From positions 14,460 to 78,459 of the forward strand of contig CANQYZ010000004.1 in NCBI GenBank assembly GCA_947628215.1: 64,000 nucleotides of DNA. The letters run 5' to 3'. Below are positions 1-64,000 of the stretch, one piece after another (position 1 is the stretch's first letter; the number at the start of each line of letters is the position of its first letter). Position numbers and translations under genes: made by a program. The notes under the pieces are model-generated. The model made no database searches. It saw nothing but the letters and a program-made list of their open reading frames with translations, and was not told where the DNA came from. The DNA is from an uncultured Clostridia bacterium (lineage in GTDB: Bacteria > Bacillota > Clostridia > TANB77 > CAG-508).

Positions 1-3000
1 CTTGAGGATAAAATACCAATATCTTGTCTTATAGAGCAAGATAGACAAATTGTTGAAAGATTTGGTATAGAAAAATGTAAAACTTTAGACTGGGAATTAC
101 TTGGAAAAAGACCATATAGATTTCAGATAAATATTAGAAATTTATTAATGGAAATAGATCCTCAAACAGAAGATATTAATGCTGCTTTATATGAGAGAGT
201 AAAGGATGTTTTAAGACCAGCTGATTATTCTGATAGAATGAAAGAAGCTTATCCAGATAGATTAATTGATACTACAGGTGTAGACGATGTTAGATTCGAC
301 ATAATTTATAGATTCAATAGAGGAGATACTTCTTTAGAAGAAATAGTAGATAATTGGGAACTATTTAGAAATAAAGATGCAAGTGTTTGTTTATTAAGAG
401 ATGATAGAAATGAAAGTAGAATTAGTGATAGCGATTTAAAAGCTTTCATGCAAGAATTTGGAAACTTAGCACCAATAATTGCAAAATATAATAATATTTA
501 TACGTTTATAAATGAAGTTAAATCATTAGAAGGCGAAGAAAAAAGAGAATATGTTAAAAGTATTACTGATAGCATTTTAGCAAATACTCGTAGAGAATAT
601 GGAGATTATAGACCAGTTATAGAATTAGATGATGATGAGTATAAAGAGATATTTAAGTATTCATCATTGGAAGATTTTTTAAAATTATTTAATAGTTATT
701 ATACAGAAGCAATAATGAGAGAACTTGAGACTTTGCCACAAGACTATATTTTTAATATGTCTATTCCATTTTCAGTACTTTTAAATTATCATGTTTTATC
801 TTTTATTGGAACATTTGGACTTAAAAATGTAGAAGATTTTAATACAGAATGTGGGTATTTTTTTAGTAAAAATGATTGTGAAATGCTAAAGCTAATGGAT
901 GATATGTATTTGCATTATGCTGGAAACGAGTGGGATCCTCAAAAGAAAATTTATACTAAACCTACTTTAGATGAAAATGGAGAATATCTTGATAGACCCT
1001 ATACAAAAGAAGAATTTTATGAAGCAATGAGAAGAATGATTGTATATGGACCAAGTGACGGAAACTTTATTGATAAAGCACCAGATTATAGAGATATGAC
1101 AGGAGAATTTAGACAAAGATTTTCAGAATTATTTATATCAGAGCAAGCTCCAGAAGAATTACAAAAATTGTTTTATACAAAATCTATTACACCACAGATT
1201 CTTTTAGAACATCCAGAATATGTAGACTTTTTAGAAGGAAAAGATTTAGAATCATGCTTTAAGAGAGTAGATATAAGAGTTACAGGAAGCAAAGCGCTAT
1301 ATGGATATGAAAATCTTTATAGATTCTTAAGTACAAAAACTGATTTTCGTAGTGTAATAGATTTAGTAACTCAATATGGTGATCTATTAGATATTGCTTT
1401 TGATAGAACTAGAGCTGACGGATATTTATACGAGATAAATTTTGATATAAATGATGATTTAGATAAATTTCAAGATAGAATAAATGAAACTTTTAAAAGG
1501 CTAGTAATAGAAAAAGGAGTTAAATATCCTAAAACAATTCCAAATAGTTTAAGAGAAAATTATCCAGAAATGTTTTTAAGCGATAATGCGCCTCAAGAGC
1601 TTCAAGATGCTTTTTATAGTAGAAGTGTTACCTCTGAAATGATTTTAGCTCATCCTGAATATAGAGAATTTTTAAAAGATATTGATTTAGAGATTTTATA
1701 TAAAAATATGCCGGTTAGAATGGCAGGCAATACTTTTGAAACAATAAACTTAATAAAAGCCATGATACAAACATGTGGAAAAGATGAAACATTAGATTTA
1801 ATGATTTCCTATGGCAAATATATAGAAGCTGTTTTTGATGCTAATAAATTAACTGAATTTAGATATAATAAAGAATTTACAAAAGATGATTTATTAGATG
1901 AGATGGATAAAAGTATCTTGCAGGCAATTATTGATGGGAAGATAAAATATGGCGAAGATATGCCAGATCATTTTAAAGAGAAAAATCCTTCTATGTTTTT
2001 AGGGAAAGATGTTCCTGAAGAAATAAAAAAGAAATTCTATAATAGAGAATTTACAATTGAGGATTTTATAAATAATCCAGAACTTTTAGATGTATTTGGA
2101 AATACAAATATTGCATGTGGTTTTTCTGAAACTGTTTCATGGATGATTCCTTTATTTGGTGATAATGAAGATATAAAAGAAGCAAATAATAATAGATTAA
2201 AAGTACTTTCTGCGTATTCAAAAATTCAAGATGTATCTCTTCAAAAAGCTTTTGAAGAATATGTTAGAGAATGTGGAGACAAAATTGATTTAGAGAAAAT
2301 AGAATATGTTTCAGATGTATTATCAAAATTATCTTTGTCAAATTCAAGTGAAATTTATACATTTAGAAAAGAACTTGCAACTCAGATATTAAATTCTCCA
2401 AATCCAATTGAAACTTTAAATGAAATCGAAGATATATTCTTAAGAAATACAATTCCAACCTTTGGAAAGATATACTCATGTTTTGAAATATTACATCCAG
2501 ATTTTAAAGGGTTCAACTTTGAGTCTACCAATATATCTCCAGTACTTAAAAATAGTACAAATGAGCAAAAAAGTAAAATAATATTTGCTGATTTAATAAA
2601 AGCTTCATTTGGATCAAATAATAGATCTGTAAGAAACTTTTTAGATAATATAGAAAAAGGAAATGCCTTATATGAAAGTATAAAAACAGGGCAAATTAGA
2701 TTTGAAGATTTAAGCGAAGCTCAAAGACAAGATTTAACTAGTTTTAACAAAATATTATCAACAATTTATAATATGAATTTACAAAAAGGAAAAGAAGAAC
2801 CATTTATTAATACAGAAAATCCTATCACAGATATTTCTAAACTTTCTAAATTATTATCAAAAGATGGCACATTAGATTATGATTTACGGTGATAGAGTAA
2901 TAGAGATGTTTTGCTCTTCTATAGGACTTAATACTTTAGCACAAGCAAAAGAATGGATAAGTAAAAAAATTAAAGAGGCTGATAGAAGAAATAGAGAAGC

Positions 3001-4558
3001 TGCAAGTTCAGAAATGGTTTTACACGAAGGAGATTTTGTTAAGGGTATAGGTGACATTACTTATTTAAGAAATATACTTCAAAATGGTAGTGTTTCTAAG
3101 GAGTTTTTAGGAGCTAGCGCAACAAGTGATGCTACACCTTTAGATACAGATGTGTCTAGAATCATGTCTGAAGATGGAACAATTGCTGAAAAAATAGGAG
3201 GAGCAGCAGCAAGTAGTTATGGACCAATTTATTTTGTCTTGAAAAATGATGATAGATTTTTAACTACAAGAACAGGTAGTGAGACTTTAGATGCTGAAAA
3301 TGACATGTCAAAAATAGAAGTATTCTATACAGGAGCTTTAGGAGCAGGACATTATGGAATAAGGACAGGTTTTTCATCTAGTGAGATAAATTATATTGTA
3401 ATGGAAAATTTTGATGAAAGAGTTGGAATTGAAATTGCAATGAATGGATTTTACATTCCTGTTGTAGATATGAAAGGAAAAGTAATTTTTACTCCTAAGC
3501 AATATGATGAAATAAGAGAAAAAATGCAAGGATTATCTTATTATGGAGAAAGTGATTATACATTTTCTGAAAATTTAGTTACAGGAGATACACAGAAAAT
3601 AGCTTCTCAAATAGAAAGAAGTAGTAGCGAGACAAAAAAGAAAAGAGATAAGATTTGTAAAATAGTAGAAGAAACAGTTTCAGAACTTGGACTTAAATTA
3701 AAAACAAGTATAGATGGAGATTTAACAGATGGTTTTGTTGAATTAATAGATACAGGTTCTACAGGAAGAGAAACAAATAAACCTGGTGATGGCGATTTTG
3801 ATTTTATGATGAGACTAGATAAGTCAATACTTTCAAATCAAGCAGAACTTCAAAAACTAAAACAGGCATTATTAAAGAAATTAGGAAGAGAAGATTCTTC
3901 AGGAGTAATAGGAACTGGTGACTTTAGATTAAAAGGAGTAGAGATAGATGCAGATACAAGTGTAGATATTGATATTACTTTTACAGAAAAGACAGATGCT
4001 ATTTCTTATTCAACTGATATGGCTTTGCAGGATAGATTAGCTACTATAAAAAAACAAAATCCAGAAAAGTATAAATATGTACTAGCAAATATTCTTCTTG
4101 CTAAACAAACATTAAAAGAAGCAGGAGTATATAAACCAAATCGTGGAGAAGTTCCTCAAGGTGGACTTGGAGGAGTTGGAATAGAAAATTGGGTATTACA
4201 AAATGGTGGTTCTTTTATAGATGCTGCAAGGGGATTTTTAGAAGCAGCAGAGGGAAAAAGTTTTTCTGAATTTAAATCTTCTTATCATGTTTGGGATTTT
4301 GGAGAGAATCATTTAGCTGAAAGACGTGGATTATATCCTCATGATGATTTTATATCAAGCAATATGAGTGAAGAAGGATATCAAAAAATGGTTCAGGCTT
4401 TAAGAGAGTATGTTAGAAGCTATTCAAAATCAGCTCAAAGCCTTGGAAAAGAAACATTAGAAGAACAAAAAGATGTAGAACTTTTAGATCAAACAGAATC
4501 TGATCAAGAAAAACAAGCTTTAGATATCGTAAAGAATAATAGTGCTATTTCTAAGTAA
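1..4558 (+). CDS. Very large repeat-containing protein, 5' partial (frame is open to the window start). C-terminal ~560 aa carries a GS-x11-DGDFDF then VDIDI pattern that resembles a Pol-beta-type nucleotidyltransferase fold. ORF-track pieces 148..2892 and 2879..4558 are joined by skipping C2887 of an in-frame CGG.
   Basis: No stop in frame 1 from nt 1 to 147. Four copies of a ~35-aa repeat (PEELQKLFYTKSITPQILLEHPEYVDFLEGKDLE-like). Reading tta-[c]-ggt-gat at the junction gives ...DYDL-G-DRVIEMF in one frame. Confidence 0.45.
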
Positions 4559-4587
4559 AATATAAACATATAATAAGGAAGAATAAT

Positions 4588-4761
4588 ATGGAAGATAAAA
4601 AACAAATTAAAATAGGACTTACTGCTTTATGTATAATAATTATTATTTTTATATTAAGTGCAATAATTATATATACTGTAGTAGCAAGTTCTAAAGAAAA
4701 AGAATCAGAAAATAGATATATAAATACTGTAGATATAAATGAAACAAATACATATAATTAA
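4588..4761 (+). CDS. Small (57 aa) single-pass membrane protein, hypothetical.
   Basis: RBS aaggaag sits 7 nt upstream of the ATG. Hydrophobic core LTALCIIIIIFILSAIIIY. Not in the ORF track because it is under 60 aa. Confidence 0.35.
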   Translation: MEDKKQIKIGLTALCIIIIIFILSAIIIYTVVASSKEKESENRYINTVDINETNTYN

Positions 4762-5349
4762 ACAAATTACAAAAGAACAATAATATATAAATGGAAGTTT
4801 TAATATATTAGAACTTCTATTTTTTTGCTTTAAAAAATAGAGAAAAAGAAAGAATAATAGAGATAAAATTTTAAAACTTAAAAAAATATGAACATAATCA
4901 CAATATTTGCTTAAAATTATTGACATACCCCATTTTTTATGCTAATATAAAAACATAGATTTTAAGAAACTAAAAATCGTTAGGTAAGGCTACTATAGGG
5001 ATATGGGTTGTTGCCGCAGAGTAATGGAGACATTATGAGTAGGATAGCAATCAATATCGACTTCAAGGTATTGATTAATACAATAACAAGCCCTATAATG
5101 CTAAAGCTCAAACGTTGATTTATAGTAAGTATAAGTGCGGCGTTTGTCCGTATTTTTTTTGCGAAAAGAGGTGAGAATAATGGATAGTAGTGGGAGTAGG
5201 AGCATAGATGGAAGCTCGACAAATCTTGGCAAAATTGAATATGTATTAAGGCGTATACGGAAATGATGAATTACTATCCATTATTTTCTAGGAAGCTTAG
5301 ATACGTTTTCATTTATTTTGCCTTAAATTTTTTAGAAAGGGGTAGAATA

Positions 5350-5811
5350 ATGGAAAAAAGAATCATAGAATATAAAAAAGAATTTGATATTGATGTAAAA
5401 AAATTTATTGAATGCATATATGTTGGCGAATATAATATGGACGTTGGAATAGATGTAATACAAAATGAAGATATATATGCAGATTACTTAGAAAATGGAG
5501 GCAATTTTTGGATTGCATTAGATGAAAATAATAATGTAATTGGAACAATAGCCGGAAAAGTTATAGACAATGAAACTATTGAATTAAAAAGAATGTATGT
5601 TAGAAAAGAATGTAGAGGATATGGAATTGCTCAAGAATTATTAAATAATTTAGAAAAATTTGCAGCAGATAATGGTTTCAAATATTTAATACTTGGAACA
5701 TATGAAAGAATGGAAAGAGCAATCGGATTTTATACTAAAAATTTATTTATATTAGAAGATGTTGAGACAGAATATCAAGAGGAGAGATTTTTTAAAAAAT
5801 GTTTAGCATAA
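5350..5811 (+). CDS. GNAT family N-acetyltransferase.
   Basis: RBS aaagggg precedes ATG 5350. Acetyl-CoA motif RGYGIAQELL. The ORF-track start 5263 lacks an RBS. Confidence 0.8.
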   Translation: MEKRIIEYKKEFDIDVKKFIECIYVGEYNMDVGIDVIQNEDIYADYLENGGNFWIALDENNNVIGTIAGKVIDNETIELKRMYVRKECRGYGIAQELLNNLEKFAADNGFKYLILGTYERMERAIGFYTKNLFILEDVETEYQEERFFKKCLA

Positions 5812-5927
5812 ATTTAGATGTAGCTGATATACTAAAATAAATGTATATTAGCTATTTTTTTGCTTTTTACTTGAACTTTTTAGTATAAAGATATATATTA
5901 ATTTTCGATAATCTAAGGAGGCATAAT

Positions 5928-6434
5928 ATGAAATTAAATTTAGTATTAGTAGAACCAGAAATACCACAAAATACTGGAAATATAGCAAGAACATGTGCAG
6001 CAATTGGCGCAAAACTACATTTAGTAAAGCCACTTGGTTTTGATATTTCAGAAAAGCAAGTAAAAAGAGCAGGATTAGACTATTGGGATAAAGTAGAAAT
6101 AGAGGAACATGAAAATTTAAATAGCTTTTTAGAAAAATATAAACCAGAAGAACATGACATGTTTTTTGTTACTACAAAAGGAAAAGAGGTATATTCTGAT
6201 ATTGATGTAAAAGATTCTAAAGAAGTATTTTTATTATTTGGAAAAGAGACTAAAGGATTACCAGAAGATTTACTTTTAAAATACATAGATAAAACTATAA
6301 GAATTCCTATGAGAGAAACATTAAGATCTTTAAATCTATCAAATTCAGTTGCAATAGTAGCATATGATGTTTTAAGACAAACAAATTTTAATTCTTTAGA
6401 AAAAATTAGCAAATATTTTGATGATAGATTATAA
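5928..6434 (+). CDS. trmL: tRNA (cytidine/uridine-2'-O)-methyltransferase TrmL (SpoU/TrmH family).
   Basis: N-terminus MKLNLVLVEPEIPQNTGNIARTCAA. RBS aaggagg upstream. Confidence 0.85.
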   Translation: MKLNLVLVEPEIPQNTGNIARTCAAIGAKLHLVKPLGFDISEKQVKRAGLDYWDKVEIEEHENLNSFLEKYKPEEHDMFFVTTKGKEVYSDIDVKDSKEVFLLFGKETKGLPEDLLLKYIDKTIRIPMRETLRSLNLSNSVAIVAYDVLRQTNFNSLEKISKYFDDRL

Positions 6435-6439
6435 AAATA

Positions 6440-6468
6440 TTGACATAAATTTGAATACGTGGTAATCT
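6440..6468 (+). promoter_or_regulatory. Sigma-A-like promoter (TTGACA-17-TAATCT). It is overlapped by a perfect 19-nt palindrome, TCTAGTATTAAATACTAGA, at 6466..6484, a candidate operator.
   Basis: Hexamers and spacing read directly from the sequence. The palindrome lies between the -10 hexamer and the RBS of the hemolysin III gene. Confidence 0.4.
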
Positions 6469-6496
6469 AGTATTAAATACTAGATAGGAGGAAAAT

Positions 6497-7166
6497 ATGG
6501 CAAGAATAAAAGATCCAGCAAGTGGAATTACTCATTTAATAGGGGCTGTATTATCAGTTGCAGGCCTTGTTTTAATGATTATTTTTTGTAGTTTATATAG
6601 TAATGAGAAGGCATGGGATATTGTAACTTGTACAATATTTGGAACTGCACTTATTTTACTTTATTTGTTTAGTACTTTATACCATATGTTAAATTTAGGA
6701 CCAAAAGGAACTAAAGTATTTAGAAAATTTGATCATATAATGATATATATATTAATAGCAGCAACATATACTCCAATATGTTTAGGACCACTTCGTGGAG
6801 GATGGGGATGGTCTATATTTGGAATTGTTTGGGGAATGGCACTTCTTGGAACAATTTTGACAGCTGTATGGATAGATGCTCCAAGAAAGCTTACAACTGC
6901 ATTTTATATTTTAATGGGATGGGTTGTTGTAATTGCTGCGTATCCAATGATTACTACTTTTTCTAAGATTCCAAATGGAATGACATCTTTAGGATGGCTT
7001 TTAGCAGGAGGTATCTTTTATACAGTAGGCGGAATAATGTATGCTCTAAAATGGCCTAAAATTAATTTTAAATATTGGGGATTTCACGAAACATTTCATA
7101 TTTTTGTAATGCTTCGGAAGCTTTTGCCAATTTTGGTTTGTGTTTAGATATTTGATTTATATGTAA
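6497..7166 (+). CDS. Hemolysin III / PAQR family channel protein. +1 junction at in-frame CGG 7115..7117; ORF-track piece 6497..7147.
   Basis: Seven-TM HlyIII pattern. Skipping C7115 gives the family-typical C-terminus ...HIFVMLGSFCQFWFVFRYLIYM. Confidence 0.7.
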
Positions 7167-7169
7167 AAG

Positions 7170-7198
7170 TTGAAAAAAGCCGAAAAATCGTGTATAAT
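7170..7198 (+). promoter_or_regulatory. Sigma-A promoter with extended -10: TTGAAA, 17-nt spacer, TG-TATAAT.
   Basis: ttgaaa at 7170..7175, tgtataat at 7191..7198. It sits 33 nt upstream of the 7231 gene. Confidence 0.45.
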
Positions 7199-7230
7199 AT
7201 AAATGTTTATTTTTTAAAGAGAGAAAAAAT

Positions 7231-7860
7231 ATGAGTATTATAAGTCAAAAATTGAAAGAAAATTTAAATACTATAATAGAATATTTTTTACTATTTATAT
7301 TATATGCGCACCTTGGTTGGTGGATGGAAGTTATTATTTTTTACTTTAAAACGCATACTTTTGTAAATAGAGGATTTTTAATTGGACCATATTGTTCTAT
7401 ATATGGTTTTGGATGTTTATTTATTACGATATTATTTGGAAAATATAAAAATAATCCTAAAAAATTGTTTATGCTTTCATTTATTTGGTGCTCTATTATA
7501 GAATATGTTGTAGGATACATGATGGAAGTTACTTTTGGCGGAAGATGGTGGCAATATACTGATGCTAACTTCCTAAATATAAATGGAAGAGTATGGCTTG
7601 TGACTACTATTCTTTTTGGATTTTTAGCAACTTTACTTATAAGAAAAGTAGAACCATTACTAAAGAAGATTATAGAAAAAATACCAAAAAAATTTATTAA
7701 TACAGTAGCAGGAACAATACTTGTTATATATGCTTTTGATATTTTTGTAACATCAACATTTGTATTTGGTGCAAGAGATGCAATTGAATCTATAGAAAGT
7801 GATTGCACAACAATAATTTCAGAATATGTTTTAGATAACATAAAAAATATAATACGATAA
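7231..7860 (+). CDS. Polytopic membrane protein (putative ABC-transporter type IV / DUF-type permease-like).
   Basis: Multiple TM helices. RBS gagagaaaaaat-ATG. Confidence 0.55.
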   Translation: MSIISQKLKENLNTIIEYFLLFILYAHLGWWMEVIIFYFKTHTFVNRGFLIGPYCSIYGFGCLFITILFGKYKNNPKKLFMLSFIWCSIIEYVVGYMMEVTFGGRWWQYTDANFLNINGRVWLVTTILFGFLATLLIRKVEPLLKKIIEKIPKKFINTVAGTILVIYAFDIFVTSTFVFGARDAIESIESDCTTIISEYVLDNIKNIIR

Positions 7861-7873
7861 AAATATTTTAAAT

Positions 7874-8222
7874 GGGGGTGTATTTGGTTTCGACAGCCTT
7901 TTTGAAATATAGATAGCGGGTGGTGGAGCATCTGGCCACCATAAAAGATGCAAATTAAAATAAACGCTGATAACGAATTAGCAATTGCTGCCTAGGTTGC
8001 GGCAACGTCTTACTTTAGAAGCCTACGGCTAAAGATAAGGCGCAAGGTTAGTAGGAAACGAATCTGTTTTTTCTTCGCAAACAGAGGGTATTTAGAAGAT
8101 ACAAATATTATTCGTTTGTTTGTTAATGAATAATATTTGGAAATTTTAATAACAAACTGCACCCGGAGAAGTTTATATGGATAAAATCCTGGACAGGAGT
8201 TCGACTCTCCTCACTTCCACCA
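7874..8222 (+). ncRNA. ssrA: tmRNA (SsrA), standard one-piece form. Tag ORF ends ...ADNELAIAA-stop (gct gat aac gaa tta gca att gct gcc tag).
   Basis: 5' end GGGGGTGTATTTGGTTTCGACAG pairs with the 3' acceptor. T-arm GGAGTTCGACTCTCC and a terminal CCA. Tag frame read directly from the sequence. Confidence 0.85.
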
Positions 8223-8223
8223 A

Positions 8224-8250
8224 AGCAGTTCAATTCGAACTGTTTTTTTT
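8224..8250 (+). terminator. Rho-independent terminator after ssrA.
   Basis: Hairpin cagttcaattcgaactg followed by a T8 run. Confidence 0.55.
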
Positions 8251-8434
8251 GTTGAAAAAAATTCTAAAAAAATATTGACGTCTAAGAATATTTAAATTAT
8301 AATGCAAACAAATGTTTTAACAAATAATATATTTAATTACGTAGAATGACATAGAATTAAAATTGAAGAAGTAGGATACATTAAAGAAAATTGAAAACTA
8401 TAAAAATATATAAATAAAAAAAGGATGTGAATTT

Positions 8435-9343
8435 ATGAAACAAAACGATTTAGTAATTCAAAATGAATTATCAAATGAAGATATAAAAAAATTAATATAC
8501 ACAATAAGAGGTAAGCAAGTTATGCTTGATAGTGATGTAGCAATGTTATATCATTATGAAACTAAAAATATAAACAAAACTGTAAAAAGAAACATTGATA
8601 GATTCCCAGAAGAGTTTTGTTTTCAACTAACAGAAAATGAATTTCAAACTTTGAGGTTCCAAAATGGAACCTCAAAACAAAACTTAAAAATAAAAAATGA
8701 ACTTAGAGGAGGAAGAAGATATTTACCTTATGTTTTTACAGAACAGGGAATTGCTATGTTAGCAGGTGTTTTAAAAAATGATATAGCTGTAAAAGTCAGT
8801 ATTAATATAATAAAATCCTTTATTGAAATGAGAAAATTTATATCTTTAAATGGGCAAGTGTTTGAAAGACTAACAAATATGGAATATAAATTACTAGAAC
8901 ATGATAAAAAATTTGAAGAAGTTTTTAATCAACTTCAGTTAGAAGAAAACATTAAGCAAAGAATATTTTTTAATGGTCAAATATGGGATAGTTATAGTTT
9001 AATTATAGATATTATAAAAAAAGCAAATAAAAAAATTTTAATAATAGACAATTATATTGATGACAGTGTTTTAAAAATGTTAGCTAAAAAGAATAATAAT
9101 GTTGAAGTAACTATTTTAACATCAGATAAAAGTAATATTGCAACTTTAGATATTAAAAAGTTCAATAAAGAATATCCAATTCTTAAAGTTGCTAAAACAA
9201 ATAAATTCCACGATAGATTTATTGTAATAGATAATAAAGAGATGTACCATTTAGGAGCTTCTATAAAAGATTTAGGCAAAAAATGCTTTGGAATTAATAA
9301 AATAGAAGATAAGGAAATTATAGAAAAATTTATTAATTTGTAA
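8435..9343 (+). CDS. ORF6N-domain protein, a phage/mobile-element associated DNA-binding type, with an uncharacterised C-terminal half.
   Basis: IRGKQVMLDSDVAMLYHYETKNINKTVKRNIDRFPEEFCFQLT and GGRRYLPYVFTEQGIAMLAGVL match the ORF6N signature. RBS aaggatg upstream. Confidence 0.65.
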   Translation: MKQNDLVIQNELSNEDIKKLIYTIRGKQVMLDSDVAMLYHYETKNINKTVKRNIDRFPEEFCFQLTENEFQTLRFQNGTSKQNLKIKNELRGGRRYLPYVFTEQGIAMLAGVLKNDIAVKVSINIIKSFIEMRKFISLNGQVFERLTNMEYKLLEHDKKFEEVFNQLQLEENIKQRIFFNGQIWDSYSLIIDIIKKANKKILIIDNYIDDSVLKMLAKKNNNVEVTILTSDKSNIATLDIKKFNKEYPILKVAKTNKFHDRFIVIDNKEMYHLGASIKDLGKKCFGINKIEDKEIIEKFINL

Positions 9344-9845
9344 AAACATGTAAAGTCTAAATATCTTTTGTCTATTAGATAATTTATATCTGTAATAAAT
9401 CTCTTTAGTTTATACAGCGCTATATTTGACATTATTTTAAATACCAAGTATACTAAGAATAGGAAATGAATAACCGCAGTGAATGCGGTTACCACTACAT
9501 ATAGTTATAACAACACATTTGCAGTTTTGGCTGAAAGCAGAATGTGTTGTTATTTTAATCCTTATTAATCATTGAGTTCACATATTTTATGTATAAAATC
9601 GTCAATAATGTTACGTTTATTGTTGTAGAAGCTATTAAGGATATTATTAAAAGTTGAAGTTAAAAGCTCTGTAAATTAGTAAAATTAATAATTGCAAGGC
9701 TTTATTTTTTACATATAAATTTTTTTAATATCTTTATTAAATCTCATTAAATTATAATAACTTATTCTTGAATATATTTAATGTATACTATATAATTAAT
9801 ATGATATTTTTAAAGTTTAAAAATAGAGACAAGGAGATACCTAAG

Positions 9846-10847
9846 ATGAGTAATAAAGTAAAGATAATAATCATTACAGCAGTAGTAGCAGTCGTTATTA
9901 TAACACTTTTGGTTGCTGTATTATTATTTATGCCAAAAAAGCAAGAAACAGTTACTGAAAATAAAAATGAAGTAAGTGAAAATGTAGTTTCAAATGAAAC
10001 TGATGAAAATGCTACAGAAATTCAAGAAGGAGAAAGTAAGATTACAGAAACAGAAACTTCTGATGGAAGTAAAATTCCTGTTCCAGAGGGATTTACTTAT
10101 AAAGAAGGAACAGTAAGTACGGGTGCTGTAATTAGTGATGAGCAAGGAAATGAATTTGTATGGGTTCCAACAGATAATATATTATTTGTAAGAAGAGATT
10201 TTAATAATCCAAATACAGCAGTAAATCCAAATGAAAATTCTACAGGAAATACTACAAGTCAACTTACTACAAATACAAACTTTGCAGAGACACAAGAAAG
10301 TAACAAAGAATATATAGATAGTGTAAATAAATATAAAGGCTTTTATATTGGAAGATATGAAGCAAGTAAAAATGAAGAAGATGATACAAAAGCATGTACA
10401 AAGAAAGGTGTAGAACCACTTACTGAAATTGTATATGATAGAATGAGAAAAATTGCACAAAATACTTATGCAGATAATAATTCAGTACAATCTGATATTT
10501 GTAGTAGTTATGCATGGGATACATTATGTGTATGGCTACAACAATCAGGATATGACATTTATAATTCAACAAATTACGGAAATTATAAAAATAATCCAGA
10601 AGCAGTAAATAGAAAAGCAACAACAGGAAGAAATAGCAAATGGGTTACAAATAATATATATGATTTAGCAGGAAATGTATGGGAAATTTCTACTGAAGAA
10701 TGGGGAGAAGTTTATCATAAAAATCATACTGGAAGAGGTGGAGGATTTAATACAGATGGTATAAGATTTCCTCTTTCATGCAGAGTTGCTGAGTATGATG
10801 GATCATATGCATATATAGGATTTAGATTAGTTTTATATTTAAAATAA
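9846..10847 (+). CDS. Membrane-anchored formylglycine-generating-enzyme (FGE-sulfatase/SUMF1) domain protein.
   Basis: RBS aaggag precedes ATG 9846. N-terminal TM helix, then GNVWEISTEEW and RGGGFNTDG...YIGFRLV motifs. Confidence 0.65.
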   Translation: MSNKVKIIIITAVVAVVIITLLVAVLLFMPKKQETVTENKNEVSENVVSNETDENATEIQEGESKITETETSDGSKIPVPEGFTYKEGTVSTGAVISDEQGNEFVWVPTDNILFVRRDFNNPNTAVNPNENSTGNTTSQLTTNTNFAETQESNKEYIDSVNKYKGFYIGRYEASKNEEDDTKACTKKGVEPLTEIVYDRMRKIAQNTYADNNSVQSDICSSYAWDTLCVWLQQSGYDIYNSTNYGNYKNNPEAVNRKATTGRNSKWVTNNIYDLAGNVWEISTEEWGEVYHKNHTGRGGGFNTDGIRFPLSCRVAEYDGSYAYIGFRLVLYLK

Positions 10848-10938
10848 TTTAATTTTTGGAGCTTGATATAATTGACATTAAAATAAATTAAATATATTAT
10901 ATTATATATAAATGCAAAAGAAAAAATGAGGTGTTTTT

Positions 10939-12144
10939 ATGAGTGGAGAAAAAAAAGAAAACATATCTAAAATAGGTAACTTTTTCAAAAATCTTCCAGA
11001 TTGGTTCATAAAACAAGTGGAAAAAGTTAAAAACTTAGAGAGAAAAACAAAAATTATTCTTGCAGTAGTATTACTTTTAGTAATAATTGCAATAATAAGC
11101 TTAATAGTATTTTCAATAAATAGTAAAAAGCTAGGAAACTTAGTAGGAAATATAAATAATAATGGTATAGCAGTAAAAGATGGAAGTGCAGCTGTTATAT
11201 CTTATACAAATACAGAAGATGGAAATGATTCATCTGAAAAAGTAGCAAGATCTGGTATATATAAAGTAAATTCAAATGGAAAAGTAAAAACATACGAAAC
11301 ATTTGGAGAAAATGTATATGGATTTTCAGTAAATAAAGTAGGAAACTGGATTTACTATATGAAAGTTGACGATGAAAAAGGGACAAGAGATATAGTAAAA
11401 ACAAACGGAAATAAAAGAGTAGTAATTGCAAAAGACCTACCATCATATGTAAAAAATAGTGAATACTTAATAGAAAATTATACTCTTATGACAATTGAAG
11501 CAAACTATATTTATTATTTAAATGAGAATCAAAATATTACTAGAATTAAGACAAATGGAAAAAATAAAGAAGTAATAAGAGACGATATAAAAGCAAAAGA
11601 TTTTGTAGTATATAAAGATTATATTTATCTAAATACAGATGATAATGAATTTATGAAAATCAAAATTAAAGATTTTGAGGAAAAACAAAATTTAAAAAAT
11701 ATAAATGCAAATGATTTTCAAGTTGAAGGAAAATATATTTATTACATTGATAAAGCAAACAAATTACTTAGAGTAGACTTAAATGGAAACAACGAAAAAG
11801 TAATAGTAGATAAACAAATACAATCATTTAACGTAATAGGAAATGAAGTTTACTATTTTGCAGAAGAGAGTAAGTCTTCATCAGAAGAATCTAACGAATT
11901 TGCAATATTTAAGCTTAATATGAAGAATAATGAAACTAAAAAAATTGTAGATACTGCATATTCAGCAAGTAAGATTAATATTGCAGGAAATTACATCTAT
12001 TATGATGATAGAATAGATGGAGATATTTATTATAATACTGTATATAAAGTAAAACTTGATGGATCAGAAAAAGAAGATTTAGGACAGAAAGTTTTATCAG
12101 CAGAAGTTAAAGAATTTGATATAAAAGGAGATTCTTCAAAATAG
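10939..12144 (+). CDS. DUF5050-like beta-propeller repeat protein, N-terminally membrane anchored.
   Basis: Recurrent YIYY/ YIYYxD motifs (NWIYYMK, NYIYYLN, KYIYYID, NEVYYFA, NYIYYDD). Signal-anchor helix. Confidence 0.5.
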   Translation: MSGEKKENISKIGNFFKNLPDWFIKQVEKVKNLERKTKIILAVVLLLVIIAIISLIVFSINSKKLGNLVGNINNNGIAVKDGSAAVISYTNTEDGNDSSEKVARSGIYKVNSNGKVKTYETFGENVYGFSVNKVGNWIYYMKVDDEKGTRDIVKTNGNKRVVIAKDLPSYVKNSEYLIENYTLMTIEANYIYYLNENQNITRIKTNGKNKEVIRDDIKAKDFVVYKDYIYLNTDDNEFMKIKIKDFEEKQNLKNINANDFQVEGKYIYYIDKANKLLRVDLNGNNEKVIVDKQIQSFNVIGNEVYYFAEESKSSSEESNEFAIFKLNMKNNETKKIVDTAYSASKINIAGNYIYYDDRIDGDIYYNTVYKVKLDGSEKEDLGQKVLSAEVKEFDIKGDSSK

Positions 12145-12149
12145 CAAAA

Positions 12150-12188
12150 GAGAAAGTGGACTTTAAGATGTAAGTCCACTTTTTTTAA
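12150..12188 (+). terminator. Rho-independent terminator.
   Basis: agtggacttt-aagatgt-aagtccact followed by T7. Confidence 0.55.
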
Positions 12189-12212
12189 GAAAGATTTTTA
12201 AGGAGGAAAGAA

Positions 12213-12353
12213 ATGAGTTTAGGAACAGTTGCATATAATAAAAAAATATATAACTTAGACTATATGACAGAAGAAGAACTTGAAAATCTTTTAAATGATA
12301 TAGAAAAGGATAGGTTAAAGCTAAAAAAAGAAATTAAGGTATTAGTTAAATAG
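12213..12353 (+). CDS. Small (46 aa) hypothetical protein.
   Basis: Strong RBS aaggagg 6 nt upstream. Product is MSLGTVAYNKKIYNLDYMTEEELENLLNDIEKDRLKLKKEIKVLVK. Confidence 0.3.
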   Translation: MSLGTVAYNKKIYNLDYMTEEELENLLNDIEKDRLKLKKEIKVLVK

Positions 12354-12370
12354 GAGGTAAAATTTTTTAG

Positions 12371-13183
12371 ATGAGTGATTTTCAAAAAGAAAAAGACCAA
12401 AAATTTAATAATGTACTAAATAGCTTAATTAAACTATCTAAATTAAGTGCTATAGTTTCTTCTGCATATCAATATAAAAGTACTGAAAATTTAATAATAG
12501 ACAAAACTTCAAAAGAGGAAAATGTAATTATTTTTGGAATAGAAAATATTAATACAAAAGTATTAACAAATCCTTTAAAGTATGAAAATATCATAAATAG
12601 AAAAGATGAATTATTACTTGAATATAAAGATGTTCTAGATACAGTTGGAACTAATTACGATAATCAATTAACACTTGCATATGTAAGACAATATGAAGAA
12701 GATTTAGAACAACTTGAAAAATTAGTAGATATTTATATGCTTAGAAAAAAAGAAAATGAAGCTAAAAGAAAAGTAGACAATAGTGATGATGAAATAGCAG
12801 AAGAAATATATGATATAGAAGATGAGCTTGGAAAAAGTGAAGCTAAATCTAGAAGAGGAAAGACTTCCATAAATGCAAAAATTAAAGAAAAAAATAAAGT
12901 ATTAATGGAAGCTATGGAAAGTGAAGAAAAGGAAATTCATACTAAAATAAAAAGACCAACTTTTTTGCTTGGTGCTAAAAAATTCTTTTTTGGTAGATTT
13001 AATCCCAAAAAACTTATTGAAAAAAATGTTTTTTCTGGATTTAGAGAAAGAATAGAAAAATTTAAAAGTGATGAACTTGAGAATGTAAAGAAGAGTCACA
13101 AGTTTACAAGTGAAAATGTTGTAAAAGAAATAGATGATATTTCTGCAAAAAAAGTAAAAACAATATTGTCAAAATTAGATTAA
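12371..13183 (+). CDS. Hypothetical protein with charged, coiled-coil-like regions.
   Basis: RBS taggagg. 270-aa ORF with no recognisable family. Confidence 0.45.
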   Translation: MSDFQKEKDQKFNNVLNSLIKLSKLSAIVSSAYQYKSTENLIIDKTSKEENVIIFGIENINTKVLTNPLKYENIINRKDELLLEYKDVLDTVGTNYDNQLTLAYVRQYEEDLEQLEKLVDIYMLRKKENEAKRKVDNSDDEIAEEIYDIEDELGKSEAKSRRGKTSINAKIKEKNKVLMEAMESEEKEIHTKIKRPTFLLGAKKFFFGRFNPKKLIEKNVFSGFRERIEKFKSDELENVKKSHKFTSENVVKEIDDISAKKVKTILSKLD

Positions 13184-13204
13184 TATGCTAAAATATTAGA
13201 CTAT

Positions 13205-13475
13205 AGAGTAAAAATAAAATAAAAATCAATGAAAAAGCAAAGTAGAAAGGCAAAAAATATATTAAGAGAGAATAGGTTAAAAGCTGAGAGCCTATTTATA
13301 TATTGCTTATCGAAATTTCACTTTTGAGATTCTATATTGAAATTCAAAGTAGGTATAGACGTATAAGCTACGTTAAGAGCTTTTAGAGTTTAAATAAGAA
13401 ATTATTTAATAAATTTAGGTGGTACCACGGAAATTATAGACCTTTCGTCCTATGGATTGAAAGGTCTTTTTGTAT
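13205..13475 (+). promoter_or_regulatory. T-box riboswitch leader of pheS-pheT, with an upstream promoter (TTGTCA-17-TAAAAT at 13166..13194).
   Basis: Conserved T-box sequence aatttaggtggtaccacgg at 13412..13430. Terminator hairpin agacctttcg...cgaaaggtct plus T-run at 13438..13473. UUC-A specifier candidates in stem I. The gene context (pheS) fits a Phe T-box. Confidence 0.7.
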
Positions 13476-13506
13476 GGTAAATTTTAATTTTTTAAGGAGG
13501 ATATAA

Positions 13507-14562
13507 ATGGAGGAGAAAGTAAATTCAATTAAGAAAAATGCAGTAGATGAAATTGAAAAGACATCTGATTTACATGACTTAAATGATATAAGAGTTATGT
13601 ATTTAGGGAAAAAAGGAAAACTTACAGAAATACTAAGAAGTATGGGAGAGTTGTCTAGCGAAGAAAGACCAAAAGTTGGCTCTTTAGTAAATAAAGCAAA
13701 AGAAGAAGTAGAAGAAATTATAAAACAAAAAGAAGAAGAATTAAAAAAATTAGAACTTTCTAAAAAATTAGAAGAAGAAGATATAGACATTACTCTTCCA
13801 AGTAAAAAAACAGTAAGAGGAAGCAAACATCCTTTAAATAGAGTAATAGAAGAAGTTGAAGATTTATTTGTATCTATGGGATATGATGTAGTTTCAGGAC
13901 CAGAACTTGAAACAGATGAATATTGTTTTGAAAGATTAAATCTTCCAAAAGGACATCCAGCAAGAGATATGCAAGATAGCTTTTATATTACAACAGAATA
14001 TTTGCTTAGAACTCAAACTTCTGCAGTTCAAGCAAGAACTATGATGGCAAATACAGAAAAAACTCCAATAAGAGTAATAGTACCAGGAAAGACTTTTAGA
14101 AGAGAAGATGATGCAACACATTCACATCAATTTAATCAAGTTGAAGGATTAGTTGTAGATAAAAATATTTCTTTAGCTGATCTTAAAGGTACTCTAGAAG
14201 TATTTATGAAAAAAATGCTTGGACAAAATACAGAACTTAGATTTAGACCAAGCTATTTCCCATTTACAGAACCATCTTATGAAGTAGATGTTACATGTTT
14301 TAAATGTGGTGGAAAAGGATGTAATCTTTGTAAACAAACAGGATGGATTGAACTTCTAGGATCAGGAATAGTTCATCCAAATGTTTTAAGAATGAATGGA
14401 TATGATCCAGATAAATATTCAGGATTTGCATTTGGTGTAGGACTTGATAGACTTGCTATGTTTAAATATGGAATTACTGATATAAGACTTTTATATCAAA
14501 ATGATGTTAGATTTTTAAAACAATTTGATAGAAAGGATGAAGAATATGAAATTAAGTATTAA
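13507..14562 (+). CDS. pheS: Phenylalanine--tRNA ligase alpha subunit.
   Basis: Class II aaRS motifs ([12 protein letters not shown], GxGxGxDR). 351 aa. Confidence 0.95.
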
Positions 14563-16915
14563 TTTTTTAAAAGATTATGTTGATTTAGATGAAAACATAG
14601 ATGTAAAGAAAATTGCTGATGATATGACAAATGCAGGAAATGAATATGATGAAGCAGGCTCACTTATAAATTGCACAAATTTAGTAATAGGTGAAGTTTT
14701 AGAATGTACTATGCACCCAGATTCTGATCACTTACATTGCTGCAAAGTAGATGTAGGAAATGAAGTTTTAAATATAGTTTGCGGAGCTCCAAATGTACGT
14801 AAAGGATTAAAAGTAATAGTAGCTTTAGCTGGTGCAAAATTACCAGGTGGAGAAATAAAAAGAGGAATTATTAGAGGACAAGAATCTAATGGAATGATTT
14901 GTTCTATTGCAGAACTTGGATTAGAAAATAAATTCTTAAAAGAAGAAGATAAAGCTGGAATTCATGAACTTCCACAAGATGCAAAAGTTGGAGAAGATCC
15001 AATTAAATATATGGGAATGGATGATAGTGTTATTGATTTTGACCTAACTGCAAACAGAGGAGATCTTTTAAGTATATTAGGTATGGCTTATGAAGTAGGA
15101 GCTATATATGATAAAAAAGTAAAAGATATTGATTTATCACATAAAGAAAATAATGAAGATATAAATGATACATTTAAAGTAAAAGTAAATACAGAAAATT
15201 GTTCAATATTTTTAGCTAAAAAAATAAAAAATGTTGTAATTAAAGAAAGCCCAGCATACATAAAAAATAGACTTATAGCATCTGGAATAAGACCAATTAA
15301 TAATGTAGTAGATATAAGTAATTACGTAATGCTAGAGACTGGTCAACCACTTCATTTTTATGATGCAGATACTCTAGAAGGATGCCTAGAAGTTAGAATG
15401 GCAAAAGAGGGAGAAAAACTTACAACTCTAGATGGAATAGAAAGAATCTTAAAAGAAGAAGATATTGTAATTTCAAATGGTAAAAAAGCAATTGGACTTG
15501 CAGGCGTTATGGGAGGATTAGAAACAGAAATTACAGAAAAGACTAAAAACATTATTATAGAATCTGCAATATTTGATAATGTAAAAATTAGAAGAACATC
15601 AAATGCAATTTTAAGAAGTGAAGCAAGTAACAGATTTGAAAAAGGATTAGATCCAAATAGAACTTATATGGCAATTGAGAGATCTTGTAATTTACTAGAA
15701 AAATATGCAGATGCTGAAGTAGTAGGAAACATAGCAAAATATGATACAACTTCTTTAAAAGACACAAATATTGATATTACAGCAGAAAATATAAATGCAA
15801 TTCTTGGAATGGAAATTTCAAAAGAAGATATATTAGATGTATTTAGAAGACTTGGATTTAAGACAAGTGTAAATAAAGACATAATAACAGTATCTGTTCC
15901 AAAAAGAAGAATTGATATATCAATAAAAGAAGATTTAATAGAAGAAGTAGGACGTATTTATGGAGTAAATAATATAAAAGGAAAACTTCCAAACATTTTA
16001 CCTAAGATGGGAAGCTATGATAAAGTTACAAGACAAATTAGAAATAAAATGATAAATCTTGGACTAAATGAAACATTATCTTATGTATTAGTTCCAGAAG
16101 CAGATGCAAAAATGTTTACAAATGATGATACAGAAGTTGTTAAACTTTTAGCTCCATTATCAGAAGATAAAAATACTTTAAGACATAGTGTATCTGTTGC
16201 TTTATATAAGATTTATGAGTACAATAAAGCAAGAAATAATAAAGATGTATGTATATTTGAGATAGGAAAATCATTCCAAAAACAAGGAGAAGAATATAGT
16301 GAAACTAAAAAACTAGCTTCTCTTATGACAGGTGAATATTATCTTGGAATTAATAAGAAAAAAGTAGACTTTTATGTAATTAAAGGTGTAGCAGAAGAAA
16401 TTTTAGATTATTTAGGATATAATGGAAGATATAGTTTTGTAAAAGACAAAGAAAAAATACCAAAGGATATGCATCCTGGTCAATCTGCTATGATTTCAGT
16501 AAATAATGATATGGTAGGTGTAATTGGAAAAATTCACCCAGAAATAGAAGAAGATGATGTATACATTTTAGAAATTGATTTAGATAGACTTTTAGATAAA
16601 AAAGTTTCAAGAATGAAATATAAAGAAATTTCTAAATATCCAGAAGTTAAGAAAGATATTGCTATAGTAGTAGATGATAAAGTTACTTCAAGAGAAATTG
16701 AAACTACAATTAAAAAAGCAGGAGGGTCACTTCTTACAAAGAGTGAAGTATTTGATATTTATAAAGGAAATGGAATTAAAGAAGGCAAAAAGAGCTTAGC
16801 ATATTCACTTTCATTTAATGATCAAGATAGAACTTTAACAGATGAAGAAATAAATAAAGCTGTTGAAAAAATTATTGAAAGATTAGAAAAAGATTTAAAA
16901 GCAGAATTAAGATAA
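14546..16915 (+). CDS. pheT: Phenylalanine--tRNA ligase beta subunit.
   Basis: Typical N-terminus [16 protein letters not shown] aaggatgaag. Overlaps the pheS stop. About 790 aa. Confidence 0.95.
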
Positions 16916-16960
16916 TAAATAAAACATAAGATAAAGCCTTAAATGTAGGAGTTTTGTAGC

Positions 16961-17900
16961 ATGAAAAGGAAAAATATAAGTTTAATACGGTATCATTATT
17001 TTAGTATTAATAGTAATTGTTTTAGGATTACTTTATATAAATAAAAATAAAATTTCTAAAATGATAGATAATATATCTGAAGAAAATAGAATTCAAAAAA
17101 CAAATGAATTAGTGAAAAACGTAAAAAAATTAGATTCTAAAAAAGAGATTGTTTATACTAAATGTGAATATGAAGAAAGCATAGAAGATGAAGGTGCAGA
17201 AAATGGGGATAACTCAGTTTGTTTTTACAGATATCCTGTAATAAATATTGATTCAGAAGATGTAAAAAACATAAATGAGGAAATCGAAGAAATTTTTGGG
17301 TTTTCATATGATGATAAAGAAAAAGAATTAAATAATCTTAAATATTCACTTGGAATAAATTATTTTTACTATATAAATGATAAAATATTGTCAGTTGTTG
17401 TAGTTGGATGCGAAGTTAATAAAATGGAATGTAAATATTATAATATTGATTTATCATCTTTAAAAAAGATAGAAAATAGTTCATTAGTTGGCAAAGATGT
17501 AGATATTAAAAAAATGAAACAAAAAGTTATAGACTTTGCAAATAAAAAATTTGATGAACAAATTGACGCTGTAGAACAAGAAGAACTAAATGAAGATGAA
17601 GAAATAGATGATGATATTGAACTTGAAGAGGAAGTTATAGAAGAATCAGACGAAGAAGAATATACAGAGCAAGATGATGATGCAGAAGATATTGATGATA
17701 CAGAACTTTTAATAGAAAAGACAAGAGAGAATTTCATAAATAAAATGAACTTAATAGAAAAATTTGATAGCACATATTTTAATAAAGACGGAGATTTATG
17801 TGCAAGATTTGAAGTAGAAGTTGCAAATGGAATGGAACTTGATACAGAAGTTATAGAGCTAAATATAACAAAAAGAAAATGTTACACTTGTAGTAGATGA
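16961..17900 (+). CDS. Membrane-anchored, highly acidic hypothetical protein. +1 junction at in-frame CGG 16988..16990.
   Basis: MKRKNISLI-[c]-GIIILVLIVIVLGLLYINKNK gives a continuous signal-anchor leading into the acidic ORF 17061..17900. Without the skip, the ATG-initiated frame stops after 27 codons. Confidence 0.5.
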
Positions 17901-18011
17901 AGAATTTGTTGGTAAAAAAACAGAATTTAAACCAAATTTCTAAAAATTAAAAAATAAAACGGACAGTACTTAAAATTGAAGTATTTGTCCGTTTTTAAAG
18001 GCTTTTATAAA

Positions 18012-18040
18012 TTGACAAAACGGCAACATATTGATAATAT
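18012..18040 (+). promoter_or_regulatory. Sigma-A promoter TTGACA-17-TAATAT.
   Basis: Read directly from the sequence, upstream of the yqeG-like gene. Confidence 0.45.
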
Positions 18041-18065
18041 ATAGATGAATAAAACGGAGGAAGAA

Positions 18066-18563
18066 ATGAATATATACCCAGATCTATATTTAGATAGTGT
18101 AAAAAATATTAGCTCAGAACTTTTAAAGAAAAATAATATAAAAGGGTTAATATTAGATGTTGATAATACTTTAATAGATTATTATAAAAATTTGCTAGAT
18201 GGAGCAGAAAAATGGTGCAAAGATATTAAAGATGATGGAATTAAATGTATGATAGTTTCAAATAGTCATAAAAAAGAAAAAGTTGAAACTGTAGCAAAAA
18301 AATTAGAAATTCCATATATTTTATTTGCAAAAAAACCTTTTAAATCAGGATTTATAAGAGCTTCAGAGCAAATGAAATTAGCTCCTGAAGAAATTGCGGT
18401 TGTAGGAGATCAAATTTTTACTGATGTAATAGGTGCTAGAAGATGTAATATGTTTGCAATTTTAGTAAAACAAGTTGCTAAAAAAGATATTCTTATAACA
18501 GCAGTAAAAAGACCAATAGAAAATCTTGTAATTAAAAGTTATTTAAAAAGGAAAGGTAAATAA
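18066..18563 (+). CDS. YqeG-family HAD-IIIA phosphatase.
   Basis: ILDVDNTLIDYY HAD motif I. RBS ggagga precedes ATG 18066. Confidence 0.75.
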   Translation: MNIYPDLYLDSVKNISSELLKKNNIKGLILDVDNTLIDYYKNLLDGAEKWCKDIKDDGIKCMIVSNSHKKEKVETVAKKLEIPYILFAKKPFKSGFIRASEQMKLAPEEIAVVGDQIFTDVIGARRCNMFAILVKQVAKKDILITAVKRPIENLVIKSYLKRKGK

Positions 18564-18565
18564 AG

Positions 18566-19342
18566 ATGTATATTAATGGCATTCATATTATTGCATATTT
18601 ATTAATAGGATTTTTTGGAGTTTTTATTGGACAAGTAGTAGGACTTCTAAATGAGAGGTTTGCAAACCATGAAAAAATATTTTCAAAAGCTACTTTAAGA
18701 TGGATTAAGATAAATGGCGAGCCTCATTATATGCTTATGACTATTACTGGAATATCATATATTGTTTTATTATATGTTTTAGGATTTGATAAGGTAAACA
18801 TTTACGCAAATATAGATTTGATTTCATATATGGTTTTAATACCAACACTTATTTCAATATTTATCATAGATTATAAATATGAAATAATACCAAATAGACT
18901 AGTTATAAATTTACTTGAAATTGGACTTATTTCAACTTTTGCAAATGGCATTTTAAATCAAAATGGAACTAGTATTGCAATAGATAGAATTGCAGGACTT
19001 TTAGCAGGTAGTGGTATTTTCTTAGTAATTACTCTAATTGGTGGACTAATTGCTGGAAAAGAAGCAATGGGAATGGGAGATGTAAAACTTGTAGGAGTTT
19101 TAGGATTGTTTTTTGGTGTTAAAAGAATAATAATGATTTCTGTAATTTCATTTTTAGTAGGAGCAGTTTTAAGTATAGTAATTATTTTACTAAAAAAGAA
19201 AAAACCAAATGAATATATTCCATTTGGACCTTTTATAGTATGTGCAACTTTTGTTAATATATATATCCCTGAAGCAATATTATTTAATTCTTTATGGTGG
19301 TTATTTTCAGGAGAATGGTTTATAAAAATATTAAATAAGTAG
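18566..19342 (+). CDS. A24-family prepilin (type IV leader) peptidase.
   Basis: Polytopic membrane protein with a GMGDVKLVGVLGLFFG catalytic region. Confidence 0.8.
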   Translation: MYINGIHIIAYLLIGFFGVFIGQVVGLLNERFANHEKIFSKATLRWIKINGEPHYMLMTITGISYIVLLYVLGFDKVNIYANIDLISYMVLIPTLISIFIIDYKYEIIPNRLVINLLEIGLISTFANGILNQNGTSIAIDRIAGLLAGSGIFLVITLIGGLIAGKEAMGMGDVKLVGVLGLFFGVKRIIMISVISFLVGAVLSIVIILLKKKKPNEYIPFGPFIVCATFVNIYIPEAILFNSLWWLFSGEWFIKILNK

Positions 19343-19356
19343 GAGGGATAAAAACC

Positions 19357-20422
19357 ATGAATATGAAAATAAAATGGCTAAGAGATAAATTAAAAAGTAT
19401 GAACTTACAAGGAATGATTGTTTCAAATCCAACAAATATTAAATATTTGACTGGAATTGAAGCAGAAGGGGTCTTACTTATAACTTTAAGAGAAAATATA
19501 TTTATTACAGATGGAAGATATGTAGAAGCAGTAAATACTATTCTTACAATAGATGATGAGATATTAGTAAATGATAAAAAACAATTATCAAAAGAAGATT
19601 ATTCATCATTTTTTATGTTTTGTGAAAATGTTGGATTTGAAGAAAAATATGTTACTTATTACGATTATAAAAACATGCTTCATATGTATAGAGTAAACTT
19701 AATGGAAACAGAAGAAATAATTGAAAATCAAAGAGCTATAAAAGAAGAAAAAGAAATAGATTGCATAAAAAAAGCATGTGAAATAACAGATAAATGTTTT
19801 GAACATTTAAAAGAATTTATAAAAAGAGGACTTACAGAAAAAGAAATTGCTCTAGAAATAGAAAAATATATGATACAAAATGGAGCAGATTCAGTATCTT
19901 TTGATCCTATAGTTGCATCACGGTCATAATTCATCTATGCCTCATGCAGTTCCAACTACAAGAAGAATAAAAGAAGGAGACATTATAATACTTGACTTCG
20001 GATGTAAATATAAAGGATATTGTTCAGATATGACAAGAACTGTTTTCATAAATTATGTAGAAGACGAATATAAAGAAGTATATGATTTAGTTTTAAAAAA
20101 TAATGAAACAACAATAAAAAATTTAAAAGAAGGGGCAAACTTAAAATTATTATCTAAAGCAATAAGTGATGATCTAAAACAAAATGGTCATGTAGCAATG
20201 CATGCTCCAGGTCATGGTGTTGGAATGGATATTCACGAAATGCCTTTATTTAATTCAAATGTAGATCATATTGTAAAAGCAAATACAGTACTTACAGTAG
20301 AGCCAGGAGTTTATGTTACAGGAAACTTTGGAGTTAGAATAGAAGATACAGTACTTATAAATAAAAATGAAAGTATACCACTTACAAAATCAAGCAAAGA
20401 CTATACTATAATTAGAAGTTAA
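19357..20422 (+). CDS. M24 family Xaa-Pro aminopeptidase. +1 junction at in-frame CGG 19921..19923; ORF-track pieces 19357..19929 and 19913..20422.
   Basis: N-terminal creatinase-N-like domain plus C-terminal M24 domain (HGVGMDIHE). Skipping C19921 gives ...DPIVAS-G-HNSSMPHAVP, the canonical M24 junction. Confidence 0.8.
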
Positions 20423-20434
20423 AATAGGAGAAAA

Positions 20435-21037
20435 ATGGAAAAAGTATATTTAAGAATTATTAAAGTAGTTATTATTTGTATAGTTACATCAATTTTATTT
20501 TTGGTTTTAAGACCTATAATGATAAATGTTATTCCAAATATAGAAAGTAATTATAATTATGAGGAAATTGCAGAAGACGCAAATGAAGATGGAGAAGTAG
20601 ATGATGTAGAAGGCTATGGAATTTTATTTAGTTTTCTAATTGCATCAATGGGAGTTACTATGGCTATATTAATTGGAATTATGGTTATAGGATTTAGTTT
20701 TATTTTTTGTATAGGTTTTGTAATTTCTGCTATATTACTTTTAATTGCAAAAGCACTAGATAAAAATGGATGTAAGACATGGAGAAAAGTTTTATCTACA
20801 ATACTATTTATAATTTATTTTATAATACATTTAGGAATAATACTATTTAGCTCAATATATGTTTCACTAAAATTGCTTCCAATAGATTTTGCAATATACA
20901 TAGTAACTTTAGCAATAAATACTTATTTGTATATTAAAGGAAGAATTGATAGTGCAAAAGAAAATAAAGAAGAAGCTTCAGAAAAAATAGTCGTAGAAGA
21001 ATTAGATGATAGTAAAATTAAAAAAATTGAATCTTAA
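20435..21037 (+). CDS. Polytopic membrane hypothetical protein.
   Basis: RBS aggag. Several TM helices and an acidic C-terminal tail. Confidence 0.5.
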   Translation: MEKVYLRIIKVVIICIVTSILFLVLRPIMINVIPNIESNYNYEEIAEDANEDGEVDDVEGYGILFSFLIASMGVTMAILIGIMVIGFSFIFCIGFVISAILLLIAKALDKNGCKTWRKVLSTILFIIYFIIHLGIILFSSIYVSLKLLPIDFAIYIVTLAINTYLYIKGRIDSAKENKEEASEKIVVEELDDSKIKKIES

Positions 21038-21169
21038 AGAATATAAGAAAAGCTTAAAAGAGGTATAATACTTGATTTTTATAGTAAAATGTAGTATCAT
21101 AAGTAAGCTACTTAAAATATTGTTAAATAAAAAAATAAATAAATGAAAAAAATTGAGGAGGAATTTATT

Positions 21170-21736
21170 ATGGCAGATGTATATATGGCAGGAGATTTAA
21201 GAAATGGAACAACATTTGAAATGGATAATTCAGTATACAAAGTAGTTGAATTTCAACATGTAAAACCAGGAAAAGGAGCAGCTTTCGTAAGAACAAAATT
21301 AAAAAATGTAATTACAGGAGCAGTTCTTGAAAAAACTTTTAACCCATCTGAAAAATTACAAGGTGCAGAAGTTGAAAAAAGAGAAATGCAATACTTATAT
21401 AATGATGAAAATTTATATTATTTTATGGATAATGAAACATATGAACAAATACCACTTAATAAAGAACAAATTGGTGATGCATTAAAATATATGAAAGAAA
21501 ATATGAATGTAAAAATATTATCTTTTAAAGGAAATGTATTTGCAGTAGAACCACCAATGTTTGTTGAACTAGAAGTTACATATACAGAACCAGGATTTAG
21601 TGGAAATACAACTACTACATCAGGAAAACCAGCAACTCTTGAAAATGGTTATGAAATTTCAGTACCATTATTTATTAACATAGGTGATGTTATAAGAATT
21701 GATACTAGAACTGGTGAATATATGGAGAGAATCTAA
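21170..21736 (+). CDS. efp: Elongation factor P.
   Basis: [10 protein letters not shown]...[15 protein letters not shown] signature. RBS gaggagg 8 nt upstream of ATG 21170. Confidence 0.9.
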
Positions 21737-21763
21737 ATATCATAAAGGAGATAAAAATAGAAA

Positions 21764-22192
21764 GTGTCAAGAGTAGATGAGACTTATAGAAAAATTGTTG
21801 AGACTTTAGAAAATAAAATCAAAGACGAAAATGAATTAAACATAGCTAAAAAACATTTAGATGAAGTAGTAAAAGATATAATTAATTCATATGATAGTGT
21901 TTTTGATTTATATGAAAAGAAAATATCTGCTTTAGAAAATTTAAATAAACAATATGAGAAAAAAATAGATGATTTAGATAAAAGATTAAAATCTATAGAA
22001 AAAATAATTGAAATGGAAGATTATGATATTTTTATTGAATGCCCATATTGTGGATTTGAATTTCAAACAGATTATGATGAAGATATAGAAGCAATTCCTT
22101 GTCCAGAATGCGGAAAACTTATAGAAGTAGATTGGTCTGATGATGAGGATGAAGATGACGACAATAATGATGATGAAAATAACGAAAATTAA
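21764..22192 (+). CDS. Coiled-coil / zinc-ribbon (CPYCG...CPECG) protein with a poly-acidic tail.
   Basis: GTG start after RBS aaaggag. Two CxxC pairs. DE-rich C-terminus. Confidence 0.45.
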   Translation: MSRVDETYRKIVETLENKIKDENELNIAKKHLDEVVKDIINSYDSVFDLYEKKISALENLNKQYEKKIDDLDKRLKSIEKIIEMEDYDIFIECPYCGFEFQTDYDEDIEAIPCPECGKLIEVDWSDDEDEDDDNNDDENNEN

Positions 22193-44660: not shown

Positions 44661-46064
44661 ATGAAGTTTTGGAAGAAGTTATCACTTTTTATAGTAGTTG
44701 GAATTGCAATTGTACTTTCTTTTAGTAGATTTTACATTGTATATAATAATTTTGACTATTCTATAAAAAAAGAAAGTAATCAAAATACAAATAAAAATAT
44801 TTTAGAAAAATATATGCTAGAAAGCTACATTGTAGAGATAATTCAAAATGGAGAAGATGTATCTAATGAAAAGATTATAGATTATTTAAAAAAAGTGTAT
44901 TCATACATAGAAGAAAGTGAAGAAAAAGTAGCTCTGCTTAATGAGAAAAAAGAAATAATATATTCTAATATTCAAAATATTGATACTTCATTTAATTTAA
45001 ATCAAATATTAAATCAAAATACAGATGAGTATAGTATAAAAAATATTAATGGAAAACCATATATGATATTTGTGTCTAATATGTCTATAAATAATAAAAA
45101 TCTATATCTTATAAATACATATAACATAGAAAATCTTTATAAAGAAAGAGATAGACAGCTTAAAAGTATTTTATATTCAGATATTATAATCATAATATTT
45201 TCTGCTATTTTTGTATGTTTATTTTCAATTATACTTACAAGGCCTATAAATAATTTAAATAAGATTAGTAAAAAAATAGCAAATGGTAAGTTCGATGAAA
45301 GACTAAAAATAGAATCAAATGATGAAATTGGAAGTTTAGCTGTAAGCTTTAATCAAATGGCAGATGAGATTGAAAATAAAATAAATGAACTTAAAATGAA
45401 AGTAAAAGAAAAAGATGATTTTATAAATGGATTTGCTCATGAATTAAAAACACCAATGACAGCGATGGTAGGATATGCAGACATATTAAGACTTAAAAAA
45501 TGTGATGAAGATACATATAGAAAAGCAGTAGAATATATATACCAAGAAACAAAAAGACTTGAAGTCTTATCACATAAACTTATGAAACTTATGTCTTTAA
45601 GCGAAGAAAAAATTGTATTTAAAGAAATAGATGTTAATACATTAATTCAAAAAGTACTTAAAATAGAAGAAAATGTAGTAAAAAATAAAGTTGAGGTAGA
45701 TGTTAAAGGTGGCACGATTTTAGGAGATATAGAATTATTAGAAGCAGTTTTAAGAAATTTAATAGAAAATAGTGATAATTCTATGCCAAAGGATAAAAAA
45801 ATTATTATAAAAGGACGAGCCTTAAAATCTAAAAAATACTTATTTTCTGTAATAGATAGAGGAAAAGGAATACCAAAAGAACATTTAAACAGAGTAAAAG
45901 AAGATTTTTATATGGTAGATAAATCTAGAAGTAGAAAAATGGGAAGTAGTGGAATTGGTTTATCATTAGTAGAAAAAATATTAAATCTTCATAATAGTAA
46001 ACTTAAAATAAAAAGCAAAGAAAATGTAGGAACAATTGCATATTTTGTAATAAAGGAGGTATAA
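44661..46064 (+). CDS. Sensor histidine kinase (HAMP-HisKA-HATPase).
   Basis: TM helices. HAMP region. H-box FAHELKTPMT. Downstream G-boxes. Confidence 0.85.
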   Translation: MKFWKKLSLFIVVGIAIVLSFSRFYIVYNNFDYSIKKESNQNTNKNILEKYMLESYIVEIIQNGEDVSNEKIIDYLKKVYSYIEESEEKVALLNEKKEIIYSNIQNIDTSFNLNQILNQNTDEYSIKNINGKPYMIFVSNMSINNKNLYLINTYNIENLYKERDRQLKSILYSDIIIIIFSAIFVCLFSIILTRPINNLNKISKKIANGKFDERLKIESNDEIGSLAVSFNQMADEIENKINELKMKVKEKDDFINGFAHELKTPMTAMVGYADILRLKKCDEDTYRKAVEYIYQETKRLEVLSHKLMKLMSLSEEKIVFKEIDVNTLIQKVLKIEENVVKNKVEVDVKGGTILGDIELLEAVLRNLIENSDNSMPKDKKIIIKGRALKSKKYLFSVIDRGKGIPKEHLNRVKEDFYMVDKSRSRKMGSSGIGLSLVEKILNLHNSKLKIKSKENVGTIAYFVIKEV

Positions 46065-46066
46065 AA

Positions 46067-46828
46067 TTGAAACTAAAGAATATTATTATATATTTTTGCG
46101 TATTTATTATAATTTTTATCTCCTTTAGCATGCCAAGTTTTGGACTAAAATTAGTAGGAGAGAAAATAGAAAATACAGTATTTAAAAAAGAAAAAATAGA
46201 AAAGAAAATAGATATAGAAGCAAACAGAATTTATCTTGCAGAAGCAATTCATAATATTGAAAGTGAAAATAGTTCTATTGCAATAAGCTCATCTAATAAA
46301 TCTTGGACTTTGTCAGATGATGTAACAGAATATTATAGCGAAAGTAATGATAAAACTTCAAATAATCTATTTAAAATAGCAAAAGAAGAATTACTTAAAC
46401 TTACAGAATATAATATACTAAAAGAATACAAATTAAAAGAAAATGAAAAATGTGATCTTACTTTAATTACTAAAATATATAAATCTTCTTCTGAGAAAAA
46501 TACCATAAATAATATATTTTTAAATACTAAATCAGAACTTTATAATATTGATATAGAAGAAAAAACTGGTAAAATATTGTTTATAAATTTTGCAAAAGAA
46601 GAACTAAAAGATATATCAAAAGAAGAAATATTAAGAAATTACGTAAAATACTTAGATTTATATATAATAGATGACTGGAAGTATGAAGAAAATAAATTAA
46701 AATCAGAAAAAGCTGGACTTGTAGTATCTATTACAGAAAAAAAGACTAGATATATGCTTGAAATTCATAGTAGTGAAAAAAGCTCTAATAATTCAATATA
46801 TAATTACAATAATTTAGATACAAATTAG
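46067..46828 (+). CDS. Secreted hypothetical protein encoded beside the two-component pair.
   Basis: TTG start after aaggagg. Signal peptide. Confidence 0.45.
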   Translation: MKLKNIIIYFCVFIIIFISFSMPSFGLKLVGEKIENTVFKKEKIEKKIDIEANRIYLAEAIHNIESENSSIAISSSNKSWTLSDDVTEYYSESNDKTSNNLFKIAKEELLKLTEYNILKEYKLKENEKCDLTLITKIYKSSSEKNTINNIFLNTKSELYNIDIEEKTGKILFINFAKEELKDISKEEILRNYVKYLDLYIIDDWKYEENKLKSEKAGLVVSITEKKTRYMLEIHSSEKSSNNSIYNYNNLDTN

Positions 46829-46932
46829 ATAAAAAAATTATACAAAACATATACAAATTTAGTACATGTTAGAAACATCCTTATACTAAAAAAATAGCAT
46901 AAGGAATTTTTTTGTTTTTAGGAGGAAAAGTA

Positions 46933-47631
46933 ATGGAATTTATAGCAAATGAAGGAAAAAATGTGGAAATCGTAGCTAAAAATGAGACTTATTTAAGACA
47001 TGCAATTAAGACTAAATTTGTAACTACAGAAGATGATTACATTGAAATTATGAAAGAATATGTATCTAAAATTTATGAAGAAGGAGATATTGTTTCTATT
47101 AGTGAAAAGATTATAAGCATATGTCAAAATAGAATAGTTAAACGTGAAGATATACATATAGGAAACTTAGCTAAGCTTTTATCTTTTTTTGCAAATAGAA
47201 AAAATAGAGGTGGATATGGAGTCGGAATGCCTATTAACATGCAATATGCAATAAATAAAGTTGGTCCTTTAAGAGTTATTTTTGCAAGTATTATTTCTGG
47301 AATTACTAAAATATTTGGAATAAAAGGAGTCTTTTATAAAATAGTTGGAAGAGAAGTAAGTGGGCTTGATGGATTTTATGACGGTGCTTGGGATGAATAC
47401 AGAGATATTGGAATTGAAATTCCAAAAGATTCTAATAAAGTTTGTAATGATATAAAAAATAAGCTTGGTATTAGTTGTATGATAGTAGATTCAAATGATT
47501 TTGGACAAGTTATACTTGGAAAATCAGATGATATAAAATTAAATGATAAAATATTAAAAGGATTAATAAAAGATAATCCAGCAGGACAAGGAAAGCAGCA
47601 AACTCCTATTATTTTAATTAGAAAAAAATAA
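46933..47631 (+). CDS. CofE-like (F420-0:gamma-glutamyl ligase fold) domain protein.
   Basis: RBS aggagg precedes ATG 46933. GGYGVGMP and DSNDFG-like motifs suggestive of the PF01996 fold. Confidence 0.4.
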   Translation: MEFIANEGKNVEIVAKNETYLRHAIKTKFVTTEDDYIEIMKEYVSKIYEEGDIVSISEKIISICQNRIVKREDIHIGNLAKLLSFFANRKNRGGYGVGMPINMQYAINKVGPLRVIFASIISGITKIFGIKGVFYKIVGREVSGLDGFYDGAWDEYRDIGIEIPKDSNKVCNDIKNKLGISCMIVDSNDFGQVILGKSDDIKLNDKILKGLIKDNPAGQGKQQTPIILIRKK

Positions 47632-47732
47632 ATTATAATTTTATATTTTACTTAAAATCTATTGAAAAAAATATTTAAAAGTATGATATAATTCATCTGT
47701 AATTTAAATAAAAAGTATAATAGGAGAAAAAA

Positions 47733-48308
47733 GTGAAAGAAATAGTAGTTGCTTCTGGAAATAAAGGAAAAATAGAAGAAGTAAAAGAGATTTTAAAAGA
47801 TTTTAAAGTAGTTTCTATAAAAGAACTTAATATAGATGTAGATGTAGAAGAGGATAAAGATACTTTTGAAGAAAATGCTATAAAAAAGGCTGAGACAATT
47901 TCTAGTATGTTAGACCGAGATAAAATGTGCTTAGCAGATGATTCTGGAATTGAAATAGAATATTTAGATGGATTTCCTGGGGTATATACAAAAAGATGGT
48001 TTAAAGGAACAGATAGAGAAAGAAATCTAGAAATTATTAAAAAGCTAGATGGCGTTCCAAAAGAAAATAGAAAAATTACATTTTCTACTGCAATTGCAGT
48101 ATCAGACGGTATAAATACAATTTGCGAAGTAGGAACAATAGAAGGATATGTAGCTATGAATCTTAGAGGAGAAAATGGCTTTGGATTTGATGAGATATTT
48201 GAGCTAAAAAATGGTAAAACTTTAGCAGAACTATCAGCAGAAGAAAAAAATGACATTAGTGCTAGAAAGATAGCTTTAGAAAAAGTAAGAGATAAACTAA
48301 AGAAATAA
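47733..48308 (+). CDS. rdgB: Non-canonical purine NTP pyrophosphatase (RdgB/Ham1).
   Basis: GTG start. VVASGNKGKIEE and FDGFPGVYTKRW motifs. Confidence 0.85.
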   Translation: MKEIVVASGNKGKIEEVKEILKDFKVVSIKELNIDVDVEEDKDTFEENAIKKAETISSMLDRDKMCLADDSGIEIEYLDGFPGVYTKRWFKGTDRERNLEIIKKLDGVPKENRKITFSTAIAVSDGINTICEVGTIEGYVAMNLRGENGFGFDEIFELKNGKTLAELSAEEKNDISARKIALEKVRDKLKK

Positions 48309-48329
48309 GATAAGAAGTAGGATAGAAAA

Positions 48330-48851
48330 ATGATTTTTAGTATACTTGCATTTATTGCATTAGTTATAAGTATTTGTATAAAAAATAGAAAAATATCTTT
48401 AAGAGTACAATCTTTAAATTGTATTTTTGAAGCATTATATGCATATACAATTGGAGCTTTTACAGGAGCTTTTTTAGGATTATTTAATTTTATAAGAAGT
48501 TCTATATTTATATATAGTGAAAAGATAAATAAAAAATTATATGTTTTTTTATTATTTATTTTTGAGGCTGTAATTATTGCAAATTGTATATATACTTGGA
48601 ATGGAGCAATTTCTATCTTTCCAAGTGTAGGATCTATAATTAGAACTTATTGTTTATGGCAAAAAGATATGAAGAAAGTAAGAATTTCTGGAGTAACAAC
48701 AGCAATATTTTATGGAATATATTATATTTATTATCAAAGTCTATTTTTAGTTTTAGGATATTTAGTTTTACTTCTAGTAAGTATGTTTAGCATATATGAA
48801 AATGATATGAAAAGCAAAGTTAAAATAGAAAAGAAAATGGTAAATTGTTAA
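48330..48851 (+). CDS. Polytopic membrane hypothetical protein.
   Basis: Five or six hydrophobic helices. Confidence 0.45.
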   Translation: MIFSILAFIALVISICIKNRKISLRVQSLNCIFEALYAYTIGAFTGAFLGLFNFIRSSIFIYSEKINKKLYVFLLFIFEAVIIANCIYTWNGAISIFPSVGSIIRTYCLWQKDMKKVRISGVTTAIFYGIYYIYYQSLFLVLGYLVLLLVSMFSIYENDMKSKVKIEKKMVNC

Positions 48852-48902
48852 AATAGGAAAAGTGTGATATAAAAAATATATATTTTAAATTGGAGAAAGC
48901 TT

Positions 48903-49446
48903 ATGGAAGAATATTTTGACGTTTTAGATGAAAAAGGAAATTATTTAGGAAGAAAAGAAACAAGAGAAGTCTGCCATAAAAATGGACTTTGGCATAGAGC
49001 TGTAGCACTTTTTATAATAAACTCTAAAGGAGAAGTCTTACTTCAAAAAAGAAGTAATTTAAAAAAGATGTGGCCAGGACTTTTAGATATAACAGCAGGA
49101 GGACATGTACTTTCTCGGAGAATTTGGTTTTGAAGCAGTAATTAGAGAAACTTATGAAGAACTTGGAATAGATGTAAATAAAAATGAGATAACATGTATT
49201 GGTTCTTCTATTTCAAGCCAAGTAAAAGGTGATATTAAAAATAATCATTTTAATGAGTATTATATCGTAAATAAAGATGTGGATATAAAAAGTCTTAAGC
49301 TTCAAGAAGATGAAGTTCAAGATGTGTTATGGATTGATAAAGCTGATATAACAAGCAAAGTAAAAAATAATTATGATGGAATTACAGATAAAGAAGGATG
49401 CTGGGAATTTTTATTAAAATATTATGAATGGTTAAATAAAAAGTAA
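48903..49446 (+). CDS. Nudix hydrolase. +1 junction at in-frame CGG 49116..49118.
   Basis: Skipping the C reconstitutes the Nudix box GHVLS-G-EFGFEAVIRETYEELGI, joining ORFs 48903..49133 and 49105..49446. Confidence 0.75.
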
Positions 49447-49449
49447 AAA

Positions 49450-49797
49450 ATGAATAGACAAGATATTATAGATTATTGTTTAAGTTTAAAAGAAACATTT
49501 ATAGATTATCCTTTTAGCGAAGATTTTGATTCTGCTGCTATGAAACATACTAAAAATAAAAAATGGTTTGCTTTAATTATGAATGTAAAAGGAAAATTAT
49601 ATGTAAATGTGAAAACAGATCCAGCATATTCTGATATAGTAAGAAATGCTTATAGCTATGTAATTCCAGCATATCATATGAATAAAGAACATTGGAATAC
49701 TATAATAATAGAAAAAGATACTGATGAAGGTATAGTAAAAGATTTAATAAATCAAAGCTATGAACTTACTAAACCAAACTTAAGAGGAAAAAAATGA
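49450..49797 (+). CDS. MmcQ/YjbR-family protein.
   Basis: IIDYCLSLKETFIDYPF...KWFALI pattern. Confidence 0.55.
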   Translation: MNRQDIIDYCLSLKETFIDYPFSEDFDSAAMKHTKNKKWFALIMNVKGKLYVNVKTDPAYSDIVRNAYSYVIPAYHMNKEHWNTIIIEKDTDEGIVKDLINQSYELTKPNLRGKK

Positions 49798-50189
49798 AAG
49801 TAATTACAATAAAACAACCTTATGCAAGTTTAATTGCAAAAGGATATAAAGAATATGAATTTAGAACTTGGAAAACAAATTATAGAGGAGATATTTTAAT
49901 CCATGCTGGAAAAGGAGTGGATAAAGAGGCTCTAAAAAGATTTGAAAATTTAAATCTTGATTATCCATCAGGATGTATTATTGCAAAGGCAAAGATTACA
50001 GATTGCATATATGTTGATGATGATTTTAAAAAGAAAGTTGTTCCAAAAAATCCAGAAGTCTATAGAGGAATTGCTACTAAAACTGACTGGGAAGGATATG
50101 GTTTTAAATTAGAAGATGTAGAAGAAGTAGAAAATGTAAAAGTAAATGGTAAGCTTGGACTTTGGAACTTAGAAATAAATATAAAATAA
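49794..50189 (+). CDS. ASCH-domain protein.
   Basis: MKVITIKQPYASLIAKGYKEYEFRTW signature. ATGA overlap with the upstream gene. Confidence 0.6.
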   Translation: MKVITIKQPYASLIAKGYKEYEFRTWKTNYRGDILIHAGKGVDKEALKRFENLNLDYPSGCIIAKAKITDCIYVDDDFKKKVVPKNPEVYRGIATKTDWEGYGFKLEDVEEVENVKVNGKLGLWNLEINIK

Positions 50190-51286
50190 GGAGTAATGTA
50201 TTGGATAACGTTTTAATAGAAAAGCAGAATAGAATAAAAAATGAAGAAAAAACTGAAAGAATTTTAAAATGGGATAATCTAAAATTTTTACTAATATTTT
50301 TAGTAGTTTTAGGTCATATTTTAGAGATATATTTAAGTAATGGAACTAAATCATGGGGAATAAAAAGACTAAGATTTTTTATTTATACTTTCCATATGCC
50401 ATTATTCTTGTTTATATCAGGAATGTTTAGTAAGAAAAATATTGATAATAAAAGGTATAGAAATATTTTTTATTATTTAGTTATGTATTTTGTATTAAAA
50501 TTTATATCATTCATATCAAATAGTATAATTTTTAAAAATTATAGTTTTTCTTTACTAGATACAGGTGGAGTTCCTTGGTACTTCTTTGTTTTATTTGCTT
50601 TTTCTTTAATAACGATTTTGGTAAGAAAAACTAATAAAATATTTGTATTTATGTTTTCAATTATTCTTGGATGCATTATTGGATATGATGGAGAGATTGG
50701 AGATTTCCTATGTTTATCAAGAATAATTGTATATTACCCATTCTTTTATTTAGGATATTGTTTAAAGTCTGAAAAAGTAATAGAATTTACTTCAAAAAAG
50801 ATAGTAAAACTATTGTCTTTACTTATTATTATAGCTTTTGCATATATTATATATACAAAAATAAAGCTTTTATATGAATTTAGTCCATTATTATCAGGAA
50901 GAAATCCATATGACTCACTTAAAGAATTTGCAAATTATGGCGGTCTAGCTAGACTTATTCAATATATAGCTGTTTTTATTTTAGGATTTTCAATTATTTC
51001 GGTTATTCCATCTGGAAATAAAATTACATGTTTTGCAACACTTGGAAAAAGAAGTATTCAGACATATGTATTACATTATCCAATTCTTAATGTATTATTT
51101 TTTGGAGTATTTAATCCAAATGTATATCTTAGACAAATACTTCCAATGCATCCAAAGTTACTTATTATACCAATAGCATTTTTAATAACAGTAATTTGTT
51201 CATTAAAAATATTTGAAAAACCTTTTAAAATAATAAAAGATTGTGTAACAATAGAACATGATAAAATTAAACAAATAGAAAGCTAA
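50162..51286 (+). CDS. Acyltransferase family 3 (OatA-like) membrane protein. The true start may be TTG 50201, which has RBS aaggag.
   Basis: RILKWDNLKFLLIFLVVLGHILE motif plus about 10 TM helices. Confidence 0.6.
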   Translation: MELRNKYKIRSNVLDNVLIEKQNRIKNEEKTERILKWDNLKFLLIFLVVLGHILEIYLSNGTKSWGIKRLRFFIYTFHMPLFLFISGMFSKKNIDNKRYRNIFYYLVMYFVLKFISFISNSIIFKNYSFSLLDTGGVPWYFFVLFAFSLITILVRKTNKIFVFMFSIILGCIIGYDGEIGDFLCLSRIIVYYPFFYLGYCLKSEKVIEFTSKKIVKLLSLLIIIAFAYIIYTKIKLLYEFSPLLSGRNPYDSLKEFANYGGLARLIQYIAVFILGFSIISVIPSGNKITCFATLGKRSIQTYVLHYPILNVLFFGVFNPNVYLRQILPMHPKLLIIPIAFLITVICSLKIFEKPFKIIKDCVTIEHDKIKQIES

Positions 51287-51311
51287 TAAATTTTTTAAAG
51301 AGGAATAAAAA

Positions 51312-51629
51312 ATGGATAATAAATATTGTATAGTATCTACTATATGCAATAAAAAAGAAGTTGCAAGAAAAATAGTAGACACACTTTTAGAAAAAAAGCT
51401 TGCAGCATCTTGTCATACATCAAATATAAATAGTAAATACTGGTGGAATGGGAAAATAGAAGAGGAGACAGAAATATTAATTGATATAAGAACAAAGAAA
51501 GAGTTATTTAAAGAAATAGAAAAAGAAATACTAAAAATACATGATTATGATACAGCTGAGATTACCTTAATAAATATTGATGATGGTAATGAAAAATTCT
51601 TTAAATGGATAGATGAAGTTACAAAATAA
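51312..51629 (+). CDS. cutA: Divalent-cation tolerance protein CutA.
   Basis: 105 aa. CIVSTICNKKEVARKI...AASCH pattern. Confidence 0.7.
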   Translation: MDNKYCIVSTICNKKEVARKIVDTLLEKKLAASCHTSNINSKYWWNGKIEEETEILIDIRTKKELFKEIEKEILKIHDYDTAEITLINIDDGNEKFFKWIDEVTK

Positions 51630-51854
51630 AGGAAATTTATGAGTGGAATTATTATAGAAGGATAGATTTTTATCTAGAGGAAATAGCAGGGAATATGTTG
51701 ATATGAAATTAAAAGAGTATGATGAAAAGATAAAAGTCTTTAATAAAAAGAAAGTAGAAAAGATATTTTTAAAAGGAAATGAGTATTTAGAAACATGCCT
51801 TTTAAAGAATAAAAAATATAATTTTAATTTAAAACCATAAGGAGATGAAACAAT

Positions 51855-52253
51855 ATGAAGATTTCTACAAAAGGAAGATATGCTTTAAGAGTAATGGTAG
51901 ATTTAGCTTTAAATGATAATGGGCAATATATTTCTTTAAATGATATTGCTAAAAGACAAGGTATTTCAAATAAATATTTAGAGCAAATAATTGCAATGTT
52001 AAATAAAAAAGGATATTTATTAGCTGCAAGGGGAATTTCTGGGGGATATAAGCTTGCAAAAGAACCAAAAATGTATAAAGTAGGAGATATTTTAAGAGCA
52101 ACAGAAGGAAGCTTAAAGCCTATATATTGCTTAGAAGAAGATAAATCATGTGATAGAAGAGATATTTGCAAAACTCATGATTTTTGGCAGGGCTTAGATG
52201 ATGTAATAAATAACTATGTAGATAGTAAAACTTTAGAAGATTTAATAAAATAA
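51855..52253 (+). CDS. Rrf2-family transcriptional regulator (IscR/CymR-like).
   Basis: N-terminus MKISTKGRYALRVMVDLA. Encoded upstream of a cysteine desulfurase. Confidence 0.85.
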   Translation: MKISTKGRYALRVMVDLALNDNGQYISLNDIAKRQGISNKYLEQIIAMLNKKGYLLAARGISGGYKLAKEPKMYKVGDILRATEGSLKPIYCLEEDKSCDRRDICKTHDFWQGLDDVINNYVDSKTLEDLIK

Positions 52254-52257
52254 AAAA

Positions 52258-52296
52258 ATAGTGGAAACCTAAAATAAAAGGTTTCTTATTTTTTAA
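52258..52296 (+). terminator. Hairpin / attenuator between the Rrf2 gene and nifS.
   Basis: gtggaaacct-aaaataaa-aggtttct followed by a T-run. Confidence 0.4.
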
Positions 52297-52377
52297 TATA
52301 ATGTCCTATTGACATAGTAGGAATTAAGTATTATAATTCCTACTAAAGTGGTATGAAAAAGAAAGGAAATTTTAAAA

Positions 52378-53557
52378 ATGGAAAATGTTTATTTTGATAA
52401 TAGTGCAACAACTAAATTAGATGATGAAGTATTTAAAATTATGCTTCCATATATAAAAGAATCTTATGGTAATCCATCTTCTATATATAAACTTGGAAGA
52501 GAAAACAGAAAAGCTGTAGAAGATGCAAGAGAAAGAGTTGCAAAAGTTTTAAATTGCGATGCAGATGAAATTTATTTTACAGCAGGTGGAAGTGAAAGTG
52601 ATAATACTGCTATAAAAGGAATTGCTAAAGCATATAAAGACAAAGGAAATCATATTATAACATCTAAAATAGAACATCCAGCAGTACTTGAGACTTGCAA
52701 AACATTAGAAAAAGAAGGATTTGAAGTATCTTATATTGGAGTAGATGAAAATGGTATTTTAGATTTAGAAGAACTAAAAAAAGAAATAAGGCCTACTACT
52801 ACTCTTATATCTGTTATGTATGCTAATAATGAAATAGGAACAATTCAACCTATAGAAGAAATAGGAAAAATTGCAAAAGAACATGGAATTGTATTTCATA
52901 CAGATGCTGTACAAGCAGTAGGAAATGTAAGAATAGATGTTAAAGCACAAAATATTGATAGTTTATCACTATCTGCACATAAATTTTATGGACCAAAAGG
53001 TGTAGGTGCATTATATGTTAATAAAAAAGTTAAATTTAATAAATTCGTAGATGGTGGACATCAAGAAAGAAACAAAAGAGCAGGTACTGAAAATGTTTCT
53101 GGAATAGTAGGACTTCGGATATGCGATAGAGCTTGCTTATAAAGATTTAGATAATCATAATAAAAAAATAAAAGAACTTAGAGACTATTATGTATCTAGT
53201 ATACAAGAAAAGATTCCTTATATAAAAATAAATGGAGATATGGAAAAAAGACTTCCAGGAAACAGCAATATATCATTTAGATTTATTGAAGGTGAAGGAT
53301 TACTTTTAAATTTAGACTTAAAAGGAATATGTGCATCAAGTGGAAGTGCTTGTACATCAGGATCACTAGATCCTTCTCATGTACTTCTTGCAATTGGACT
53401 TCCTCATGAAATAGCACATGGTTCACTTAGAATTTCAATTGGAAAATATAATACTAAGGAAGAAGTAGATTACTTAATAGAAAACTTAGTTGAAATAGTA
53501 TCTAGATTAAGAGAAATGTCACCACTTTGGGAAAAATTTATAGAAGGAGGAAAATAA
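52378..53557 (+). CDS. nifS: Cysteine desulfurase (NifS/IscS type). +1 junction at in-frame CGG 53116..53118.
   Basis: PLP-lysine region SLSAHKFYGPKG. Skipping the C gives GIVGL-G-YAIELAYKDL... and joins ORF 53240..53557. Confidence 0.9.
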
Positions 53558-53559
53558 AA

Positions 53560-54000
53560 ATGGATTATTCAGATAAAGTTGTAGAACATTATACAAATCC
53601 AAGAAATGTTGGAAAAATAGAAGATGCATCAGGAGTTGGAGAAGTAGGAAATCCAGTCTGTGGAGATATAATGAAAATGTTTTTAAAAATAGAAAACAAT
53701 ATTATAGTAGATGTAAAATTTAAAACATTTGGATGTGGAGCTGCAATTGCAAGTAGTAGTATATCTACAGAACTTATAAAAGGAAAAACTATAGAAGAAG
53801 CTTTAAAGCTTAAAAACAGTGATGTTGTAAAAGCTTTAGATGGACTTCCACCAGTAAAACTTCATTGCTCAGTTTTAGCAGAAGAAGCAATTCATGAAGC
53901 TATAGCAGATTATTATAGAAAAGAAGGAAAAATGACAGAAGAAGAGATAAAAGAAAAATGTAGTTTAAAAGAACATAGCTGTGAACATTGCGAAGGATAG
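53560..54000 (+). CDS. nifU: Fe-S cluster assembly scaffold NifU/IscU.
   Basis: N-terminus MDYSDKVVEHYTNPRNVG...GNPVCGD...LHC. RBS aaggagg. Confidence 0.9.
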   Translation: MDYSDKVVEHYTNPRNVGKIEDASGVGEVGNPVCGDIMKMFLKIENNIIVDVKFKTFGCGAAIASSSISTELIKGKTIEEALKLKNSDVVKALDGLPPVKLHCSVLAEEAIHEAIADYYRKEGKMTEEEIKEKCSLKEHSCEHCEG

Positions 54001-54117
54001 AAAGTAAAAAATAAATTAATAATCATTGACTTTTAAAAATCATCATAATAAACTAATACCAAAAGTAGGAAGTTTGTTATGGCGATTTTTTTTCTTAATA
54101 ATTTAAGGAGGATGATT

Positions 54118-64000: not shown

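Follow-up and report, generated by a model that had tools for sequence, protein, structure and literature searches.

The window analysed here, a 64,000-nucleotide stretch of DNA, opens with coding sequence (nt 1–4558) that raises two questions: does it encode one giant protein, and what would such a protein do? An earlier note had read it as a single repeat-containing protein of more than 1500 aa, its 5′ end outside the window, with a C-terminal region resembling a nucleotidyltransferase (NTase).

Two overlapping ORFs in place of one giant gene

The ORF reading of the window sequence gave two ORFs in this region, not one (Table 1). They overlapped by 14 nt, and a terminator search found none between them. 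The gene does start upstream, frame 1 being open from nt 1, but a continuous ORF did not hold: frame 1 stops at the TGA (2890–2892), and the last 559 aa are in the +1 frame. For the upstream sequence that had been called for, a full-length relative of ORF1 (P0121, 96% identical, 1002 aa) served as a guide, indicating that ~39 N-terminal codons at the cut 5′ end of ORF1 lie upstream of the window. ORF2 was 100% identical to P0001. Neither ORF matched Pfam, NCBIfam, PHROGs or PADLOC, in line with the failure to recognise a named family by eye. The tiny membrane protein gene previously seen downstream was confirmed as a 57-aa ORF whose product has a single hydrophobic span, preceded by a good Shine-Dalgarno sequence (AAGGAAG). 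It was present in L006/L007, accompanies the ORF1/ORF2 pair only in the closest relatives and in 72 other loci did not follow the gene.

Most family members were single fused proteins of ~1,500 aa (range 1,100–6,100 aa), so the picture of a giant protein fits the family. In the closest relatives, the whole clade of the window, the halves were separate genes, an arrangement that the earlier note had named as contrary to its reading.

Table 1. Features of the ORF1/ORF2 locus (positions in the window)
Feature	Position	Strand	Description or basis
ORF1	1..2892	+	Scaffold half; 963 aa inside window; end CGG(2887)-TGA(2890)-TAG
Three tandem ~145-aa helical units	1111..2412	+	Unit alignment and HMM, motif positions
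Helical unit 1	1111–1557	+	ORF1 window aa 371–519
Helical unit 2	1552–1980	+	ORF1 window aa 518–660
Helical unit 3	1975–2412	+	ORF1 window aa 659–804
ORF1 C-terminal helical domain	2161..2889	+	Part of family-wide conserved core
Fission junction	2879..2892	+	Junction alignments, five split and two fused loci
ORF2	2879..4558	+	Catalytic half, 559 aa; +1 frame, ATG at 2879
Alpha/beta domain, unknown fold	2996..3568	+	ORF2 aa 40–230; invariant alignment columns
Predicted NTase module (Pol-beta-fold catalytic lobe and helical lobe)	3686..4438	+	Foldseek, invariant residues, Pfam
57-aa single-pass membrane ORF	4588..4761	+	One hydrophobic span

A single inserted base separates the two halves

Compared with fused genes, the C at 2887 (of CGG) was a 1-nt insertion, changing TTR-GNT-GAT into TTR-C-GGN-GAT. 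The ORF2 ATG overlaps the end of ORF1, and a TAG follows directly after the TGA. This break recurred in three independent assemblies of a close relative (L006–L008) and in four other lineages; it is real and not a sequencing error. Split forms were monophyletic on an NJ tree and all carried the identical inserted C; they derive from a single event in the window's clade. Among loci from species-representative genomes, all except L014 had a single fused or edge-truncated ORF. Identity to fused relatives was 73% for ORF2 (over 511 aa) and 62% for ORF1. Both halves were intact in all five split lineages, which were 60–77% identical, and dN/dS was 0.19 for ORF1 (vs L007) and 0.12 for ORF2, indicating purifying selection.

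ORF1 contains three helical units and a conserved C-terminal domain

The AF2 model of ORF1 (pLDDT 88.3) was almost all alpha-helical, and no fold match with E < 0.2 was found for it in PDB. At least four ~35-aa repeats had been reported. The motif does recur, but in three copies only (starting at ORF1 window aa 384, 531 and 672), each the head of a ~145-aa unit with the consensus [LM]F[IL]x(3)xP[EQ]E[LI]xxxFYx[KR]x(2)T...PE[YL]..F. A motif HMM detected no fourth copy, the remaining matches scoring ≤3 bits. Against an HMM built from themselves, the three units gave mutual E-values of 1e-56 to 1e-75, a likeness beyond chance. The unit was found in 64 of 82 relatives, in 1–5 copies (mode 3). No match was obtained to cell-wall-binding or any other known repeat family, a match that had been foreseen as an objection to the earlier reading.

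The C-terminal helical domain, with the motifs SNSSE (nt 2338–2355), NxIPxxGKIY (2446–2475) and FGSNNRS (2608–2628), was the only part of ORF1 that matched every family representative. PDB and Pfam searches gave no relative of it.

ORF2 combines an alpha/beta domain with a predicted NTase

The N-terminal alpha/beta domain of ORF2 contained the invariants K55-G56, D84xTPLDTD91, E147, H158-Y-G-x-R-T-G164 and N189-G-x-Y-x-P194. Its profile found nothing among PDB sequences, member-by-member Pfam scans gave no recurrent match, and hhalign was negative for the PARP1 catalytic domain. This domain and the C-terminal domain of ORF1 were conserved equally with the NTase, and neither matched anything. 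As only the NTase among the three conserved core domains could be assigned, the key activity of the protein might lie elsewhere.

As for the C-terminal module, Foldseek comparison of the AF2 model of ORF2 (pLDDT 87.9, pTM 0.83) with PDB returned CdnC, the archaeal CCA-adding enzyme, OAS1, CdnD/E and the TUT4/7 TUTases (E 1e-4 to 1e-2). Nine matches had E ≤ 0.001, all of them to NTases, so the structure check suggested for 2879..4558 yielded the NTase fold. These matches covered ~300–330 columns, helical lobe included, with modest E-values (best 1.4e-4) and a TM-score on target of 0.4–0.5.

The Pol-beta superfamily is marked by the signature hG[GS]-x(9-13)-Dh[DE]h and a third carboxylate on a later strand. 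This triad was present in ORF2, where GSTGRETNKPGDGDFDFMMRLD (aa 293–314, nt 3755–3820) and VDIDITF (aa 362–368, nt 3962–3982; 55 aa past the DxD) lay where first reported. G293-S294 was followed after 11 residues by D306-F-D308, with D363/D365 55–57 aa on, all invariant in alignments of 39–45 sequences. Also invariant were K409, K413 and Y418 of the motif K409-x3-K413-x4-Y418-K419, which precedes GGLGGVGIENW (aa 428–438). The alpha-beta-alpha-beta-alpha-beta catalytic fold of the superfamily was seen in the AF2 model and its NTase fold matches, and the homologue P0321 passed the Pfam NTP_transf_2 gathering score (25.7 vs 21). NTP_transf_2 matched 13 of 45 members and SMODS, weakly, four of 45. 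Sequence and profile searches against solved NTases (PDB sequences) gave no match. An hhalign comparison with the A. fulgidus CCA-adding enzyme (AfCCA, input sequence identity confirmed against 1r89) was not significant (E = 0.47) but colinear in its motifs, GS, the carboxylates, K152/K156/Y161 and the G-rich helix being in register with ORF2 (K409/K413/Y418 for the KKY triad). These results support the prediction, already made in the earlier note, of a Pol-beta-superfamily NTase, here of the bilobed cGAS/OAS/CCA/PAP type. As no sequence match was significant, its placement in the PAP/CCA/OAS clade rests on the predicted fold and motif register.

Distribution and gene neighbourhood

The family comprised 1039 clusters at 50% identity and was found in 465 species genomes, nearly all of them MAGs of uncultured gut Bacilli. 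The C-terminal 760 aa were conserved across the family and the N-terminus was variable; one locus (L092) carried tandem paralogues. The gene is patchy in distribution and is probably an accessory, horizontally moving one. The family is common in uncultured gut Bacilli. No family in the libraries searched here matched it, and searches of phage, plasmid and IMG/VR collections were likewise negative.

The proposed check of neighbourhood conservation was run over 79 species loci and showed no conserved neighbour. The commonest neighbour cluster, an ABC transporter, was shared by 17 of the 79 loci at most, and no conserved effector, regulator or immunity gene was adjacent. A split pair 77% identical to that of the window (P0124 + P0002) lay between a Mob_Pre relaxase and TnpV, adjoined by a 562-aa serine recombinase, and this block was found in five different insertion contexts. 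Elements of the Tn4451/Tn4453 type carry the large serine recombinase TnpX, the Mob/Pre relaxase TnpZ and TnpV, and we take the carrier of P0124 + P0002 to resemble such mobilizable transposons; the likeness concerns the carrier element in relatives, not the NTase gene. In some relatives, the gene was the principal cargo of a small mobilizable element. A recombinase or relaxase lay within 8 kb in only ~10 of the 79 loci, most being in ordinary chromosomal settings. In the window, no mobilizable element was found downstream; the upstream side lies outside it.

Comparison with known systems

CCA-adding enzymes are universal proteins of ~400–450 aa whose body and tail domains bind the acceptor/T-arm of tRNA. 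By its predicted fold, the family shares the Pol-beta catalytic lobe and the helical "neck" with the class-I archaeal enzyme (A. fulgidus, PDB 1uet/1r89/4x4o), and GS-x-x-R-x-T, two carboxylates, the third Asp, K-x3-K-x4-Y and the G-rich helix align in order. However, the sequence similarity is not significant, the tRNA-binding body and tail domains are not evident in the family, and its NTase is preceded by ~1,250 aa of other domains. The archaeal enzyme is universal housekeeping, whereas the family gene is accessory and sometimes on mobile elements. A functional tRNA CCA-adding enzyme was rejected, since ~40 aa, modelled by AF2 as one long helix, follow the helical lobe to the end of ORF2, and the gene is patchy and sometimes mobile-borne.

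In CBASS, a CD-NTase gene stands next to an effector (phospholipase, nuclease, TM or TIR), often with Cap2/3 or HORMA/TRIP13. The CD-NTases CdnC, CdnD and CdnE and OAS1/cGAS, which gave the best Foldseek PDB matches (E 1.4e-4 upward), have the bilobed NTase architecture predicted for the family. But the family protein is five times larger, has two extra conserved domains and is without adjacent effector, HORMA/TRIP13 or Cap genes. Membership of CBASS was rejected because no effector was conserved nearby in the 79 loci and no PADLOC model matched.

In polyvalent proteins, effector domains (MuF, ArdC, SNF2, methylase, LPDs) occur several to a protein, and the setting is a T4SS or a phage head. 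Like them, the family consists of large multidomain proteins with an NTase on Firmicute mobile elements. Unlike them, it has a predicted bilobed NTase and is without ArdC, T4SS neighbours or Pfam LPD domains; a polyvalent protein was rejected, as no such Pfam domains were found in ORF1, ORF2 or seven giant relatives, the only neighbours of this kind were Mob_Pre and serine recombinases, and phage, plasmid and IMG/VR matches were lacking. The Pol-beta NTases described in polyvalent proteins of Firmicute conjugative elements are minimal, four-stranded and fused to ArdC-N in T4SS contexts, and were proposed to NMPylate proteins (Iyer et al. 2017, PMC5512222).

Proposed function and alternatives

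On balance, we incline to read the region as encoding, in two subunits, a giant cytoplasmic enzyme that is widespread and as yet undescribed, in which a scaffold is joined to an NTase of the PAP/CCA/OAS/cGAS type acting on an RNA or NTP acceptor, with a possible role in mobile-element conflict. The ancestor would have been a protein of ~1,500 aa with a variable N-terminal array of ~145-aa helical units, a helical domain, an alpha/beta domain and a C-terminal NTase. One inserted C (nt 2887) cut it between the helical and alpha/beta domains, so that ORF1 (scaffold) and ORF2 (alpha/beta and NTase) would be translated separately from one transcript, ORF2 probably by coupling at its overlapping ATG, and the products would presumably re-associate. 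Since the metal- and triphosphate-binding residues are all intact, the enzyme is predicted to transfer a nucleotide, independently of a template, to a ribose hydroxyl on either an RNA 3′ end or a second NTP, the product being a tail or a short oligonucleotide; an RNA-3′-end or oligonucleotide-forming NTase is the most likely identity. Binding of the substrate or of a ligand may fall to the helical scaffold. A role in conflict between mobile element and host seems more likely than housekeeping, weakly based as this is with recombinases or relaxases near so few loci.

Other explanations of the split seem improbable. At UUA-CGG-UGA, where a rare codon stands before a stop, programmed +1 ribosomal frameshifting would bridge the split to give a full-length fused protein, exactly colinear with fused relatives (DYDL-GDRVIEMF vs DYNL-ADRVIKMF). 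Such sites have a P-site codon that re-pairs in +1 and a slow A-site codon or stop, often with an upstream Shine-Dalgarno sequence or downstream structure. The slow CGG (0.9 per 1000 codons, and inside ORF1 only at the junction) and the stop are present and conserved, all five split lineages retain the inserted C although it runs counter to codon bias in the ORF2 frame, and ORF2 starts lack a strong Shine-Dalgarno sequence, that in the window being weak. Yet the sequence itself shows that P-site UUA/UUG is unable to re-pair in the +1 frame; the stop comes one codon later in two lineages (CGG AGA TAG/TAA), downstream structure (z = +0.8) and a homopolymer run are absent, every lineage offers an in-frame ATG at the junction or close to it, and only 4–5 split lineages are known, so that this explanation is distinctly unlikely. 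Far less probable still is that the region is a decaying pseudogene of the giant gene or a polymorphic toxin. A frameshift relative to most relatives would suit the former, which the intact halves and low dN/dS largely refute. For the latter speak the large gene, the C-terminal enzyme and the small membrane ORF following it in the window, and the earlier note had favoured signalling/defence or polymorphic-toxin architectures. In polymorphic toxins it is the N-terminal trafficking region that is conserved and the C-terminal toxin that varies, with an immunity gene directly downstream. Here the pattern of conservation is reversed, Pfam and inspection of the N-terminal sequence revealed no secretion or trafficking domain or signal peptide, and no small membrane or immunity ORF was conserved downstream in 72 loci, largely refuting a toxin. 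With no conserved neighbour, effector or immunity gene, no defence-model match and a lineage-specific 57-aa ORF, the toxin and defence readings are both unsupported.

The NTase could also be a CBASS-like second-messenger synthase, making a cyclic or linear oligonucleotide when the helical array senses an invader, in a single-gene, OAS-like form of defence or conflict; the signal would act on an effector in cis (the alpha/beta domain) or encoded elsewhere. CD-NTases among the best fold matches, the weak SMODS matches, the patchy and sometimes mobile-borne gene with its tandem paralogues, and the variable repeat number are consistent with this. We nevertheless consider it unlikely, because no effector or regulator gene is conserved nearby, PADLOC was blank, the CCA-adding enzyme, OAS and TUTases score equal to CD-NTases, and the alpha/beta domain matches no known effector. 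Less probable again is AMPylation or NMPylation of a protein or small molecule, as by MNT antitoxins, GlnE or kanamycin NTase, with the helical lobe as a HEPN/KNTase_C-type partner. The NTP_transf_2 matches, the activity proposed for minimal NTases of polyvalent proteins (PMC5512222) and RiboL-PSP-HEPN matches on the helical lobe in five of 45 members (best E = 7e-7; scores 17–23, below the gathering score of 28.4) point that way. Against it, the fold matches were RNA/NTP-acceptor NTases, not KNTase, MNT or GlnE; K-x3-K-x4-Y and the G-rich helix align with the neck of the CCA-adding enzyme; and the HEPN motif Rx4-6H occurred in only 47 of 136 family representatives, so that HEPN RNase or MNT-HEPN identity was rejected.

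Implications

More than 1,000 clusters of proteins of 1,100–6,100 aa, in at least 465 species of uncultured gut bacteria, share a fully conserved catalytic module; none is assigned to a family, bears a name or is represented in culture. It is conceivable, though rather doubtful, that the family serves gut Bacilli and their mobilizable elements as a self-contained, OAS-like system of conflict, whose variable helical array senses foreign nucleic acid or protein and whose NTase tails RNA or makes an oligonucleotide. If so, the two conserved domains that lack an assignment would form a new effector or regulatory pair, and the window's clade would hold a natural two-subunit version, sensor plus enzyme. 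The fission marks a domain boundary, and at 559 aa the catalytic subunit poses far less of an expression problem than the fused protein of 175 kDa. Carriage as cargo of mobilizable elements hints at a selectable function in horizontal transfer. Characterisation would tell what a large block of this gut-microbiome "dark matter" does and could show a new bacterial use of the PAP/CCA/OAS/cGAS clade.

Structure and translation of the two ORFs

The giant gene lay in the window as two overlapping ORFs. ORF1, the scaffold half, entered the window open at nt 1 in frame 1 and stopped at a TGA (2890–2892), with a TAG immediately after it, and ORF2, the catalytic half, ran in the +1 frame from an ATG at 2879 to 4558 (559 aa), overlapping ORF1 by 14 nt (ATGATTTACGGTGA). 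The single protein of more than 1500 aa proposed in the earlier note thus corresponds here to two ORFs. P0121, a 1002-aa close relative, was 96% identical to ORF1, and 39 ORF1 codons were therefore placed upstream of the window. The sole tRNA in the window (26.7% G+C) was a tRNA-Trp of anticodon CCA, consistent with this low-GC organism reading TGA as a stop (code 11); under code 4 ORF1 would still end one codon later, at the TAG.

Nearly all other ORF1 homologues were proteins of ~1,530–1,560 aa whose last ~520 aa were 72–73% identical to ORF2, and loci fetched from species genomes had one ORF everywhere except L014. DNA alignment of the junction revealed one extra C relative to the fused genes (TTR-GNT-GAT to TTR-C-GGN-GAT), common to the window, the assemblies of its close relative (L006–L008) and four further lineages (L001–5, L014, L093 and L094). 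Neighbour joining on the ORF2 region grouped these five split lineages in a single clade, within which identity fell to 60% (ORF2) and 62% (ORF1) with both ORFs intact throughout, and dN/dS between the window and L007 was 0.19 for ORF1 and 0.12 for ORF2, indicating that the split is an old, stable gene fission. A sequencing error was ruled out by recurrence of the same C across the five lineages, and a pseudogene was contradicted by the intact ORFs and the dN/dS values. A metagenome scan yielded no further split lineages, only the two already known. ORF1 and ORF2 are a real form, taken to be expressed, of a giant protein family with no earlier description, here divided over two genes.

Shifting by +1 at UUA-C-GGU would bring the product into exact colinearity with the fused forms (DYDL-GDRVIEMF versus DYNL-ADRVIKMF). 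The junction also holds the sole CGG of ORF1, a very rare codon (7 of 7,669), and the inserted base was C in every split lineage, although the ORF2 frame prefers TAT and TGT. Programmed +1 frameshifting joining the two ORFs was nevertheless considered improbable: the P-site codon could not re-pair in the +1 frame, the stop came one codon later in two lineages, no stimulating RNA structure was found downstream of the junction (z = +0.8), an ATG lay at or beside the junction in every split lineage, and no terminator separated ORF1 from ORF2. Judged from the sequence, synthesis of two polypeptides by translational coupling is favoured.

Scaffold and conserved core

The repeat motif reported in the earlier note was present in ORF1, in three copies rather than four or more, each heading a ~145-aa unit (aa 371–519, 518–660 and 659–804). 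Relatives had one to five copies of this unit (mode 3) and a variable N-terminal part. Comparison of P0121 with 137 family representatives defined a universal core, namely the last ~240 aa of ORF1 and ORF2 up to aa ~515. In the AF2 model of P0121 (pLDDT 88.3) ORF1 was nearly all α-helical, and its fold matched only generic α-solenoids in the PDB, all with E > 0.2. A profile search of the repeat unit returned nine short fragments and no other architecture, and searches of both ORFs against Pfam, NCBIfam, PHROGs and PADLOC gave nothing usable; DUF1841 was rejected for the repeat head, its match being under its cut-off. P0288, a 4932-aa relative, had an N-terminal transglutaminase-like (papain-fold) core at aa 220–321 that scored above the Pfam cut-off, and a Pfam search of other relatives of 2,000–3,500 aa found no extra domains.

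Nucleotidyltransferase module of ORF2

The AF2 model of ORF2 had a pLDDT of 87.9 and a pTM of 0.83. Both nucleotidyltransferase (NTase) motifs named in the earlier note were located in ORF2: GSTGRETNKPGDGDFDFMMRLD at aa 293–314 and VDIDITF at aa 362–368, 55 aa past the DxD. The NTase-like C-terminus it proposed held up in a Foldseek search of the PDB, where all nine matches at E ≤ 0.001 were NTases of one clade: CdnC (6u7b, 6p8v and 6p80), the A. fulgidus CCA-adding enzyme (1uet, 1ueu, 4x4o and 4x4p), porcine OAS1 (4rwp) and CdnD (6p82). CdnE, TUT4/TUT7, GLD-2, a cGAS-like receptor and Trf4 came next; among viral structures no match had E < 1e-3. No relative emerged from PDB sequence searches that used ORF2, three domain profiles or the K..K..Y/G-rich segment as queries. 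Pfam NTP_transf_2 matched 13 of 45 homologues and SMODS four of the 45; one homologue exceeded the gathering score.

Invariant NTase residues were G293, S294, D306, D308, D363/D365, K409, K413 and Y418. The family profile was aligned by hhalign with the A. fulgidus CCA-adding enzyme, using a sequence whose identity with PDB 1r89 was confirmed (E = 9e-296); the alignment (E = 0.47) was not significant, yet GS-x-x-R-x-T, the carboxylates, VD-V/I, LLK-x3-K-x4-Y and a G-rich helix followed by GSF were colinear. In that enzyme the triphosphate of the NTP is bound by K152 and Y161. RiboL-PSP-HEPN matches to the helical lobe were weak, and a HEPN RNase there is unlikely, Rx4-6H occurring in just 47 of 136 representatives.

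The defining features of the Pol-beta superfamily were looked for and found in ORF2, which belongs to it. By fold and motif register, its NTase probably falls in the bilobed RNA/NTP-acceptor clade, and the data show a C-terminal module with the look of an active NTase, probably one of the PAP/CCA/OAS/CD-NTase clade.

Two further core domains were conserved to the same degree as the NTase. The ORF2 α/β domain had K55-G56, D84xTPLDTD91, E147, H158YGxRTG164 and N189GxYxP194 invariant, and the C-terminal helical domain of ORF1 carried SNSSE, NxIPxxGK and FGSNNRS. Neither had a PDB sequence relative or a recurrent Pfam match. The α/β domain resembled PARP in motif (VKGIG...ILQNG / GPIYFV), with a PARP-like match in BFVD (E = 0.65) as the sole further hint; an ADP-ribosyltransferase was rejected on a negative hhalign comparison with the PARP1 catalytic domain. 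A 316-aa protein neighbouring the gene in L007 had no PDB relative and was negative in a test of homology to the α/β domain of ORF2.

Distribution, neighbourhood and mobile carriage

An exhaustive search with ORF2 gave 1,039 clusters at 50% identity, in which the ORF2-like module, in nearly every case, formed the C-terminal ~515 aa of a 1,000–6,114-aa protein. Scanning one genome per species placed relatives in 465 genomes, nearly all of them uncultured gut 'Bacilli' MAGs and the remainder some Clostridia and three Saccharibacteria. Some genomes held two or three paralogues, in L092 in tandem; paralogues of this type clustered together in the tree, and the sequences point to recent local duplication.

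In 79 species loci no neighbour was conserved; a generic ABC transporter was the most frequent neighbouring family (17/79), and many loci had a solitary giant gene amid housekeeping genes. The small membrane ORF noted earlier does lie downstream of ORF2, but as a conserved partner it failed, being limited to the window's closest relatives.

In several lineages small mobilizable elements had the giant gene as their chief cargo. P0124 and P0002, a split pair, lay between a Mob_Pre relaxase and TnpV, adjoined by a 562-aa serine recombinase, at five insertion sites; P0002 was indexed in 323 contig-collection blocks. The ~11-kb Tn4451-like element concerned carried a large serine recombinase, an 89-aa ORF, the Mob_Pre relaxase, Bro-N, a 165-aa ORF, the split pair, a 151-aa ORF and TnpV. 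Fused P0136 was flanked by a small resolvase on one side and by a pair made up of Mob_Pre and a serine recombinase on the other. Such mobility genes were within 8 kb in about 10 of the 79 loci, and phage, plasmid and IMG/VR collections gave no match. An unannotated ~151-aa protein family (31–95% identity, no Pfam match) accompanied the split clade only; its position was upstream for the window's lineage and immediately 3′ of ORF2 for the others.

Other features of the window

Behind the M-box terminator came a tiny ORF and then a gene for a GNAT acetyltransferase, not a Mg2+ transporter; in L006/L007 the gene called at the GNAT position was a 72-aa GNAT fragment. The ORF6N/Rha-like gene directly after the tmRNA gene suggests that a genomic island, or what is left of a prophage, has integrated at ssrA.

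Locations of features in the window, in ORF2 and at related loci
Feature	Location	Details
57-aa ORF	window 4588–4761	one hydrophobic span; good ribosome-binding site
M-box (Mg2+) riboswitch	window 4969–5126	104 bits
Terminator of M-box riboswitch	window 5133–5155	
Tiny ORF	window 5135–5266	
GNAT acetyltransferase	window 5263–5811	
tmRNA gene	window 7874–8222	tag ADNELAIAA
Gene with ORF6N/Rha-like and VPA1262-N-like domains	window 8435–9343	
T-box leader	window 13220–13455	110 bits; upstream of ORF 13507–14562
tRNA-Trp	window 22813–22887 (− strand)	
N-terminal helical hairpin	ORF2	AF2
α/β domain	ORF2 aa ~40–230	AF2
NTase	ORF2 aa ~270–520	AF2
Long terminal helix	ORF2	AF2
~11-kb mobilizable element	L001–L005, 1450–12614	five chromosomal contexts; human-gut metagenomes
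~151-aa family	L007 1383–1838; L001 11664–12119; L014 about 11622; L094 3966–4430	
Giant-gene paralogues	L092 7095–10592, 10658–14902, 14973–19190	
Giant-gene paralogues	L019 182–4825, 10023–12992	

Proposed role

The closest known enzymes to the ORF2 NTase are class-I CCA-adding enzymes and CD-NTases/OAS. To our knowledge, every characterised member of the matched clade uses a ribose hydroxyl, at an RNA end or on a second NTP, as the acceptor of the transferred nucleotide, and for this reason we infer that ORF2 would transfer nucleotides to an RNA 3′ end or an NTP acceptor, the helical scaffold organising the reaction. Taken jointly, such nucleotidyl transfer, a helical scaffold and an accessory, horizontally moving gene make up the account towards which we lean slightly.

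CBASS-like signalling is possible, though less likely, but an effector is lacking. The gene is not part of a CBASS operon, no neighbour being conserved in the 79 loci and PADLOC giving no match, and the signalling or defence architecture suggested earlier found no support. NMPylation, whether of a protein or of a small molecule, fits the fold matches less well. The polymorphic toxin also suggested earlier is contradicted: no small ORF recurred downstream among the loci examined, and it is the N-terminus that varies. Identity of the giant family with a canonical CCA-adding enzyme, or with a HEPN module, was rejected. The polyvalent-protein NTases of Firmicute conjugative elements are of the minimal type, from which the giant-family NTase differs (PMC5512222).

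Our literature search found no paper describing the giant NTase family. With no mechanistic surprise so far, what emerges is a large and widespread family, wholly uncharacterised, whose catalytic module is clear and whose gene has undergone a natural split.
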